From Bacilli bacterium (GTDB lineage Bacteria; Bacillota_I; Bacilli_A; RFN20; CAG-288): 57,619 nt of DNA. This document shows, piece after piece, positions 1 through 57,619 of the stretch (its first letter is position 1; every line of letters starts with the position of its first letter). The notes beneath the pieces were generated by a model. The model did not search any database. It was not told the DNA's origin and worked only from the letters and a program-made list of their open reading frames with translations. The position numbers and the translations under genes were made by a program. The stretch is from the NCBI GenBank assembly GCA_017470005.1, contig JAFUFH010000091.1, forward strand, positions 1-57,619. The letters are read 5' to 3'.

Positions 1-315
1 CTGTTGCGTTGGTGATAGCCGGAGAGGATTCATCGCCAAACAAATCTAGCCGGCTATCACCAACACAATCTAAATATGTTTGGCTAAATGATTATACAAC
101 ATTAACATATTTTCATCCTACATTTGCACCAATAGACGAGAAAATTGTCGCCATAGTTTTATTAATTATTGATTTAATAGAAAAAATCTATATACAAATG
201 AGACAAAATTTAGTAAAATAACTACACAAAGAATGACATCCATTGTCATCTTTCTCTCCGCTTGAGAGACCTTGAAACGATAATTAATTCCATCATAAAT
301 TCCCAAACACTTGAA

Positions 316-350
316 GGGGTGAAGATTCGTCTTCCCCCTGATTTTTTTTT
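316..350 (+). terminator. Intrinsic terminator-like hairpin upstream of ldh
   Basis: GGGG-T-GAAGA/TTCG loop/TCTTC-CCCC followed by TGA and a 9-T run. Confidence 0.6.
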
Positions 351-418
351 GTTCATTTTTCAACACGATAGTATCAGTAAATGATAAAATATCTTATCCT
401 TGAAAGGAGAAATATATT

Positions 419-1372
419 ATGGTCAATTTGAAAAAAGCTGCGATCATCGGCTTAGGAAATGTGGGAGCTTCTATCGCTTTCCATTTGATGACAACCAATC
501 TCTTCTCTGAATTGGTTTTGATCGATATCGCCAAAGATAAAGCGGAAGGGGAAGCGATGGATCTCTCCCACGGTCTTCCTTATTGTTCTTCCGTCATGGA
601 TATTCATCACGGAGATTACGAAGATATCAAAGATGCTTCCGTCATCATTTTAACTTCTGGTGCCGCTCAAAAAGTCGGTGAGACTCGTTTAGATCTCATC
701 CACAAGAATGTCGCCATCTTAAGAAGTATCTTAAAAGAATTGAAGAGAGTAGAGATGGAAGGCATCTTATTACTGGTGGCTAATCCAGTGGATATCTTGA
801 CCCACTTTGCTGTGAAAGAACTCGGCATTCCTAAGAGCAGAGTCTTCGGTTCTGGAACCGTCTTAGATACAGCAAGACTGAAATTCCTTCTCTCTCAGAG
901 ATTAGAAGTAGACCCGAGAAACGTTCACGCCGTCATCATCGGTGAACACGGAGATAGCGAATTAGCGGTGGATTCTATCGCCAATATCTCCTCCATGCCT
1001 TTAGAAGATTTCATGGATTATAAAGGTATTGAAAACAAAGGCGAAGTTTTACAAGAGATCGATAAAGAAGTGCGTGAATCCGCTTATGAGATCATCTCCA
1101 AAAAAGGATCTACCTATTATGGTATCGCCATGTCTGTGGGTAGAATCTGCTCCGCTATTGTCAATGACGAACACTCTATGCTTCCGGTCTCTGTCGAATT
1201 AGACGGGGAATACGGATTAAAAGATATCGCACTTTCTATCCCCTCTATCGTGGGAAGAAAAGGTGTGGAACACATTTTAGAGATTCCTCTCTCTGTCTCT
1301 GAAAGAAGAAAGCTCATCCGCTCTGGAGAGAGCTTAGGAGAAGTCATCCGCTCTGTCAACGAAAAGAAGTGA
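419..1372 (+). CDS. ldh: L-lactate dehydrogenase
   Basis: IIGLGNVG Rossmann motif, GETRLDL, ANPVD, GSGTVLDTAR and IIGEHGDS motifs; AAAGGAG RBS. Confidence 0.95.
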   Translation: MVNLKKAAIIGLGNVGASIAFHLMTTNLFSELVLIDIAKDKAEGEAMDLSHGLPYCSSVMDIHHGDYEDIKDASVIILTSGAAQKVGETRLDLIHKNVAILRSILKELKRVEMEGILLLVANPVDILTHFAVKELGIPKSRVFGSGTVLDTARLKFLLSQRLEVDPRNVHAVIIGEHGDSELAVDSIANISSMPLEDFMDYKGIENKGEVLQEIDKEVRESAYEIISKKGSTYYGIAMSVGRICSAIVNDEHSMLPVSVELDGEYGLKDIALSIPSIVGRKGVEHILEIPLSVSERRKLIRSGESLGEVIRSVNEKK

Positions 1373-1394
1373 TCCGCGCAGGATCACTTTTTTT
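1367..1394 (+). terminator. ldh terminator
   Basis: AAGTGATCC-GCGCA-GGATCACTT plus T run, overlapping the ldh stop. Confidence 0.8.
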
Positions 1395-1402
1395 GAGCAG
1401 CG

Positions 1403-1428
1403 AAAAAGGCCGTGGCTAGCACGACCTT
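1403..1428 (-). terminator. thrS terminator
   Basis: Minus strand AAGGTCGTG-CTAGC-CACGGCCTT-TTT just after the thrS stop. Confidence 0.7.
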
Positions 1429-1436
1429 ATCTTGCT

Positions 1437-3356
1437 TTAATATTCTCTCTTGAAGGCTTTGGTGGAGATATCTTTTGTAACGATCTTTAAGAATTCGTTC
1501 TCTTTGACGGTTTTTGAATCCATGTGACCATAGAGACGATAAGTCAAATCTTTGGCAGTGGCTTCCTTCAAACCGATGACAAGAGTGTAAGGGATCTTCT
1601 TGGTCTGGGCATCTCTAATCTTGTAAGAGAGCTTTTCATTTCTCTCATCTAAGGAGACACGGACACTCTTCTTCTCTAATTTGGCTTTAACTTCCTTACA
1701 ATATTTCATGATGGCTTCATCATCATTGACGGGCATGATTCTCACCTGTTCAGGAGCAAGCCAAGTGGGGAAGGCACCTTTGAAGTTTTCGGTGATGATA
1801 CCAAAGAAACGTTCAAAGGAACCAAAGATGGCTCTGTGAAGCATGACAGGTTCTTTCTTCTTGCCATCTTTATCCGTGTAAGCGCAGTGGAAACGGTGAG
1901 GGAGCTGCATATCGAGCTGGATGGTACCGCACTGCCAGACACGGTTTAACGAATCGCGGATCTTAAAGTCAAGTTTCGGACCATAGAAAGCGCCATCGCC
2001 TTCATTGATTTCATAAGGAACTTTGTTGTGCTCTAAGGCTTCTTTTAAGGCTTCTTCCGCTTTATCCCAAGTGGAGATCTTACCGATGAATTTCTCAGGA
2101 CGAGTGGAAAGTTCAACCTCATAAGTCAAACCGAAAGTAGAATAGACTTCCCCGAAGAGCTTGAGCATCTTCTTGATTTCTTCCGAGATTTGATCGAAAG
2201 CTAAGAAGATATGAGCATCATCTTGGGTGAAGGCTCTGACACGGAAAAGACCGTTTAAAGCACCGCTTGCTTCATGGCGGTGATCCAAACCATATTCTGC
2301 TAAACGGAGAGGAAGTTCACGATAAGAGTGAAGATCATTTTGATAGACTAGGATTGCTCCAGGGCAGTTCATCGGTTTGATGGCGTAAGGCTTGCCATCG
2401 ACCTTGGTGATATACATGTTCTCTTTGTATTTCTTCCAGTGACCGGAAGTGAGCCAGAGCTCTCTAGAGAGCATCTGAGGAGTCTTTAAGAAATAGTATC
2501 CGCCTTGAGTGAGTTTTTCCCAGAGGAAGTTTTCTAATTCGTGACGGATGATCATACCGTTAGGGAGCCAGAAAGGAAGACCAGGTCCATAATCGGAGAA
2601 CATGAAGAGACCAAGCTCTTTACCTAAACGCTTGTGGTCGGCTTCTTTTCTTTCTTCTAAGAGCTTCAAATAAGCATCTAAATCGGCTTGAGAGAAGAAG
2701 GCGGTACCATAGATTCTGGTGAGAGAATCATTGTTCTTGTCGCCTTGGAAATAACAAGCGGAAGTGGACATGATCTTGAAGGCTTTGATGTCCTTGGTAG
2801 CTTTCATGTGAGGGCCACGGCAAAGGTCAAACCAATCGCCTTGACGGTAGATGGAAAGCTTTGCACCAGCATCGACCAATTCTTTGATGTGAGTGGATTT
2901 ATATTTTTGATCTTTGAATAATTCTAAGGCTTCTTCGCCAGTGAGATTGACTCTTTCAATCTTCTGGTTCATAGAGACGATACGACTCATCTCTTTTTCA
3001 ATCTTAGCAAAATCATTTTCGCCGATGACCACAGGAAGCTTCATATCATAATAGAAACCATCCTCCGTGGCAGGACCATAAGCAAATTGGGTGCTAGGAT
3101 AGAGGTGAGAGATGGCTTCCGCCATCAAGTGAGCGGCGCTGTGACGAAGAACTTCAAGCGCTTCTTTGCTCTGCTTGGTGATGACTTCAAAAGTGCAATC
3201 TCCAGGAAGAGGTTCATTCATATCGACAAGCTCACCGTTGACTTTGACACAGATGGCTTTCTCCGCCAAAGACAAAGAGATAGATTTGGCACCATCTAAG
3301 CCAGTAGCTCCATCTTCTAACACTTTGATGGATTTATCAGGTAATATCAGATTCAT
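1437..3356 (-). CDS. thrS: Threonyl-tRNA synthetase
   Basis: TGS domain, HSAAHLMA and DLCRGPH editing motifs, KPMNCPG, HRHEASG, QCGTIQLD, HRAIFGSFERF. Confidence 0.97.
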   Translation of the reverse strand: MNLILPDKSIKVLEDGATGLDGAKSISLSLAEKAICVKVNGELVDMNEPLPGDCTFEVITKQSKEALEVLRHSAAHLMAEAISHLYPSTQFAYGPATEDGFYYDMKLPVVIGENDFAKIEKEMSRIVSMNQKIERVNLTGEEALELFKDQKYKSTHIKELVDAGAKLSIYRQGDWFDLCRGPHMKATKDIKAFKIMSTSACYFQGDKNNDSLTRIYGTAFFSQADLDAYLKLLEERKEADHKRLGKELGLFMFSDYGPGLPFWLPNGMIIRHELENFLWEKLTQGGYYFLKTPQMLSRELWLTSGHWKKYKENMYITKVDGKPYAIKPMNCPGAILVYQNDLHSYRELPLRLAEYGLDHRHEASGALNGLFRVRAFTQDDAHIFLAFDQISEEIKKMLKLFGEVYSTFGLTYEVELSTRPEKFIGKISTWDKAEEALKEALEHNKVPYEINEGDGAFYGPKLDFKIRDSLNRVWQCGTIQLDMQLPHRFHCAYTDKDGKKKEPVMLHRAIFGSFERFFGIITENFKGAFPTWLAPEQVRIMPVNDDEAIMKYCKEVKAKLEKKSVRVSLDERNEKLSYKIRDAQTKKIPYTLVIGLKEATAKDLTYRLYGHMDSKTVKENEFLKIVTKDISTKAFKREY

Positions 3357-3389
3357 AAATTATTTTCTCCTAAATTGGTGGTTTGGTAG

Positions 3390-4271
3390 TTATTTTTTGA
3401 GTGCGTACCAAGCTAAGGCACCCGCGGCAGCAATGCCGACATCTTGTTTGAAAGCCGCTTCTCTTAAGACGATAGGTCTAAGTCTCCAAGTGGCGACAGA
3501 AGCGTTAGCGATACGCTCTAAATCCTTTAAGAAGACATCGCTAGATTTCATGACACCGCCAGAGAGAGCGTATTGTTCACAATCGAAGAGGAGTTGAAGA
3601 TTTCCAAAGAAGAGACCTAACATCTTAATCCAAATATCATAGACTCTCAAGATTTCGGGATTGCGACTTCTCACGCCATCGAAGAATTCTTTTCCATCCA
3701 CGATTCTCACACCGTTTAAGGAAGCTAAGTGAACGATACCATTACCAGAGAGGAGGAATTCGCTCTCATACATGGTTCCGTTATATTCTTGCATGGTTCT
3801 ACCGGCTTCCAAAGGAAGATCGATGAGTTCCCCATTGTGCACGACACCCAAACCGATACCGGTAGAGATGGTGACAAACGCAGAATCTGCTAAGCCTTTG
3901 TTGACGCCGTATTCTGCTTCCACTAAAGCGGAGCAGTTACCATCGTTAGCGATCTTGATTTTGACATTGGGGAAATCTCTTAAGAAGAGCTCTTCAAAAT
4001 CGAATCCACCTTCAATGCCTAAATTGCCGACTCTACCGACCTTGTTATGCACGACAACACCGCACATAGACATACCAATCGCTTCGACCTTGCAGTGCGC
4101 TTCTTTGCAAACTTCTCCGATGAGCTCTTTCATGATCTCATAAAGTTTTAAAGGGTTGTTAGCAAGGGTAGGTTGTCTTCTCACGGCTAAGACATTGAGT
4201 TCTTTATCAACCACAGCGACTCTAAGATTTGTGCCACCACAGTCGATGGCGATGACTTTTTCAATAGACAT
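3390..4271 (-). CDS. ROK family sugar kinase (probable glucokinase)
   Basis: AIDCGGTNLR, IANDGNCSALVE and TISTGIGLG ROK motifs; co-oriented with pyk. Confidence 0.8.
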   Translation of the reverse strand: MSIEKVIAIDCGGTNLRVAVVDKELNVLAVRRQPTLANNPLKLYEIMKELIGEVCKEAHCKVEAIGMSMCGVVVHNKVGRVGNLGIEGGFDFEELFLRDFPNVKIKIANDGNCSALVEAEYGVNKGLADSAFVTISTGIGLGVVHNGELIDLPLEAGRTMQEYNGTMYESEFLLSGNGIVHLASLNGVRIVDGKEFFDGVRSRNPEILRVYDIWIKMLGLFFGNLQLLFDCEQYALSGGVMKSSDVFLKDLERIANASVATWRLRPIVLREAAFKQDVGIAAAGALAWYALKK

Positions 4272-4286
4272 AAATACCTCTCTTTT

Positions 4287-5750
4287 TTAGTCTTCATCAT
4301 ACACACCCTGTTCGTTGAGGGTGAGAACTTTCATGAAATTGGTTTTTCCAGCACCGACAGGTGTACCACCTGTCATGATGATACGAGATCCAAAGGGAAT
4401 GTTGTAATCCTTTGCAATCTTGAGGGCTAAAACTTCCATCTCTTCTGTGAATTGAGGAACCTTCTTTACATGGTAAGGATAGCAACCATAGTAGAGCATG
4501 GAATGGGTGAGAGTATCGATATCAGAAGAGACAACAAATAAGGGACAAACGGGTCTAGTTTTGGAGATACGGATAGCGGTCTTACCAGAGACAGAGAAGC
4601 AAACGATCAATTTGGCATTGATGAGGATTGCCGTATCTGTGACAGCGGCAGAGATCGCGTCAGAGACAGATTTATCCGAAGTTTCAAAGGCTTCGTTTTT
4701 GGCATCTTTGTAATTGTAATGAAGTTCCACTTCTCTAGCGATTCTTGCTTGCATCGCAACAGATTCGATAGGGTATTGACCCGAAGCGGATTCTCCAGAG
4801 AGCATGACCGCATCACTACCTTGATCAATCGCCCAGGCCACGTCAGAGACTTCGGCTCTGGTGGGGAAGGGATTGTGAATCATAGAATCTAACATCTGAG
4901 TAGCGGTGATGACAGGTTTACCATATTTACGGCACTCTTCAATGATATATCTCTGATAAGTAGGAACTTGTTCGGCAGGGATTTCCACACCCAAGTCACC
5001 TCTTGCGACCATGATGCCATCGCTCTCGCGGATGATCTCATCCAAGTTTTCGATGGATTCGGTATTCTCAATCTTAGAGAAGATGAGAATGTTCTTTCCG
5101 CCGTTAGCGTCAAGAAGTTCTCTCATATCGCGGATATCTTGAACATTTCTGACAAAGGAAGCGGAGATTAAGTCAACATGATGATGACAACCGAAGATCA
5201 AGTCGTTCTTATCTTGTTCTGAGAGATAAGGCATGGTGAGGTGAATGCCAGGGCAGTTGACACCTCTTCTATCTTTGCAGCGATGTTTGTTCAACACCTT
5301 GCAAACTAACTCTTTGTGTTCGTTATCTTTTTCGATGACTTCCAGGGCGAGATTACCGTCATCTAAACGGATCTTATCGCCAACGTGACAATCGTTGAAA
5401 AGGTTGAGATAAGTGACACCGAACTTTTCGGCAGTGCCAAGGTTTTCTACACCCATGGTGATGCGAGTGGTCTTTCCGGTTTCAAAATCGGCATAGCCAC
5501 CTTCAAACATACCGGTACGGATCTCAGGACCTTTGGTATCTAAGCAAATCGGAATGATGATGTTTTCTTCTTGCATGATTTGACGAAGAGTGTTCATCTT
5601 CTCTAATTGTCCTTCATAAGTACCATGAGAGAAATTGAGTCTCATACAAGTCATACCATTCTTTAGTAATTGAAGCATGACTTCTTTGTCTTGACTAGCA
5701 GGACCGATGGTACAAACGATTTTTGTTTTTTTATCAATTCTGTAATACAT
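4287..5750 (-). CDS. pyk: Pyruvate kinase
   Basis: KTKIVCTIGPAS, RLNFSHG, DTKGPEIRTG, MVARGDLGVE, TATQMLDSM, PTRAEVSDV. Confidence 0.97.
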   Translation of the reverse strand: MYYRIDKKTKIVCTIGPASQDKEVMLQLLKNGMTCMRLNFSHGTYEGQLEKMNTLRQIMQEENIIIPICLDTKGPEIRTGMFEGGYADFETGKTTRITMGVENLGTAEKFGVTYLNLFNDCHVGDKIRLDDGNLALEVIEKDNEHKELVCKVLNKHRCKDRRGVNCPGIHLTMPYLSEQDKNDLIFGCHHHVDLISASFVRNVQDIRDMRELLDANGGKNILIFSKIENTESIENLDEIIRESDGIMVARGDLGVEIPAEQVPTYQRYIIEECRKYGKPVITATQMLDSMIHNPFPTRAEVSDVAWAIDQGSDAVMLSGESASGQYPIESVAMQARIAREVELHYNYKDAKNEAFETSDKSVSDAISAAVTDTAILINAKLIVCFSVSGKTAIRISKTRPVCPLFVVSSDIDTLTHSMLYYGCYPYHVKKVPQFTEEMEVLALKIAKDYNIPFGSRIIMTGGTPVGAGKTNFMKVLTLNEQGVYDED

Positions 5751-5947
5751 GTGGAAGTCTCCTTGATAATCAAAATCTTAATATAAATATATTCTATATT
5801 TAACCTTAGATATTATAGACACATTTCCCTCATAAATAAAGGGATATTGTCTTCTCCTTTTGCCTTTTTGCCCTAAAAATGCATTCTGTCTAGAAAAAAG
5901 CAAATATTCATTCCTCAAGTGAGCTAGAATCGATTATAATAAGGAAT

Positions 5948-7189
5948 ATGAAAATCGTTGAAAGCAATTCTTATTTCTCTCTCATAAAAGACTTCTCTCT
6001 ATCGGAATCTGATCACAAAGTTCTCTCTTTCCTTTATTTACCCATATTGAAAGGGGAAGCTTTTTCTTTGTATCGCATCTTTTATGATTACACTTCTTTA
6101 CAGAATTCTTTAGGTGGATTCATCCATCAAGATTTTCTTTCCATGATCAATATGAGCGATGCTTCTTTCCTTCTTGCTAGAAGCAAATTGGAAGCTATCG
6201 GATTATTAGAAACCTATCGAAAAGAAGAATACGATCAAGAACATCGAAGCAAAGTAACTTATATTTATAAATTAGTCGCCCCTGCTTCTCCCAAAAAATT
6301 CTTCGAAGATGTCCTTCTTCGCGCCCTTCTTTTAGATGAAGTAGGACAGAAGAGGTATCATTTCTTAAGCGGATACTTTAAGACTATTAGCAAAGATTTG
6401 ACTGGCTTTAGCAATATCACAACTCCTTTTAAGGAAGTCTTCATTCCTCAAGTCAAAGATGGGGATGTCTCTTTAGAACCGGTCATGGATGTCTTAGAGG
6501 ACAAGTCTTATAAACCACAATCTCGTTTTGATAAAGCAAAATTAAAGAAGATTCTTAAACAGAATCAGTACCCTGTTTCTCGTTTAGAAAAATATATGCC
6601 GCAGATTCAAAACGCTGCTGTTCTTTATGATATCGATGAAGAACACATCTATGAATTGATTGAGAAGAATACGGATAGTGACGGAGACTTTTATTTAGAA
6701 CAGTTCATCCAAGATATTCGCTCATATAGGCAATTTGCTAAACCTAACAACTCTTCTAAGAAAGAAGACGTTGCTTTTGGTAATGAAGAGATTGCTAAGC
6801 TTGTCCAAGCCTTTAATGATTGCACTCCAGAAGAATATCTCTATCTCCGTTTCAATGCCAAACCTGCCAAATACATGCTGCAAGAGATTGAAGAATTGAA
6901 GAATAATTTAGGCTTTGAAAACAATATGATCAATCTTATCCTTCACTATTCTTTAAGCAAGACCAATATGGAATTTAATAAGAACTTCATCGACAAGGTC
7001 GCTTATACCCTTTCGGGAAAGAATGTCAGCGATGTCTATTCTGCGATGGTCATGCTCACTTCTCGCGATTTTGAAGTTTCCAATAAGAGAAGAAGCAGCA
7101 AAAAGAAAAAAGAAGAAGTGGTAGAACAAGAAGATAGTTCTACACAAGAAGAGCTCAAAGATGCTCTTGAGGGGTTAAATATCTTATGA
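5948..7189 (+). CDS. dnaB: Replication initiation and membrane attachment protein DnaB (Firmicute type)
   Basis: LYLPIL..AFSLY and LEAIGLLETY N-terminal motifs, C-terminal DnaB_2-like region; ATGA overlap with a dnaI-like gene. Confidence 0.75.
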   Translation: MKIVESNSYFSLIKDFSLSESDHKVLSFLYLPILKGEAFSLYRIFYDYTSLQNSLGGFIHQDFLSMINMSDASFLLARSKLEAIGLLETYRKEEYDQEHRSKVTYIYKLVAPASPKKFFEDVLLRALLLDEVGQKRYHFLSGYFKTISKDLTGFSNITTPFKEVFIPQVKDGDVSLEPVMDVLEDKSYKPQSRFDKAKLKKILKQNQYPVSRLEKYMPQIQNAAVLYDIDEEHIYELIEKNTDSDGDFYLEQFIQDIRSYRQFAKPNNSSKKEDVAFGNEEIAKLVQAFNDCTPEEYLYLRFNAKPAKYMLQEIEELKNNLGFENNMINLILHYSLSKTNMEFNKNFIDKVAYTLSGKNVSDVYSAMVMLTSRDFEVSNKRRSSKKKKEEVVEQEDSSTQEELKDALEGLNIL

Positions 7190-8160
7190 ACGGGGATGAG
7201 AGAATCACGGCGGAATTTTTAGGATTTTCTGGCGAAATCACCTTGAATCCTAAAGAGGAAGAAATGTTAAAGAAAACCGTCCAAGCCATGATGCAAGAAG
7301 ATATTCATGGACTCACATCCATCAAGAAATTATTGAAGGATGAGAATACTTTTTCGAATTCTTTGGGAAATATTTATCTTTATTTAAAAGATAGAAAAGT
7401 TTGTTCTTCTTCTTGCCACAAGCATCTCTATGATTGCCCGAAGAAGAAACAGGGATATTGTTTGATTCCAACATATGATTCTTCTAGAAATGAAATCAAA
7501 ATCTCTATGAGAGAATGCGAATATTCTAGAGAAGTAAACCTCGCTTTAAAGAATGTTTATCCTCTGGATATCAACGGGTTAAGAATGTATAGTGAAGCTT
7601 CTAAATTCTTAGTGGCTTTGATGGAAAAAGAGAACGGAAAGATCATGAAAGATTCTCTATCTCTCATCGTCTCTGTCTCTAAACTTCTCAAGGATTTATC
7701 CTTTGAAGAGAAACAGACCAAAGGATTTGCTATTCATGCTATCAACAGCGAAGATTTGCCTTCTACATTGTTAAAGACAATCTGTTATATGTTTGCAAAA
7801 GTTGGAGTGAAATGCTCCTACTTAAATACCAATTCTCTCTTCTATCAATTGAGAAGCTACAATTCCAACGAACTTGCCGAAAAAGATTATCATAAAGCAT
7901 GTATTGTCGATGTCTTATTCTTAGAAGATTTCAATTCCTATCCTAAGTGTGGTGGAGATTTCGAAGATAAATATTTGCTTCCTTTCTTAGAGAGCAGAGC
8001 AAAAAGTGGAAAGTTAACTTTCTGCTCTTATCATTCTCTTTCTCCGGAAAAGACCATCAAATATGCCTTCAAAGATAGCGATAAACTCTCTAAAGCCTTA
8101 TCTCTAGTGGAAAAGATCTTCCAAGAAGTCACCATCAAAGATTTCTCTTTAAAATATTAG
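7186..8160 (+). CDS. dnaI: DnaI-like helicase loader with degenerate Walker A
   Basis: Position after dnaB, N-terminal Cys cluster, DVLFLEDF Walker B-like and R..SGKLTF motif; GxxxxGKT absent. Confidence 0.65.
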   Translation: MNGDERITAEFLGFSGEITLNPKEEEMLKKTVQAMMQEDIHGLTSIKKLLKDENTFSNSLGNIYLYLKDRKVCSSSCHKHLYDCPKKKQGYCLIPTYDSSRNEIKISMRECEYSREVNLALKNVYPLDINGLRMYSEASKFLVALMEKENGKIMKDSLSLIVSVSKLLKDLSFEEKQTKGFAIHAINSEDLPSTLLKTICYMFAKVGVKCSYLNTNSLFYQLRSYNSNELAEKDYHKACIVDVLFLEDFNSYPKCGGDFEDKYLLPFLESRAKSGKLTFCSYHSLSPEKTIKYAFKDSDKLSKALSLVEKIFQEVTIKDFSLKY

Positions 8161-8207
8161 CTCAAATGTCCTTCTAGAACACAACATGTGGTAGGAGGAC
8201 TTTTTTT

Positions 8208-9509
8208 ATGTCATATCAGGTACAAAAAGATGATTGTGGGAAAGCGGTCGTTCGTGAATTATTGACGACAGTGTTTAAAGATGATGCGTTTCAAACACGG
8301 AATTTGATTTCGGATTGTAAAAACTTTAAATCGATACGAGAAGAATTAGAACGAAATGAATGCAAATATACTTCTTATGAAGTGGAGGATGTTGCTTATC
8401 TTAGTAAGAATCAGCTTCCCTGTATCGCCCAAGTGATGAATGGGGATGTCGCTCATTTTGTGATGATTAAAAAGATCAGCAAGAAAGATGTCACTATTTT
8501 CGATCCTCAATTTGGAAATTATTCTCTTTCTTTGGATGAATTCTCTCAAGTGTTTTTAAACAAAGTGTTACTCAAGGATACCATCGGGAAGAAACCAGAT
8601 GTGTTATCTACCGATATCTTTAAAAAGAGTGAGAAGGTTCTCTACTTCTCTCTCTTTGTTTTGGAAAGTGCCTCACTCTGTCTTTTGTTCTCATCCACCA
8701 ATATCACAGGTGGTTTCATCTTTTCTATTGTTATGGCGGTTGTTTTCTTATCTTTCATCTTAATACAAAATGTGTTCAATTCTATGGTTAGGAAAAGATT
8801 AGATATCGAATTGATGATTCCGTATCTGAGAGTCAGCAAGAACAAAGAAGATTATTCTCACCTTTCTAGTCTTGTCAATGAAAGCATTGGAAAGATGTCA
8901 AAGAGTGTCTCTTATGCTGCCATTTGTGTTGGGGTTATCTTTCTCATCTTCATGAATTCGTTGTATATGTCTTTGTTGACATTGATCTCTTTGAGTTTTT
9001 CTTTTTTACGCTTTCCTCTCGAATACAAAAAGAATTACACCAATCGTTATTGTTCCATCCATGAAGGAATCTTTTTAAACGAATTAGGAAAGAATGATGA
9101 TGTCGCACTTTCCCATTATCAGAAGGCCAAAAGAGCTGCACTTGGTTTGGTATCTTTGATCTTAGCTAGCTGGGTATTAGAAGCTATCGCTTTGATTTCT
9201 ATCATTTTGATTCGCATGGTCACCGTAGATGGGATGCATTTGAATGTCTTTGTTTTCTACTTTGGTTTAGCGATGTCTTTGAGTGTCAATTTACGTCAAT
9301 TATATTCCGCATTGCTCGGGGATCATAAGCGTATTCGTGCGATAAATTCATTAAGTTATGATTTAGGAGTTTTTTTACTTAAAAGTAAAATAAAATTAGA
9401 TTATACTATTAAGGCTGATGAAGGAGTCATTGACCGAAATGAAAGAAAAGCACGTGTTGGATTATCTCGACAAGATGTCGAAGGGGAGACGATTAAAGAA
9501 AATATTTGA
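8208..9509 (+). CDS. C39 cysteine peptidase domain fused to a multi-pass membrane region, no ATPase domain
   Basis: N-terminal Q..DCG, AHFVMI and IFDPQ motifs, then about 5-6 hydrophobic segments; GGAGG RBS. Confidence 0.7.
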   Translation: MSYQVQKDDCGKAVVRELLTTVFKDDAFQTRNLISDCKNFKSIREELERNECKYTSYEVEDVAYLSKNQLPCIAQVMNGDVAHFVMIKKISKKDVTIFDPQFGNYSLSLDEFSQVFLNKVLLKDTIGKKPDVLSTDIFKKSEKVLYFSLFVLESASLCLLFSSTNITGGFIFSIVMAVVFLSFILIQNVFNSMVRKRLDIELMIPYLRVSKNKEDYSHLSSLVNESIGKMSKSVSYAAICVGVIFLIFMNSLYMSLLTLISLSFSFLRFPLEYKKNYTNRYCSIHEGIFLNELGKNDDVALSHYQKAKRAALGLVSLILASWVLEAIALISIILIRMVTVDGMHLNVFVFYFGLAMSLSVNLRQLYSALLGDHKRIRAINSLSYDLGVFLLKSKIKLDYTIKADEGVIDRNERKARVGLSRQDVEGETIKENI

Positions 9510-10308
9510 AATCGTCTATGAACACACCTTGAAGGTGTTAGGAAAGAAGGGAGATTATTGTGTCTCTTTATCTTTGGTTTCCAAAGAAGAGATTCATGTT
9601 CTCAACAAACAATATCGCGATGTAGATCGTCCTACGGATGTTCTCACTTTTGCTTTCTTAGAAGGAGACGATGCCATTGATTTACCTGTCTGTGATTTAG
9701 GTAGCATCATCATCTCTCCGGAAGTCGCTTTAGAACAAGCCAAATCTTTCTCTCATCCCGAAGAGAGAGAATTAGCTTTCCTTTTCATTCACGGCCTTCT
9801 TCACGCTTTTGGTTATGACCATCATCGTAGCGAAGAGGAAGCCACCATCATGTTTGCTCTTCAAAACAAGATTCTGAATTCCCTGCCTTATCACTTCTTC
9901 GCTTCGGAAAACAAAGTGAAGAAATTGTTGCTTGATGCTCAAAGCAAGGCGAGAGCTCCTTACTCAAAATTCAGAGTCGGTGCTCTTCTTACCACAAAGG
10001 ATGGAAAGCTTCATCAAGGCTTCAACATTGAAAATAGCGCTTATGGATCTTGTATGTGTGGAGAAAGAGTCGCCTTATATCACACCTATGCTAGCGGATA
10101 TCAGAAAGAAGATATCGCTTGTCTTGACTTGATCACGGACAGTGAAAATGTCGGAACTCCTTGTGGAGAATGCAGACAAGTGATGTCGGAATTGATGGAT
10201 AGAGATTGCCCTGTTTTCATCTATAACAAAGACATGAGCAAATGCAGAGTGATGACCGTGGAAGAACTTCTTCCTGCTGCTTTCTCCAGTGAGGATTTAG
10301 GATTATGA
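9439..10308 (+). CDS. ybeY-cdd: YbeY rRNA maturation RNase fused to cytidine deaminase
   Basis: DRPTDVLTF and HGLLHAFGYDH (YbeY), then PYSKFRVGA, NIENSAY, CGER and PCGECRQ (Cdd); AAGGAG at 9421-9426 favours ATG 9439 over 9418. Confidence 0.88.
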   Translation: MKEKHVLDYLDKMSKGRRLKKIFEIVYEHTLKVLGKKGDYCVSLSLVSKEEIHVLNKQYRDVDRPTDVLTFAFLEGDDAIDLPVCDLGSIIISPEVALEQAKSFSHPEERELAFLFIHGLLHAFGYDHHRSEEEATIMFALQNKILNSLPYHFFASENKVKKLLLDAQSKARAPYSKFRVGALLTTKDGKLHQGFNIENSAYGSCMCGERVALYHTYASGYQKEDIACLDLITDSENVGTPCGECRQVMSELMDRDCPVFIYNKDMSKCRVMTVEELLPAAFSSEDLGL

Positions 10309-11189
10309 AAAAAGTAGGTTTTGTCACCGTTTATGGTAGGGCCAATGCCGGTAAATCTACCATCATCAACAAATGCTTAGGCTATAAACTTCTTCCCGTC
10401 TCTTCTAAACCTCAGACCACAAGAGATAATGTCAAAGCCATCTATAACGATGAAGATAGTCAAATCATCTTTGTCGATACTCCTGGTGTTTTTAAACCCC
10501 ATGGAAAATTAGGCTCTATCCTTCTTAGAGACGCAGAAAGTGCAAAAGAAGGTGTGGATTGTATCGTCTATGTCATCGATGCCAGCGAAGTTCCTAATTT
10601 TGAACTTTGTCAAAAGTTACAAAATGCCGAAGTTCCCATCATCATCGCTTATAACAAAGTCGATTTGGTCAAAGCAAATGTCGGAGAAGAGAGATTAGCT
10701 CGCTATGTCTCTTTGCTTCCTAAAGCAAAGGTGGTCCGCATGTCTGCTAAAGACAATTTCGGAATCGATATTTTGCTCAGTGAGATCAAAGATACTCTCC
10801 AAGAAGGATATCCCTTCTATGGCTTAGATATGGCTACCGATCGTCCCAAAGAATACATCATCTCTGAGATTGTTCGTGAGAAATGTATGAGACTACTCTC
10901 TGCCGAAGTTCCTCACTCTATCGCTATCGATATCAAGAGTGTCGATTATGATGATGAAGAGAATGTCATGTCCGTCTATGGCAATATCATCGTAGAAAAA
11001 CAATCCGAAAAAGCGATCGTCATCGGAAAGAAGGGGGCGATGATCTCGGAGATCACTCGTTATTCTTCTCAATCTATGGCTTCTTTCTTTGGATGCAAGG
11101 TGGATTTAAACCTTGTGGTCAAAGTGATTCCCGATTGGAGAAACGATGAACGATATCTGAAGAAATTCGGATATGATGAATCGCTATGA
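10305..11189 (+). CDS. era: GTPase Era
   Basis: GRANAGKST, PQTTR, DTPG, NKVD, C-terminal KH domain with IVIGKKG. Confidence 0.93.
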   Translation: MKKVGFVTVYGRANAGKSTIINKCLGYKLLPVSSKPQTTRDNVKAIYNDEDSQIIFVDTPGVFKPHGKLGSILLRDAESAKEGVDCIVYVIDASEVPNFELCQKLQNAEVPIIIAYNKVDLVKANVGEERLARYVSLLPKAKVVRMSAKDNFGIDILLSEIKDTLQEGYPFYGLDMATDRPKEYIISEIVREKCMRLLSAEVPHSIAIDIKSVDYDDEENVMSVYGNIIVEKQSEKAIVIGKKGAMISEITRYSSQSMASFFGCKVDLNLVVKVIPDWRNDERYLKKFGYDESL

Positions 11190-11929
11190 TTTCTAAAGAA
11201 TTAGAAAATGATGTGGCAATTGTTCTTCTTGCTACAAAGTATCAAGATGATTCTGCCATCATCAAATTAGCGGGGAAAGAAGGTATCTTTTCTTTGATTG
11301 CTAAAGGTGTCTATAAACCCAAAAGCTCTCTTAAAGCCCTTCTGATCACCGGAAATTTATTAGAGATTGATTATAAGAAAAGCGATTCTGGACCATCCTT
11401 TGCTCACTCTTGTCGAGTCATTCTAGATGCTTCTAGCGCTTATCAAGATTATCAGAGTTCTTGCTTCCTTTTATTCCTTCAAGAATTGACCAATGCTTTA
11501 TTTGAATACGGAGAAAGACTTCCTTACGAAGAACTTCTTCTCATTATCCGCTCTTTGTGTGAAAAGAAGGATGTCCTAAGCCTTGCTCTATTATTGGTAG
11601 GAACCTTCTATCGAAGATTAGGCATCAATATGAGCATTGACGAATGCGTCAAATGTCAAAGAAGTGATAACATTGTCTCTTATTCCTTACAAGAAGGTGG
11701 ACTTCTTTGTAAAGATTGTCTAGGCCAAGAAAAAGTCAAAAATCATTTAGAGATTCATGTCTTCCGTTACGCTTTCATGGAAGTGAATGAAAAGAACGTG
11801 AATCGAATCGTTCCTCCAGCGGAGGGATTTAAAGTCTTAAACGAATTAGTCCTTTATCTGATGGACTACTTCGACTTAAAGAAGTTGCAGTCATTTGCGA
11901 TGTTTGTTAACGCGTTAAGCGTGAAATAA
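11186..11929 (+). CDS. recO: DNA repair protein RecO
   Basis: N-terminal OB-like region, CVKC...CKDC zinc motif, conserved era-recO-gly order. Confidence 0.8.
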   Translation: MISKELENDVAIVLLATKYQDDSAIIKLAGKEGIFSLIAKGVYKPKSSLKALLITGNLLEIDYKKSDSGPSFAHSCRVILDASSAYQDYQSSCFLLFLQELTNALFEYGERLPYEELLLIIRSLCEKKDVLSLALLLVGTFYRRLGINMSIDECVKCQRSDNIVSYSLQEGGLLCKDCLGQEKVKNHLEIHVFRYAFMEVNEKNVNRIVPPAEGFKVLNELVLYLMDYFDLKKLQSFAMFVNALSVK

Positions 11930-11954
11930 AAATACAGAAAAGAGGTAAACCAAC

Positions 11955-13352
11955 ATGTCTGAAAAACAACATACATTTGAAGAGATCACCAGTCATCTTG
12001 TCACATCTGGATTCGTCTATCCTGGAAGTGAAATCTATGGTGGTCTTTCTAATTCCTGGGATTACGGCCCCTTAGGTGCTCTCTTAAAGAACCATGTCAA
12101 AGATTTATGGTTGAGACACTTTGTCCGCGGCATTGAATACAATGTTCAAATCGATCCCGCTATCATCATGAACCCCAAAGTTTGGGAAGCTACGGGTCAC
12201 GTCGCCAATTTCCACGATCCTTTGGTGGATTGTAAATATTGCCACGCTAGATACCGCGCTGACCAAATCATTCATGAACAGAAGAGTGAATTAGATGTCG
12301 ATGGTATGACCCAAGAACAACTCAACGATGTCATGCAATCTGGTCAGATCACTTGCCCTAGCTGCGGAAAGAGTGAATTCACTCCTATCCGTCAATTCCA
12401 AATGATGTTTAAGACATTCATCGGTGTCACCGAAGATAAACAATCTGTGGTCTATTTGAGACCCGAAACCGCTCAAGGTATCTTTGTTAACTTCAAGAAT
12501 GTCATGAGAACCACTCGTAGAAAACTTCCTATCGGTATCTGTGATATCGGTAAAGCTTTCCGTAATGAGATCACTCCTGGTAACTTCACTTTCCGTACCA
12601 GAGAATTTGAACAGATGGAGATTGAATTCTTCTTCAAACCTGGCGAAGATCAAAAGTGGTTTGAATTTTATAAAGAAAACTGCAAAGGCTTTGTCGAAAA
12701 GCTCGGTTTGAAAGATGAGAAGGTTCGTTTCCGTGATCATGAACCTGCCGAACTTGCCTTCTATTCTTCCGCCACTACCGATATCGAATATTTCTTCCCC
12801 TCTTTAGGTTGGGGTGAATTGATGGGTATCGCTTGCCGTGGTGATTATGACTTAGGAAGACACATGTCTTCTTCTAGCCAAGATCTCACTTACTTAGATC
12901 CCGAAGATAACACCAAATATATCCCTCATGTTGTGGAACCTTCTTTCGGTTTAGACCGTTTGATGTTAGCTCTCTGTTGCGACGCTTACGATGTGGAAAG
13001 CTTAAACGATGGTAAGGATGAAAGAATCGTCATGCACTTTGCTGCCGAAATCGCTCCTTACACTGTCGCTGTCATGCCCTTATCCAATAAGCTCAATGAC
13101 CAAGCGAAGAAAGTCTTTGATATGGTTCACACCGAATATGATGCCATCTTTGATACTACTGGTTCTATCGGTAAGAGATATCGTAGAGAAGATGCTATCG
13201 GTACTCCTTTGTGTGTCACCTTCGACTTCGAGAGTGAAAATGATCACTGCGTCACCGTCAGAGAAAGAGATAGCATGAGTCAAGAGCGTGTTGCTATCGA
13301 TGAACTCAACGATTACATCCATCGTTTCGTTTCTAAAAATAGAGTCAAATAA
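11955..13352 (+). CDS. glyS: Glycyl-tRNA synthetase (single-subunit alpha2 type)
   Basis: YLRPETAQGIF, GKAFRNEI, FRTREFEQMEIE, EPSFGLDR, GSIGKRYRR. Confidence 0.95.
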   Translation: MSEKQHTFEEITSHLVTSGFVYPGSEIYGGLSNSWDYGPLGALLKNHVKDLWLRHFVRGIEYNVQIDPAIIMNPKVWEATGHVANFHDPLVDCKYCHARYRADQIIHEQKSELDVDGMTQEQLNDVMQSGQITCPSCGKSEFTPIRQFQMMFKTFIGVTEDKQSVVYLRPETAQGIFVNFKNVMRTTRRKLPIGICDIGKAFRNEITPGNFTFRTREFEQMEIEFFFKPGEDQKWFEFYKENCKGFVEKLGLKDEKVRFRDHEPAELAFYSSATTDIEYFFPSLGWGELMGIACRGDYDLGRHMSSSSQDLTYLDPEDNTKYIPHVVEPSFGLDRLMLALCCDAYDVESLNDGKDERIVMHFAAEIAPYTVAVMPLSNKLNDQAKKVFDMVHTEYDAIFDTTGSIGKRYRREDAIGTPLCVTFDFESENDHCVTVRERDSMSQERVAIDELNDYIHRFVSKNRVK

Positions 13353-13365
13353 TTAGGAGAAATTC

Positions 13366-15510
13366 ATGGCAGACAACGAAATATTCAAGCAAGTATCCAA
13401 ACAAGCGAATATTGTCGATGTTGTCAGCTTTTGTGTGGGCGCAAATAATGTCATCAAGAAAGGAAAGGATTATGTCACCATATGTCCTTTCCATGATGAC
13501 CATGACCCCTCCATGAGAATTGATCCTGTACGCAACTCTTATAAATGTTGGGTTTGTGATGCTGGGGGAGATAGCATCAATTTCGTTGCAAAATACTATA
13601 AGATCTCCCAATTAGAAGCTTTGAAAAAGGTTTGTGAGATCACTCACATTCCTCTTCCTGAATCTCTTTCTAATCAGACCTCCTTTGTTCCCATGGTCGA
13701 GCAAAAGTATCCACAGGAATTGAAGGCCTTAGAAGATATGAATCGTTTCTATCAGCTCTCTTTGACCACTCCAGAAGCGAGTGCCGCAAGAGAATATTTA
13801 GAGACTCGTGGACTTCCTAGCGATGTCATTTCCCATTTTGGAATCGGCTATGCTCCTTTTGATTCCACAAGAAGCATCGCCGCCTTAAGAGGAAAGAATG
13901 TCAATTATGAAGTCTCGGTTTTAGAGCGTTCGGGTATTCTTTCTAATGCGACAGATTTACAAGATCGATATTCCAATCGTATCATGTTCCCTATCCAGGA
14001 TAGCTTTGGACATGTCATCGCTTTTTCTGGGCGACGATATCAAGAAGGACAAGAAGGGGGAAAATATATCAACTCCCCTGAGACCCCTCTATTTAAAAAG
14101 AGTGAGATCCTTTATCACTATGCCCAAGCAAGAGAAGCGGCGAAAAAAGAGAATTGTCTCTATGTCGTGGAAGGCTTTATGGATGTGATTGCTCTTTATC
14201 GAGCGGGAATTGAAAATGCGGTAGCCTTAATGGGTACAGCACTAACAATGGACCACATCAAAATCTTTGAGCGCCTCGGTGTAGAAATCCGTCTTTGCTT
14301 AGACGGAGATGAAGCGGGCCAAGCTGGAATGGAGAGAGCACTTCCGATGCTGAAAGCGAGTTCTTTAAGCTATCGTGTGGTGAGAAAATACACCAATGCC
14401 AAAGACTCTGATGAATTGTTGACCAAGTTTGGTATAGAAGCACTTCAAGAAGCGGTAAAGCAAATGCTTGATCCCTTTTTGTTCTTGCTTGCTAGACAAC
14501 TCAATCACGGAAACATTCATCGCAAGAAATTAGAGGATACCTTAGAAGTTCAAAAATTCATCAAAGCAAGCGCCCCTTATTACTTCGCTTTGAATGAAGT
14601 TGCTCAAGGAAAAGATCTTCAAATCCTTGCTTCTGTCACCGGATTGAAAGAAGATCTGCTTCTCAACATTTTGAAGAATCAGAATGTAATCATCAAGGAA
14701 GAGAAGAAAAAAGAGGAAGAAGAAACTCCAAAGAAAACTCAAAAGAGAACTTCTGATAGAGACTATATCCGCCCGAAAACAAATCCACAAACTAACTTTG
14801 TTAAGGATGTGGTTTTTACCGATAAGAGACAGAATCAAATTCGATATATTCTTCAACTCAATGCTCTTGTTTGTTCTAAGTTAGATAAAGATTATGACCC
14901 GATCATTTTAGAGAATGAAATCGGTCTGATTCTTGTCATTCCTTTTGATAGAGAAGCGATGAATCTCTTCCAAAATAGTCACGTGGATTTGATGGTTCGT
15001 CCTTTGTATTTCTTAGCGAATATGTTTGGAGAGTGTTATGCGATGGATGTCACTCGTCAAAAGCTCTCGCCTTCGAATTTGCAAGAGATCAAAGATGCTC
15101 TTCTTTCCAAAAAAGAAACTCCTACTTTACCTCCGAGTCAAATTGATGATATGGAGATAGAAAGTGTCGCTCCTAAGAGTGAGGAAGAGGAAGATGACCT
15201 TGGTGATTTTGATTTCCAAATCGATGACCAAGAAGCGCAACCTTATGTCAGTGGGGTAGAACTGAAAGATTCGGATATCGATTTGTTGATTCAAATCTTA
15301 GATGTGATGATGCTTCTTCCGGAAGAGAATATCTATCAAAAAGAGTCCTTCAATCGCTATATTCATGCCGAATCCCTATTGAAGAAAAAGCATCTCTATA
15401 AAGAACAATCCAAAGCCAAATATGGTGTGGAAGATGCTGCGGAATTCCGTGCTCAAATTCGAAAAATCGACCTTCAGTTGAAGTCGTTTGGCTATTATCC
15501 AAAAAAATAA
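13366..15510 (+). CDS. dnaG: DNA primase
   Basis: CPFHDDHDPS and CWVC zinc finger, KYINSPET, VEGFMDV, DGDEAG Toprim motifs. Confidence 0.95.
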   Translation: MADNEIFKQVSKQANIVDVVSFCVGANNVIKKGKDYVTICPFHDDHDPSMRIDPVRNSYKCWVCDAGGDSINFVAKYYKISQLEALKKVCEITHIPLPESLSNQTSFVPMVEQKYPQELKALEDMNRFYQLSLTTPEASAAREYLETRGLPSDVISHFGIGYAPFDSTRSIAALRGKNVNYEVSVLERSGILSNATDLQDRYSNRIMFPIQDSFGHVIAFSGRRYQEGQEGGKYINSPETPLFKKSEILYHYAQAREAAKKENCLYVVEGFMDVIALYRAGIENAVALMGTALTMDHIKIFERLGVEIRLCLDGDEAGQAGMERALPMLKASSLSYRVVRKYTNAKDSDELLTKFGIEALQEAVKQMLDPFLFLLARQLNHGNIHRKKLEDTLEVQKFIKASAPYYFALNEVAQGKDLQILASVTGLKEDLLLNILKNQNVIIKEEKKKEEEETPKKTQKRTSDRDYIRPKTNPQTNFVKDVVFTDKRQNQIRYILQLNALVCSKLDKDYDPIILENEIGLILVIPFDREAMNLFQNSHVDLMVRPLYFLANMFGECYAMDVTRQKLSPSNLQEIKDALLSKKETPTLPPSQIDDMEIESVAPKSEEEEDDLGDFDFQIDDQEAQPYVSGVELKDSDIDLLIQILDVMMLLPEENIYQKESFNRYIHAESLLKKKHLYKEQSKAKYGVEDAAEFRAQIRKIDLQLKSFGYYPKK

Positions 15511-15571
15511 TGAAAAATTTCCTTTAAAAATTTGTAAAACGCACAATAATTAAAATATGCGAGGTAATTCA

Positions 15572-17164
15572 ATGGCAAAGAAAAAAGTGTCTTCTGTGGA
15601 AGAAATTGTGGAAAATGAAGTAGATAAAGACATCGTAGTAGAAAAGCCTAAGAAAAAAAGTAAGAAATCTAAAAATGAAGTTCCTGAGATTTTAGGAGAA
15701 GGAGAAACTTCTTCTCTTGGTTTAGAAGGCGAAGAAATCTTAGGTAAAAAAGAAACAAAACGCAAAAAATCTAGCAAGGCGAAAGATAGCGATCTTCCTG
15801 AGATTGCCTCTCCTACCAAAGCAAAAAAGAAAACTTCTCAAGATGAAGATCCCGATTATTTCACTTCTATTTTAGAAGCAGTGGACGATATTGATGAAGA
15901 AGATTTAGAAGAGGAAGAATTCTCTGAAGATGAACAAGATATCCTCATCGCTTCTTTAGAAGAAGAATCTAAGAAGAAATCTAGTTCTGGTAAGAAAGTT
16001 TCTATCTCTGAACTCTCTAAAACCGGGAAAGAATTATATGGTTTAGATGACATCAAGAATCAACTTGCTTCTATCGGTAAAGAGAATGGTGTCGTCACGC
16101 AAAAAGATATCGACCGTGTCACTAGAAACTTAAAACTCGATGATGATGCTTTCAACGAAATCTTGATCTTCTTAGAAGAAAAAGGCATTTACTTAGATGG
16201 TGAGAATGTCGATGATGACCTTCTTCCTTCTTATGAAGATGATGAATTTGATGGAGAAGATAATGACTTCGATGGTGAGAGTGAAGAGATACCGGATGAT
16301 ATCTTCACCAACAATGTGGATGTCAAAAACAGCGATCCTGTCAGACAATACCTTCACGCTATCGGTGCTTACCAAGTCTTAAAGAACAAAGATGAGGAAG
16401 TCGAATTAGCTAGAAGAGTTTTAGAAGGTGACCAAGATGCCAAAGATGAACTCATCCAATGCAATTTGAAATTGGTTGTCTCCATTGCCAAACACTATGT
16501 CAATCGTGGTATGGACTTCCTCGATTTGATTCAAGAAGGTAACCTCGGTTTGATGAAAGCTGTCGATAAATTCGATTACACCAGAGGCTTCAAATTCTCC
16601 ACATATGCCACTTGGTGGATCCGTCAAGCCATCACTCGTGCTCTTGCTGATCAAGCGAGAACCATCCGTATTCCTGTTCACATGGTGGAAACCATCAACA
16701 AGATTACCAGAGCTCAAAGAAAACTCGTTCAGAAGCTCAACCGTGATCCTACCGCTGAAGAAATCTCTGAGGAATTAGAAGGTAAATGGTCCGCGAATAG
16801 AATTCGTGAGATTCAACAGATTGCCTTAGATCCTTTGTCTCTTGAAAAACCTGTCGGTGAAGAAGAAGATAGCCATGTCGGCGACTTCATCGAAGATAAA
16901 GATAATGAATCCCCCTACGAATATGCTAACCGTTCTATGGAGACCGAACGTATCAACGAAGTTCTCTCTCAACTCACCGATCGTGAAGCGAGAGTCATTC
17001 GTCTCCGTTACGGCTTAGAAGATGGTAGAACACATACATTGGAAGAAGTCGGTAAAGAGTTCAATGTTACTAGAGAACGTATCCGTCAAATCGAAGCTAA
17101 GGCTTTGAAGAAATTAAGACACCCTGCCAGAGCTAAATTATTAAAGGATTTCCGCAACGATTAA
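15572..17164 (+). CDS. rpoD: Primary sigma factor SigA/RpoD with long charged N-terminal extension
   Basis: [46 protein letters not shown]; GAGGT RBS favours ATG 15572. Confidence 0.96.
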
Positions 17165-17795
17165 ACTTAGTAATAGACTTTCCATCGCCTTAAGTTATGT
17201 CCCTGTCGGCGCGAATGTCATTGATGTTGGCGCCGATAGAGGTTTTCTCTCCCTTGCTCTTGCTGAGCAAGGTTTTTCTGTTCTTGCTATCGAGAATAAG
17301 AAAGGACCTTATAAGACTTTGCTTGAAAATATAAAGCAAGCGGATAGAGACAACTTGCGTTGTCATTTATCGGATGGAATCGAGTATTTACCAACTAGAG
17401 TGGACACAGCTCTCCTTCTTGGAATGGGTGGAGCAACCATTCATTCTATCCTTTCTAAGGACAAGAAAAAGCTTCATCAATTAAAGACCATCATCATTGA
17501 ACCTCAATCGATGATTTCTCTTCCCATCACCTTCTTATTAGAAGAAGGATATGAAAATGACTTGGGATGTTTTGTCTATGAGAAAAGACATTATCCTTTG
17601 CTTCGATTTGTCTATACGGGAGAGAAGAAAGAATATAATGAAGTAGAGAAGAAATACGGTCCGTATGTTGTAAGAAATAAAGATAAACTTCTGTTAGAAT
17701 ATTTGAAGAAAGAAACTGCTCGTCTCTCCCAATTTGGTGAGAATCACGAAGGGTATTCTCAATTTAAGAAAGATTTACAAGAATTGGAGAAATAG
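17160..17795 (+). CDS. trmK: tRNA (adenine22-N1)-methyltransferase, apparent ATT start
   Basis: Open frame from ATT 17160 reads (M)KLSNRL...[11 protein letters not shown]...SDG...GMGG..I..IL; the ORF track's TTG 17319 start omits the SAM-binding motif; conserved position after rpoD. Confidence 0.8.
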
Positions 17796-17796
17796 A

Positions 17797-18618
17797 ATGG
17801 ATCCGTTTCAAACCTTTTTGCAATATGTGAATCAGAAAGAACCTTTGACGAGTGAGCAGATCAATGAAAAATTGATGCAATACTCTCAAATGAAAGAAGG
17901 GGAAGAAAAGAATGAACTCCGCAACGAGATCATTGAAGATAATCTTCGCCTTGTCATTTCGATTGCTTCTGGATATTCCAAAGTCTCTTCTGCCAATATT
18001 ATGGATTTGATTCAAGAAGGAAATCGAGGACTCTCTTATGCGGTGGAGAAATTCCAAGTGGAAAGAGGCTTATCTTTTTCCACTTATGCCTATAGTTGTA
18101 TTCAAAACTATATTCGTTTGTTCTTACAAAAACACTCCCATCTCATCTCGATTCCTTCTCATACACAAGTCGAATTAAAAGAGATCAAAGAAGTTCAAAA
18201 AGATTTCTTAGAGAGATATAATCGTGAACCTTCCATCGAAGAAATTTATAAAGAATTGGGTGGAAAAATCTCCGAAGATAAGATTACAAAACTGCTTTTG
18301 TTTGGAAAAGATGTTATCTCTTTAGATGAAGAAAGAGAAAGTAAAGAGGATTCTTTCTCTCTTTTGGATACCTTGACCGATAACAGCGATCCTAGCCTAT
18401 ATTTTTCTAACAAAGAAAAAGAGGAGCTCATCAGAGAAGCTCTCTCTAGTTTGACTCAGCAAGAAAGAGATGTCATCATCTCTCGTTATGGCTTAGAAGG
18501 AAAGGAAGTTTCTTTGAGTGTGTTAGCGGACAAATATCATGTCAGCGCACAAAGAATTCAACAGATTGAAAAGAATGCTCTCGATAAGATGAAATCCTTC
18601 TTACGCTTGAAGATGTAA
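17797..18618 (+). CDS. Second sigma-70 family factor (RpoD-like regions 2-4)
   Basis: NLRLVISIA, DLIQEGNRGL..AVEKF, FSTYAY, C-terminal HTH VSAQRIQQIEK; GGAG RBS before ATG 17797. Confidence 0.85.
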   Translation: MDPFQTFLQYVNQKEPLTSEQINEKLMQYSQMKEGEEKNELRNEIIEDNLRLVISIASGYSKVSSANIMDLIQEGNRGLSYAVEKFQVERGLSFSTYAYSCIQNYIRLFLQKHSHLISIPSHTQVELKEIKEVQKDFLERYNREPSIEEIYKELGGKISEDKITKLLLFGKDVISLDEERESKEDSFSLLDTLTDNSDPSLYFSNKEKEELIREALSSLTQQERDVIISRYGLEGKEVSLSVLADKYHVSAQRIQQIEKNALDKMKSFLRLKM

Positions 18619-19455
18619 ACAATCCTCAAAAAGCTTCTCCACCGTTTCTTTTGAGGCGGAGGTAGCGGAAGTGATATAGATATCTTTTCCTTTCAAAAGG
18701 GAAATATCCATATTTGCTATAGATAATGAGATCGCGCCTTGTAACGAGGGGTTCTTTTCTTTGATGGCGTGATAGAGTTCTTGGGCGTTTGAGGAGAGAG
18801 TATCTCCACAGACGATGAAGAAAGAATTGCTCTGATCAAGATGCTCACAATAAGAAGAGGCATCTTTCATTCTCTTCTCATAGAGAGGGCAGATTCCTAA
18901 GAAGGAGAGAATATTCACTTCTTTTTGGTTTAAGTAGTCTCTAACAAAATTGACACATTTTTGAGAGATGGTCGTTTGAGGAAGGAAGAAGACATTCTTC
19001 TTTAAGGGAATCGCATCTAATTGAGTCTTCAAATCTTTTTGAGAATCGATGAAAGTTAAAAACGGGAAATGAGAGAGGAAACCTAGCGTTTCTTGATGAT
19101 TTTCTTTTCCAACAAAGAGATAGGTGGTATCTTCTTTTTCTTCTTTGAGCAATTGATAACGATTTAAAATCAAAGGACAAGTGGCATCGACAATATAGGA
19201 TTTATCTTGAATAAAATCCTCTTCCTCTAAAGGATGACCATGGGCGCTTAAAACAAGATAACCATCCTGAATTGTAAGCTCTTTATCAACAAAAGTTGCA
19301 TGGCTTTTTTCCATGAGCTTTTCATTCTCTTTCAAATTGTGTAACAATGGATGGGTAAGATAGACTTTCTTTCCCATTTTTGAACAATTTAGAAGTTTAT
19401 CGATGGCTTTTTGTACCCCTTGGCAATAGCCGATATCTGAGATGATTTTTACCAT
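18601..19455 (-). CDS. ispH: 4-hydroxy-3-methylbut-2-enyl diphosphate reductase
   Basis: GYCQGV, HN, SAHG, DATCP, PQTT, ICP and SSN motifs. Confidence 0.85.
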   Translation of the reverse strand: MVKIISDIGYCQGVQKAIDKLLNCSKMGKKVYLTHPLLHNLKENEKLMEKSHATFVDKELTIQDGYLVLSAHGHPLEEEDFIQDKSYIVDATCPLILNRYQLLKEEKEDTTYLFVGKENHQETLGFLSHFPFLTFIDSQKDLKTQLDAIPLKKNVFFLPQTTISQKCVNFVRDYLNQKEVNILSFLGICPLYEKRMKDASSYCEHLDQSNSFFIVCGDTLSSNAQELYHAIKEKNPSLQGAISLSIANMDISLLKGKDIYITSATSASKETVEKLFEDCLHLQA

Positions 19456-19555
19456 AATTCTATTTTAACAAAATAGAAATACATTTGTCATAAATAGTAA
19501 CATTCTAAATGCAAATAAGATATACTATTGTGTATTTCAAAGAAGGAGAATTCAT

Positions 19556-20065
19556 ATGGACTACGAGAAATATATCAATGTTGTCGAAGACTTTCCGAAA
19601 AAAGGTATTTCCTTTAAGGATATCTCTCCCTTGTTAAAGAATCCTGAAGCCTTCAAAGCTTGCATCGATGAGATGGCTGCTATCGCTGAAAAATATCATC
19701 CGGATATCATTTGTGGTCCTGAAAGCCGCGCTTTCTTATTCGGCGCTGCTTTAGCTTATAAGATGGGTATTGGATTTGTTATGGCCAGAAAGGGAGGTAA
19801 ACTTCCTGGTGTCATCATCAAGACCACTTATCAGTTAGAATATGCTACCGCTACTTTAGAAGTGCCTGCTGGTTCCTTTGATAAAGGAATGAGAGTTCTC
19901 TTAATCGATGATTTGATGGCTACCGGTGGAACTTTCAATGCTTTAAAAGGCTTGATTGAAATGACTGGTGCCACTCCTGTCGCCTGTTTAACCTTGATCA
20001 ACTTAAAAGATTTAGACGGAGCAAAGAACGTCGATTTACCTTGTGAAGCCATTTTAGATTTGTAG
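19556..20065 (+). CDS. apt: Adenine phosphoribosyltransferase
   Basis: DFPKKGISFKDI, ESRAF, VLLIDDLMATGGT PRPP motif. Confidence 0.93.
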   Translation: MDYEKYINVVEDFPKKGISFKDISPLLKNPEAFKACIDEMAAIAEKYHPDIICGPESRAFLFGAALAYKMGIGFVMARKGGKLPGVIIKTTYQLEYATATLEVPAGSFDKGMRVLLIDDLMATGGTFNALKGLIEMTGATPVACLTLINLKDLDGAKNVDLPCEAILDL

Positions 20066-20068
20066 CCT

Positions 20069-22279
20069 ATGAAGATCAACAATCAGATATATACTTTCAA
20101 CGATGTTAAGGATGTCTATTCGTCATACATTCATGATGAAGAAGATTTAAAGCGCATTGAGAAGGCGTATCTTTTTGCTGAGAAAAAACATGAAGGCCAA
20201 TTCCGTAAAAGCGGGGATCCTTATATCTCCCACTGTATCGGTGTGGCTTATATTTTAGCGGGCTTACAAGTCGGCCCTAAGACAATTATGACCGGTTTCC
20301 TTCACGATACGATTGAAGATACCGATACCACTAGAGAAGAGATCGAAAAAGAATTTGGATCCGAAGTTGCCACATTAGTGGAAGCTTTGACCAAAGTCAC
20401 TCGACTCTCCGATTATAAGAATGTCGAATTCACTGCCGAAAACCACAGAAAGATTTTTGTGGCGATGGCAAAAGACGTGCGTGCCATCATCGTCAAATTG
20501 GCTGACCGTCTTCACAATATGAGAACTCTTCAGTTCCAACCGAGAGAAAAACAGATAAGAATCTCTAGAGAGACTCTCGATGTTTATGAACCTATCGCGC
20601 ACCGCTTAGGTTTATATAAGATTCAAACCGAATTAGAAGAATTATCTCTTTGGTATTTAGAACCAGAAAAGTTTACCGAAATCGAAAATAAGATTGCGGA
20701 AGTAGAAAAAGATGCCAAAGCATCTTTAAGTGAATTAAGACAACAGCTCATCTCTATTTTGAATCGTTCTCACATTCCTTTCTCTATCTCTGCTCGTGTC
20801 AAAAGCGTCTATTCCATCTACAAAAAGATGTATACCAAGAATTACGCTTTTGATCAGATCTATGATTTGATGGCCCTTCGTATCATCACCGAAACGGAAC
20901 AGAACTGTTATGAAATCTTAGGCTATGTCCACGCAAACTACAAACCAGTTCCTGGACGTTTTAAAGATTATATCGCTATGCCTAAGCCCAATATGTATCA
21001 ATCCCTTCACACCACCATTGTCTCTAACAAAGGTCACGTCTTTGAAATTCAAATTCGTACCCAGGCGATGGATGAGACCGCAGAAGGTGGTGTCGCTGCT
21101 CACTGGCGTTATAAAGAAGGCACCAAATACGATCCTAAAGTCGAGCAAGTAGAAATTGAGAATCAATTGCACTGGTTCAAAGACTTTGTCTCCATGACAG
21201 AAGAAGGTGGAGATGGCAATGCTCGCGATTACATGGACTCTTTGTCTCATGACATCTTTGATGCCAATGTCTATGTTTTCACTCCCAAAGGAAACGTCAT
21301 CTGTCTTCCTAACGGCGCGACTCCTATCGATTTTGCTTATCGTATTCACTCCGATTTAGGCGAACACTTACAAGGAGCGAGAGTCAACGGTATCTTAGTT
21401 CCTATCTCGACTTCTTTAAAGACTGGCGATGTGGTGGAAGTCATCACCAATAAGAACTCTAACCCGAACTCTGAATGGCTCAATATCGCTAAGACCAACT
21501 TTGCAAAATCTAAGATTCGTAAATACTTGATTCACCAGAATGCGGATTATGTCAGAGAAGATAACATCAAAAAGGGTAGACAAACCTTGTTAGATTCCTT
21601 CCGTGAAAGAAAGATCAACATCGATTTGAGCAAAGTCTTAACTCGTCAACTCTTTGATAAACTCAATGTCAAAGATGCCGATGACCTCTTCTTGATGATC
21701 AACGGAAAGACCATTCTTCCTTATCAAGTGATTGAAGCTTCGGATCAAATCGTTTATGGCGGTAAGATGTCTGATGAAGAGATTCAATCTCAAATCAATA
21801 ACCGCGTCTACAAGAGAAAGAATACTTCCGATGCCGTCATCCTTGCTAATGGTGACACCGTCTTAACCTCTTTGGCCGCTTGTTGTACTCCTGTTCCTGG
21901 CGATGATATCATCGGCTTTGTCTCCACCGGACAAGGCGTGAAAGTTCACCGTGTGGATTGCCCCAATGTCAACCGTGAAGGCGTTCAAGACCGTTTGATT
22001 CAAGTTATGTGGAACCCCAATGTCACAAAGCTTGGAGAATACCCTGTTGACTTGGCGGTGGAAGGTCACGATCGCCCTGGATTACTTGTCGATATCATGA
22101 ATACACTTTCTGCTAATGATGCAAAAGTGAATAAGATTCAAGCCAAATATAACCCCTCTTTGAACACATCTACTATCTCTATGACCATCCTAGTTTCAGA
22201 GAAAGAACAGCTCTCTCACTTCCTCCATGCTCTCACCAATGTTAAAGGCGTTTTTGCCATCAAGAGAGTCCATCATTAA
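20069..22279 (+). CDS. rel: Bifunctional (p)ppGpp synthetase/hydrolase
   Basis: HD domain (LHDTIEDT), synthetase RFKDYIAMPK and YQSLHT, TGS, CC and ACT domains. Confidence 0.96.
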   Translation: MKINNQIYTFNDVKDVYSSYIHDEEDLKRIEKAYLFAEKKHEGQFRKSGDPYISHCIGVAYILAGLQVGPKTIMTGFLHDTIEDTDTTREEIEKEFGSEVATLVEALTKVTRLSDYKNVEFTAENHRKIFVAMAKDVRAIIVKLADRLHNMRTLQFQPREKQIRISRETLDVYEPIAHRLGLYKIQTELEELSLWYLEPEKFTEIENKIAEVEKDAKASLSELRQQLISILNRSHIPFSISARVKSVYSIYKKMYTKNYAFDQIYDLMALRIITETEQNCYEILGYVHANYKPVPGRFKDYIAMPKPNMYQSLHTTIVSNKGHVFEIQIRTQAMDETAEGGVAAHWRYKEGTKYDPKVEQVEIENQLHWFKDFVSMTEEGGDGNARDYMDSLSHDIFDANVYVFTPKGNVICLPNGATPIDFAYRIHSDLGEHLQGARVNGILVPISTSLKTGDVVEVITNKNSNPNSEWLNIAKTNFAKSKIRKYLIHQNADYVREDNIKKGRQTLLDSFRERKINIDLSKVLTRQLFDKLNVKDADDLFLMINGKTILPYQVIEASDQIVYGGKMSDEEIQSQINNRVYKRKNTSDAVILANGDTVLTSLAACCTPVPGDDIIGFVSTGQGVKVHRVDCPNVNREGVQDRLIQVMWNPNVTKLGEYPVDLAVEGHDRPGLLVDIMNTLSANDAKVNKIQAKYNPSLNTSTISMTILVSEKEQLSHFLHALTNVKGVFAIKRVHH

Positions 22280-22360
22280 AACACCTGGTGAGAAATGTAC
22301 TGGCTCATTTTGTGCCATCTCCACTTTCGACAAGTTGAACAGCGGAAAACCCGCATGACA

Positions 22361-22810
22361 TTAATTTGCATTATCAAAACAATCGTCGAGCTGCCTAATA
22401 AAACTCAAATTGGCACATACATCGCGAATGCATTTACATATTTTCGGAGTTGGTTCAAATCTAAATTCCAATCCATCAATTGTTGTGATTATTATGCGGA
22501 CATGAAGATAACCATAAAAAGATTTACATTTTCTTGTTAGTTTTACGGTTTTAACATCGTTCCAACAAATTGTTTGCTTTTTTGCTGATATGCCTTCTTT
22601 CCCGATGAACATTGGAACATTCCACAATCGAATAAAGGAAAGAATGAATAGCGATAAATCAGCAGCCCAAACAATCCCGAGCAAAAGAAGAATCACAATT
22701 AGTACATCTCCTTTTAAAAGCTTAAATGTCGGAATCGCCAAGAGCGGGATGAACATAATCGTCAACGATTGAAAGACACATAGAGTTGGTCTCGGAATAA
22801 ATCGCTTCAT
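22361..22810 (-). CDS. Small two-TM membrane protein, candidate immunity protein
   Basis: GGAGG RBS then ATG 22810 (MKRFIPRP...), ATGA overlap with the stop of an upstream start-less frame; two hydrophobic helices then a soluble domain. Confidence 0.65.
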   Translation of the reverse strand: MKRFIPRPTLCVFQSLTIMFIPLLAIPTFKLLKGDVLIVILLLLGIVWAADLSLFILSFIRLWNVPMFIGKEGISAKKQTICWNDVKTVKLTRKCKSFYGYLHVRIIITTIDGLEFRFEPTPKICKCIRDVCANLSFIRQLDDCFDNAN

Positions 22811-22977
22811 TTTTGCCTCCCCCTCCAATACACATTGATAATGCTATTGCTAATGCCAAGCAGGGCGTAGTCGTAGGATAAGGCGAATTGCGCGGCCTTA
22901 TTAAATTGAATATCGCCCCAAGGAACCGCATTTTCAAGCCAAGAAAGTCCAAACGCAATTCCAGCCGATGCACCCGC
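22807..22977 (-). pseudogene. Start-less toxin C-terminal tip remnant A
   Basis: 56 open codons AGASAGIAFGLSWLEN...YWRGRQK* with no start codon; stop overlaps the next ATG. Confidence 0.5.
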
Positions 22978-23092
22978 TTATGTTGGTCTTTAAATTGAAC
23001 TATAGCACAACATTGGGGTAAATGCAATGCTCCTATCTTTAATCTAAGCACTTATCAAACATGGATTTCTCTGTCAAAGAGAGATAATCGTT
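22978..23092 (-). repeat. 115-bp direct repeat copy 1 containing a sigmaA-type promoter
   Basis: 100/115 identical, gapless, to 26532-26646; minus strand TTGCAT (23027-23022), 17-nt spacer, TGc-TATAGT (23004-22999). Confidence 0.9.
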
Positions 23093-23789
23093 ATGCGGAA
23101 ATGATTTCATCCTCATCGGGTTGGACAGGAAAATCGTTGGTGCTATATATACTAAACCATCCGATAGGAGCAACATAATCCTTTATGTCAGAGTCCTTCA
23201 ATATTTTCTTTGGCGCAAAATTCGTGTTGAAGAACACATTTCCCAAGGAACCCACATCGCACATCTTTATATATCGGATGGTGAAGGAAGAATCGTCCAG
23301 CAATGCATATTCAAACTCACCGGAATTGTTGTATTGAGATACATAAGAGAACAAAGGAAAGAGATCATGAGATCTCAGCGGCTTTTTTCCCCATGTTCCT
23401 TCTGTGTTCTTTATCCGATTGGCTTCCATATGATAGGTCGTTTCGTCCATACTCCATTCCAAATATGCCTGCCCACGCTTGTACATATAATCAGCAAACA
23501 AAGGATCTACAAAATATGCCATTGACGCACTTCCGCTGGTTAAGGCATCAGGAAAAATTGCACACCCTCGCAAATCCGAAACAATAGTTTGCTTATCATA
23601 ATCCTCTGGCTGAATTGGGTTTATTTCCCCTTTCATTGGGGTTTTCTTATATCCACTTAAATCCGAATTATGGAGCTCAAGTCTAATAGAGTTCCCCCAA
23701 AACGAAACCATTACCACTGTGAAAAACAAGGTAAAGTGGGCAACAACTGCTCCCAGGACAATCAAGACGATTTTCTTCCATTTCTTCAT
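23091..23789 (-). CDS. N-terminally anchored extracytoplasmic protein, candidate immunity protein
   Basis: MKKWKKIVLIVLG... signal anchor at ATG 23789, which overlaps (ATGA) the stop of tip remnant B. Confidence 0.65.
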   Translation of the reverse strand: MKKWKKIVLIVLGAVVAHFTLFFTVVMVSFWGNSIRLELHNSDLSGYKKTPMKGEINPIQPEDYDKQTIVSDLRGCAIFPDALTSGSASMAYFVDPLFADYMYKRGQAYLEWSMDETTYHMEANRIKNTEGTWGKKPLRSHDLFPLFSYVSQYNNSGEFEYALLDDSSFTIRYIKMCDVGSLGNVFFNTNFAPKKILKDSDIKDYVAPIGWFSIYSTNDFPVQPDEDEIISA

Positions 23790-23950
23790 ATTAGACTTTC
23801 CCACATGTTTTTCAGCCAGTTCTTTGAAAGTTCCATATCCGCATCTTTTGCGTGTTCGAACTTTTCCCAACACCAGGGTGATATTTTATTATACGCCCTC
23901 AAGGTTTCATCCTCCGCTGTAATTGTTCCACCAAGAGCAAAGACATAGAT
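23786..23950 (-). pseudogene. Start-less toxin tip remnant B
   Basis: 54 open codons IYVFALGG...EHAKDADMELSKNWLKNMWESLI*. Confidence 0.5.
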
Positions 23951-23951
23951 C

Positions 23952-24437
23952 CTATCGTTTTATTTCTTCAAATGGTGGAACAAATCCATTGTAGAACAAT
24001 TTGATGAAACTTTCACCTTTTTCGTTATAAGGGACAAAAACTGCGGAGTTTTTTCTAATTCGATCTTCAGTACTGCTTTTTCCATCAAGCAGCACATAAA
24101 AAGTCCCATCTCGATACAAGGATACAATCTTGATTTCCTGAATAGAACTAATTGAAATTTCTTTCTTGAAGCCGAAAAAGATGCCACGTCGTTTAACCAT
24201 CGTGTCATCGAAACTAACGATATTGCATGATCTGTTGATGAAGATAATAATAAACACAAGAAGTAAAAGGCTTGAAAAATGTAACAGAATCCAAATTACC
24301 ATCGACAAAACAACTATTGGTTTTCAAGAAAAAGAATAAGCAACCAATACATTAAAACCTATCATAAGAGCAATGCCAATGAAGAAGATGAAAAGCCCAT
24401 CAAGGCCAACATAAATGCATTTCTTTCTGTTTTTCAT
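23952..24437 (-). pseudogene. Two-TM membrane protein interrupted by one in-frame TGA (24326-24324)
   Basis: ATG 24437 MKNRKK...AYSFS*KPIVVLSMVIW... continues in frame into the 118-aa ORF of the track. Confidence 0.65.
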
Positions 24438-24473
24438 GTTTTGTATTTTTCCTTCAAAAATCATCTAATAATG

Positions 24474-24557
24474 TCAACAACAATCGTTAATCCAGAAGGC
24501 ATAACGTTTTAAAACCAACAAAAGGAATCGTTTAATTTGTTTATCAGTCTTTCTCAT
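24474..24557 (-). pseudogene. Truncated 27-codon partner gene behind tip remnant C
   Basis: GGAGGTGG RBS and TGATG overlap; MRKTDKQIKRFLLLVLKRYAFWINDCC*. Confidence 0.4.
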
Positions 24558-24900
24558 CAAAACCACCTCCAGTGATTCATCAGCCAAAATTTCCAATCGT
24601 GTTCTTCATCATCTGAATCAAAGTAAATGTCAGCATTTCTAGCTGATTCATAAGACAGAAGGCTATAAGCAATTAGATGCCAAACCCATTCACTCATAAC
24701 TCTTTCTATATCGATTGGATATCCTTTTTTTTCAATTTTGAAAGAAATTTTCTCATCTGTTTAGAAGAATATTTCCATGTATCAATTTTTTAAATTTGTC
24801 CTTTAACGGAAGCTGATTTATCACTCAACTAATAATCAATGCGTTTACCATCTGACAAGTCTACATAATTATAAACATTTTCTGAATAATCAGATAAATC
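24557..24900 (-). pseudogene. Degraded toxin tip remnant C
   Basis: Reads ...KIDTWKYSSKQMRKFLSKLKK/GYPIDIERVMSEWVWHLIAYSLLSYESARNADIY...WRWF* across two in-frame stops and an A8 frameshift. Confidence 0.5.
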
Positions 24901-24987
24901 AGTAGGAGACTTAAGAAAATAGATACAATATGACCTATATTTTATCCCGCTGAAAAATCAATAAATATCAGCAGTCTCAAGAACACA

Positions 24988-25389
24988 TTAAAATTTAAAT
25001 AGAAAAATTTTATTATCTTCTGCCTTAATCATGGCGCGACCTTGCGTGGATAAGATGATGATTGGTCCATAGGAGTCTAACATCATCTTTCTTGCTTCCG
25101 TTGGTGCAATCGTGATTCCTTTTTGATAATAATCAAAAACTTGGAGAGTTCCATTCATATATTCAGTTGGTATGTGCTCACTATCCGTAATGGAAACCAA
25201 TGCTTTTGTTTTGCAAAGTGATTCAGTATCATGAGCAAACCTGGAAATAGCAATAGCATATTTCTTAGGATTCGAAAACTCAAAAGCAACTCTTTGTCGC
25301 CTTTCCTCAATGACACAGGCTTGTACGAATGTTTGCAATAGATTTCTTTTATCACTTTTATAGTCCGTCATTTTCTTCATCCTTTCCAT
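24988..25389 (-). CDS. Small soluble hypothetical protein, candidate immunity protein
   Basis: 133-aa ORF directly behind the RHS-core remnant; exact start among three close Met codons is uncertain. Confidence 0.6.
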   Translation of the reverse strand: MERMKKMTDYKSDKRNLLQTFVQACVIEERRQRVAFEFSNPKKYAIAISRFAHDTESLCKTKALVSITDSEHIPTEYMNGTLQVFDYYQKGITIAPTEARKMMLDSYGPIIILSTQGRAMIKAEDNKIFLFKF

Positions 25390-25429
25390 CTAAAACTGCC
25401 AGTAAGCAAAAATAATAATGCCAGTGTTT

Positions 25430-25621
25430 AAATCTAGGATCATAATATCTGCTTAAAAGATAATAGAGGGAACTTTCCTTTTCATAATAGTACCCCTATA
25501 TAAGAACGGATTGATTTGTCTGATGTATTCTTTAGTGGAATCAAGAAGTGTGGATGAAACTTCTCCATATGGTGAGTGTGCATATTTCACAATTGTTTTC
25601 CCTGCTTCTTCCCTGATTATT
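25430..25621 (-). pseudogene. RHS repeat-associated core remnant with a frameshift
   Basis: IVKYAHSPYGEV...INPFLYRG, then after a one-base shift YYYEKESSLYYLLSRYYDP, matching the RHS core pattern NPFRYRGYYYD.E.GLYYL.SRYY.P. Confidence 0.8.
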
Positions 25622-26476
25622 CTATATATTGAAATATTCAGCAAAACTTTGCTGATGAATATCCATCGCATAAGAATCAGGCGAAAAGTTTACAGTGAAC
25701 TGAATTCCACCTATTGTACCAAAATCGTCGATGGAAAATAATAGGGCGGCCGATTGTCCTCCACTCCAAGGATCGTAATCTTTTTCGAACATGCAGTATA
25801 TAGATCCGTCAACGGCTCTTCGGCACTTGGAAGAGTAAAATCCCCATTTATTCATCAAGGCCAGGAGCTCTGCATCAATATTTTCTTTTGGAAACTCGAT
25901 GATATTCTCGTTAGGAAGACAGATATCATAATCCTGTTCTCCTTCTTTTATATTCCCAAATGAATCATAGAAAGAATTCAGTGTAGTCAAATCGTAAATT
26001 TCTTCCACTTCACCGGTCAAAAAATCTATTTGAAAATTTTGAACATTATCACCATAACGTCTCAGTAGAAACTTGGTCCCCTGAAGTCCCCTGAATCCAA
26101 AATCTCCTTTGGAGGAAAAGAGTGTTCTCTGTTTAATAAAATCCCAATTTGTTGTATAAATTTCTATTCCACGAGATACATCATAAAAAAGAAATTCATC
26201 TTTAGAGACCGCAATAGTGCACATGCTATCATGATTATAAACAAATCTACCATCTGGGAATTGGTAAGTGCCTGTGTAATGATCATAAATAACGGAAAAT
26301 CCATCATCTGACCACTTTTTAAAATCTTCCATTAAAGCCGTTTTCTCTTCCTTGACATGCACTTTAGCTAAAGACATCATGACAAACATATAAACAAAGA
26401 ACGAAATCAAAAGACCAATAGGAATAAAAGTAAAAAAGGGCCACTTCTTTATCCTACGCTTATTCTTTGAAGTCAT
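25622..26476 (-). CDS. N-terminally anchored extracytoplasmic protein, candidate immunity protein
   Basis: GGAGG RBS, basic N-terminus plus one TM helix, 284 aa; directly downstream of repeat copy 2 promoter. Confidence 0.7.
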   Translation of the reverse strand: MTSKNKRRIKKWPFFTFIPIGLLISFFVYMFVMMSLAKVHVKEEKTALMEDFKKWSDDGFSVIYDHYTGTYQFPDGRFVYNHDSMCTIAVSKDEFLFYDVSRGIEIYTTNWDFIKQRTLFSSKGDFGFRGLQGTKFLLRRYGDNVQNFQIDFLTGEVEEIYDLTTLNSFYDSFGNIKEGEQDYDICLPNENIIEFPKENIDAELLALMNKWGFYSSKCRRAVDGSIYCMFEKDYDPWSGGQSAALLFSIDDFGTIGGIQFTVNFSPDSYAMDIHQQSFAEYFNI

Positions 26477-26531
26477 TTCCCCAACCTCCGATCATTAATT
26501 CATAAATCCACCAAAGGATGTACTGAACCTT

Positions 26532-26646
26532 TTATGTTGGACTTTAAGTAGAACTATAGCACAACATTGGGGTATATGCAACGCTCCTGTCTTCAACAGG
26601 AGCACCTATCAGACATGGATTTCTCTGTCAAAGAGAGATGATTGTT
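26532..26646 (-). repeat. 115-bp direct repeat copy 2 containing a sigmaA-type promoter and a perfect hairpin
   Basis: Minus strand TTGCAT (26581-26576), 17 nt, TATAGT (26558-26553); GCTCCTGT-CTTCA-ACAGGAGC inverted repeat intact in this copy. Confidence 0.9.
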
Positions 26647-26765
26647 CTGCTATAAGTTATTCGCATTTAATATGAAAGTTTATATTTTTTTACAATCTTT
26701 AATAAATTAAAGATTTTGAAAACGAAATGATATATAATTATGTGTCAATTAAAAGGAGGAGACGT

Positions 26766-28025
26766 ATGGCTCAACAATTCAAAAGACCACGCGGTACCAA
26801 CGATTATTTTGGAGAAGATGAAGCGATTCTTCAAAATATGAGAGATATCTTGAATCAAGAAACCGCGCTTTATGGCACACAATTCATCGAATTACCCATG
26901 TTTGAGGAGAATGCTCTCTTCCATCGCACGGTTGGGGAATCTAGTGATATTGTCACCAAAGAGACATTTGATTTAGAAAGAAGAGGAGATAAAGATTACA
27001 CCCTTCGTCCTGAATTCACCGCTTCTGTCTCTCGTGCTGTCATCGAAGGAAAATGGTATACCACTCCCGATATGCCTCTTCGTATCTCTTATTGTGGACC
27101 TGTGTTCCGTTATGAGAGACCACAGACGGGTAGACTTCGTCAGTTCAATCAATTCGGTGTGGAATTCATCGACACCAAGATTGATTTGAATTCTACTTTA
27201 GATGCTTTCCTTCTCTCTTTGAGAGGGGCGGAAAAAGTCTTGGGTTGCAAAGTCAAAGCCAAGATCAATTTCTTAGGATCTTTCGAATCGAGAGAAAATT
27301 ATAAGAAAGAATTACAAGGTTTCTTTGCTCCCATGATTTCTGAAATGTGCGAGGATTGCCAAAGAAGATATCAAATCAACCCTTTGAGAATCTTAGACTG
27401 CAAAGTTCAAGAGGACCAAGAGAGATGCAAAGGCGCTCCTAGAGTCAGAGATTATTTGAGCCAAGAAGACCAAGAAGAATTTGCCAATATTTGCAAAGCT
27501 TTGGATCAGATTGGAATCGAATATGTCATCGATGATGATCTTGTCCGTGGATTAGATTATTACACGGGTCTTGTCTGGGAACTCTATGAAGCGGACCACG
27601 AAAAGATCGGCGCTATCGGTGGCGGTGGAAAATATTCCTCTCTCATGAAGAATATCGGTGGCCCAGAAATGGAAGGTATCGGTTTCTCTTTGGGATTGGA
27701 AAGACTTCTCTTTGCCATGTCGGATGAGAGAAAGAAAGAATTGGCTTCCACTACTTCTATCGATGTCTTCATCATCGACTTCAAAAGAGATGGTACCAGC
27801 ATGGAAATTGCGGATAAGTTGAGAAAAGAAGGATATTCTGTTCTCTTCTCTTCCTTCTCTAGAGCTCTTGGTGGAGCCTTAAAGATGGCGGATAGAAAAA
27901 GAGCCAAGAGAGTCATCATCGCCGAAAGTGATGGCACCTATAAGCTCAAAGATATGTTTAGTCGTCAACAAGAAGAATTCGAGAATAAAGAAAGCTTACT
28001 CTTGTGTCTATTAAGTAAGGAGTGA
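26766..28025 (+). CDS. hisS: Histidyl-tRNA synthetase
   Basis: PRGTND, LRPEFTAS, FRYERPQTGR.RQFNQFG, LVRGLDYYTG, GGGKY; AGGAGG RBS favours ATG 26766. Confidence 0.95.
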   Translation: MAQQFKRPRGTNDYFGEDEAILQNMRDILNQETALYGTQFIELPMFEENALFHRTVGESSDIVTKETFDLERRGDKDYTLRPEFTASVSRAVIEGKWYTTPDMPLRISYCGPVFRYERPQTGRLRQFNQFGVEFIDTKIDLNSTLDAFLLSLRGAEKVLGCKVKAKINFLGSFESRENYKKELQGFFAPMISEMCEDCQRRYQINPLRILDCKVQEDQERCKGAPRVRDYLSQEDQEEFANICKALDQIGIEYVIDDDLVRGLDYYTGLVWELYEADHEKIGAIGGGGKYSSLMKNIGGPEMEGIGFSLGLERLLFAMSDERKKELASTTSIDVFIIDFKRDGTSMEIADKLRKEGYSVLFSSFSRALGGALKMADRKRAKRVIIAESDGTYKLKDMFSRQQEEFENKESLLLCLLSKE

Positions 28026-28036
28026 AATAGTACAAT

Positions 28037-29773
28037 ATGTTAAGAACACACACTTGTGGAGAATTGAATGAAAAGAATGTCGGACAAGAAGTGACTCTCT
28101 GTGGTTGGGTCAATACCGTTCGTAATTTAGGTAGCCTTTGCTTTGTCGATTTAAGAGACAAATATGGCATCACCCAACTCAATATTCCTACCCAATTATT
28201 TGAAGAGAAGAGAGTCAAACCTGAATATTGTATTCAGGCCAAAGGTAAGGTTGTCTTAAGAGACCAACCTAACTACAATATTCCTACCGGTTTGATTGAG
28301 ATCGAAGTCGAAGATATCAAGATTTACTCTGTCTCTGAGACCACACCTTTTGAAATCAAGGATGATACCACCGCTAGTGAAGATACTCGTCTTGTCTATC
28401 GTTATTTAGATTTGAGAAGACCGGTCATGCAAAAATATCTCAAGATTCGTTCCGATTTGAATCGCTACGCCAGAGAATATTTAAACGATCACGGTTTCCA
28501 AGAGATCGATACTCCTACCATGATCAAATCCACTCCCGAAGGTGCCAGAGACTATCTCATTCCTTCCCGTATCTATCCTGGTTCTTTCTACGCTCTTCCT
28601 CAATCTCCTCAAGTTTATAAACAGTTATTGATGATCGCCGGAACCGATCGTTATTTCCAACTGGCTCATTGCTATCGTGATGAGGATCAAAGAGCCGATA
28701 GACAACCCGAATTCATGCAGATTGACTGCGAGCTCTCCTTTGTCACAAGAGAAGATGTCTTAGAAGTCATCGAAGGACTTTTAAAATATATCTTCAAGAA
28801 GACCATCAATGTCACTTTACCGGATTTCTATCGTATGGATTATGATGTGGCCATCTCTCGTTACGGAAGCGATAAGCCTGATATGAGATTTGATATGCTC
28901 ATCGAAGATGTCACCAAAGAATTAGAAGGCTGCGGATTCCAAGCTTATGAGAATAAGTCTATCCGTGCTATCGTTGTTCCTAATGTCGCTAGTGAAACCA
29001 CTCGTAAACAGATGGATAACGATAATATCTTAGCCAAGAAATTCCGAGTCTTTGGTGTCTCTCACTTGAAGTGGGAAAACGGCGCTTTTGTCTCTAATAT
29101 CGTCAAGAATATCAAACCTGAGAATTTAGATGCTCTTGCCAAGAGATTGAATGTCAAAGAGAATGATTTGGTCATCCTTTGTGCCAATGAAAAAGGAGAT
29201 CAAGCTTCTTTGGCTTTAGGTGCTTTACGTAACTACTACGGAAATAAATTAGGCCTTTGCAAGAAGGATGATTACAAACCTTTGTTTGTTATTAACTGGC
29301 CTTTGTTTGAAAGAAACGAAGAAGGTCAAATCGAATCTCTCTCCAATCCTTTCACTCGTCCTAACGATGAAGATTTGCACTACTTAGATGAAGATCCTAC
29401 CAAGATCAAATCCACTTCTTACGATACCGTTTTAAACGGTGTGGAACTCTCTTCTGGTGCTCTTCGTATCTATGACTCTGAAATCCAAAAGAAAGTCTTT
29501 GAACTCTTAGGTTTGAGCGACGAAGATATCGAAAAGAGATTCGGATTCTTTGTCAAAGCCTTAAAATATGGCGTTCCTCCGGAAGGTGGTTTTGGTATCG
29601 GTGTCGAGCGTCTTGCCATGACTCTTGCCATGACCGATAACGTCCGTGATGTCATCGCCTTCCCGAAGAACTTGAAAGCCTTCGAACCGATGTCTCAATG
29701 CCCTTCTCCTGTTCCTACTGCCGATACGGATATCTTAGGTCTCAAAGTAGTTGCTAGCGAAGAAAACGAATAA
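28037..29773 (+). CDS. aspS: Aspartyl-tRNA synthetase
   Basis: RTHTCGEL, YRYLDLRR, STPEGARDY, ALPQSPQ, YRDEDQRADRQPEF, GFGIGVER. Confidence 0.96.
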   Translation: MLRTHTCGELNEKNVGQEVTLCGWVNTVRNLGSLCFVDLRDKYGITQLNIPTQLFEEKRVKPEYCIQAKGKVVLRDQPNYNIPTGLIEIEVEDIKIYSVSETTPFEIKDDTTASEDTRLVYRYLDLRRPVMQKYLKIRSDLNRYAREYLNDHGFQEIDTPTMIKSTPEGARDYLIPSRIYPGSFYALPQSPQVYKQLLMIAGTDRYFQLAHCYRDEDQRADRQPEFMQIDCELSFVTREDVLEVIEGLLKYIFKKTINVTLPDFYRMDYDVAISRYGSDKPDMRFDMLIEDVTKELEGCGFQAYENKSIRAIVVPNVASETTRKQMDNDNILAKKFRVFGVSHLKWENGAFVSNIVKNIKPENLDALAKRLNVKENDLVILCANEKGDQASLALGALRNYYGNKLGLCKKDDYKPLFVINWPLFERNEEGQIESLSNPFTRPNDEDLHYLDEDPTKIKSTSYDTVLNGVELSSGALRIYDSEIQKKVFELLGLSDEDIEKRFGFFVKALKYGVPPEGGFGIGVERLAMTLAMTDNVRDVIAFPKNLKAFEPMSQCPSPVPTADTDILGLKVVASEENE

Positions 29774-29791
29774 AGTAGATGAGGTAAGACT

Positions 29792-31174
29792 ATGTCCGAA
29801 CAACAATTATTGCCGTTTGGAAGCCTGAACTTAAAACCGGAAATCCTGGATATTTTAAAAGAAGATGGCTTTGAATACATGTCACCTGTTCAAGAGAAGA
29901 GTATTCCGCTTCTTTTGAAGAAGAAAAATATCCTTGCCCTTGCTCCTACCGGAACGGGCAAGACGCTTTCCTATGCCTTACCTATTTTGAATGATTTAGA
30001 AAATGATGGCCATGTCCAAGCCGTCATCATCTCTCCTACGGTCGCCTTGTTAGATCAGATCAAATCTGTCTTTTCCGAATTCACTGATAAGTTAGGCTTC
30101 CCCAAAGATGCCATCAAAGCGGTGTATTCTAATTCCGATTTCAATAGAGCGAAACCTGTTGTTCTCTTAATCACTCCTAACATGTATAAACCATGTTTAT
30201 CTCATTATCCTATCAATGAATTAAAGAGAGTCATCATCGATGAAGGCGACATGGTGGTCTTTGATGGATTTAAGGACGCTCTTGTCTCTTTAAAGAAGCC
30301 TAGAGATAACATGATGATCTCATTCTTCTCCGCTTCTTTAAATGTTCAAGATATCAAAAGAGTGAAATCTCTTTTCAACATCTCTAATGTTGTGGATGTC
30401 AGAGATGTCATCACCAATAATAGTGTCGCTCATCATCTGGTCAACATCAGAAATCAAAGCAAAGGCAATGCTCTTTCTATCTTCTTAAAAGAAAAGAATT
30501 CCTTTAAGACCATCGCCTTTGTTTCTTCAAAAGAAGAACTCTTAAAATTGGATGAAGAATTGAAAGCGTTAGGTTTACACCATCTGCTTCTTCACGGTGG
30601 CATGGATAAAAGAGATATCAAAAAGATCTTAGATTCCTTTAGAAAAGATGAGGAACCACTCTTATTGGCTTCCGATTATGTCTCTAGAGGACTTGATATT
30701 CCTGATGTAGAAACCATCATCTCTATTGACCTTCCTAGCGATACTCAATATTACTTCCACAGAGCCGGTAGAGCAGGAAGATTCTCTGCTCCTGGAGATT
30801 CTTATGTCTTCTATTCTGACGATGATGAAGAAAGTATCAAGCAAGTGAAAGATTTACAACGCCGTGGCACTTCTTTTGATAGTTATACCATCTCTCAAAA
30901 TACTTTGAAGAAAAGCAAAGGTTCTTACACCTTTAGAAATTTAGGTAAGAAAGATAGAGCGGAGAGTGAAAAGCTTCAAAAACAGATTCGCCACGCCGTC
31001 AACGAGAACAAATCTAGAAAAGTCAAACCCGGTTACAAAAAGAAAGTTAGCCGTGCTGTGGATCTTGTCAAACTCAAACACAGAAAGAAAATTGTTATGA
31101 CCAATATCGCTAGAAGTGGCGGTAATGTTCAAGATTATCACGAAGAGAAAAGAAGAAGTACGAAAAAGAAATAA
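29792..31174 (+). CDS. DEAD-box RNA helicase (CshB-like, DEGD variant)
   Basis: SPVQ Q-motif, APTGTGKT, IIDEGD, SAS, SRGLDIP, HRAGRAGR; basic C-terminal tail. Confidence 0.85.
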   Translation: MSEQQLLPFGSLNLKPEILDILKEDGFEYMSPVQEKSIPLLLKKKNILALAPTGTGKTLSYALPILNDLENDGHVQAVIISPTVALLDQIKSVFSEFTDKLGFPKDAIKAVYSNSDFNRAKPVVLLITPNMYKPCLSHYPINELKRVIIDEGDMVVFDGFKDALVSLKKPRDNMMISFFSASLNVQDIKRVKSLFNISNVVDVRDVITNNSVAHHLVNIRNQSKGNALSIFLKEKNSFKTIAFVSSKEELLKLDEELKALGLHHLLLHGGMDKRDIKKILDSFRKDEEPLLLASDYVSRGLDIPDVETIISIDLPSDTQYYFHRAGRAGRFSAPGDSYVFYSDDDEESIKQVKDLQRRGTSFDSYTISQNTLKKSKGSYTFRNLGKKDRAESEKLQKQIRHAVNENKSRKVKPGYKKKVSRAVDLVKLKHRKKIVMTNIARSGGNVQDYHEEKRRSTKKK

Positions 31175-31182
31175 TCCCAATT

Positions 31183-31211
31183 AGAGGTGTGCGCGTTGCA
31201 CCTCTTTTTTT
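31183..31211 (+). terminator. Terminator of the hisS-aspS-helicase operon
   Basis: AGAGGTG...CACCTCT stem plus T run. Confidence 0.75.
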
Positions 31212-31279
31212 CTCTTTGCAAATCAAAAGAAGATACATCTATCCATCAAATAAGGTAAAATAAACACAGAGGTATTCTT

Positions 31280-32344
31280 ATGAAAAGATTACAGTTTGCT
31301 ATCGGCTCGAAAATGATCGGTGAAGGCCATCCTTGTCTCATTCAAACGATGGGAGATCAAAAGACAGATAAAGTGGATTATGCTGTCTCTTTGACCAATC
31401 GTTTATCCAAGATGGGATTAGATATGATGCGCTTTTCTGTGTTGGATAAAAATGACGCATTCGCATTAAAAGAAATCAAAGCAAAAACTATGATTCCTAT
31501 CATCGCGGATATTCATTTTGATTACACCTTTGCTCTTATGGCTATGGAAGCTGGAGTGGATAAGATCCGTATCAATCCTGGAAATATCGGAGGAGAAGCG
31601 AATCTTCGTTTGGTGATTCAAGAAGCAAAAAAGAAAAATATCCCTATCCGAATCGGAGTCAATTCTGGTTCTTTGAATAAGTATAGAGGAAAGACCGCTT
31701 CGAAAGCCGATGACATCTTACTAGCTTTAGATGAGACCTTAGAAGTATTTAGGGAAGAAGGATTGGAAAAGATTGTTCTTTCTTTAAAATCTTCTAACCC
31801 TCACGATTTAGAAGAAGTCTACACCAAAGCCTATGAAAAATATCCTTATCCTCTTCACTTAGGTTTAACGGAATCTGGTTATTCTACCAATGGTTGTATC
31901 AAGTCCGCTCTTGGTGTATTCCCACTTCTTTCTAAAGGGATTGGCGATACTCTCCGCGTCTCTTTAGCCGATGATAGAGAAGAAGAGATTCGAGCTTGTA
32001 AGACCCTTCTTCGCTTAGCAGGTAGAAGAAAAGATATCCCTGACTTAGTGGTATGTCCTACCTGTGGTAGAACATTAGTGGATGTAAAACCGATCTCCAG
32101 ATTGGTCCAAGCAAAATTAGATGCGGTCTTCTCTGATGTACAAGTGGCGGTGATGGGATGTCCTGTCAATGGTATCGGAGAAGCAAAGGATGCCGACTAT
32201 GGTATCGCAGGAACGGGTATGAAAGATACCTATCTTCTCTTCTCTAAAGGTAAAGTTTTAGGTCAATATCAAAAAGAAGAAGCGCTAGAGAAACTCTTTA
32301 AGATGATTGATGAATACGAAAAAGGTAATCTTCAAGCAAAATAA
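31280..32344 (+). CDS. ispG: (E)-4-hydroxy-3-methylbut-2-enyl-diphosphate synthase
   Basis: IIADIHFD, KIRINPGN, IRIGVNSGSL, HLGLTESG, GIGDTLRVSL, CPTCGR, MGCPVNGIGE. Confidence 0.94.
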   Translation: MKRLQFAIGSKMIGEGHPCLIQTMGDQKTDKVDYAVSLTNRLSKMGLDMMRFSVLDKNDAFALKEIKAKTMIPIIADIHFDYTFALMAMEAGVDKIRINPGNIGGEANLRLVIQEAKKKNIPIRIGVNSGSLNKYRGKTASKADDILLALDETLEVFREEGLEKIVLSLKSSNPHDLEEVYTKAYEKYPYPLHLGLTESGYSTNGCIKSALGVFPLLSKGIGDTLRVSLADDREEEIRACKTLLRLAGRRKDIPDLVVCPTCGRTLVDVKPISRLVQAKLDAVFSDVQVAVMGCPVNGIGEAKDADYGIAGTGMKDTYLLFSKGKVLGQYQKEEALEKLFKMIDEYEKGNLQAK

Positions 32345-32398
32345 TTCTACTAAGAGAGAAAAAAGTGAAAGAATATTTGCATAAAAGAATACTTTTTC

Positions 32399-32428
32399 TT
32401 GAAAAGCACATATATTTATATATATAAT
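32399..32428 (+). promoter_or_regulatory. sigmaA-type promoter for rpmG-efp
   Basis: TTGAAA, 18 nt, TATAAT upstream of AGGAGG RBS. Confidence 0.55.
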
Positions 32429-32460
32429 AAACAAGCTGTTTTTTAGGAGGTTAAAAAACC

Positions 32461-32619
32461 ATGGCAGAAAAAAGAATTAATATCATTCTTCGCTGCAGTG
32501 AATGCAAGAGCGAGAATTACATCAGCACTAAGAACAAGAAAGCTCATCCCGACAAATTCTCCACTCAAAAATATTGCCCTAAGTGCAATAAGAAGACTCT
32601 TCACACTGAGAAGAAGTAG
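32461..32619 (+). CDS. rpmG: 50S ribosomal protein L33, zinc-binding form (not in the ORF track)
   Basis: [52 protein letters not shown], two CxxC pairs, AGGAGG RBS. Confidence 0.93.
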
Positions 32620-32645
32620 ATCTATAACCATAGGAGGATAACATT

Positions 32646-33215
32646 ATGGCTGATATGATTATGATCGGTGATGTTGGACCCGGCAAATCTTTCAAGGATG
32701 GAAACGATATTTTCACTTCTTTGAATATCGAACACAACAAAACCGCTATGAGAGGCATGATCGTCAAGATCAAAGCCAAGAACTTGAGAACTGGTTCCAT
32801 CATGGAACGTTCTTACAACGGCGACATCAAAGTCGAACAGATCTATTTAGACAAGAGACTCATGAACTATGTTTATGAAGCAGATGGTCTTGTTTATTTT
32901 ATGGATGCTGAAACCTATGAACAGGTCGGTATCCCTGTGGAAAGATTAGAATGGGAAAAGAACTTCATCAATGAAGAAAACCCCATCACCGTCACCTATT
33001 ATGAAAATGAAATTTTAGGTGTTGAACTTCCTGCCAAGGTCACTTTGAAGATTGTCGATTGCGATGACAATGCTGTCGCTGGCGACACCATCAACAAAGC
33101 GATGAAGGATGCTGTTCTTGAGACTGGTTACAAGCTCAAAGTTCCTATGTTCATTAAGAACGGAACTAAGATTGTTGTCCGTACAGAAGACGGCATCTAC
33201 GATTCTAGAGCTTAA
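32646..33215 (+). CDS. efp: Translation elongation factor P with atypical tip loop
   Basis: KNLRTG, YFMDAETYEQ, GVELP, GDT...K.AVLETG, VPMFIKNG; tip loop is KTAMRG instead of KPGKG. Confidence 0.9.
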   Translation: MADMIMIGDVGPGKSFKDGNDIFTSLNIEHNKTAMRGMIVKIKAKNLRTGSIMERSYNGDIKVEQIYLDKRLMNYVYEADGLVYFMDAETYEQVGIPVERLEWEKNFINEENPITVTYYENEILGVELPAKVTLKIVDCDDNAVAGDTINKAMKDAVLETGYKLKVPMFIKNGTKIVVRTEDGIYDSRA

Positions 33216-33225
33216 TGGCAAAAGT

Positions 33226-33250
33226 AAAGGCCGCTTTTGTGGCCTTTTTT
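33226..33250 (+). terminator. efp terminator
   Basis: AAAGGCCGC-TTTT-GTGGCCTTT plus T run. Confidence 0.7.
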
Positions 33251-33266
33251 GGAAAGGTAAATTAAT

Positions 33267-33506
33267 ATGGAATTCACAATCAATACCATTGCCTTTATCT
33301 TCATCATTTTAGGAAGCATCATCGTCGGTGTAGTGATCGGATACTTCGTTTCTAGAAAGCTCTTCAGCTCTCAATTAGAAAAGAATCCTCCCATCACCAA
33401 AGACATGATCAAGGCGATGTATCGTTCAATGGGACGCACCCCTTCTGAAGCACAACTCAACGCCACAATGAAGGCGATGGAGAACGCTAGAAAGAATAGC
33501 AAGTAA
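33267..33506 (+). CDS. YneF/UPF0154 family membrane protein
   Basis: N-terminal TM with G.F.SRK, then KNPPIT.DMI..M...MGRTPSE. Confidence 0.85.
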   Translation: MEFTINTIAFIFIILGSIIVGVVIGYFVSRKLFSSQLEKNPPITKDMIKAMYRSMGRTPSEAQLNATMKAMENARKNSK

Positions 33507-33512
33507 AAACTT

Positions 33513-33537
33513 AACCCGGTGAAAAACCGGGTTTTTT
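33513..33537 (+). terminator. Terminator between yneF and convergent plsY
   Basis: AACCCGGT...ACCGGGTT plus T run. Confidence 0.75.
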
Positions 33538-33608
33538 CATGCTTATTTTTTAGTCTAACTTTTTATCTTGAAATAAAAGTTGGCAAAGAAAAAAGTTCGC
33601 GAAGGAAC

Positions 33609-34358
33609 TTAATTGTTATCTACTGTATTTTGGAAGTGAGTTTCCGGCTCTTCGTGGTCATGAATTCTCTTGATATTGGACTTGTGACGGATGATGACGA
33701 TCATGACGCATAAGAAGATATTGATGAAGGTGATGTAGCACAAGTGAAGAAGGCAATTCGGGCCGAAGTACATGCCACCATTAAACTGAGTGACATTCAT
33801 ATTAAGAGCGTAATGTAAGATCATCGGGACAGCGGAGACTAAGAAGACAGAAGGAGCGGCGATGATAGAACAAATAGAGATTCTATGTTTCCAGGCAAAG
33901 AGAGCCATGAAGAGACCGAAACCAAATGCGAATAAGATCGGGGAGACAAAGAGGACATATCCAGCAAAGCAAGCGACCGCTTTTCCACCTTTGAATTGAG
34001 CAAAGATAGGGAAGGTGTGACCGATGCAGACCATGAAGCCAGCGATTGCAATATATAATTCGGTTTGGAATTCATAAGCGCTAGTGAGAAGGACACTTCC
34101 TAATCCTGTGTAGGAGATAAGGATGAAGATAACCCACAAGGTGACATAAGATTTTAAGATATCTAAGACCATGCATAAGATACCATTTTTCTTTCCTAAG
34201 GTTCTTCCGACATTGGTTCCACCCGCATTTCCAGAACCGTGTTCTCTGATATCGATACCATGTTTCTTTCCGATCAAGATTCCAAAGGGAATGGAACCCA
34301 TGAGATAGGCGAATACTATCGTGCCAAGAAGGAAAAGAATTGTATATAAAGTTTCCAT
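33609..34358 (-). CDS. plsY: Glycerol-3-phosphate acyltransferase
   Basis: YLMGSIPFG, DIREHGSGNAGGTN, GHTFPIF, FKGGKAVA, RHKSNIKR; divergent from parE. Confidence 0.9.
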   Translation of the reverse strand: METLYTILFLLGTIVFAYLMGSIPFGILIGKKHGIDIREHGSGNAGGTNVGRTLGKKNGILCMVLDILKSYVTLWVIFILISYTGLGSVLLTSAYEFQTELYIAIAGFMVCIGHTFPIFAQFKGGKAVACFAGYVLFVSPILFAFGFGLFMALFAWKHRISICSIIAAPSVFLVSAVPMILHYALNMNVTQFNGGMYFGPNCLLHLCYITFINIFLCVMIVIIRHKSNIKRIHDHEEPETHFQNTVDNN

Positions 34359-34568
34359 ATGATTACCTCGTTTTAGAAGCGAAAACTATTATAAAAGATT
34401 CTCTAGGAAAAATAAACCTTTTCATAAGAGAAGCCATTTTTTGTCCAAATTTCTCTCCTTAATTTCTTTTCTCAAATCAGGCTTTGAAACATCCCTTTTC
34501 TCTTTGTTTTTAAGCACAAATATATTAAAATATATTCATTAAAAAATTATGTAATTGAGGGTTTTCAA

Positions 34569-36503
34569 ATGGCTGCTAACTATGACGCTTCAAGTTTAAC
34601 CATCTTACACGGGCTCGAACCTGTCAGAGAGAGACCCGGTATGTATATCGGATCCACATCCACTTTGGGTCTACACCACCTCATTTGGGAAATTGTCGAT
34701 AACGCTGTCGATGAAGCCAATGAAGGTCACGGTAAAAATATCACCGTCACCATCCATTCGGATGGTTCTTTAGAAGTGGAAGACCAAGGAAGAGGTGTTC
34801 CTTATAACTACAACGCAAAAGAAAAGCTCAACGGATTCCAAATCGTTTATCAAACGCTTCACGGAGGCGGAAAATTTGATGAGAGCAACTATAAGAGCGC
34901 TGGTGGTCTTCACGGTGTTGGTGCTGCTGTCACCAATGCTTTAAGTGAATGGATGGAAGTCCACTCTTATCGAGATGGAGTGGATCATTTTGCACGCTTT
35001 GAAAAAGGCGGTTCTAAATTCTCTGGTATCAAAGAGAAAGGTGCTACTTCTAAACGTGGTACCAACGTTCGCTTCCTTCCGGACCCCACCATCTTTGAAG
35101 ATACGACCTTCAATTTTGACCGTATCGCTCAACACTTAGATGACCAAGCCTGTTTGACTAAGGGTGTCACATTCCATCTCATCGATGAAAGAAGCGGAAG
35201 AAAACAGGACTTCTTCTATCAGGATGGTTTGAAAGAATATTACACCAGACACACCTTTGGAAAAGAAGGTTTAACCAAACCTATCAAATTCAAAGGCGAA
35301 CAAGATGGCATCAGAGTCGAAGTGGTCTTCGGCTTCTTAAAAGATGATTACAATGAAAAGATCATCTCCTTTGCTAACGGTGTTAGAACCGGAGATGGCG
35401 GATATCATGTCACTGGTTTTAAGAAAGGTTTAACCACTTGTTTTAACCAATACGGAATCAAACACAACCTCATCAAAGCCAATTCTCCTTTAGATGGGGA
35501 TTGCTTAAGAGAAGGTATGGTTTGTATCCTTTCTGTTTGGGTTCCTGAACATCTCCTTCAATTTGAAGGTCAGACCAAAGGAAAATTAGGTACCAAAGAA
35601 GCGGTCAATGCCGTGGATACCATCGTCGAGAATCAACTCTCTTATTATTTGGAAGAAAATAAAGTGGAAGCCGATGCGGTTGTTAAAAAGACCAGCGATG
35701 AAATGAAGATTCGCGATAAGACCGAACAGGATAGAAAGAAAGAGCGTGAGCTTTTAAAGAATAAAGCTAGCGGCTATAACCTTTCCGATAAACTCACTCC
35801 TGCCTCTAGTAAGGATTACATGCTCAATGAATTATTCATTGTTGAAGGTGATTCTGCAGGCGGTTCGGCAAAGAAAGGTAGAAACCCCAAATATCAAGCC
35901 ATTCTTCCTTTGAGAGGAAAACCGAAGAACACGACCGATATTGAAGATGAAAAGATCTTGTTAGGAAATAAAGAGATCGCCACATTGATTTACACTATCG
36001 GTGCTGGCTATGATTCTGATTTTAAGATCAAAGATATCCATTATGGAAAAGTCATCATCATGACCGATGCCGATGATGATGGAAGCCATATTCAATCTTT
36101 GCTTCTCACCTTCTTCTATAACCATATGAAGCCTTTGATTGAAACAGGTCATCTTTACATTGCTTGCCCTCCTCTTTACCGCGTTTATAACAACCGTAAA
36201 GAAATTTACGCTTATGATGATGAAGAGCTTGCTAAGGCCATCAAAGAAGTCGGTGCGGGCTATCGAGTCAACCGTTATAAAGGTTTAGGTGAAATGAATT
36301 ACACTCAGTTATCTGAAACCACCATGCAACCCGAAAAGAGAAGACTCATCAAAGTCATGCTTCAAGATGACGAAGATGCCAAAGATAAAGTCAATTTATT
36401 CTTAGGTAGAGATACCGATAGAAGAAAAGAATGGATTGAAAACAATATTGATTTCAATGCTGTCGATAATTTCACAGAGGAGGTAAAAGCACATGAAAAT
36501 TAA
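34569..36503 (+). CDS. parE: DNA topoisomerase IV subunit B
   Basis: VRERPGMYIGST, EIVDNAVDE, GGLHGVG, VEGDSAGG, MTDADDDG, RYKGLGEM; plsY-parE-parC order. Confidence 0.9.
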   Translation: MAANYDASSLTILHGLEPVRERPGMYIGSTSTLGLHHLIWEIVDNAVDEANEGHGKNITVTIHSDGSLEVEDQGRGVPYNYNAKEKLNGFQIVYQTLHGGGKFDESNYKSAGGLHGVGAAVTNALSEWMEVHSYRDGVDHFARFEKGGSKFSGIKEKGATSKRGTNVRFLPDPTIFEDTTFNFDRIAQHLDDQACLTKGVTFHLIDERSGRKQDFFYQDGLKEYYTRHTFGKEGLTKPIKFKGEQDGIRVEVVFGFLKDDYNEKIISFANGVRTGDGGYHVTGFKKGLTTCFNQYGIKHNLIKANSPLDGDCLREGMVCILSVWVPEHLLQFEGQTKGKLGTKEAVNAVDTIVENQLSYYLEENKVEADAVVKKTSDEMKIRDKTEQDRKKERELLKNKASGYNLSDKLTPASSKDYMLNELFIVEGDSAGGSAKKGRNPKYQAILPLRGKPKNTTDIEDEKILLGNKEIATLIYTIGAGYDSDFKIKDIHYGKVIIMTDADDDGSHIQSLLLTFFYNHMKPLIETGHLYIACPPLYRVYNNRKEIYAYDDEELAKAIKEVGAGYRVNRYKGLGEMNYTQLSETTMQPEKRRLIKVMLQDDEDAKDKVNLFLGRDTDRRKEWIENNIDFNAVDNFTEEVKAHEN

Positions 36504-39105
36504 AAAGAATGCCAAACCCATCCCTGTACAAGAAGAAATTATCGATACCGGGATGACCGATGTCCTCATTTCCGCCTTCAACCGTTACGCCAAAGAAGTT
36601 ATTACCGACCGTGCGATTCCAGATGTCAGAGACGGCTTAAAACCCGTTCAGAGAAGAATCATCTTCGATATGTATGATCAAGGTCAACTCTTCTCTAAGC
36701 CAACAGTCAAATGTGCTACTATCGTCGGTCACGTCATGGGACATTATCATCCTCATGGTGATTCTTCCATTTATGATGCCTTGGTTCACATGTCTCAGAA
36801 CTGGAAGATGGAAGCTCCTTTGATTGACTTCCAAGGTAACAATGGCTCTATCGATGATGACCCTGCTGCCGCTAACCGTTACACCGAAGCTAGACTATCT
36901 TTGCTCAGTGAATTCTTAGTCAAAGATATCGATAAGAACACCGTAAGAATGGTTCCTACCTTCGATGATAAGAACTTAGAACCCACCGTTTTACCCGCTC
37001 GTTACCCTAACCTTTTGGTCAATGGTACACAAGGTATCGCTGTCGGTTCTACCACCTATATTCCTCCCCACAATTTAGGGGAAGTCATCGATGCGACAAT
37101 CTATCGCATCCATCATAAGAGAGCCACATTGGACGATTTGATGAATTATGTCCAAGGCCCCGATTTCCCTACCGGTGGTATCATCGATGATAAAGAGACT
37201 CTCCGTCTTTTATATGAGACCGGAAGAGCTAATTTCTATCTCTATTGTAAGACCGAGATTGATGAAGCCGATAACGCCATTGTCATCACTGAGATCCCTT
37301 ATGGTGTCGTCAAGATTGACTTCGTCGCGGCTCTCAATAAGAGAAAAGAAAACGATCACTTAGACAACATCGAAGAGATTGTGGATGAATCCGCAAAAGA
37401 TGATGTTAACATCGTTATCAAAATCAAGAAAGATGCCTCCCCCGAAGACATTCTCAACTATCTCCAGAGCAAGGGCGTGATGAAGACCACCATCTCTTGT
37501 AACTTCTTAGCTATCGATAAAGGTCACCCCAAGTGCATGCCCCTTCTTGACATGATCGATGCCTTCATCGAACATCAAAGAAAAGTCTCCACCAAAGCTT
37601 TCCAATATGATTTAAAGACCGCCAATGACCGTCTCGAGATCGTCAATGGTTACATGAAGGTATATTCTATCCTTAATGAAGTCATTGAAAAGATTCGTAA
37701 ATGTAACGGTAAAGAAGGCGTCAAGACGATGTTAAAGAATGATTATTCCTTCTCTGAACGCCAAGCGGAAGCCATTGCGATGATGCCTTTATATCGTTTG
37801 TCTAACACCGATATTGTTGCTTTACAAAAAGAACAAGGCGAGCTTAATATTGAAATTGAAAGAATCAATAACATTCTTTCCGATACCGATAAATTGGATG
37901 CTACCATTGTCAAGACGCTCTCCGATGTCAGAAAACAGTTTGCTGTTCCTAGAAAGACACAAATCTTACAAGAGAAGCAGTCCTTTGAAAGCGTGGATGC
38001 CGTTAAGCTCATCGCCAAAGAAGAAGTCATGGTGGCAATCACTGCCGATGGATATGCCAAACGTACTACCTTAAAAGCCTATCAAGCTTCTTTGCGTTCC
38101 AATAAAGATGAAGCCGATCCTTTATGTCTTCCTAAGATGAAACCTGGCGATAAGTTAGTCTACTTTGGACAAGCCGATACCCATGAAGGAATCTTATTCT
38201 TCACCGATTTAGGAAATTATGGTTATCTTCCTATCCACATGCTTTCCGATATGAAGTGGAAAGAAGAAGGTAAACATCTCAACAATCTCATCGCCTTAAA
38301 GTCCAATGAAAAGATTGTCAGAGCCATGAAGATTGAAGCCTTCAAAGAAGGTTTACATGTCGTCCTTTTAACCAAAGAAAATAAGATCAAGAGAACTCCG
38401 TTAAAAGACTTTGAAACCAATACCATCACCAAACGTCCTATCCGTGCTTGTAAGCTTCTCAATAAGGATGATAAGGTGGTTGGAGCGGAGATTTCTTACG
38501 GTAATTCTGACTTGGTGGTCATCGATTCTTTGGGTAGATCATCTCGTTTTAACGAGAGTGAAGTTCCGGAAGTTTCTACTTCCGCTATGGGTGTAAAAGC
38601 TATCGCTTCCTCTATCGATCACGCTTCTTTGGTCTCTCTGGTTGTCTTAGCTCATAACGAAGTTTCACAACTTCTTGTTCTTGCCGATAGAAGGGCGGCT
38701 AGAATCATCTCTACGGCTAAGATTGATGCGGGCGAGAGATTATCTGCCAAAGTTCCTCTCATCAAAGTCTTGAAGAAGAATCCTTACAAGATTGTTGGTG
38801 TGTACAAATTAGATAAAGTCAGAGGTCAAACCAATTATGCATTATTGACCACCAAAGAGAGCAATATCGCCATGGATCTTGGCGCTTTAGCTCCTGTGGA
38901 ATGCAATATGGAAATGAGAGAAAATGTGCCAGGTCTTGGCACTCATCTGGTCACTGGTTACTCTTCTAATGGCTTTGTTTTAAGCAAAAATTGTGTCGTA
39001 GAAGATCCTCTTCCTGCCAAGGTAGTCTCTACCAAAGCGAAGGTGGATGAAGCCGATACACAACTTTCCTTGTTTGATCTGTTTGAAAAGAATACTAATA
39101 AATAA
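36493..39105 (+). CDS. parC: DNA topoisomerase IV subunit A
   Basis: RAIPDVRDGLKPVQRRI, YHPHGDSSIY, AANRYTEARL catalytic Tyr; no GyrA-box seen. Confidence 0.88.
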   Translation: MKIKKNAKPIPVQEEIIDTGMTDVLISAFNRYAKEVITDRAIPDVRDGLKPVQRRIIFDMYDQGQLFSKPTVKCATIVGHVMGHYHPHGDSSIYDALVHMSQNWKMEAPLIDFQGNNGSIDDDPAAANRYTEARLSLLSEFLVKDIDKNTVRMVPTFDDKNLEPTVLPARYPNLLVNGTQGIAVGSTTYIPPHNLGEVIDATIYRIHHKRATLDDLMNYVQGPDFPTGGIIDDKETLRLLYETGRANFYLYCKTEIDEADNAIVITEIPYGVVKIDFVAALNKRKENDHLDNIEEIVDESAKDDVNIVIKIKKDASPEDILNYLQSKGVMKTTISCNFLAIDKGHPKCMPLLDMIDAFIEHQRKVSTKAFQYDLKTANDRLEIVNGYMKVYSILNEVIEKIRKCNGKEGVKTMLKNDYSFSERQAEAIAMMPLYRLSNTDIVALQKEQGELNIEIERINNILSDTDKLDATIVKTLSDVRKQFAVPRKTQILQEKQSFESVDAVKLIAKEEVMVAITADGYAKRTTLKAYQASLRSNKDEADPLCLPKMKPGDKLVYFGQADTHEGILFFTDLGNYGYLPIHMLSDMKWKEEGKHLNNLIALKSNEKIVRAMKIEAFKEGLHVVLLTKENKIKRTPLKDFETNTITKRPIRACKLLNKDDKVVGAEISYGNSDLVVIDSLGRSSRFNESEVPEVSTSAMGVKAIASSIDHASLVSLVVLAHNEVSQLLVLADRRAARIISTAKIDAGERLSAKVPLIKVLKKNPYKIVGVYKLDKVRGQTNYALLTTKESNIAMDLGALAPVECNMEMRENVPGLGTHLVTGYSSNGFVLSKNCVVEDPLPAKVVSTKAKVDEADTQLSLFDLFEKNTNK

Positions 39106-39125
39106 TTATTTCTTGTATACTAGTA

Positions 39126-39665
39126 ATGAAAGAAAAAGTTTTCGCACACTGCACGTCTATCTACGCCCTTGATCTCGATTTCTTTAACGAATATCCCATC
39201 AAGGCCCTTGTCATCGATAGAGATAACACGCTTGACTCTTACGAAGCTCTCTCTCCCTCTCAAGAAGCCCTAGATTTAATTTCTGAGATTCAAAAGAGAG
39301 GTATTCGAGTTCTAGTGGTCTCCAACAATGTCAAAAAGATCATAGAACCTTATGGAGAAAAGCTGGGTGTGCCTTGCCTTGCTTCCAGTCAAAAGTTCTC
39401 CGGAAAGAGGATTCTTGCCTTCTTAAAAGAGAACGGATTAGAAGTGAAAGATTGTATCTTTGTTGGAGATCAGATCTTCACGGATCGAATCTACACCAAC
39501 AAGATCAAAGGAAGACTGATTCTTACAGAACCCCTATATCAAAAAGACCACTTTGTCACACGCTTTGTCCGTTGGTTAGATAAGTCGATAAGACGAAGAT
39601 GGCGTAAAAAAAATCAATTAGGACTCGCTTGTCCTGAAAAGAAAGGAGATAAAAATGCTCTTTAA
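39126..39665 (+). CDS. yqeG: YqeG-like HAD IIIA phosphatase
   Basis: DRDNTL, VVSNN, VGDQIFTD motifs; precedes yqeH. Confidence 0.85.
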   Translation: MKEKVFAHCTSIYALDLDFFNEYPIKALVIDRDNTLDSYEALSPSQEALDLISEIQKRGIRVLVVSNNVKKIIEPYGEKLGVPCLASSQKFSGKRILAFLKENGLEVKDCIFVGDQIFTDRIYTNKIKGRLILTEPLYQKDHFVTRFVRWLDKSIRRRWRKKNQLGLACPEKKGDKNAL

Positions 39666-40815
39666 AAACAACAAAACTTCTGGTCTCACTGCCGAAATCC
39701 GTGTCAAACGTTGCTATGGTTGTGGCGCGATTTTACAAGACCAAGACCCCAATGAAATCGGCTATGTCCCGACAGAGAAATTCCAATCTGAAGATGAGAC
39801 TCTCTGCGAGAGATGCTATAAATTGAGACACTATTCTTCTTTCAAGAAGACCGCCGGTCTCAATATTGATTTCGTCACCATTTTAGATCACGCCAAAGAA
39901 GAGAACGCTCTTGCCATCTATGTCGTCAACGCTTTCTCTATCCAAGCCTCTGTTTTAAAAGGCATCGGAAAATATCTCCCTAAAGATGTGTTAGTCGTCA
40001 TCAACAAGAGAGACTTGCTTCCTAAGTCTTACAACGATGATTATCTCTTGCTTCAGACCAAGAAAGCCTTAGAAGAAGAGAATATTCATCCCATCTCTAT
40101 CTTAGTGACTGCTGCTAGCGCAACCAAGAATTATCACATCGAAGAATTGATGAAAGCCGTGGATGAAAACAGGCACGGAAAGAGTGTGTATTTTGTCGGA
40201 TGTTATCAAGTTGGTAAGTCTTCTTTAATCAACGCTTTGTTGATGAACTATTCCAATATGACTTCTAGAACCATCACCACTTCTCCCTATCCTGGAACCA
40301 CCTTAGATGTCATCTCTATCCCGTTAGATGATCAATCCAATATGTATGACACTCCCGGTATGTACAACGCCGAGAGCATGATTTCCTTTGTCGAACCAGA
40401 AATCATCAAATATGTTCTTCCTAGAAATGAGATTCGTCCGGAAATGTATATGGCAAAAGAGGGTCAATCCTTCCTTCTTGCTAACCTTGCTCGTCTTGAT
40501 TTTGTCAAAGGCGATAAGGTCAATTTCACCTTCTATAAGAGCAACGATTTGTCTATCGAAAGACATAAACTCAACAAAGCCGATCAAGGATTCAATGATC
40601 TTTGTGTCAACGAAGGTTTAGATAACCGCACTAAGAAAGTCACTTCTATCCAAGATTTAGAAGTCCATCACTTCACCACCTTAGAAGGAAAGACCAACCG
40701 CATCAATGTCAATGGCTTGATGTTTGTCGAATATAACGGAAAGAATCAAGAAATTGATGTCTACGCACCTAAGGGTGTCATTGTAACTTTAGAAGATGCC
40801 TCTCTCAAACTCTAA
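39655..40815 (+). CDS. yqeH: Ribosome biogenesis GTPase YqeH
   Basis: CYGCG...CERC zinc motif, NKRD, QVGKSSLIN, PGTT, DTPG in circularly permuted order. Confidence 0.9.
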   Translation: MLFKNNKTSGLTAEIRVKRCYGCGAILQDQDPNEIGYVPTEKFQSEDETLCERCYKLRHYSSFKKTAGLNIDFVTILDHAKEENALAIYVVNAFSIQASVLKGIGKYLPKDVLVVINKRDLLPKSYNDDYLLLQTKKALEEENIHPISILVTAASATKNYHIEELMKAVDENRHGKSVYFVGCYQVGKSSLINALLMNYSNMTSRTITTSPYPGTTLDVISIPLDDQSNMYDTPGMYNAESMISFVEPEIIKYVLPRNEIRPEMYMAKEGQSFLLANLARLDFVKGDKVNFTFYKSNDLSIERHKLNKADQGFNDLCVNEGLDNRTKKVTSIQDLEVHHFTTLEGKTNRINVNGLMFVEYNGKNQEIDVYAPKGVIVTLEDASLKL

Positions 40816-42220
40816 TGCCGTCTTATTTTTACCAGTTTCGCCTGTAACTCAAAGCAACCTCGCGTTGCTTGAGTTTTCTTTATCTTTCTTTGATTCTGTC
40901 TATGTGCTACCTCTTTATGATGCAAGAGACAGGGAAGAAGAAAAAGAATTTGCTTCTCTTACCCTTCGTTCCTTAAAGAAGAATTATCCTAAGATTGCCT
41001 TTGGAGAGCTTTCTGTTTATGATGTGGAAAAGAGATTCCTTTCTAAAGAAGTGATAGAGAAAATTCCGGAAAGTTATACCCAATATTTTGATGGGAAACT
41101 TCATCCGATTGAAGGCGAGATTCTTCCACTTCTATGGAATTATGAGAAGACAAGAAACGGTTCCAAATTAGATTTATCTAGAGAAGATATGGATGAGATT
41201 GCTGATCATAAACTCTATTTCTGCTTAGAGCTAGCAAAAATGGAGAAAGAACATCGCTATCTGCATTCCGTATCGGTTGCAAAAACAGCATACGATATCG
41301 CACTAGCGAATGGATTAGATGGAAGGAGAGCGTATCTAGGCGGACTTCTTCACGACTGCGCAAAAGATTATCCTGATGAAGAACTTCTTGCTCTCATACA
41401 CGAGGAAATGAGCGAATATGAACCGATTCCTTCTTTCGCTCTTCATCAATTTGCGGGAAAGATCTTCGCACAAAGGAAATTCGGTTGTGAAGATGAAGAG
41501 ATTCTAAACGCCATCTGCTTCCACTGCACGGGAAAGAAAGAGATGAGCGATTATGAAAAAATCATCTATGCCGCCGATAAGGTGGAACCTACTCGTCCTT
41601 TTGAAACCAAGATTGGAAGAGATGCATGTCTAAACGATCTAGAAAGCGGGTTTGTCACCACCTTAAAACAACAAATACGATATTTTAAAGAAAGAAACAT
41701 CTCTTACAGTGAATATAGACTCAGCAAGGAGATGTATCAATATTATCTCGGAGAATATAACATGTTAAAAAAATCAGTACAAGAAAAGAAAACGAAATTA
41801 GAAAACAAAGGCTCTATCCGTGCCTTAAGACCTCTTCACATCGCCCAAGATTTATCTTGGAACTATGGCGAAGATGTTGTGGTTTATGACGTCAGAGAAA
41901 AGACTCCTTATGTCTCTTATTTCATCTTAGCTTCCGCTTCTACCGATAGAAGACTCAGAGCCTTAGTTGGCACCGCCAAAGAGGCTTTATACAACAATTA
42001 CAAAGATGTGGACCACACCGAAGGTAGAAATGATTCTACTTGGATCTTAGTGGATGCTCATGACATTGTTGTCCATCTCTTCACCAAGGAAGAGAGAAAG
42101 AGAGTCGATATGGATGCTCTCTACGCCGATTGCCCTCACAAGATTGTCATCAGCAAAGAAGAACCCAACTATCGCAAGAGAAAGAAAGCCGAAAGCCAAG
42201 ATAACAACTGGTACGAATAA
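40796..42220 (+). CDS. Fusion of degenerate NadD-like domain, YqeK HD hydrolase and RsfS
   Basis: NadD-like N-terminus without HxGH motif, RYLHSVSV..LLHDCAK HD domain, then DVREK...WILVDAHDIVVH RsfS domain from Met at 41762. Confidence 0.8.
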   Translation: MPLSNSNAVLFLPVSPVTQSNLALLEFSLSFFDSVYVLPLYDARDREEEKEFASLTLRSLKKNYPKIAFGELSVYDVEKRFLSKEVIEKIPESYTQYFDGKLHPIEGEILPLLWNYEKTRNGSKLDLSREDMDEIADHKLYFCLELAKMEKEHRYLHSVSVAKTAYDIALANGLDGRRAYLGGLLHDCAKDYPDEELLALIHEEMSEYEPIPSFALHQFAGKIFAQRKFGCEDEEILNAICFHCTGKKEMSDYEKIIYAADKVEPTRPFETKIGRDACLNDLESGFVTTLKQQIRYFKERNISYSEYRLSKEMYQYYLGEYNMLKKSVQEKKTKLENKGSIRALRPLHIAQDLSWNYGEDVVVYDVREKTPYVSYFILASASTDRRLRALVGTAKEALYNNYKDVDHTEGRNDSTWILVDAHDIVVHLFTKEERKRVDMDALYADCPHKIVISKEEPNYRKRKKAESQDNNWYE

Positions 42221-42239
42221 ACAGTATAAAGGGGACAGG

Positions 42240-42914
42240 ATGAAACGTTATTTAATTGTTTGTGCGATGCAAGCAGAGATCGATGGTATCTTCTTGCACT
42301 GCAAACCCAAAGATATGGGAAATAATCTCTACTTAATCGAAGGAGAGAATTTCCAAGCTTATGTCATGAAGTCAGGTATCGGTAAAGTTGCCATGGCTTA
42401 TAAGCTTGGTTCTTTCTTGAATGATTTCCAAGTGGATGAGATCATCAATGTAGGTGTCGCTGGTTCACTCTCAAGTGAACTGAAATGTTTTGATACCTTA
42501 GTCGCTTCTAAGGCTGCTTATTCTGACGTTGACTTAGTCTCCTGGGGATTACCCTTTGGTCAGATGCAAGGATGCCCTCTTTATTTTGAATGTGATAAAG
42601 AAGGAATTGAAAAAGCTCTCACCTTCCCAAAGAAGAAACTCAAGACTGGCTTGATTTTGACCTCTGACACTTTTGTTACCAAAGAGAATCTTAACACCAA
42701 GTTCTACGAATTCTTTGAAAACCCTGTCTCTTGTGATATGGAATCTGCTGCGGTGGGACAATGTGCTTTCTTAGCAAATAAACCTTTCATGATCATCAGA
42801 ACCATTTCTGATGATACCACGGTGGAAGATAACACCAGATCTTATGAAGAGCAACTCAAAGAGAGCTGTGCCATGACTGGTGAAATCGTTTATTACTTGA
42901 TTAGTAACTATTAG
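42240..42914 (+). CDS. mtnN: MTA/SAH nucleosidase
   Basis: AMQAE, SGIGKV, INVGVAG, TSDTF, DMESAAV, RTISD; real start ATG 42240. Confidence 0.88.
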   Translation: MKRYLIVCAMQAEIDGIFLHCKPKDMGNNLYLIEGENFQAYVMKSGIGKVAMAYKLGSFLNDFQVDEIINVGVAGSLSSELKCFDTLVASKAAYSDVDLVSWGLPFGQMQGCPLYFECDKEGIEKALTFPKKKLKTGLILTSDTFVTKENLNTKFYEFFENPVSCDMESAAVGQCAFLANKPFMIIRTISDDTTVEDNTRSYEEQLKESCAMTGEIVYYLISNY

Positions 42915-43085
42915 TAAATATTTGGTACTAATAAATGACTAAAATACTAAAATCGTGAAAAATAGTAGTTAGTCAATAATTAGTACTAAAAATAAACTAA
43001 ATCTAAATATAATCTGACAAGTATAGTTAGCCAGAAAAGATGAATTTAAACGCGATTTAGGATTAGTAGAAAATTAGTACATTTT

Positions 43086-43125
43086 AAAAAGAGAAGTGAT
43101 TCAACCAATGGATCACTTCTTTTTT
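43086..43125. terminator. Bidirectional terminator-like hairpin between convergent operons
   Basis: A5-G-AGAAGTGAT...ATCACTTCT-T5. Confidence 0.7.
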
Positions 43126-43238
43126 AGTATTTGGATGATGTTGTCAGTAGGGAAGAACTATTTAGGTATAAGTAAAGTTAAAAGAAATGGTATTTGTAGG
43201 ATGATTAAGGAATTCCGAAAATTTCCCTTAAATAGTTT

Positions 43239-43266
43239 ACTTCGTATAATAGATATTATGTTAATA
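43239..43266 (+). other. dif: dif chromosome dimer resolution site
   Basis: ACTTCGTATAA-TAGATA-TTATGTTAATA, 11+6+11 layout resembling B. subtilis and E. coli dif; gene orientation flips here; xer gene 1.5 kb away. Confidence 0.88.
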
Positions 43267-43530
43267 AAAAAAGAAAAACAAAAACAAGAGAAGCAAAACT
43301 ATATAAATAATAGTTCGTATACGAACAAATATTTGGAGTGTGACTTCATATAAATTTCTCCAAGATCCTGGTAAATCTATATGGAACTACTAATTTAAAA
43401 ATTAGTAATAAAAAAGTACTAATTATTAACTAAATCTAAATTTATTATTATCTTATCATTTTTCTGATAATACTACTAATTCTTATAGCTAGTTAATAAT
43501 TAGTACTAATAATATACTAATTAATTTTGT

Positions 43531-44745
43531 TTACTTATCTTCTACTAATTCTTTAATGACGTGTCCGATTTGATTTTCAGAACCTTTTAATCCGAAGTTA
43601 GCTAAGATGGTCTTACCCATGCAACCGAAGGAATCGACTTCTTCAATCTTTCTTCCGTTCTTGAAACCCTTGGAGTAAGAGAAGAGAGGGACTCTCTCTC
43701 TGGTGTGGTCTGTCCCATACCAAGTAGGATCGTTTCCATGATCGGCGGTGATGAGAAGCAAATCATCTTCCTTTAAGTTCTTCATCAATTCGCCTAAGTC
43801 CTGATCAAATTCTTCAATGGACTTTCCATAACCTTGAGGATTTCTTCTGTGTCCGTATAAGACATCAAAGTCAGCGAGGTTAACAAAGCAGAGTCCAGTG
43901 AAGTCTTTGTTCTTAGCAATCTCGATGGTTTGAAGCATACCATCGTGGTTAGAATCGATATGAGAGGATTCATCCATGCCGTTTCCAGCAAAGATATCAT
44001 GGATCTTACCCACAGCGATGACTCTATATCCTGCGTCTTGTAAATCATTTAAAGAAGTGCGGCCAGCGGGAGCTAAAGCGTAATCTCTTCTCTCTGTAGT
44101 TCTCTTGAAGTTTTCTTTGGTTGTTCCAACAAAGGGACGAGCGATGACTCTTCCGACTTTCCATTCTTTTTTCATGGTGATCTCACGGGCGATCTCACAA
44201 TCTCTATATAATTCCTCTAAAGGAACAACAGCGGTATTGGCAGCGATTTGAAGAACAGAGTCTGCGCTAGTATAAACGATAAGAGATCCATCTCTAGTTT
44301 GTTCTTCACCAAGTTCGGTCAAAATGACGGTACCAGATTGAGAATAGTTACCAATCAACTTTCTACCCGTTCTAGCAGAAAGTTCATCCATTAATTCCTT
44401 CGGGAAGCCAGTGTCCGTGAAAGTGACTAAAGGTTCACTAGTGAGGATACCCATCATCTCCCAGTGTCCGGTGAGAGTATCTTTTCCGTTAGAGGCTTCT
44501 CTCATGGTTTGAACATAAGCGTGAGGGTGGTCAACTTTGCTTGCTCCTTCAATTTCAGGGCAGAGGTCATAAATACCTAAAGAATTGATATTGGGGATAT
44601 TTAAGCCATGACATTGTTGAGAGACATGGAGCCAGGTGTTGCTTCCCACATCATTGTGACCGGCGTTAAAGAAGCGGTCTGCATCTGGTTCACTCCCGAT
44701 GCCAACGCTATCCATGACGATAGCAAATATACGTTTGAATTTCAT
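43531..44745 (-). CDS. deoB: Phosphopentomutase
   Basis: VMDSVGIG, GKDTLTGHWE, YTSADSVLQIAA, RVIARPFVG, YGHRRN, TADHGNDP, DHTRE. Confidence 0.94.
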   Translation of the reverse strand: MKFKRIFAIVMDSVGIGSEPDADRFFNAGHNDVGSNTWLHVSQQCHGLNIPNINSLGIYDLCPEIEGASKVDHPHAYVQTMREASNGKDTLTGHWEMMGILTSEPLVTFTDTGFPKELMDELSARTGRKLIGNYSQSGTVILTELGEEQTRDGSLIVYTSADSVLQIAANTAVVPLEELYRDCEIAREITMKKEWKVGRVIARPFVGTTKENFKRTTERRDYALAPAGRTSLNDLQDAGYRVIAVGKIHDIFAGNGMDESSHIDSNHDGMLQTIEIAKNKDFTGLCFVNLADFDVLYGHRRNPQGYGKSIEEFDQDLGELMKNLKEDDLLLITADHGNDPTWYGTDHTRERVPLFSYSKGFKNGRKIEEVDSFGCMGKTILANFGLKGSENQIGHVIKELVEDK

Positions 44746-44791
44746 ACGATTTTCCTTTCTCAGTGCTAAATATTATACTTTTTGTTTTTGG

Positions 44792-45679
44792 TTAATCAAC
44801 TCTGTTTTTTCTTCTCATGCTCTCTTCATAGACTTCTTGTTCTTTTTTGTGAGACAAATGCGTGTAGATTTGGGTGGTTTTGATATCGGAGTGACCAAGA
44901 AGTTCTTGCACGGATCTTAAATGTGCGCCGTTTTCTAATAACAGTGTGGCAAAGGAGTGACGAAGGGAGTGAGGAGATATCTCTTTTTCAATACCAGCAT
45001 CTTTGGCATATTTTTTGATGCGAAGGAAGAAATATTGTCTTGAGATATTTTTACCATTGCTGTGAAGAAAGAGATTGGGGCTTTTGCTTTTGATATTCTT
45101 TCGGATATTGTCATAATACAGTTGCAGTATCGATAGGGCATCTTGGCTGATAGGAATGAGTCTTTCTTTGCTTCTTTTTCCTTTGACTTTGATGTAACCT
45201 CCTGTCAAAGAGAGCGCATCTTTTCTTAAGCTGCAAGCTTCAGAAACACGTAGTCCACAAGCAAAAGATACTTCCATCAGAGCTAAATCTAATAATCCTC
45301 TCTCTTCTTGGATGGGAATGACAGAGAAGAGACGTTCAATCTCTTGCGAATTGAGATAGGTAGGAAGGTGTTTTTCTTTTTTAGGAACATATAAATCCGA
45401 CAATACTAAATCGATTTTACCTTCTTTTTTTAAATAAGATAAAAACCCTTTGATGACTGTTCCTTTTCTCACTAACGATGCATTCTTTAAGCCTTTGGAT
45501 TCTAACACAAAAAGATGGTCGTTTAAATCTTTGGATTGAATGCGTTGAATATCTTTGTTTTGTATGGAATCACAAAAAGCATAGAGGTCTTTTTGATACG
45601 CTTCTATGGTGTTTAAGGCATCGCCTTTTTCGGTGATGAGATAAGTGAGATATTCCTCTATGGCTTCTCTAGTTTTCAT
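44792..45679 (-). CDS. xerD: Tyrosine recombinase XerD/RipX-like
   Basis: GLRVSE, KGKRSKER, SPHSLRHSFAT, LLGH, TTQIYTH; xer-deoB order as in B. subtilis ripX-drm. Confidence 0.85.
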   Translation of the reverse strand: MKTREAIEEYLTYLITEKGDALNTIEAYQKDLYAFCDSIQNKDIQRIQSKDLNDHLFVLESKGLKNASLVRKGTVIKGFLSYLKKEGKIDLVLSDLYVPKKEKHLPTYLNSQEIERLFSVIPIQEERGLLDLALMEVSFACGLRVSEACSLRKDALSLTGGYIKVKGKRSKERLIPISQDALSILQLYYDNIRKNIKSKSPNLFLHSNGKNISRQYFFLRIKKYAKDAGIEKEISPHSLRHSFATLLLENGAHLRSVQELLGHSDIKTTQIYTHLSHKKEQEVYEESMRRKNRVD

Positions 45680-46794
45680 TTCTTTACGATATCGCTCGCT
45701 TTTATGATTTTACCACCATATTCTAATTGAGAATTCCATTGTTCAATCAGGTGGTCATCCTCTTTATTCTCTTCTATATCGATGACTCTTTCAATAGAGA
45801 CACCGATCAATCTTATGGGTTGGTCTTTGTAGAGTTGTTCAAACACTTTCATGGCGTAAGCAAATAGAGATGCTACATCATCTATCGGCTCACTAAATGA
45901 GGTTCTACGGCTTTTGGTGACAAAATCTGGTGTTCTTAGCTTTACTCCTACCGACAAGGCTTTCTTGTGGTATTTATGAAGTTCTTGGCAGACTTCTTCA
46001 CAACACTTCTTGATCATCTCTACTCCTTCTTCAAAGAAGGCGTCTTCTTGGAAGGTTCTCTCGGAGGACATGGATTTAGGATCAAAGGCACTGTTATCGA
46101 TAAAGTCCGAGCCAAATCCTTGGGCATGGCCTTTGAAATATTCAAAATTATTGCCTAAGATTTTCTTCACTTTTGGGTCTTCACAATGCGCTAAATCCCC
46201 GATAGTTAGCACTCCCGCTTCCATTAGTTTTGGAGCGGTTTTCTTACCGATTCCATACATTTTAGAGATGGCTAAAGGCCAAAGAAGAGTAGGGATATTT
46301 CCTTGATTTAAGATGGTGAGTCCTAATGGTTTTTTCATGTCAGAACCCATCTTGGCTAAGAATCGATTCGCTCCGCATCCTATCGAACATTTCAATTTGG
46401 TGACACGGTAGAGAGTCATCTGCAAATCAAAGAGATATTCTTGTTCTTTTCCCATCGGGATATCATCGCTCATATCGATATAACATTCATCGATAGAAGC
46501 TTGTTCAAGGATGGGATATCTCTTTTTCAAATACGAGAAAAAGTGTTTGGAATGATAGGAATATAATTCAAAGTGAGGGGGTATGATCACTAAGTTTTTA
46601 CATAATCTTTTTGCCGTGGAAACCGGCATAGCGGAATTGACACCAAAGGCTCTCGCTTCATAAGAAGCGGTAGAGAGAACACTTCTTTTGGAATCGTAAG
46701 CGATAGCGATAGGTTTGCCCTTTAGCGTGGGGTCGGAAAGAAGTTCACATTGAGCAAAAAAGGCATTCAAGTCAATATGGACGATGGTCTTCAT
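45676..46794 (-). CDS. dinB: DNA polymerase IV
   Basis: HIDLNAFFAQ, ASYEARAFGV, SIDECY, AKMGSDMKKP.G, YGIGKKT. Confidence 0.92.
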   Translation of the reverse strand: MKTIVHIDLNAFFAQCELLSDPTLKGKPIAIAYDSKRSVLSTASYEARAFGVNSAMPVSTAKRLCKNLVIIPPHFELYSYHSKHFFSYLKKRYPILEQASIDECYIDMSDDIPMGKEQEYLFDLQMTLYRVTKLKCSIGCGANRFLAKMGSDMKKPLGLTILNQGNIPTLLWPLAISKMYGIGKKTAPKLMEAGVLTIGDLAHCEDPKVKKILGNNFEYFKGHAQGFGSDFIDNSAFDPKSMSSERTFQEDAFFEEGVEMIKKCCEEVCQELHKYHKKALSVGVKLRTPDFVTKSRRTSFSEPIDDVASLFAYAMKVFEQLYKDQPIRLIGVSIERVIDIEENKEDDHLIEQWNSQLEYGGKIIKASDIVKK

Positions 46795-46795
46795 A

Positions 46796-48451
46796 TCAAT
46801 CCCGGTATTCTTTCATCAATTCTTGCGCTTGCAAAAGGGCGCTTTCGGTGGTCTTAGAACCCGATAACATGGAAGCAACTTCCTTTAAAGCCTCTTCATC
46901 ATTTAAGACTCTAGCACTAGTAGAAGTCATCTGATTCTTCACATGTTTTTCAATCTTGACATAGGAGAGAGCGGAAGCGACCACTTGAGGAAGATGAGAG
47001 ATGACAATGATTTGAGAATGAGATTTGATCTCTTTGATCTTTTTGGCAATCAAAGAAGCAATCTTACCAGAAACCCCAGTATCGATCTCATCAAAGACAA
47101 GGACATCATAGGGGTCTAGAGCGTTCAAAACGACCTTTAGGGCTAACATCAAACGAGAGGATTCTCCTCCCGATGCCGCTTTTGAAAGGCTGCTTTCTTC
47201 AATGCCTTCATTTAAAGCGACCATAAAGACGCATTTATCTTGGCCTAGAGAGGCTAAAGGAGTCCGAGTAAGGGAAATCCTAAAGCCATTCTTTCTCAAG
47301 CCCAAATAAGCCATTTCTGAGCCGATTTGAGCGCTTAGCTTCTCCGCTGTGCTTTTTCGAATCTCCGAAAGTTTATTTGCTTGGTTTTGTACGACTTCTT
47401 TTTGAGCGGCAATCTTCTTTTCTAATTCTTCCTTCTTCCATTCAAAAGAATCAATCTGCTCTAGTTTTTCTTTGTAAGAAGCAAGTTTAGAGAGAATCTC
47501 TTGGCTAGATTTTCCGTATTTTCTTTGAAGTCCTTTCAACTGGAAAAGACGTTCATTGATTTCATCTAAGCGATAAGGATCAGCGCTTAAATGATGGAAA
47601 TCGTCATCTAATTGAGAAAGAGAAGCAAGCGTATTCATAGCGTATTCTTGGGCTTCTTTGGCTTGGCTTTCTAAATCGGTGCCATCAAATTTTCTCAGTT
47701 GAGAAATCGCACTATTTAATAAATCAGGAAGAGAGATTTGATTTCCTTGCGTGTGAGCTAAGAATTCTTGATATTTTTCTTTCAATTTATCGTAAGAGCG
47801 AAGACTTTCATATTCATTGTTGAGGTCTTCAATCTCATTTTCTTTCAAATCATATTTTTCAATCTCCGCGATTTGGAAAGATAAATAATCTCGGTCCAAT
47901 TCCTTGTTTTGAGAGAGAAGTGTCTCTTCTTCCTTTTCTAAATCTTTCCATTTTTGGAATTCTTTTTGATAGGATTGGAGCACTTTTTGAAGCTTTTCTC
48001 CCCCATAAAAATCTAAATAATGAATCTGGCTGGGTTCATTTAAAAGTTCGTTCTTTCCATTTTGAGAATGGATATCGATGAGGTGTTTGACGATAGTTTT
48101 AAACTCATTGAGCGTGACCATCTCATCATTTAAATAACAGCGATTGCTCTTGTCACTTTGAAGAACTCTCTTGATCAAGATTCGCTTGTCTTCATCAACA
48201 TATTCTTGAATCTCTGGATGTTTTGCTAAGAAGTGATCTTCTAAATGAAACAAAGCGGAGACAGAGGCTTTCTTATTCTTATCTCTAACGAGAGTAAAAT
48301 CACTTCTTTCTCCAGACAAAAGAGATAAAGATTCCACCACCAAAGATTTACCAGCGCCAGTCTCACCGATTAGAGCGGTATAGGGGCTTGTAAAATCTAA
48401 GGTTGTATCTTCGATGACGGCAAGGTTAGAAATGTGAAGTTCTTCAATCAT
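46796..48451 (-). CDS. recN: DNA repair protein RecN
   Basis: GETGAGKS Walker A, coiled coil, ASGGESSR signature, VFDEIDTGVSG, ISHLPQV. Confidence 0.93.
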   Translation of the reverse strand: MIEELHISNLAVIEDTTLDFTSPYTALIGETGAGKSLVVESLSLLSGERSDFTLVRDKNKKASVSALFHLEDHFLAKHPEIQEYVDEDKRILIKRVLQSDKSNRCYLNDEMVTLNEFKTIVKHLIDIHSQNGKNELLNEPSQIHYLDFYGGEKLQKVLQSYQKEFQKWKDLEKEEETLLSQNKELDRDYLSFQIAEIEKYDLKENEIEDLNNEYESLRSYDKLKEKYQEFLAHTQGNQISLPDLLNSAISQLRKFDGTDLESQAKEAQEYAMNTLASLSQLDDDFHHLSADPYRLDEINERLFQLKGLQRKYGKSSQEILSKLASYKEKLEQIDSFEWKKEELEKKIAAQKEVVQNQANKLSEIRKSTAEKLSAQIGSEMAYLGLRKNGFRISLTRTPLASLGQDKCVFMVALNEGIEESSLSKAASGGESSRLMLALKVVLNALDPYDVLVFDEIDTGVSGKIASLIAKKIKEIKSHSQIIVISHLPQVVASALSYVKIEKHVKNQMTSTSARVLNDEEALKEVASMLSGSKTTESALLQAQELMKEYRD

Positions 48452-48454
48452 AGG

Positions 48455-50281
48455 TTACTCCTTTGGAAGGATTTGTTGGATTTTCTCTAAGACAGAATCG
48501 ATATCCATTGAGAGAGTCTTCAATAAGTGTTTGACACTTCCATGGGTGACGAAATCATTTTCAAAAGCAAAGAACGTATATTTCCCTTTAAATCCTTTCT
48601 TTAACAGATAATCGGAGAAATAGGATGCACTTCCTTCTTGGGTGGAATAGGGGTCATAAAGAATGATGTTTTCATAGCTAGAAATCTCATATTCATCTAG
48701 TAGCGATAAAGGAGGTAACAAGTCAACAAGCTGAAGCTTTGTGACAGAGTCACTCACTTGACGAAGCAAGCCGTATCCTAAAGGACCGATAGCAATAACT
48801 ATTGTCTTCTTATCCTCATTTTGAGCATAGAAATAGCCAAGTTTAGATAACACACCATCAAAGTCAGCAGCGTAGATTTCCCCTTTAGGAAGACGGATGA
48901 AGATAGGTCCTTTTTCAATATCTTTGGTAAAGTTGGGAAGTTCAATAATCGAGGAAGAATCAAAAGGCATGAACACTCTTCGATAGGGAATGGATTTTAC
49001 CATAGCGACATCATAAATGCCTTGGTGAGAAGAACCGTCTTCTCCTACCAAACCCGCTCTTTCCACGATGAATACCACTCTGATATCTTGTCTAGAGACA
49101 TTCTCGATGATCTCATCGTAACAGCGTTGCATGAAAGTAGAATAAATATCGACAATGGGTCGATACCCTTTTAAGGCAAGACCTGAGGCGTAAAGGACCG
49201 CATTCTCTTCGGCGATACCGGTATCGATACTTCTTTCGGGATATTTGACAAAGAGGTCATGAAGCTTGGAGTTCTGTTCCATAGCGGGAGAGATGACAAA
49301 GATTTTCTCATCCTTTTCCATCATTTCCATCAAATAGGAGCTCTTGAACTGGCTGTAATCGATAGATGTGTCAAAGTTTTCTTCAAAGTGTTTGTTCACG
49401 CCGTGGTAAATGCCTTGTTCATCTTTTTCGGCGGGGACATATCCTTGTCCTTTTTGCGTCAATAAGTGAAGGACACAAGCGCCTTTATTAGAGACAATTT
49501 TAGCTTTTTCAAAGGCCAAATCTAAGTCTTCAAAATCGTGTCCATCATAAGGACCGATATATTTGATATTCATGGCTTCAAAGAGAGTGGATGAGATGAA
49601 GAATCTCTTGAAGTGATCTTTGATGGATTTCATGAAGCAGAAGAGGCGATAAGACCATTTGTGTTTGCTCATTGCGTTACCCAGTCTTGACGAGGAACGG
49701 AAATAGAAACGGGAATTTCTAAAGCGAGAAACACGTTTAGAAACCGGTCCATTATTTTTGGAGATAGACATCTCGTTATCGTTGATGATGACGATGAGTC
49801 TCTTGTAATTACTATCTTTGGATAATAAATCTAAAGCTTCATAGGAAAGGCCATTTCCGATAGAACCATCTCCGATGATAGCGATGGTGTAGGTTTCATC
49901 GTGAGAGAGCATCTTGGCCTTGGCAATACCCATTGCGGTGCCAAGACAATCCCCAGCGTGGCCGTTATTATAGGTGTCAGCTTCACTTTCACTTCTTAGA
50001 TTGAATGGGGCGATACCACCATCTTTTCTGATGCTAGAGATATCTCTTCCCGTCAAGATTTTATAGGCGTATGCCTGGTGTCCGACATCAAAGAGGATAT
50101 CGTCTTTAAAGGCGTCAAAATGTTGTAATAAAGAGATGGTGAGTTCTACCGTTCCTAAGTTAGAGGAAAGGTGTCCTCCGTTTTGTGAGCACACGGAAAA
50201 AATCTTGGCACGAATGTCAGAGGCTAAAATTTTCAGCTGATTTCGTCTGAGATGATCCCGTTTCTCTTTTTTCTTCATCAT
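48455..50281 (-). CDS. dxs: 1-deoxy-D-xylulose-5-phosphate synthase
   Basis: GGHLSSNLG, DVGHQAY.YKILTGR, GDGSIGNG, NDNEMSI, GIAEE, YSTFMQR, GEDGSSHQG. Confidence 0.92.
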   Translation of the reverse strand: MMKKKEKRDHLRRNQLKILASDIRAKIFSVCSQNGGHLSSNLGTVELTISLLQHFDAFKDDILFDVGHQAYAYKILTGRDISSIRKDGGIAPFNLRSESEADTYNNGHAGDCLGTAMGIAKAKMLSHDETYTIAIIGDGSIGNGLSYEALDLLSKDSNYKRLIVIINDNEMSISKNNGPVSKRVSRFRNSRFYFRSSSRLGNAMSKHKWSYRLFCFMKSIKDHFKRFFISSTLFEAMNIKYIGPYDGHDFEDLDLAFEKAKIVSNKGACVLHLLTQKGQGYVPAEKDEQGIYHGVNKHFEENFDTSIDYSQFKSSYLMEMMEKDEKIFVISPAMEQNSKLHDLFVKYPERSIDTGIAEENAVLYASGLALKGYRPIVDIYSTFMQRCYDEIIENVSRQDIRVVFIVERAGLVGEDGSSHQGIYDVAMVKSIPYRRVFMPFDSSSIIELPNFTKDIEKGPIFIRLPKGEIYAADFDGVLSKLGYFYAQNEDKKTIVIAIGPLGYGLLRQVSDSVTKLQLVDLLPPLSLLDEYEISSYENIILYDPYSTQEGSASYFSDYLLKKGFKGKYTFFAFENDFVTHGSVKHLLKTLSMDIDSVLEKIQQILPKE

Positions 50282-50482
50282 TTATTCTTGTTCGATTTCG
50301 TCAGAGACAGAAGAGGTGAGCTCTTCTAATCTTTTGCTCATTTCCTTTGTAATCATTTTACCATATTCGTAAAGCTTAGCGGCTTCATCTAAACCTAAAG
50401 AGACTTCTCCTAATTTCTTTAAGGTTTCATTGGCTTCTTCTTCGAGTTCTTGATAAGACAATTTGCTCAAATCTTTTTTCAT
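50282..50482 (-). CDS. xseB: Exodeoxyribonuclease VII small subunit
   Basis: 66 aa, helical, VSLGLDEAAKLYEYG pattern, follows xseA. Confidence 0.8.
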   Translation of the reverse strand: MKKDLSKLSYQELEEEANETLKKLGEVSLGLDEAAKLYEYGKMITKEMSKRLEELTSSVSDEIEQE

Positions 50483-50490
50483 ATTTCACC

Positions 50491-51765
50491 TCATTTAATG
50501 ACGGCTTTCTTTCTTCCATCCACATATGTGATGACCACTTCATCATCTTTGCCTAGCTGTGAGCTAGAATAGACTTTCTCTCCGTTCTTATATAAGAGAG
50601 CGTACCCTTTTTTCGAGAGAGAGGAAGGGTCTAGGGCATCGAGAAGAGAATTCATTTCTTTGATCTTGGCTCTCTCTTTCTCTTGAATATTCCCCATCCC
50701 TTGTATAAGCATTTTCTTTAAGCTTTCTAGGCTCTCTTTTTGAGAGGAGAGATGGTGAGTATAGAAGCGTTTGAAATTGGCTTCTAACGTCTGAATCTTC
50801 TCTTTCTCTTGATAGAGACGATTCTTAGGAGAATGACTCTCGAATTGTTTGCACAAGTGATCTAAATTGAGATAAGCGTTCTTTAAGACACCCTGATACG
50901 CGTCTAATATCCCTTCTTCTAAGAGTCTTTTCTTCTGTAATACTTCCTCCATCGTCGGATTGATACAAGAGGCTCCCTCTGTTGGCGTGATGGCTCTTTT
51001 ATCCGAGACTCGATCGGCGATTGCTACATCGATAGTGTGACCGATACAAGTGATGACTGGGGCTTTAGAGGTAGCGATAGCGAGGGCAACTTTTTCATCA
51101 TCGAAGCAAGAAAGGTCACTCTTGCTTCCTCCTCCCCTTCCTAAGATGATGGCATCATAGTCTTTCTCATTGGCTCTATTGAGAGCTTTGACAATGCTAG
51201 ATGCAGCTTTCTCTCCTTGCACGGTGATCGGATAGAGAGTAGTGGAGACAGGGAAGCGGTCATGAAGTGTCTTTAAGATATCTTGATAAGCGGCGCCATC
51301 TTTGGCGGTGAGAATGGCGACTCTTTTACAAAGAGGAGGAATCTTTCTTTTTCGTTTCTCATCCAAATAGCCAAGCTTATCTAATTTTTCTAAGGTCTTT
51401 TTCTTCTCTAACAAGGTTTTACCCGTTTGAGAAGAGAGAATCTCTAAACTCTTTCCCCAGAGGGTGATAGAAGAGCCGTGAGGATAGTAAGAGAGAGATC
51501 CCGTGATCAAAATGATATCTCCGACTTTAACATCTTTTAAGCCGTAATCATTTCCATAAAAGGTAGAGAAGGCACATCGTAAAAGGGGAGCGGAGGTTTC
51601 TTTCTCTCCGTGATCGCCTAAATCGATGTAGCTAAATTTGCCTAGACGGATGGAATAGACTTCTCCATAGACTGGCACATTTTGAAACGCGGGGTTTTCA
51701 AAACAGGACTTGAGAATGGAAGAGATCTCCCCTACCGTGTAGGCTTTCTTCTCATTGAAAATCAT
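50491..51765 (-). CDS. xseA: Exodeoxyribonuclease VII large subunit
   Basis: YTV.EIS, GEV OB fold, VQGEKA, GRGGGS, IGHTID, TPTEGA, KGYAL. Confidence 0.9.
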   Translation of the reverse strand: MIFNEKKAYTVGEISSILKSCFENPAFQNVPVYGEVYSIRLGKFSYIDLGDHGEKETSAPLLRCAFSTFYGNDYGLKDVKVGDIILITGSLSYYPHGSSITLWGKSLEILSSQTGKTLLEKKKTLEKLDKLGYLDEKRKRKIPPLCKRVAILTAKDGAAYQDILKTLHDRFPVSTTLYPITVQGEKAASSIVKALNRANEKDYDAIILGRGGGSKSDLSCFDDEKVALAIATSKAPVITCIGHTIDVAIADRVSDKRAITPTEGASCINPTMEEVLQKKRLLEEGILDAYQGVLKNAYLNLDHLCKQFESHSPKNRLYQEKEKIQTLEANFKRFYTHHLSSQKESLESLKKMLIQGMGNIQEKERAKIKEMNSLLDALDPSSLSKKGYALLYKNGEKVYSSSQLGKDDEVVITYVDGRKKAVIK

Positions 51766-52180
51766 ATTCAGGAATGGATTTATCTAAGACAGCATTGATG
51801 AATTTGTGATCGCCAACTTTTAAGAAGTTTTTGGCGAGATCTACGCATTCATTGATGACGACTTTTCTTGGGGCCAAACGGACATAAGTGCCTTCGGCAA
51901 CACCTAAGAAAAGAATGGCTTTCGCGACATTATCTAAACGAGAGAAAGTCCAATTCACTAAATGTTCTTGAATCTTAGCGACAATCTCATCATAGTGTTC
52001 TAATCCTAAAGCATAAATGGCTTTAGAAAACTTAGGAACATCGTCGATGCTCTGACTTCCATACATAGAATTGATGACTTCGGTGGCATCAAATTCTTCT
52101 TTGTTTTCGATGTAGAGGAACACTTGATAGAAGGCCTGCATGGTCTTCATTCTTTCGTCTTTTCTAGAATATTCTTTCAT
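51752..52180 (-). CDS. nusB: Transcription antitermination factor NusB
   Basis: R...MQAFYQ, WTFSRL, VVINECVDLAK, KFINAVLD; GGGAG RBS favours ATG 52180. Confidence 0.87.
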   Translation of the reverse strand: MKEYSRKDERMKTMQAFYQVFLYIENKEEFDATEVINSMYGSQSIDDVPKFSKAIYALGLEHYDEIVAKIQEHLVNWTFSRLDNVAKAILFLGVAEGTYVRLAPRKVVINECVDLAKNFLKVGDHKFINAVLDKSIPEYDFQ

Positions 52181-52181
52181 A

Positions 52182-52733
52182 TCAATCTCCCGTGTGGATT
52201 TGGTTTTTGATTTCTGTTTGATGGATTTCGTATTCATCTAATTTTTTGCTCAGTAGGATACCGTAAACAAAGAGAGAAATAAAGATGAGGTGAAGTAGAC
52301 TTTGCATGACAATCACCAATGGGTGAGTGCCAATGGTGGAAGAGATAATAAAGGCGGTGATGAAAGAGGCAATCATACAAAGAAAGTCTACGCCATAGAT
52401 TGAAGCGGAGATATAGAAATAGATCTTCTTTCCTTTGACGGCGGCGGTAGATAAGAAGATGAGAGCCAAACAGAAGACAACTCCCACCAAAGAAGAAGTG
52501 TTCTTCACAAAATCTAAATTTTTGCTTCCTTCCATGATGATTCCACCTAACAGAGAGGAACCAAAGGTGAAGGGGAAAGAGAGGATATTACTAAAACCGA
52601 CTCCTTCTGTGTAATTTAACGTGATTTGAAGAAACACTTGGGCAAGCATGTGCACGATGGAGACAAGGATAGGAAGAGAGGCTAGATATCCATAGGTCTT
52701 GACTCCCTTTTCATAATTCTCTTTGCTGAGCAT
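52182..52733 (-). CDS. Hypothetical four- to five-TM membrane protein
   Basis: Hydrophobic segments; translationally coupled between the asp23-like gene and nusB. Confidence 0.65.
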   Translation of the reverse strand: MLSKENYEKGVKTYGYLASLPILVSIVHMLAQVFLQITLNYTEGVGFSNILSFPFTFGSSLLGGIIMEGSKNLDFVKNTSSLVGVVFCLALIFLSTAAVKGKKIYFYISASIYGVDFLCMIASFITAFIISSTIGTHPLVIVMQSLLHLIFISLFVYGILLSKKLDEYEIHQTEIKNQIHTGD

Positions 52734-53074
52734 TATTTCTTGTCCACAAAGGTCAAAACAGAAAGATCGACTTTGACATTAGAAATTTCTGTGGCCTCAT
52801 AAATATCGTCATAGATCTTCTGTTGCAAGGCTTGTAAAGCTTTGTTGGCATTGCCTTCTTTATAGGCGGAAACAAAGACTTTGATGGAGACTTTGTTTTT
52901 GACGATTTCGACTTGCACATTCTTTTTTCCTCTAGGAAGAGTCAAAGAGATGTCATTGACATAATCTTTGTTTGCCCCTTCCACTAAGGAATCATAAGCG
53001 ATTTGAGAGAAAACGTTGCTAGAAATGTTGGTAGAACCGCCTTTTGCGGTATTGGTGTAATAACTTGTAGGCAT
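52733..53074 (-). CDS. Asp23/Gls24 (YqhY-like) family protein
   Basis: G...ISSNVF..IA, LQQKIYDDI...T.I....VDLSV pattern; upstream of nusB as in Firmicutes. Confidence 0.7.
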   Translation of the reverse strand: MPTSYYTNTAKGGSTNISSNVFSQIAYDSLVEGANKDYVNDISLTLPRGKKNVQVEIVKNKVSIKVFVSAYKEGNANKALQALQQKIYDDIYEATEISNVKVDLSVLTFVDKK

Positions 53075-53084
53075 ATAACCTCCT

Positions 53085-55229
53085 TTAATCTTGTTTGATA
53101 TTCTTCATGGAAAGAGAGATTCTCTTTCGTTCTAAATCAACACCGATGACTTTGACTTTCACGATGTCTCCGGGTTTTCCATAAGGGTGAGGATCTTCCA
53201 CTCTCTTGTTGGTGATTTCGCTAAGATACACTAAACCGTTGATTTCTACACCGATATCCACAAAGAAACCAAAGCCTGCGACATTGCGGATGGTACCTTC
53301 CATGATGGTTCCGACTTTCAAATCTTTGATGTCGGTCACTCCTTCGGTCAAGTGAGCAGTCTTTGCGTTTAAACGAGGATCACGAGAAGGTTGAATCAAT
53401 TCTTTGATGATATCCTCTAATGTGGGAATACCGACGTGAAGTTTATCGGATAATTCTTTCAATTGTTTTTGAGAGATGGATTTTAAATGTTCCTTGGTCT
53501 CATTATCGTCAGTACCTTTCATCTCTTTTAAGATTTCTTTGGCGATGGGATAAGATTCCGGGTGAACGGCGGTGTTATCTAAAGGTTCTTTGGATTCGGG
53601 GATACGGAGGAAGCCCGCACAGTTTTCAAAAGCTTTGGGACCTAAGAAAGGAATCTTTTTCAGTTCGGCTCTGCTCTTGATGGCTCCGTTTTCATCTCTA
53701 TATTTGACGATGGATTCGGCAATCTTCATGGAGATACCAGAAACATAGGAGAGAAGAGAGGCGGAAGCGGTATTGACAAAGACACCGACATAGTTGACAC
53801 AGTCTTCTACAACACCCTTTAAAGCGAGAGAGAGCTTTTTAGAATCGATATCGTATTGGTATTGTCCAACCCCGATAGATTCGGGTGGAATCTTGACCAA
53901 TTCGGCAAGAGGATCTTCTAATCTTCTTGCGATAGAGACTGCACTTCTTAAGTTAGGTTCAAAATCTGGGAATTCTTTCTGAGCTAATTCGGTAGCGGAA
54001 TAGATGGAAGCACCAGATTCAGAAACGACAGCAATCTCTAATTCTTTCATGTCAGCATATTCTTTTTTGAGCTCTTCTAACAGGGATTGAGATTCTCTAG
54101 AGGCGGTACCATTACCTAAAGCGATGGTGTAGGTTTGATTCTTGATGATGAGCTTTCTTAAGACTTGTTTGGCGTTTTCTTTGGAACGGTCATTCATGAA
54201 AGGATTGTTTAAGACATAGGTGTCTAAGACTTTTCCGTTCTGATCGATGAAAGCCAATTTACAACCGTGAGAGAAGCCAGGGTCAAAGCCTAAGATTCTC
54301 TTTCCTTTTAGCGGAGGTTGAAGAAGGGTAGCTTTCAAGGAGATCTTGAATTCTTCGATGGCACTATCGCTAGCTTCATCCATCAAATCGGAGAAGATAT
54401 CGTTGCATACAGATGGGTAGATGAGTCGGTTATAAGAGTCAGCAACCATCTCGACAAATTGGGTGTAATAAGGAGTTTTAGAAGGGATTTCAAAGGTGTT
54501 GATGTGAGAGAGAATGGCATCATCATCTAAGACGATCTTCTTGTTGAGAGCTTTCTTGTTGACCCCACGGTTGATGGCTAACACATGATAGGAGCGAAGG
54601 TCGCTGAGTCTACGAGAATACTGAGCGTAGTTATCGTAGGTCTTATCTTGGCAATCCTCAATCTTGGTGGAGGTCATCAAGCCACGCTTTTGAGCGAGAT
54701 CTTTGATATAGATACGATAATTGGTATTATCGGAAATATTTTCGGCTAAGATATCAAAAGCGCCTTGGATACAAGCTTTTTCACTCTTGTATTCCTCGCA
54801 GATATATTTCTTTGCTTCCTCTTCTAAGTTGCCCGTTTTATCGGTCAATAAATATTCGGATAATGGTTTTAACCCGGCCTTGATGGCTTTGGAAGCACGG
54901 GTGACTCTCTTAGGACGATAGGGACGATATAAATCTTCAACTTCTGCCATGGTCATGGCGTTTTCAATCTTTAAAAGAAGCTCGGGATTATCAATCTTTT
55001 GTTCTTCTAAAGATTTGAAGACGGTCTTTTTTCTATCTTCTAAGTTGCGCAAAGAGAAGAGTCTTTCTTCGATGAGTCTCATGTTCTCATCGTTAAGTCC
55101 TCCGGTGACTTCTTTACGGTAACGGGCGATGAAGGGAACGGTATTTCCTTCGTCGAGAAGGGAAATTGCGCTATCAACATTCGCACGGTTTAAATTTAAT
55201 TCATCTGCAATGACTTGATGGATATCCAT
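53085..55229 (-). CDS. tex: Tex family RNA-binding protein
   Basis: GNTVPFIARYRKE, GFDPGF, IALGNGTASRES, ARRLEDPLAELVK, IGVGQYQ, HPESY, C-terminal S1 domain. Confidence 0.93.
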   Translation of the reverse strand: MDIHQVIADELNLNRANVDSAISLLDEGNTVPFIARYRKEVTGGLNDENMRLIEERLFSLRNLEDRKKTVFKSLEEQKIDNPELLLKIENAMTMAEVEDLYRPYRPKRVTRASKAIKAGLKPLSEYLLTDKTGNLEEEAKKYICEEYKSEKACIQGAFDILAENISDNTNYRIYIKDLAQKRGLMTSTKIEDCQDKTYDNYAQYSRRLSDLRSYHVLAINRGVNKKALNKKIVLDDDAILSHINTFEIPSKTPYYTQFVEMVADSYNRLIYPSVCNDIFSDLMDEASDSAIEEFKISLKATLLQPPLKGKRILGFDPGFSHGCKLAFIDQNGKVLDTYVLNNPFMNDRSKENAKQVLRKLIIKNQTYTIALGNGTASRESQSLLEELKKEYADMKELEIAVVSESGASIYSATELAQKEFPDFEPNLRSAVSIARRLEDPLAELVKIPPESIGVGQYQYDIDSKKLSLALKGVVEDCVNYVGVFVNTASASLLSYVSGISMKIAESIVKYRDENGAIKSRAELKKIPFLGPKAFENCAGFLRIPESKEPLDNTAVHPESYPIAKEILKEMKGTDDNETKEHLKSISQKQLKELSDKLHVGIPTLEDIIKELIQPSRDPRLNAKTAHLTEGVTDIKDLKVGTIMEGTIRNVAGFGFFVDIGVEINGLVYLSEITNKRVEDPHPYGKPGDIVKVKVIGVDLERKRISLSMKNIKQD

Positions 55230-55244
55230 AATAACTGCCTTTCT

Positions 55245-55685
55245 TTAGTCAATCGTAATCTGAAAATAAAGCTCTTGAATCTCATCGCTAGCAAAGAAAG
55301 CAATCATCTCATCGATCTTTTTATCGAGAGAGAAATTGATGGCTAATCCTAAATAGAAATGATTGCTGCTATCTTTCTTCTCTTTGTTGTTGACAAGATG
55401 GATGGTGTTTTCATATCCCGTGAAGAAATCTTTACTTCCATCGCTTAAGATCACTCTCGCATTCTTTTGATCTTCTTTGACATCAAAAAGAGAGAAGCGG
55501 TAATAATATTTTCCTTCTTCTATCGCATAATTGATTTCCGTAGAAAAATAAGCATCGGTATCCAATAAAAAAGCAGAAGGGTCCTTCTCATGAAGAGCAG
55601 AACGTTCTGTTTCAAGCGATGCTTTATGGGAACAAGAGGTAAGAGATACAAAGAGCGGTATTAATACAAAGAGCGATTTATTCAT
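55245..55685 (-). CDS. Hypothetical lipoprotein
   Basis: MNK + hydrophobic stretch + LTSC lipobox. Confidence 0.7.
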   Translation of the reverse strand: MNKSLFVLIPLFVSLTSCSHKASLETERSALHEKDPSAFLLDTDAYFSTEINYAIEEGKYYYRFSLFDVKEDQKNARVILSDGSKDFFTGYENTIHLVNNKEKKDSSNHFYLGLAINFSLDKKIDEMIAFFASDEIQELYFQITID

Positions 55686-55766
55686 GACAAAATTATAACA
55701 TAGTTATAAAAGTGAAAAAAGAACATTTGTTTAGAAGTCGCTTACTTTGGGCTATTTTTAACTCTT

Positions 55767-55794
55767 TTGACTTTCATTTTTCTTGTGATATGAT
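55767..55794 (+). promoter_or_regulatory. sigmaA-type promoter for the zinc-ribbon membrane gene
   Basis: TTGACT, 16 nt, TG-a-TATGAT upstream of AAGGAGG RBS. Confidence 0.55.
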
Positions 55795-55817
55795 ATTGTG
55801 CGAAAGGAGGATATGTT

Positions 55818-57041
55818 ATGAAATGTCCCTATTGTCAACATGAAAATATTGACGATGCCTTGTTTTGTGCAGAATGTGGTAAAAGTTTTCAAGATAGTGA
55901 TGTCAAAGAAGTTGTCGCTCAACCGGTTTTAAAAGGTCAGAGCGTGCAGTTAGAAAAAGAGACGAAAGAGAGAAAATTGAATCCGAGAGCAGAAGCAAAT
56001 TCTAACGCCTTCTTTTATCTCTTTGCTTCCATCATCTCCTTAGTGGTCTTTGTCTTATTCTTGGTTCTCTCCTGGTCAGATGTCTTTATCTATTACATCA
56101 CTGGTCAAGGAAGAAATGTCGCCTTAAACTTTGATTACATCATCAATGGTATCTGGCAAGAGAATGGAACCGATGGGTCCACTCCTCTTCCCGCTGTGAT
56201 TGCCGTTCTTGTCACGGTGGTCTATGTTCTCCGTCTGGTGGGTATCTATTTCTTCTCCATCAAAGGAATCATCAAGACAGCGACAAACCTGAAAGAGAAT
56301 CGCTTTGTCTCTATCAACGATATCGTTTATATCTTCTTGATCAACCTCTTCACCACCTCAATCTTACTCAACCTCATCTCCCCTCAAGCTTCCAATGCCG
56401 TGAACGCAAGTGTGCGTATCGGTGTCGGTCCTATCGTCATCAATGTCTTTGCCGTCATCGCTATCGCCATCATCTTTATCTTCCGTCTATTTGCCAAAGA
56501 TGACAAATCCAAGAAACTTCACATCGCGATTCTTCTCATCTCCATGTTCTTCCTCTGCGCCTTGATGTTTGCTTTCTACAATAGAGCCTTTGGCTTCCTT
56601 GTAACCAAGAGTTATTCTCCTGGATACGATATGGGCTTCTTGAATGTGCTATGGTATGCCTCTCTCTATCCTAAGGATCTTCCTTCTTACAACATCTATC
56701 TTGCTACGGGTATCATCAATGTCGTGATCTACTTTGCTCTCATCACTTGCCTTGTTTGGTTAGCTCTTGATGCTACTAGCGCCTTATTTGAAGGAAAGGT
56801 GAGAAAGTCTATGACTCTTCTTCCTATCATCATCTCTGGTTTATCCTTCGTCTCCTTGTTTATCACTGCAATCTGCGGTAACAATTTCCTACAAACATTC
56901 GGATATGGAGACTTTGATTACTCCAATATCGTCACTCAGTTCTCCTTTTCCACAATCTTGATGGCTCTCTCTATCGTCGTTTCCATCTTAGATAAGAGAA
57001 CCAATAAACCACAAGAAAACAAAACCGAAGTTGAAGCATAA
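55818..57041 (+). CDS. Zinc-ribbon domain multi-pass membrane protein
   Basis: MKCPYC...FCAECG N-terminal zinc ribbon followed by many hydrophobic segments. Confidence 0.75.
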   Translation: MKCPYCQHENIDDALFCAECGKSFQDSDVKEVVAQPVLKGQSVQLEKETKERKLNPRAEANSNAFFYLFASIISLVVFVLFLVLSWSDVFIYYITGQGRNVALNFDYIINGIWQENGTDGSTPLPAVIAVLVTVVYVLRLVGIYFFSIKGIIKTATNLKENRFVSINDIVYIFLINLFTTSILLNLISPQASNAVNASVRIGVGPIVINVFAVIAIAIIFIFRLFAKDDKSKKLHIAILLISMFFLCALMFAFYNRAFGFLVTKSYSPGYDMGFLNVLWYASLYPKDLPSYNIYLATGIINVVIYFALITCLVWLALDATSALFEGKVRKSMTLLPIIISGLSFVSLFITAICGNNFLQTFGYGDFDYSNIVTQFSFSTILMALSIVVSILDKRTNKPQENKTEVEA

Positions 57042-57053
57042 AAATCGAAAACC

Positions 57054-57079
57054 AAAAAGAGGGCTTAAGGCCCTCTTTT
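57054..57079. terminator. Bidirectional terminator
   Basis: AAAAAGAGGGC-TTAAG-GCCCTCTTTT. Confidence 0.85.
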
Positions 57080-57200
57080 ATTACTGATTGTTTATTCGTT
57101 GCCTGCCCAACGCCAGATGATATCACATCTGTAAGGAAGGGGGATGCAGGTTGTCGTGTCAGTACACGGCAAGAGTGGATAACAAGGACTCTTGCTACGT
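57054..57200 (-). ncRNA. Candidate ~145-nt structured small RNA
   Basis: Consensus promoter upstream, terminator downstream, nested stems, no convincing ORF. Confidence 0.55.
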
Positions 57201-57204
57201 GTTT

Positions 57205-57233
57205 ATTCTAACAAATGTAAGCGCTTATTTCAA
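57205..57233 (-). promoter_or_regulatory. sigmaA-type promoter for the candidate sRNA
   Basis: TTGAAA (57233-57228), 17 nt, TG-t-TAGAAT (57210-57205). Confidence 0.7.
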
Positions 57234-57374
57234 CTGATTTAAGGCAATATTTCTTATTTTTATCTAAGGCCGAATTAACAATAGAGAATGGAATAGAGAA
57301 GGTCAATGCCGGTAGTTTTACAGTTCGTGCCCTCCTTCCGTGATTTCTGAATTTCCGAATTTTCCCATGCCCAC

Positions 57375-57394
57375 GGCCGTTTCGGCCTTTTTTT
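57375..57394 (+). terminator. Hairpin plus T run upstream of the transposase
   Basis: GGCCG-TTT-CGGCC-T7. Confidence 0.55.
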
Positions 57395-57478
57395 GATGTA
57401 AAAATTTTGTCAAATTGTTAATTTTTTTGTAGTAAAAATACGCAAAATGTGGTAAAATAGTGTAGGAGGACGTATCAT

Positions 57479-57619
57479 ATGCAGAAAGGCTATTCCTTTG
57501 TCTATACCCCGGCCAAGAACGGGGAGACCGCCGTTTACATAAAAAGAAACTACCGGGACGCCGCCGGAAGGTCGCGCTCCATATCCATCGGAAAGGTCGG
57601 GCTCCGCAGCTCCTTCCCC
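57479..57619 (+). mobile_element. 5' end of a probable IS1634-family transposase (runs off the window)
   Basis: GGAGG RBS, MQKGYSFVYTPAKNGETAVYIKRNYRDAAGRSRSISIGKVG..., GC-rich codons unlike host genes; resembles IS1634 N-termini (YI..SYRD..GK.R....G). Confidence 0.6.

Follow-up and report, generated by a model that had tools for sequence, protein, structure and literature searches.

A probable toxin-less remnant of an RHS polymorphic-toxin locus between rel and hisS of an uncultured gut Bacilli genome

Introduction

Orphan immunity genes are a feature of several bacterial toxin systems. In Listeria, the 1656-aa Rhs protein LrhA is paired with LrhI, a 261-aa partner that has an N-terminal transmembrane (TM) helix, belongs to no family and also occurs as orphan copies (PMC10327511). 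In S. aureus, the glycine-zipper toxin EsxX meets its antidote in ExiCD, polytopic membrane proteins that neutralise it and are found as orphans as well (PMC12744356), and the immunity arrays of V. cholerae arise by sequential displacement (PMC5361080).

The locus described here lies in a 57.6-kb stretch of DNA (the window, meaning the whole stretch that was analysed) from an uncultured, small-genome gut Bacilli of the RF39-type lineage, which agrees with the reduced-genome host of an original prediction made on this DNA. We consider it likely that the island is a toxin-less remnant of an RHS (YD-repeat) polymorphic-toxin locus, and that its partner genes most likely encode immunity proteins.

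Anatomy of the rel-hisS interval

The island fills a 4.4-kb interval (22280-26726) between two housekeeping genes and holds five genes, p284, p127, p161, p232 and p149, interspersed with an RHS-core fragment and start-less toxin tails:

20069-22279, plus: rel, housekeeping gene flanking the island
22361-22810, minus: p149, two TM segments and a small domain; partner (immunity position) of a glycine-rich tip
22811-22977, minus: last 56 codons of a glycine-rich hydrophobic toxin tip (AGASAGIAFGLSW..INVYWRGRQK, stop)
22978-23096, minus: D1 copy A, a 119-nt direct repeat, flush with the p232 stop codon
23091-23789, minus: p232, 232 aa, N-terminal TM anchor and an unassigned domain of about 200 aa
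23790-23842, minus: conserved leader before p232, ..YGTFKELAEKHVGKSN in the p232 frame and ..ELSKNWLKNMWESLI, stop, in another frame
23952-24437, minus: p161 pseudogene, two TM segments and a domain of about 90 aa
24477-24525, minus: start-less leader before p161 (..LKRYAFWINDCC, stop)
24526-24957, minus: debris, all three frames broken, no family match
24988-25389, minus: p127, ORF from 25389, end at 24988
25393-25452, minus: hydrophobic-stretch remnant (ADIMILDLNTGIIIFAYWQF, stop); in other strains the stretch joins p127 to the end of the RHS core (P0054, P0060, 190 aa)
about 25434-25620, minus: RHS-associated core fragment (KTIVKYAHSPYGEVSS..NPFLYRG / YYYEKESSLYYLLSRYYDP), TIGR03696 match
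25622-26476, minus: p284, 284 aa, N-terminal TM anchor and an unassigned domain of about 245 aa
26457-26519, minus: RHS tip remnant, last 20 or so codons (..ILWWIYELMIGGWGNDFKE, stop), overlapping the p284 start
26532-26650, minus: D1 copy B, between hisS-proximal sequence and the toxin-tip tail before p284
26727-28025, plus: hisS, housekeeping gene flanking the island

Every island ORF is on the minus strand, opposite to rel and hisS, as had been claimed for a series of co-oriented small genes facing the host operons. Four genes are full-length: p127, which is the 133-aa ORF of the original prediction, and three others (p284, p232 and p149), which is also the number that it took to be intact; p161 is broken by one TGA. 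The toxin side is destroyed, also as foreseen, with only the core fragment and tip tails kept. In tblastn with a sibling RHS protein, no complete RHS gene was found anywhere in the window, where the only RHS sequence is in two pieces, the core fragment and the tip tail before p284. The island itself yielded no recombinase or secretion gene, as expected, and no essC or other T7SS genes were seen near the locus.

How does the interval look in other genomes, a comparison that had been proposed at the outset? Only 11-142 nt separate rel from hisS in 14 related species, all with RF39-type genomes, and these have no homologues of the island; the island, inserted at a conserved junction, is therefore lineage-specific. 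Sibling strains of the same species have more to show. L007 and L019 carry, next to rel, a 1685-aa RHS protein and a 164-aa partner with two TM segments, while L005 has an RHS protein of at least 943 aa with a 149-aa tip that overlaps p284; behind p284 come p161, p232, D1, a tail, p149 and rel. Each of the two sibling RHS proteins covers the whole of TIGR03696 (E 2e-17 and 2.7e-19), and neither matches DUF6531.

Since siblings carry complete or long RHS genes in the same interval, the array is best described as a decayed, toxin-less haplotype of a resident locus, and the evidence supports its origin from a hypervariable RHS locus by tip displacement and deletion. The caveat that such an array might be just the displaced tail of a complete RHS gene thus turned out to be partly true. 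Of the acquired defence array first proposed, the orphan partners in a lineage-specific island stand, but the array was not purpose-built, and its defensive role is suggested purely by the position of the genes.

Remnants of the toxin and their partners

Once a 1-nt deletion is bridged, the core fragment gives a match to TIGR03696 (Rhs_assc_core; E=1e-6, model positions 2-45 of 76), and by tblastn it is 86% identical to residues 691-733 of RHS943. Alignment with L003 places the deletion, which breaks the frame, near 25492/25493, and locates a truncation near 25436/25437, where 199 nt of L003 are missing.

Three of the five partners have homologues directly 3' of RHS-type tips, as the idea of an immunity array had implied. 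The first is p284: by tblastn, the tip remnant at its start shares 90% identity with the 21 C-terminal residues (923-943) of the L005 RHS protein, and the overlap of p284 with the intact L005 tip puts it in the immunity position. Searches of Pfam, NCBIfam and PADLOC gave zero matches to p284, which has a 286-aa paralogue in L004 (E 4e-6).

The second is p149, whose start overlaps the stop of the glycine-rich tip fragment (ATGA). Residues 219-274 of a 274-aa tip ORF that is intact in L054 share 94.6% identity with this fragment (E 2e-35), and in L054-L056 the intact glycine-rich ORF likewise overlaps p149. The AF2 model of p149 is unusable (pLDDT 52).

The third is p161, interrupted in the window by an in-frame TGA at 24324-24326, where sibling strains have R or W; unbroken 161-aa alleles occur in these siblings (P0037; L004, L005). 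A full-length homologue with 45% identity lies in L054 directly behind an RHS core and glycine-rich tip (E 3e-41). The leader before p161 is conserved, with homology to L004 and L005 from 24525, and is probably a toxin-tip tail.

Not every broken piece has such a pedigree. The start-less fragments had all been read as RHS toxin debris, which holds for the core and the tip tails, but for 24526-24957, where a family match was sought and none found, a toxin origin is unsupported. The window, L007 and L019 share the stretch 25569-24583, and with it the debris as far as 24583; beyond it the latter two have a C-terminal fragment of an IS3-family transposase (NF033516 E=1.6e-20; rve_2 E=1e-11). The debris may accordingly be an insertion-sequence remnant rather than part of a toxin.

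The remaining partners, p127 and p232

These two genes follow RHS core ends directly in every haplotype seen (for p232 including L004, L052 and P0019), and an intact cognate toxin for either was found in none of these haplotypes. None of the five partner proteins matches a known immunity family.

The start of p127 is likely the ATG at 25371, with GGAAAGGA ahead of it, and its product is a small soluble alpha/beta protein, presumed to confer immunity. The AF2 model is confident (pLDDT 91.5), a structure search with it returned no PDB match for the fold, and the sequence has no match in Pfam or PDB. The family is rare, with 13 relatives among 1.84 billion representatives; besides the full-length ones it includes one short 74-aa match and a 192-aa protein that carries a TM extension. 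For its part, p232 is presumed to be an immunity protein; homology of its leader with L004 begins at 23842.

Could these two proteins instead be C-terminal toxin tips, made as part of the RHS protein behind a membrane-helix linker? A single ORF in P0015 and P0019 runs from the RHS core end through one TM helix and about 25 residues into p232, and the leader before p232 is in frame with the core end and helix there. Likewise, one ORF in P0054 and P0060 takes in the RHS-end remnant, two hydrophobic segments and p127. The distance from a DPxG-like motif to the first Met is about 48 residues in both cases, and all intact tips seen likewise start with a TM helix. However, each gene has a start codon and a purine-rich ribosome-binding stretch of its own, and p232 begins with a classical signal-anchor, MKKWKK and then a hydrophobic stretch. 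A p232 paralogue in L004 (226 aa, 30% identity, E 3e-12) and the full-length p127 relatives (115-138 aa) are standalone proteins, and among the relatives found none forms the C-terminus of a long toxin. Moreover, a 1-nt difference in L003 turns the p127 junction into an ATGA stop/start overlap, and behind p232 there is only the 119-nt D1, with no gene fit to be an immunity partner. Although p127 and p232 could be part of an RHS tip, we hold this to be very unlikely, and favour immunity proteins.

Cassette turnover and the D1 repeat

Cassettes are shuffled from strain to strain: four orders were seen, in the window, in L004/L052, in L005/L006 and in L007/L019/L053. Does a site-specific system move them? 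D1 might act as a recombination site or mark one end of a discrete mobile module, inserted into RHS tips in an integron-like manner. It is always flush with the p232 stop codon, and two unrelated tips are cut off exactly at its right edge; for copy A the tip is the one before p149, where L054 tip homology begins at 22979. Against this, the sole tyrosine recombinase of the window is XerD-like and 18 kb from the recombinase-free island. D1 has no terminal inverted repeats, no hairpin conserved between copies and no Rfam match, and is seen only beside p232. Just two junction types are known, which fits two old illegitimate events, and the copies are only 87% identical. We give a dedicated cassette system very little chance.

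Under the preferred reading, a decaying RHS locus, the history would have run as follows. An RHS locus would have entered an RF39-type Bacilli species at the rel-hisS junction. New modules of tip and partner would have joined it by recombination at the end of the conserved RHS core, with a left crossover through core homology and a right junction that is illegitimate or formed at a few bp of microhomology. The junctions offer 'TAG' at the 199-nt deletion, and GCAGAACAAT vs GCATAACGAT at the left edge of D1-B. Each displaced tip would have been shortened to a tail of 16-56 codons, with the gene behind it left intact. In the window strain the large RHS genes would also have been lost, leaving one core fragment, several tip tails and five partners.

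Are the partner genes still in use?

The partners would most likely protect against RHS toxins from sibling strains and other gut bacteria. With two TM segments each, p149 and p161 may act inside the membrane on glycine-rich tips that insert there, and neutralise them; p284 and p232, with a single TM anchor and an outward-facing domain, may block toxins that work on the outer side of the membrane; and p127 may act as a small soluble binder. Expression might come from a promoter-like block in D1-B, read by eye as TTGCAT (26581-26576), 17 nt and TGcTATAGT (-10 at 26558-26553), a role suggested by its sequence.

It is also conceivable that the island is pure genomic wreckage, with unused partner genes heading for deletion and an array that records past RHS turnover and gives no present protection. 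Frameshifts, deletions and debris all over the island would fit, as would the nonsense codon of p161. A consensus promoter scan found no convincing promoter: the D1-B block is not listed, and promoter-like sites are no more frequent than in shuffled sequence. Set beside rel (dN/dS 0.01-0.02), p284 (0.72-0.79) and p149 (about 1, based on few differences) may be drifting rather than selected. But p232 is clearly constrained (0.13-0.24), as is p161 (0.04-0.13, with 0.13 among intact alleles), and p127 is moderately so (0.41-0.46). Many strains keep four frames at full length, while no piece of the toxin side has escaped destruction. The p149 cassette, furthermore, has recently spread to other loci and another organism, with 98.3-98.6% identity at an eno-linked locus and 97.3-97.6% in an organism of GC 0.50-0.56 (L054-L056), which argues for selection on p149. 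On balance, wreckage is an unlikely account, and genes kept for immunity remain the reading that we prefer.

Comparison with known systems

The locus resembles enterobacterial Rhs loci in its conserved RHS core end as recombination anchor (Jackson et al. 2009, as cited in PMC5361080; Poole et al. 2011, PMC3150448; Koskiniemi et al. 2014, PMC3967940), variable tips that start after a DPxG motif, a partner gene immediately 3' and often overlapping the tip, and displaced modules that pile up downstream with a short core piece. It differs in its monoderm host, in tips that are mostly of membrane type with membrane proteins as partners, and in a window haplotype that has lost the main rhs gene and every tip, so that there can be no re-arming by recombination within the locus.

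With the T6SS orphan immunity arrays of V. cholerae (PMC5361080) it shares immunity genes that outlast the replacement of the effector, 3' remains of former effectors before orphan immunity genes, a mosaic and strain-variable make-up, and a proposed route of homology-facilitated illegitimate recombination. The carrier here, however, is RHS in a Gram-positive-type cell rather than the T6SS, and the locus sits between two housekeeping genes with secretion genes not adjacent.

The type VIIb secretion-linked LrhA/LrhI pair of Listeria (PMC10327511) also occurs in Bacillota, with an RHS protein in the range of about 1650-1690 aa and orphan partner copies in toxin-less strains; the likeness to LrhI is one of architecture only (a 230-290-aa partner with one N-terminal TM helix and an unassignable, probably extracellular domain). 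The locus here differs in that no T7SS genes such as essC are seen nearby and the sibling RHS proteins do not match DUF6531. The EsxX/ExiCD antitoxin islands of S. aureus (PMC12744356) offer glycine-rich hydrophobic tips and small multi-pass membrane partners that persist as orphans where the toxin is missing, although the carrier there is LXG/T7SS and no sequence relationship is detectable; EsxX is membrane-depolarising, and the tips here are likened to it by their glycine-rich hydrophobic sequence only.

Finally, the AID clusters of gut Bacteroidales (10.1101/471110; PMC12247911) share the gut setting, immunity arrays without cognate toxins and horizontal spread, here of one cassette 97.5% identical in an unrelated genome. 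Those clusters counter T6SS effectors and lie on mobile elements or beside a recombinase (rAID type), whereas this island has no recombinase or mobile-element backbone and derives from a resident RHS locus. Remnants of this kind are thus already known in other bacteria; the protein families found here are new.

Anatomy of the rel-hisS island

Between rel (20069-22279, +) and hisS (26727-28025, +) lie 4447 nt in which all sizeable ORFs are on the minus strand. The original prediction had described co-oriented genes opposed to the host operons, broken start-less pieces and an RHS core fragment, and this description is accurate, since ORF layout, the transmembrane (TM) scan, GC content and the absence of family matches all agree with it. 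The five partner genes are named here by protein length in residues, D1 is a 119-nt direct repeat with two copies, a tip is the variable C-terminal toxin part of an RHS protein after the DPxG motif, and a tail is the remnant of a tip's end. TM segments were counted by hydropathy scan.

Features of the island, from hisS towards rel
26532-26650: D1-B, the 119-nt repeat
26457-26519, minus: start-less tip piece of about 20-23 codons, overlapping the p284 start
25622-26476, minus: p284, one N-terminal TM segment
about 25434-25620, minus: RHS core fragment, TIGR03696 match
24988-25371, minus: p127, no TM segment (the 133-aa ORF of the original prediction starts at 25389)
24526-24957, minus: debris with all three frames broken, between p127 and the p161 leader
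between the debris and p161, minus: short conserved leader
23952-24437, minus: p161, two TM segments, interrupted at 24324-24326 by an in-frame TGA
between p161 and p232, minus: second conserved leader
23091-23789, minus: p232, one N-terminal TM segment
22978-23096: D1-A, after p232
between D1-A and p149, minus: start-less 56-codon piece
22361-22810, minus: p149, two TM segments

None of the five partner genes has an intact tip anywhere in 22280-26726. GC is 0.33-0.36 in most island genes versus 0.41 in rel, hisS and aspS. No island protein matched Pfam, NCBIfam or PADLOC, and profiles of known immunity families (Pfam Imm families, SUKH, SMI1 and the like, and PADLOC defence proteins) gave no significant match. 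Plasmid and phage matches were likewise absent, and such an origin was rejected.

Some smaller features call for comment. The 109-aa ORF at 22722-23051 is an overlap artefact spanning D1 and the p149 start. Code 4, with TGA read as Trp, was considered as a rescue for p161 and rejected: because table 11 leaves all housekeeping ORFs intact and sibling strains have CGA or TGG at this codon, the TGA is a nonsense mutation. The debris at 24526-24957 was considered as an IS3 remnant; in sibling strains the transposase matches are confined to sequence missing from the window, and the debris is left without assignment. Outside the island, 8208-9509 encodes a 433-aa protein with an N-terminal Peptidase_C39 domain of the bacteriocin-processing type (E 5.5e-14), whose gene lies just upstream of a ybeY-cdd fusion, era and recO. 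The single ORF at 9418-10308 combines YbeY endoribonuclease (E 3e-38) and cytidine deaminase (1.8e-12) domains and looks like a gene fusion.

Host lineage and origin of the island

Among common gut bacteria that remain uncultured are the RF39-type Bacilli, whose genomes are small and whose means of competition are, to our knowledge, poorly understood. Comparison of Rel places uncultured Bacilli or 'Mollicutes' MAGs and Candidatus Enterosoma nearest to the window's genome (65-79% identity); we take these MAGs to belong to the RF39-type small-genome gut lineage. The original prediction had proposed comparing the rel-hisS interval across strains. In the 14 closest genomes holding both genes, apt-rel-hisS-aspS is contiguous, the rel-hisS gap is 11-142 nt and island homologues are absent. 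Two other genomes have larger gaps, which contain a pseudouridine synthase gene or an inversion. The island is therefore an insertion specific to its lineage.

RHS genes of sibling strains

Exact-sequence look-ups retrieved strain variants of all five island genes together with their contigs. In L007 and L019, the genes for a 1685-aa RHS protein and, following it, a 164-aa two-TM protein precede rel; upstream of the RHS gene lies the same block of RHS fragment, p127 and debris as in the window, then an IS3-family transposase fragment. The latter is C-terminal (L007 2123-2446, L019, L053 1056-1358; NF033516 E 1.6e-20, rve_2 E 1e-11) and separates the p127 block from the gene for the 1685-aa RHS protein; the window has just the unassignable stretch that lies upstream of it (24583-24957). 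In L005 and L006 the order is RHS (at least 943 aa), p284, p161, p232, D1, tail, p149, rel. The L005 RHS ends '..YCRHNPVMYVDPDGKS' and is followed by a 149-residue tip whose last codons overlap the p284 start. Window 26457-26519 is all that remains of that tip, its last ~20 codons at 90% identity, and D1-B occupies the place expected for the rest of the gene.

With a 1-nt deletion near 25492/25493 bridged, the core fragment reads 'KTIVKYAHSPYGEVSSTLLDSTKEYIRQINPFLYRGYYYEKESSLYYLLSRYYDP'. It matches TIGR03696, the RHS-associated core that ends in the DPxG motif, at model positions 2-45 of 76 (E 1e-6), and its 29.1 bits fall slightly below the cut-off of 32.5 bits because it is truncated; both sibling RHS proteins match at full length (E 2e-17 and 2.7e-19). 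L003, a related 1.2-kb contig, retains 199 nt missing from the window here; in these nucleotides the core end is completed ('..GLDLYCYCRHN..') and a hydrophobic stretch continues up to the p127 start. A tblastn search of the whole 57.6-kb window with both sibling RHS proteins found no full-length YD-repeat shell protein with a C-terminal tip; the tip tail and the core fragment were the only RHS pieces. Since a full-length RHS gene is absent here yet present at the same locus in L007, L019 and L005, the window locus is a remnant, not a working toxin locus.

With regard to the tips themselves, those compared (L005 2460-2955; L007 47-613 and 6975-7553; L054 5250-5735 and 6590-7156) all start with a hydrophobic TM-like helix right after the DPxG motif, and most in this L005, L007 and L054 set are glycine-rich (11-19% Gly).

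Partner genes beside tips

Do the partner genes have homologues directly 3' of RHS genes, a check that the original prediction proposed? For p284, p149 and, through a 45% homologue, p161, an RHS-type tip immediately precedes them elsewhere; p127 and p232 occur behind broken RHS ends only. The p284 gene overlaps the L005 tip, and p149 overlaps a tip in L054 (ATGA). L054-L056 also carry an RHS core fragment and glycine-rich tip with the gene of a 158-aa protein right behind; this protein shares 45% identity with p161 along its entire length (E 3e-41), and its gene overlaps the tip in L054. Identity to intact tips reveals 3' toxin remnants directly upstream of the orphans p284 (26457-26519) and p149 (22811-22977), and the leaders ahead of p161 and p232 are plausibly displaced toxin 3' remnants as well. 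A standalone paralogue of p284 exists (286 aa, E 4e-6), GTDB species genomes hold no relatives of its family, and p161 as query returned its own cluster only. The structure model of p149 (pLDDT 52) is too poor for use, so that a 'PH-like' fold stays an impression.

Another question is the status of p127 and p232, which always come after RHS core ends; only broken ends lie upstream, and no intact cognate toxin was found for either. In four protein records (P0015, L004 133-1347; P0019; P0054; P0060, L053 146-718) one ORF runs from an RHS end through one or two membrane helices into the partner, with ~48 residues from the DPxG-like motif to the partner's first Met in both p232 and p127 ORFs. These may be chance fusions after deletion or a real mini-tip. 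Separate partner genes, presumably for immunity, are favoured for four reasons: p127 and p232 each possess a start codon of their own and a purine-rich stretch for ribosome binding; p232 has a signal-anchor at its beginning; a standalone paralogue exists for p232 (226 aa, E 3e-12), as for p284 (286 aa); and none of 13 p127 relatives is the end of a long protein.

These 13 were all that HMMER yielded in a full scan covering 1.84 billion representatives, a first search having returned near-identical relatives only. Eleven are standalone and full-length (115-138 aa), a twelfth is a short match of 74 aa, and the last, of 192 aa, has an N-terminal TM extension. The closest homologue outside the species (P0061, L049 5602-6645, 48% identity) follows an unassigned 172/186-aa gene, and no recognisable toxin was found in its neighbourhood. 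With the relatives as alignment, AlphaFold gave p127 a confident alpha/beta model (pLDDT 91.5), for which no PDB fold matched (best E 0.12, TM-score below 0.35); its sequence matches neither Pfam nor PDB, and its 12-member family no known immunity family. The p232 family was represented in JGI metagenomes by just one, near-identical locus.

Nei-Gojobori dN/dS between strains, based on small counts, is 0.01-0.02 for rel, 0.04-0.13 for p161, 0.13-0.24 for p232, 0.41-0.46 for p127, 0.72-0.79 for p284 and about 1 for p149, the last resting on very few differences. On these values some partner genes are clearly maintained; the remainder show relaxed or diversifying evolution, which is frequent among immunity genes.

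The D1 repeat and its junctions

The two D1 copies (22978-23096 and 26532-26650) are 87% identical direct repeats. D1 is seen only beside p232 and always begins directly at the stop codon of that gene; exactly at its right edge, two unrelated tips are cut off. In the simplest reading, resident tips were twice displaced by a module with p232-D1 at its end. Since the copies are only 87% identical, these events are old. The longest invariant block, TTGCAT-17 nt-TGcTATAGT, might hint at a promoter. A clear sigma-70 promoter was rejected, as a consensus scan did not list the site and promoter-like sites are no commoner than in shuffles. A structured RNA or riboswitch was rejected too: Rfam had no match in the window, and of the two copies, B has a perfect central hairpin and A a broken one.

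Where the window has D1-B, L003 (22-158) and L004 (109-244) carry a ~136-nt sequence 'X', not alignable with D1, which follows the same hisS-proximal junction 'GCAGAACAAT' and contains a 10-bp GC-rich hairpin CCTTCCTGTC..GACAGGAAGG. An L004-like haplotype could have given rise to the hisS-side junction of the window if the sequence between GCAGAACAAT and GCATAACGAT was deleted. Microhomology is visible at island junctions, and cassette order differs among haplotypes.

A cassette shared with an unrelated genome

The 677-bp cassette of tip tail and p149 (window 22979-22303) recurs at 97.3-97.6% identity in L054 (6984-7660), L055 and L056, which belong to a different organism, as their flanks carry TIM, PGK and Bax1-I genes at GC 0.56. 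The genome sharing the cassette has GC 0.50-0.56 versus 0.39 in the RF39-type genome. In these contigs an intact, glycine-rich and hydrophobic ORF of 274 aa ('..DGSGH|FPVLAAILIGLG..') runs into the cassette, and its stop codon overlaps the start of p149. The 56-aa fragment of the window is 94.6% identical (E 2e-35) to the last 56 residues of this ORF, and homology to the L054 tip starts exactly at the right edge of D1-A. Such identity, despite flanks of GC 0.56, indicates a recent transfer between unrelated organisms.

Ten further contigs (L009-L018, e.g., L009 5725-6356) carry a 632-bp version (98.3-98.6% identity) on the downstream side of eno. In this second orphan array a lipoprotein-like gene (129-273 aa) follows the cassette, and in one of the ten, L015, another RHS core fragment, 'ESSLYYLLH*YYDPKEGIYYLKSR', lies nearby at 2040-2190.

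The 677-bp unit, 97.5% identical across two genomes, and its 98% version at the eno-linked locus invite a bolder and rather unlikely reading, namely, that small cassettes of tip tail and immunity gene may pass as independent units between unrelated gut bacteria of the Gram-positive type. Such traffic would be the RHS equivalent of the acquired interbacterial defence (AID) systems of Bacteroidales, and p232-D1 would be a discrete insertion module. This module would decapitate resident tips at a fixed end and would supply a promoter for the orphan gene behind.

Significance and comparison with known systems

The locus shows that RF39-type Bacilli carry RHS toxins, that the weapon is present or absent strain by strain, that toxin-less strains retain partner genes, and that at least one partner cassette is nearly unchanged in an unrelated gut organism. 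It also supplies several uncharacterised families in immunity position, including a confidently modelled small protein without a PDB fold match, and glycine-rich tips opening with a membrane helix. A full-text search (RF39, reduced genome, Bacilli, Rhs) had no paper with both RF39 and Rhs among its top 12 matches.

How would the partners act? Architecture and precedent suggest likely candidate modes. The two-TM partners p149 and p161 would act against glycine-rich membrane tips, on the model of ExiCD, which acts against EsxX (PMC12744356). Single-pass partners with outward-facing domains would counter envelope-acting tips, on the model of LrhI, a single-pass protein proposed to counter the envelope-acting tip of LrhA (PMC10327511).

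The account of the island with the best support is that tips were displaced and sequence was then deleted, which leaves orphan genes in immunity position. Neither tip displacement nor orphan immunity arrays are new in principle: they are established in Enterobacteria, Vibrio, Listeria, Staphylococcus and Bacteroidales. The array-forming process of the island agrees with the sequential displacement model (PMC5361080) and the Rhs orphan modules (PMC3150448, PMC3967940). By contrast, the Bacteroidales AID and recombinase-associated AID arrays lie on a mobile element or beside a dedicated tyrosine recombinase, in repeat-bounded cassettes, features that the island lacks; it has no recombinase, and the nearest in the window, XerD-like, is 18 kb away. 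The host lineage, the protein families and the D1 junction are new, as are the membrane helix with which all observed tips begin and the nearly identical cassette carried by an unrelated genome.

Follow-up and report, generated by a model that had tools for sequence, protein, structure and literature searches.

Two copies of a short sequence stand close together in this genome, each ahead of small genes of an immunity type, and the question they raise is whether the repeated module is a dedicated device for expressing and exchanging such genes or has a more ordinary origin. Within the window (the whole stretch of DNA analysed, 57,619 nucleotides), the 115-bp duplication first reported in a preliminary description is real: positions 22978-23092 (copy 1) and 26532-26646 (copy 2) are identical at 100 of 115 positions without gaps, a pairing with E = 1.7e-27 in a blastn-short comparison within the window that a repeat search lengthened to 119 nt at 87% identity. 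The longest identical runs between the copies are 24 nt (22997-23020) and 27 nt (23059-23085). Blastn-short found no third copy in the 57.6 kb window, and just two of its cassette junctions carry the module.

Our favoured answer, to which we assign a probability of about 0.85, is that the module is a composite scar in which the right-end stub of an IS3-type insertion sequence (IS) has been joined to the 3' flank of a gene for a 232-aa protein, with the history outlined below. Read in this manner, it would be a scar of a kind well known from mobile elements rather than a new recombination device. Alignments resolve each copy into an outer IS-derived part of 75-88 nt and an inner non-IS part of about 45 nt, as follows.

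22978..23052, minus strand: IS-derived part of copy 1, 75 nt (alignments and junction analysis)
22999-23004 (-10) and 23022-23027 (-35), minus strand: promoter-like motif of copy 1 (sequence match)
23053..23096, minus strand: non-IS part of copy 1, derived from the 3' flank of the 232-aa gene, with that gene's TAA stop at 23091-23093
26519..26606, minus strand: IS-derived part of copy 2, 88 nt (blastn to full IS copies and alignment)
26553-26558 (-10) and 26576-26581 (-35, TTGCAT), minus strand: promoter-like motif of copy 2 (sequence match)
26607..26650, minus strand: non-IS part of copy 2, about 44 nt (alignments to the 3' flank of the 232-aa gene)

The IS-derived part holds the last 20 codons of a transposase and a 24-bp terminal inverted repeat, and we identify this promoter-bearing part as the right end of an element of the IS3 family, IS150 group. 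In copy 2, the last 20 codons of an IS3-family orfB (GAPVEDRSVAYTPMLCYSST, then stop) are accompanied by a complete IS150-type right inverted repeat that finishes in ...GGTTCAGTACA at 26519, and blastn matches this part to the full IS copies L009 (1689-1776), L013 and L015 at 87.5-88.6% identity. Copy 2 had been thought to end at CCAACATAA; homology to the source element runs 13 nt further (AAGGTTCAGTACA), and position 26519 is the true terminus of that element. At the inner side, the match to the IS ceases upstream of GGTGCTCC in the alignment with L009. A palindrome, GCTCCTGT-TGAAG-ACAGGAGC, lies at 26583-26603. In the copy 1 stub the inverted repeat is without its terminal 13 nt, and the palindrome has decayed.

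Full-length source elements of 1.64 kb are present in other metagenomes. The one in L009 (136-1776, 1641 bp) carries orfA (241-900), with HTH domains, and orfB (912-1751), with rve domains, in a 0/-1 relation, and no A6G-type slippery motif was recognised in 820-960. Its orfB product matches the NCBIfam model NF033516 ('IS3 family transposase') at 259.8 bits, where the cut-off is 160, and the Pfam families rve, rve_2, rve_3 and HTH_21. The ends of the L009 element, TGTACTGAACCCCTCTTGTTGGAC and TGTACTGCACCCCTAATGTTGGAC, form 24-bp terminal repeats that agree at 21 of 24 positions and have 5'-TG...CA-3' termini. These repeats have the pattern TGTACTG-nACCC-n5-TGTTGGAC in common with E. coli IS150, whose ends are TGTACTGCACCCATTTTGTTGGAC and TGTACTGACCCCAAAAAGTTGGAC. 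Like IS150, the source element has two ORFs in 0 and -1 frames and an rve (DDE) transposase; IS150 is also the sole E. coli IS with detectable DNA similarity to it, and differs in that this similarity is about 65% over 300 nt only. The element is multicopy, being found on five contigs of one metagenome-assembled genome (MAG) and three contigs of another metagenome, and all of these contigs finish in ...GGTTCAGTACA and then diverge. No target-site duplication of 3-4 bp was seen at the flanks of L009 (...GATA / CACT...), the one full copy with both flanks. Given that no close relative was found in a plasmid collection, we take the source to be an unnamed element from uncultured Bacilli.

The window itself holds stubs alone. 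No IS left end was matched at up to three mismatches, and no IS body or transposase gene is present; with one end and no transposase, the module is an IS fragment and neither an autonomous nor a MITE-like element. The remaining third or so of the module derives from the 3' flank of the 232-aa gene, the only source found for the inner 45 nt or so. Copy 1 begins, as originally noted, at the stop codon of the upstream gene, and the non-IS part of copy 2 includes a degenerate version of the last codon and stop of the same gene (GCAGAA vs GCATAA). The outcome that the preliminary description named as refuting its own reading, a module that is simply the end of an IS element, is essentially what was found.

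The genes around the two copies have the following arrangement.

22361..22810, minus strand: 149-aa protein with two transmembrane (TM) segments (homology to a 150-aa gene of L023)
22807..22977, minus strand: start-less 56-codon Rhs C-terminal toxin tip (HMMER, NCBIfam)
23091..23789, minus strand: 232-aa membrane-anchored protein, whose 3' flank is the inner part of the module
23952..24464, minus strand: homologue of a 161-aa two-TM protein, with an in-frame stop at 24324-24326
24517..24611, minus strand: remnant of the start region of gene X (91.7% identity to L018 968-1063)
24988..25389, minus strand: 133-aa ORF after the orphan Rhs fragment, immunity-like by position only
25434..25603, minus strand: orphan Rhs core fragment (94.7% identity to L020 2211-2381)
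25622..26476, minus strand: 284-aa membrane-anchored protein (synteny with L020)
26460..26518, minus strand: Rhs C-terminal toxin tip (ILWWIYELMIGGWGNDFKE, then stop) cut by the IS (comparison with L020)

We regard this island as a decayed Rhs polymorphic-toxin locus, a toxin-less remnant with immunity-type genes. The window lacks a main gene with YD/RHS repeats and a core domain, such as L020 has at the syntenic position (RHS_repeat, 37.6 bits; TIGR03696, 63.4 bits), and its toxin fragments are all truncated or frameshifted, which is why we consider the window an immunity-only remnant. In L020 and L023, a variable C-terminal domain is followed by an overlapping gene in the predicted immunity position, and both toxin tips in the window likewise overlap the start of the following gene. 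The orphan core fragment, equivalent to a segment within the L020 rhs gene at the start of the TIGR03696 domain, reads GKTIVKYAHSPYGEV...NPFLYRG, shifts frame, continues as YYYEKESSLYYLLSRYYDP and is truncated just upstream of the 133-aa gene. The gene for the 161-aa protein is intact in L012, L020 and L021. Any immunity role of the 232-, 161- and 133-aa genes is suggested by their position only. Orphan toxin/immunity arrays of this general form are known from Salmonella LT2 (PMC3967940), where C-terminal toxin fragments that lack a start, in some cases with part of the core attached, each precede an overlapping small gene in an arrangement that varies among strains through recombination. Unlike those arrays, the window has no main rhs gene, its toxin fragments amount to 19-56 codons or are frameshifted, and its host is of a low-GC Gram-positive type and not an enterobacterium (PMC3967940).

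The assignment of the start-less ORF next to copy 1 to a toxin tip has been borne out. The ORF (22810-22977) comprises 56 codons with no in-frame start, and its stop overlaps the ATG of the next gene (ATGA). An exhaustive HMMER search of the library returned 15 matches to this tip, all at extreme protein C-termini. NCBIfam scanning of six of these found an Rhs-associated core domain in five, including proteins of 1589 and 683 aa, and no match for the sixth (P0008, 200 aa); the tip also occurs on orphan fragments with TIGR03696 (P0006, P0015 and P0017). In L023, the 150-aa gene overlaps the stop of a full-length Rhs protein (P0012), and its product aligns with the 149-aa protein of the window over its full length (32% identity, E = 3e-28). 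Judged by this homology, the 149-aa family is the predicted cognate immunity family of the toxin represented by the preceding tip. Downstream of both copies, the genes occupy toxin-linked immunity positions, in keeping with the toxin/immunity cassette setting first envisaged. L024 and L025 carry the intact orphan toxin and no module, and are 97.9% identical to the window from 22974 onward. At the outer junction of copy 1, the last 13 nt of the IS are missing and three filler bases are present, and we interpret this junction as an illegitimate join and not a site-specific one.

Copy 2 presents a different picture. The short tail reported beside it is present, and it proves to be the end of an Rhs toxin gene, 19 codons in length. 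Immediately beyond the IS end, at the first outside base, homology begins between the window and L020, whose uninterrupted rhs gene finishes in ...ILLWIYELMIGGWGNDFKEEA and a stop; we read copy 2 as a clean IS insertion 57 nt before the toxin stop. The overlap in L020 between the rhs stop and the start of the 284-aa gene is 23 nt. The 284-aa protein matches no Pfam family and has close relatives only; it is a candidate immunity protein for the L020 Rhs C-terminal toxin. On its other side, copy 2 adjoins the upstream region of hisS.

From these junctions we propose a history whose order of events is inferred from short, possibly incomplete metagenomic contigs. Transposition would have placed the IS within the 3' end of an Rhs toxin gene, 57 nt short of the stop codon and directly ahead of the 284-aa gene; a subsequent deletion would have taken out the IS body, leaving the stub fused to sequence that flanks the 232-aa gene. 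The single junction created in this manner would now be present twice. In copy 2, the junction first made by transposition, with the toxin tip and 284-aa gene beyond it, would survive, and the opposite side would have lost both the 232-aa gene and the main rhs gene and now adjoin the hisS upstream region; in copy 1, the 232-aa gene would survive, and an illegitimate join would connect the stub to the 56 terminal codons of another Rhs toxin ahead of the 149-aa gene. Most likely, the two copies met when differently arranged Rhs arrays recombined. We favour one origin for both because they are truncated at one and the same inner point and share their 45 nt of non-IS sequence. Copy 1 is nearest to the copy at the same position in L020, and copy 2 to those of L018 and L021.

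Whether the stub now serves as a promoter is a separate matter. Both copies carry, on the minus strand, TTGCAT-N17-TATAGT, and alignment confirms the earlier observation that they differ in this motif at one spacer base only. TGTG stands one base ahead of the -10 element in both (TGTGcTATAGT), which gives, as a sequence match only, an extended -10 (5 of 6 for TATAGT, with TG) 17 nt after TTGCAT, a weak -35. The arrangement TGTG-n-TATAGT, with its -16 TRTG motif, is a good Gram-positive extended -10. Of the 29 columns of the promoter block, one is variable, compared with 15 of 45 for the other IS-derived columns and 23 of 89 for the module as a whole (Fisher p = 0.0016-0.0054, for six related sequences that are decayed copies across strains). 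This lower variability compared with the remaining stub makes an outward promoter role plausible, and the stub promoter probably helps to transcribe the downstream immunity genes. Outward promoters at the ends of IS3 elements are documented, and at least a quarter of these elements have functional ones near their ends (PMC12095673). As in those cases, the -35 and -10 of the module lie within 120 bp of the right end and point outward, with the signature finishing 33 nt before the terminus and upstream of co-oriented genes; here, unlike there, the IS body is gone, the stub alone is left and the promoter is a predicted one (PMC12095673).

A further step would be to regard the stub as exapted, now acting as the promoter from which orphan immunity genes are transcribed in a locus that has no toxins left, and this we put forward tentatively as somewhat improbable. 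If true, the two array positions and the different cassettes by strain would reflect selection for expression of immunity genes, and an IS-derived 'promoter cassette' would be spreading by homologous recombination within polymorphic-toxin arrays. The alternative that fares best accepts the same stub and flank, and holds that they are a neutral scar whose promoter motif is incidental, the immunity genes being transcribed from elsewhere or not at all. We think this a real contender, if still one that we would not expect to prevail. In the intact IS the same block is coding sequence and also supplies the loop and one of the arms of a strong hairpin (z = -6.15), so that its origin owes nothing to host promoter function. 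A consensus promoter scan does not list the TTGCAT/TATAGT site, because TTGCAT matches TTGACA at only three of six positions, and the better matches nearby occur at chance-level numbers (14 sites scoring 9/12 or more in the region vs 15.8 expected). The interval from copy 1 to the 149-aa gene contains another promoter-like site (TTGAAA-N17-GATATT, 22937-22909), and the island is visibly decaying, as witnessed by the nonsense codon in the 161-aa gene and the frameshifted Rhs fragment. Against neutrality stand the reduced variability of the block, the quality of its extended -10 and the frequency of outward promoters among IS3 elements.

Far less probable is the proposal of the preliminary description, in which a dedicated portable unit for expression and recombination captures or releases cassettes site-specifically through a Xer-type half site. 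In its favour, comparison with related contigs shows that the neighbours of the module vary among strains: it follows the 232-aa gene in L012, L018, L020 and L021, and its downstream neighbour may be the 284-aa gene, gene X (directly after the module in L018) or the toxin tip and 149-aa gene. In L012 and L021 the order 232-module-284 is what a circle or tandem junction would give. However, L012 does not represent a circle, since its 161-aa gene leads into a different gene and not back to the 232-aa gene. The TTATGTT of the module resembles part of a XerD arm, and, as with integron attC sites, the module comes after a cassette ORF. Unlike dif or attC sites, it has no partner arm (TTATGTT stands alone in both copies), no central region and no nearby integrase or Xer gene, with no recombinase called within 10 kb on either side. 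The supposed arm at CCAACATAA is instead a conserved box, GTCCAACA, of the inverted repeat found in IS150-type elements, and the bases that flank TTATGTT belong to the same repeat and are conserved in E. coli IS150 as well. The filler bases of copy 1, 13 nt inside the IS end, and the restriction of the module to two cassette junctions also count against a recombination unit, as does the want of a second end and a transposase. Under the composite-scar reading, any loss or gain of cassettes via the two copies would proceed by ordinary homologous recombination across the 24-27-bp identical runs.

Two independent insertions of the IS, each truncated afterwards, are very unlikely. The element is multicopy and mobile in related metagenomes, and a separately truncated stub of the same IS exists in L011. 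Such a course would nevertheless leave the shared inner boundary and non-IS sequence to coincidence; moreover, the palindrome loop is inverted relative to the IS in both copies, and copy 1 has no transposition-type end.

Equally slight is the chance that the module is a leader resembling a riboswitch or a structured small RNA, or that assembly created it: palindromes of hairpin type and a location upstream of genes recall a leader, but the window has no Rfam matches, the palindrome is decaying in copy 1, and each module, folded whole as a single strand of 119-142 nt, scores z ~ -1 vs shuffles. There is therefore no fold support for a selected structure, this score being for the full strand and not separately for the small TCTCT/AGAGA stem. 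Of the conserved hairpin block noted at the outset, the 27-nt identical run stands; the stem (23068-23084 in copy 1, 26622-26638 in copy 2) is a weak one of only 5 bp, in a region that differs among strains by a 6-nt GACAGA duplication and substitutions. The two-copy arrangement, for its part, is present in both an ENA scaffold and a Logan contig, which possibly come from one sample, and the Logan contig is reported in three samples.

A 115-bp sequence is present twice in the window, and, as stated in the preliminary description, its two copies are gapless and identical at 100 of 115 positions. A repeat search stretches the copies to 119 nt at 87% identity. Copy 1 matches copy 2 within the window at E = 1.7e-27, and no third copy occurs in the 57.6 kb. 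Given that the minus strand holds all the genes between relA and hisS, we read this module on the minus strand, where its parts follow in the order listed here.

20069-22279, plus strand: relA
22807-22977, minus strand: 56-codon start-less toxin tip adjoining copy 1
22978-23092, minus strand: module copy 1 (M1)
25434-25603 (region 25390-25621): orphan Rhs core fragment, 94.7% identical to the related-strain contig L020, downstream of the 284-aa gene
26532-26646, minus strand: module copy 2 (M2)
26766-28025, plus strand: hisS
Module, first: weak TCTCT-N7-AGAGA stem
Module, second: palindrome GCTCCTGT-TGAAG-ACAGGAGC, perfect in copy 2 only
Module, third: TTGCAT, a 17-nt spacer and TGTGc-TATAGT
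Module, end: ...CCAACATAA

The outer two thirds of the module derive from an insertion sequence (IS). The 21-mer CCCCAATGTTGTGCTATAGTT, scanned against one genome per species, matches five contigs of one uncultured Bacilli MAG, each time at a contig end. All five share ...GTCCAACATTAAGGGTTCAGTACA and diverge beyond it, a pattern that marks a multicopy element with the terminus ...CAGTACA. A metagenome scan added three contig-end copies and three contigs extending further inward. The complete element is carried by L009, one of the contigs used for comparison.

L009 136-1776: complete IS element, 1641 bp
L009 241-900: orfA, HTH domains
L009 912-1751: orfB, -1 frame, rve domains

The orfB product scores 259.8 bits against the NCBIfam model 'IS3 family transposase' (cut-off 160). 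The left end of the element begins TGTACTGAACCCC..., and its two ends (TGTACTGAACCCCTCTTGTTGGAC and, reverse-complemented, TGTACTGCACCCCTAATGTTGGAC) are almost the same as those of E. coli IS150 (TGTACTGCACCCATTTTGTTGGAC / TGTACTGACCCCAAAAAGTTGGAC); no other E. coli IS shows detectable DNA similarity to the element. Searches with the full element gave just weak matches, to 'IS3 family transposase' genes in the plasmid collection and to IS150 in E. coli genomes. We describe an unnamed IS150-group element and a stub of it that bears a predicted outward promoter.

The element's final 88 nt (L009 1689-1776) align with the module, and copy 2 still translates as GAPVEDRSVAYTPMLCYSST*, the equivalent of GAPVFYRSIAYTPMLCYSSI* in the transposase, so that the 'promoter' lies within the 3'-terminal part of the transposase gene. 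The terminal CCAACATAA, which had been likened to an arm of a Xer-type site, is the conserved GTCCAACA box of an IS150-type inverted repeat. Nor does copy 2 end there, as 13 further bases (AAGGTTCAGTACA) run to 26519. The proposal of a dedicated portable unit fails, given that the module is in essence one end of an IS, the very finding that the preliminary description had set against it.

The match to the IS ends upstream of GGTGCTCC. The remaining inner ~45 nt are the sequence that lies 3' of the 232-aa gene (23091-23789 in the window) in all strains in which this gene was found (L012, L018, L020 and L021), and copy 2 retains a degenerate final codon and stop of the gene (GCAGAA vs GCATAA). 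No other source of these 45 nt was found among all the loci fetched, where they are present in module copies only. Because the non-IS piece and the IS truncation point are identical in copies 1 and 2, both descend from a single ancestral junction of the 232-aa gene flank with the stub rather than from two insertions. The small stem-loop in this non-IS part had been described as a fully conserved hairpin. Folds of the whole module (z ~ -1) provide no statistical support for it, its sequence differs between strains, and a 6-nt tandem duplication of GACAGA in three of them (L018 853-858, L020 5597-5602, L021 416-421) indicates that the region is not constrained.

The surroundings of the module are a decayed Rhs toxin locus. 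A 90%-identical homologue of the 284-aa gene lies on L020, a 47.6-kb contig that is syntenic with the window as far as relA and past it (97% over 9.6 kb). There the gene is preceded by, and overlaps by 23 nt with the stop of, a gene for a 943-aa Rhs protein with an RHS_repeat domain (37.6 bits), a Rhs-associated core (TIGR03696, 63.4 bits, residues 705-792) and, after the core, a C-terminal domain of ~150 aa. Homology between L020 and the window starts at the first base beyond the IS terminus, and thus copy 2 marks a clean transposition junction, 57 nt ahead of the toxin stop; the short tail at 26460-26518 encodes ILWWIYELMIGGWGNDFKE*, the end of the L020 toxin. The orphan Rhs core fragment is frameshifted after NPFLYRG and truncated after RYYDP, directly upstream of the 133-aa ORF, and none of L012, L020 and L021 has its ~1.07-kb cassette (24525-25595). 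The 161-aa two-TM gene is split in the window by an in-frame stop (24324-24326) into ORFs of 46 and 118 aa; it is uninterrupted in the same three contigs.

The tip that adjoins copy 1 had been called a start-less toxin tip, and this is borne out by its relatives. A word-indexed search recovered two fragmentary relatives only; an exhaustive HMMER search recovered 15, with every alignment at the extreme C-terminus of the protein. Five of the six relatives scanned with NCBIfam carry a Rhs-associated core, namely P0012 (1589 aa) and P0014 (683 aa), both with Pfam RHS repeats, and the orphan fragments P0006, P0015 and P0017; the sixth, P0008 (200 aa), has no NCBIfam match. On contig L023, the gene for the 1589-aa Rhs protein shares an ATGA overlap with the next gene, whose 150-aa product is 32% identical to the window's 149-aa protein over its full length (E = 3e-28). 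The immunity context that had been proposed is thus supported for the 284- and 149-aa genes, whose counterparts adjoin Rhs genes in L020 and L023; for the 232-, 161- and 133-aa genes it is suggested by position only. The full C-terminal toxin domain of the tip family, as aligned from P0007, P0008, P0011, P0015 and P0017, spans ~190 aa, belongs to no Pfam family and has many hydrophobic stretches of the G-x-x-x-G type (GTGIGSFTNGLI..GG.HAGW.GGQ.SG); two-TM proteins are its immunity partners. The family may represent a membrane-acting type of Rhs toxin.

The 61 nt after copy 1 are toxin coding sequence. Contigs L024 and L025, which are 97.9% identical to the window downstream from 22974, carry an uninterrupted orphan toxin (...SDRSGHFPVLAAILIGLGASAGIAFGLSW...) and no module. 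In the window and L020, the stub stops 13 nt short of the IS terminus and is followed by three unmatched bases (GCG) and then GGTGCATCGG of the orphan toxin; the outer junction of copy 1 is neither a transposition nor a site-specific junction. Ahead of the 149-aa gene, 56 toxin codons are retained in the window, 42 in L016 and 26 in L017, and the orphan is intact in L024 and L025; all five keep the immunity gene and its ATGA/GTGA overlap. Given that the truncation point of this toxin differs from strain to strain, the toxin has been destroyed repeatedly with its immunity gene left intact. In this uncultured low-GC bacterium the locus is an immunity-only remnant of an Rhs array, and a natural example of a polymorphic-toxin locus that loses toxin genes and keeps immunity genes.

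Nothing was found in the whole window by Rfam at gathering thresholds or by a tRNA/tmRNA scan, no significant Pfam family was detected in all eight island ORFs including the tip, word-indexed protein searches with the tip and the 232- and 284-aa proteins returned near-identical fragments only, and no paralogy was evident among the island proteins.

TGTG-n-TATAGT makes a good extended -10 element of Gram-positive SigA promoters. The TTGCAT -35 is weak (3/6), and a generic promoter/terminator scan, whose other matches are at chance level, did not call the motif. When the decayed copies are compared, one column varies within the 29 nt of TTGCAT...TATAGT, as against 15 of 45 in the rest of the IS-derived part and 23 of 89 in the whole module (Fisher p = 0.0016-0.0054 for runs with and without the copy found through the 21-mer, on sequences that share recent relatedness). 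IS3 elements often have complete outward promoters less than 120 bp from their ends, with experimental validation (PMC12095673). On these grounds we favour a promoter role, and the stub probably contributes transcription to the downstream genes. A caveat is that the intact IS has this block as coding sequence and within a double hairpin of high stability, and gene orientation beside 12 IS ends shows no bias favouring promoter use. From the overall reading first proposed, toxin/immunity cassettes and a plausible predicted promoter are retained, but the portable unit and the Xer relation are not. If active, the stub promoter would show how orphan immunity genes keep their expression after loss of the main toxin gene together with its promoter, a question usually left open for orphan arrays. 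In genome scanning, comparison with insertion-sequence ends should come first whenever a 'promoter plus hairpin' module is repeated.

Gene orders on the comparison contigs bear on how the two copies met (M, module; X, the gene after the module in L018; X', its remnant; 161*, the interrupted 161-aa gene).

Window: hisS / M2-tip-284-RhsFragment-133-X'-161*-232-M1-tip-149 / relA
L020: Rhs-284-161-232-M1-tip-149 / relA
L012, L021: 232-M-tip-284-161-Y
L018: 232-M-X

M1 is nearest to its L020 counterpart (94%) and M2 to the L018 and L021 copies (92%), and M1 and M2 are only 86% alike. The displacement model, which is standard for Rhs arrays, allows array recombination (PMC3967940). The simplest account of the coexisting copies would be recombination between two array types that set a '232-M-tip-284' stretch upstream of a '284-161-232-M1' stretch; these orders are drawn from short contigs, and the events may have followed another sequence. 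The puzzling repeat thus reduces to two ordinary processes, IS3 insertion with decay and Rhs array recombination. Two assemblies, one an ENA scaffold and the other a Logan contig, show the two-copy arrangement; they may come from one sample, and the contig is reported in three samples. Homologous recombination between M1 and M2 could produce a 3554-bp deletion or duplication; with identical runs of only 24 and 27 bp, such events should be rare and not site-specific. L012 and L021 were considered as circle or tandem junctions of this unit; for L012 this was ruled out, as the 161-aa gene there precedes a different gene.

The intact right end of the IS (L009 1680-1776; counterpart in the window 26519-26606) folds as two strong hairpins (MFE -41.9 kcal/mol, z = -6.15). 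In the second, ACCCCAATGTTG pairs with CAACATTAGGGGT of the inverted repeat and TATAGT lies in the loop. Given its likeness to the left-end box ACCCCTCTTGTTG, the subterminal ACCCCAATGTTG may serve the IS as a further site for transposase binding or regulation. The palindrome has a 5-nt loop that reads CTTCT or CTTCA in the intact IS (L009 1691-1711, L015) and TGAAG or TAAAG in all module copies (26583-26603 in copy 2); this reverse complement looks like one small hairpin-mediated loop inversion in the common ancestor of the modules. The unrelated contig L011 (AUXO017696092.1) bears at 2242-2313 an independent stub of this right end, with another inner breakpoint, and a 468-aa gene in the same orientation lies ~170 nt downstream of it.

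Follow-up and report, generated by a model that had tools for sequence, protein, structure and literature searches.

The DNA analysed here, further referred to as the window, is a stretch of 57,619 bp that makes up contig C34 of the draft genome G000 (1.93 Mb, 92 contigs, 38% GC). It contains a dif core, read directly from the sequence, at the point where genes of the + strand and genes of the − strand meet, as expected for a replication terminus. The surrounding genes are purely housekeeping ones: one flank carries yqeH, nadD/yqeK/rsfS and pfs, the other deoB, xerD and dinB. The real start of the pfs-like gene is probably downstream of position 42220. The xerD-type gene is located 1.5 kb from dif, and its xerC-like paralogue lies at C17:1825-2712. 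The dif core and its neighbours have the following positions.

42054..42914, + strand: pfs-like nucleosidase gene (PNP_UDP_1 domain), conserved to the left of the arms described below
43087..43125, + strand: terminator-type hairpin between the left arm and dif, with 17-nt arms that are 88% complementary, followed by a T run
43239..43266, + strand: dif core, 28 bp, ACTTCGTATAA (XerC arm)-TAGATA (spacer)-TTATGTTAATA (XerD arm)
43531..44745, − strand: deoB, phosphopentomutase gene, the right neighbour of the arms
44792..45679, − strand: xerD-type recombinase gene, 295 aa, without an extra arm-binding domain

Relatives of G000 were recovered via XerD. Among them are MAGs from rumen and gut, as well as Candidatus Alectryobacillus merdavium, which is placed in Bacilli incertae sedis; all compared genomes are uncultured draft assemblies. 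A 24-nt dif pattern occurs once per genome in 34 of the 45 genomes of the genus, and a control pattern gave no matches.

On both sides of dif lie arms rich in the hexamer TTAGTA/TACTAA. The arms and their elements, none of them assigned to a strand except the inner left one, are listed below.

42901..43079: left arm, 9 TTAGTA/TACTAA hexamers (6 on the + strand, 3 on the − strand)
42912..42941: unit L1, TAGTAAATATTTGGTACTAATAAATGACTA, 1 mismatch to the unit, 31.8 bits
42970..42999: unit L2, TAGTCAATAATTAGTACTAAAAATAAACTA, perfect unit, 35.5 bits
43063..43079, + strand: inner left element, direct pair TTAGTA-N5-TTAGTA pointing at dif
43388..43548: right arm, 8 TTAGTA/TACTAA hexamers (2 on the + strand, 6 on the − strand)
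43403..43432: unit R1, TAGTAATAAAAAAGTACTAATTATTAACTA, 1 mismatch, 23.9 bits
43490..43519: unit R2, TAGTTAATAATTAGTACTAATAATATACTA, perfect unit, 34.9 bits

Each arm thus has two full units, together with single half-sites that point to dif. The arms reach into the neighbouring genes: the stop codon TAG of pfs (42912-42914) falls within the first half-site of unit L1, and the last hexamer of the right arm (43543-43548) is within the 3’-end of deoB.

The first-pass annotation, made by eye, had described roughly 25 TAGT/ACTA words in two arms and a central region of about 300 bp almost lacking the word. Counting gives 27 words in 42900-43080 plus 43380-43560 and five in the central region, where the strict half-site TAGTA/TACTA is absent from 43131-43379. 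The shared repeats that it reported are also in place, with AATAATTAGTACTAA located on both sides of dif (42975-42989 and 43495-43509) and AGTACTAA-N6-ACTAAATCTAAAT exact to the base at 42982 and 43415, 433 bp apart.

The density of these words is unusual in the context of the whole genome. Among all 200-bp windows of the genome the arms rank first, with eight TTAGTA/TACTAA hexamers each, and the best 200-bp window outside them contains three. Nearly all of the 420 windows with AT content of at least 75% contain none or one. There are 479 such hexamers in 1.93 Mb; within the 57,619-bp contig, 17 of 27 are in the arms, and only 10 are scattered over the other 57 kb. Compared with 2000 dinucleotide-preserving shuffles, the left arm contains 10 half-sites vs 2.2 ± 1.3 (maximum 7), and the right arm 9 vs 3.2 ± 1.5 (maximum 10), while the 250 bp around dif contain no half-sites. 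The 10-mer TTAGTACTAA occurs twice in the entire genome, once per arm. A position weight matrix constructed from other species only yields five sites scoring at least 20 bits in G000, all of them within the arms. No units were found outside the dif arms in the 1.93-Mb genome, and none is more than 350 bp away from dif.

The element that recurs in the arms is a dyad of 30 bp, TAGTA-N6-TAGTACTA-N6-TACTA, built on an 11-bp lattice of the half-site TAGTA/TACTA. It contains four half-sites at offsets of 0, 11, 14 and 25 bp, the first two in the forward and the last two in the reverse orientation. Over 35 genomes, half-site pairs at the fixed offsets were counted 177, 118, 146 and 52 times; the same-strand spacing of 11 bp accounts for the 177, and no rival spacing comes close. 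The half-sites are conserved and the spacers are variable, with self-complementarity of the latter barely higher than in shuffled sequences (0.467 vs 0.431). Short conserved half-sites, a lattice of one helical turn and free spacers are, at the level of sequence, the signature of a multimeric DNA-binding protein and not of a hairpin.

Comparison of dif flanks in related genomes shows that the arms accompany dif. Wherever dif is assembled in the genus (34 genomes), units are present on both sides of it, two to four per side, and the same numbers are seen in the array-bearing sister genus. With at most one mismatch allowed, 39 of the 45 genomes in the genus contain the unit pattern (2–6 copies clustered on one contig), as do three of four genomes of one sister genus, one of which (G159) has seven units around dif; the control pattern produced a single match, in a genome of the studied genus (G019). 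The 10-mers that are scattered elsewhere in genomes of relatives lack flanking half-sites and are chance matches. The gene to the right of dif differs among species, and the arms nevertheless remain with dif. Relative to the dif centre, the half-sites occupy positions from −350 to −60 and from +25 to +260, with sharp outer limits, and none of them lies over dif itself.

Moreover, the units are placed in register with dif. The first unit on the right has its centre 38–39, 47–50, 58–61, 68–71, 76–80 or 89–92 bp from the dif centre in 28 of 33 genomes, so that the distance changes in steps of about 10 bp, approximately one helical turn; this phasing was counted by hand, with clusters defined post hoc and with species that are not independent. 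On the left side, unit positions −255, −197 or −186, and −104 recur to the base pair, although the intervening sequence cannot be aligned. The spacings between units are quantised as well (47/58/69 and 83/94 bp). The two sides are not equivalent. Closest to dif on the XerC side there is usually a direct pair of half-sites with 11-bp spacing, or else TAGTACTA-N3-TAGTA, and the XerD side begins with full units. The inner left element of G000 (43063..43079) is the counterpart of these XerC-side elements, a direct pair or an inverted pair followed by a further half-site (‘>11>’ or ‘>3<8>’), which are found in most relatives. Half-sites without an inverted partner are mirror-polar and point at dif, with ratios of 92:25 on the left and 21:58 on the right. 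This polarity exceeds what the G/C skew of the arms would produce (p = 8e-7 on the left and 2e-3 on the right under a null based on G/C composition), and G000 itself shows the same polarity at 2:1.

An older form of the module is found in sister genera of the family that lack the arms. There, two to four direct TACTA repeats with 11-bp spacing are located only on the XerD side, about 115–150 bp from dif; Candidatus Alectryobacillus merdavium is one example. Three sister genera and one member of the studied genus (G005) have a DnaA box ahead of these repeats, at +96 to +110 and always in the same orientation; its sequence is TTATCCACA or closely similar. Counted by hand modulo 11 from dif, most TACTA starts in the sister genera have residue 4, 6 or 7, and this register persists in a genome where the module is 77 bp nearer to dif.

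In the order as a whole, TACTA-N6-TACTA-N6-TACTA is present in 78 of 201 genomes, vs about 10 matches of the control pattern. Several families carry the triple repeat more than once in a genome, mostly on a single contig. Four sister-genus genomes have large dif-containing contigs, and on these contigs all eight extra triple repeats are located 4–13 kb from dif, with six of the eight pointing at it. Triple direct repeats are almost absent from the studied genus. Judging from this distribution, the two-sided arms are evidently an elaboration of an older, order-wide direct-repeat TACTA element, which the first-pass annotation did not note, and in the studied genus the TACTA word survives only as a palindromic cage at dif. 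The putative binding protein is probably old and order-wide, too.

The genera with arrays also differ in the gamma domain of FtsK. The domain scores 17–44 bits or is undetected in the studied genus and 34–39 bits in the sister genus with arrays, compared to 47–76 bits in genera of the family without arrays and 45–101 bits in other families. The canonical recognition helix of FtsK gamma is RIGYxRAAR; in the studied genus the domain is still conserved, and the position of this helix reads xISxxKADQ. Within the genus, the relation between the FtsK gamma score and the array strength is only a trend, confounded by phylogeny (Spearman −0.33, p = 0.06).

We then considered which protein could bind the arms. 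The domain of RTP (PF02334) had no match above the cut-off in 41 genomes, that is, in G000 and 40 relatives; the best E-value, 0.013, belonged to unrelated long reading frames, and RTP of Bacillus subtilis was detected as a control. Hence, RTP was rejected as the binder. Rok prefers TACTA/AACTA (PMC6212790). It was rejected as well, as none of 67 genomes from the family has a match to its winged-helix domain (PF23159) that passes the cut-off; the one recurrent weak match that was examined (in G062) is, by eye, an RNA polymerase delta-like protein. A binder that regulates its own gene could have been marked by an additional copy of the motif, but there is no such copy in G000, and the stray 10-mers of relatives occur by chance. 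The synteny examined contains no DNA-binding gene next to dif. An arm-binding domain on the recombinases themselves was also dismissed, given that both XerC and XerD have the ordinary length of about 295 aa.

For subtractive genomics, a whole genome with arrays (G165) was compared to a whole genome without them (G062). With tblastn, DnaD, Fur and TetR were wrongly scored as absent, probably an effect of composition-based statistics on a genome with 29% GC, and the comparison was repeated using blastp without composition correction. The corrected subtraction left a SpoVS-like protein and DeoR paralogues as the only nucleic-acid binders, and thus yielded no convincing candidate; the SpoVS-like protein (C89:18483-18818 in G000) is found also in two genera without arrays. 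A binder that is probably old and present throughout the order explains the failure of the search for a protein specific to array-bearing genera. Two further candidates were discarded. The recognition element of B. subtilis DnaD contains TACTA (PMC10201434), but DnaD binds single-stranded DNA with a 6-nt period and is encoded in the array-less genome, too. Low-affinity DnaA boxes on the 11-bp lattice match, by hand comparison, in at most three to five of nine positions. Proteins of the OmpR family bind direct repeats with 11-bp spacing and include ArcA, the accessory factor of psi (PMC3798270, PMC5357621). Two OmpR-family regulators are encoded in G000 (C16:11167-11850 and C19:65766-66467), and no evidence ties either of them to the motif.

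The first-pass annotation had interpreted the arms as arrays of binding sites for a terminus-organising or Xer accessory protein, analogous to cer/psi accessory DNA or to matS. This interpretation is supported in part, by conservation of the half-sites, the 11-bp lattice, uniqueness in the genome, phasing with dif and occurrence in two genera, and on the opposite side stands the fact that no binder was found. The comparative data lend good support to the view that the arms are protein-binding arrays with a functional tie to dif. The inferred binder would be a winged-helix or tandem-binding protein, similar to OmpR/PhoB or to RTP, with Xer recombination as its target. The more specific proposal is that the arms provide a platform for an oligomeric protein working stereospecifically with XerCD at dif, in the way that psi and cer accessory DNA does; by analogy with these systems we consider it plausible, if somewhat short of an even chance. 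The single-turn register, the difference between the XerC and XerD sides and the bare window for XerCD argue for a stereospecific recombinase complex.

According to this proposal, the arms would be occupied by one sequence-specific oligomerising protein, each protomer reading a 5-bp half-site TAGTA and the protomers stacking on one face of the helix every 11 bp. A 30-bp unit would hold four protomers, and two to four units per side would form a defined nucleoprotein structure around dif and XerCD, with dif and the recombinases held in the bare window of about 85 bp (approximately −60 to +25 from the dif centre). Such a structure would assist in pairing or shaping dif sites; it would also license strand exchange, or steer it, from the XerD side. 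The arms would then represent an enlarged, two-sided version of the older XerD-side TACTA module. The enlargement coincides with the atypical FtsK gamma and may mean less reliance on the usual control by this domain. The proposal is weakened by the triple TACTA repeats 4–13 kb from dif in sister genera, which accessory DNA would not explain.

The known systems closest to it are psi of pSC101 (ArcA and PepA) and cer of ColE1 (ArgR and PepA), where phased non-coding sites likewise lie beside a 28–30-bp XerCD core. Both plasmid sites rely on these proteins and not on FtsK. In psi and cer the geometry relative to the core matters, and the 11-bp repeats of ArcA resemble the TACTA lattice. In contrast to the chromosomal arms, which flank dif on both sides, the accessory DNA of cer and psi is plasmid-borne, about 180 bp long and located on the XerC side only; further, the arm motif differs from the psi and cer sites, and its unit is palindromic with four half-sites. 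Hence the comparison with cer and psi made in the initial annotation survives with respect to the helically phased distance to the core and not with respect to sidedness, as the arrays are two-sided and the older form is on the XerD side instead of XerC only. The function of psi requires ArcA, an OmpR-family protein that binds two to five direct repeats with 11-bp spacing, and psi can substitute for dif on the chromosome of E. coli (PMC5357621, PMC3798270).

The parallel with matS, drawn in the same annotation, does not hold up: no site is farther than 350 bp from dif, and such a cluster is not the spread over a macrodomain that matS shows. Both matS/MatP sites and the XerD-binding XDS sites of B. 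subtilis resemble the arms as terminus-restricted protein-binding sites, but they are single sites, palindromic in the case of matS, dispersed over hundreds of kb, whereas the arm sites are packed into 350 bp on each side of dif; moreover, the arm motif is unrelated to a dif half-site.

The main alternative is that the arms act as terminators of the RTP/Ter kind, making two opposed fork barriers a few hundred base pairs apart, so that forks would fuse at dif; the polar sites of sister genera within about 13 kb would then serve as back-up barriers. We consider this rather unlikely, although the points of resemblance are several. The Bacillus Ter consensus contains the words ACTAA and GTACTAA. 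In size and stoichiometry the 30-bp unit, with its four half-sites, corresponds to ter from B. subtilis, which is 32 bp long and binds two RTP dimers, and whose sites are few and confined to the terminus, with terI and terII opposed about 0.1 kb apart (PMC13220808, PMC10331603). Both systems, in Bacillota, consist of a few terminus-specific sites of about 30 bp, each of which would hold four protomers in the arms as well; the groups around dif may likewise be opposed, with the innermost pair about 0.1 kb apart (PMC13220808). The mirror polarity of unpaired half-sites about dif fits a barrier, as do the eight distal triple repeats within 13 kb of dif in four sister-genus genomes, six of them pointing at dif.

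Other observations speak against a barrier. An RTP homologue is absent from G000 and 40 relatives. The main units are dyad-symmetric and therefore have no obvious polarity, with two forward and then two reverse half-sites in place of the two tandem dyads of Ter, its A and B sub-sites, which are imperfect dyads taking one dimer apiece. Polarity in the arms is only partial. The better-kept half-sites face outwards, which is the wrong direction for a trap that admits forks, if the strong half-sites correspond to B sites. Neither the tight single-turn register with dif, maintained within 350 bp, nor the conserved difference between the XerC and XerD sides would be expected of a barrier, and the older module adjoins dif on one side only.

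Another possibility, which we regard as distinctly unlikely, is that the arms are a handle on the terminus, that is, a centromere-like or matS-like cluster for sister cohesion, septum anchoring, or stopping and unloading of FtsK or SMC, with XerCD not being the direct target. In plasmid parC centromeres, repeats phased at 11 bp form two arms with a core between them, a layout that the arms around dif resemble. The confinement of the sites to the terminus is consistent with such a role, and so are the atypical FtsK gamma of array-bearing genera and the orientation of TAGTA, which points to dif from both sides as for motors moving from origin to terminus. On the other hand, helical phasing with dif suggests direct contact with the dif complex, and this role comes without a known partner protein.

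The orientation raises the related question of KOPS and SRS, which orient FtsK and SpoIIIE. Similarly to the arms, these are polar words that face dif from both sides and are densest near it, and KOPS is read by FtsK gamma, the domain that is atypical in the array-bearing genera. The arms differ from them in being a multi-protomer 11-bp lattice of palindromic units and not a single 8-mer. With only 10 TTAGTA in the 57 kb outside the arms, the word is neither frequent nor skewed, and a KOPS-type genome-wide guide was rejected.

It is very improbable that the arms have no role in DNA–protein interaction, being 3’-UTR hairpins or terminators of the convergent pfs and deoB genes, operators, or decaying AT-rich repeats: both arms fold better as RNA than shuffled sequences do (z = −3.8 and −4.8), and the left arm is located between the pfs stop codon and the terminator hairpin, but the folding arises because the array repeats are similar palindromes, which fold well by construction, compensatory pairing in the spacers is almost nil, there is no Rfam match for the arms, they are downstream of both genes and not at promoters, they stay with dif when the right-hand neighbour gene differs, and conservation restricted to the half-sites and the lattice in two genera rules out neutral decay.

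Returning to a protein platform at dif, we found no description of the motif or of dif-flanking arrays in the literature. Chromosomal dif is usually seen as a bare 28-bp site controlled remotely by FtsK and KOPS. Accessory DNA has been considered a plasmid trait (PMC5357621). If the proposal is true, chromosomes too can assemble a local nucleoprotein machine around dif. It is conceivable, though the chance is well below even, that this order of uncultured gut and rumen Bacilli holds an undescribed terminus system, in which a protein on a polar 11-bp TACTA lattice would be phase-locked to dif, with a two-sided cage in the studied genus and an FtsK gamma without the canonical helix; dif would then work in a psi-like manner instead of being served by KOPS-guided FtsK, or the system could be a third, independently evolved fork trap, a few hundred base pairs wide and with dif at its centre. 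The 30-bp unit provides a concrete handle for isolating a new protein of the terminus from a large group of uncultured gut bacteria. With its older and newer forms, the module makes a natural series across sister genera for studying how such control evolves, whether it substitutes for functions of FtsK gamma, and whether fork fusion, dimer resolution and decatenation share the same few hundred base pairs.

The terminator-type hairpin between the left arm and dif is itself a recurrent feature of the locus. In G000 it is followed by a lone TTAGTA (43124-43129), and relatives have comparable hairpins at the equivalent place.

In sister genera, the XerD side of dif carries a DnaA box in a fixed orientation at +96 to +110 from dif; its sequence is TTATCCACA or a close relative of that word. 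The box is followed, on the same side, by 2–4 TACTA direct repeats with 11-bp spacing. Both elements are found at dif loci L243–L254 and L260 and in the dif region of the array-less genome G062.

About +96 to +170 from dif: module of the DnaA box and TACTA repeats (L243–L254, L260, G062)

The order of elements in this module resembles that of oriC, where a DnaA box is likewise followed by CTACTA-type repeats; however, the sister-genus module is located at the terminus. Immediately past dif, at approximately +30 to +60, G062 and its relatives in the sister genera have a short conserved word (AATATAGGC / AAATAGGCA type) with a T run behind it.

In other families of the order, triple direct repeats (TACTA-N6-TACTA-N6-TACTA) occur 3–12 times per genome. 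They are grouped on a single contig, over 10–60 kb, and in many cases there is a strand switch. Examples of such clusters are:

G090, C1:142140–195335
G128, C2:120379–162538
G119, contig C26
G125, contig C13

The FtsK protein of the studied genome (G000) is encoded outside the window.

C41:168–3017: FtsK gene, 949 aa
C41:2823–2957: region of the gamma domain

Its gamma domain is atypical, scoring 20.9 bits with PF09397 against a cut-off of 30.6. The recognition helix of the canonical gamma domain is expected as RIGYxRAAR, and in the genus of G000 it is xISxxKADQ. In g19, a further genus of the family, the FtsK match ends ahead of the gamma domain.

Within the window, a perfect palindrome GTTCGTATACGAAC formed by two XerC-arm cores (43313–43326) is situated to the right of dif, 60 bp from its centre. 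Only one other species has it (G018, at +45), and hence it does not belong to the general architecture. The pfs-like gene ends in a TAG stop codon (42912–42914) that falls inside the first half-site of the leftmost array unit L1, and in several relatives the array likewise begins at the stop codon.

In one relative, G056, two identical copies of dif are separated by 318 bp (locus L034), with array units in between, and a third copy lies at the edge of a different contig.

C16:16–39: dif
C16:334–357: dif
C28:19–42: dif

These copies may have arisen by tandem duplication or belong to a small Xer-integrated element; an assembly repeat is another possible explanation.

G000 also encodes a SpoVS homologue with a short acidic C-terminal tail.

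C89:18483–18818: SpoVS homologue (PF04232, 69 bits)

These Bacilli have small genomes and are apparently non-sporulating. Of the seven genera in the family, four have SpoVS.
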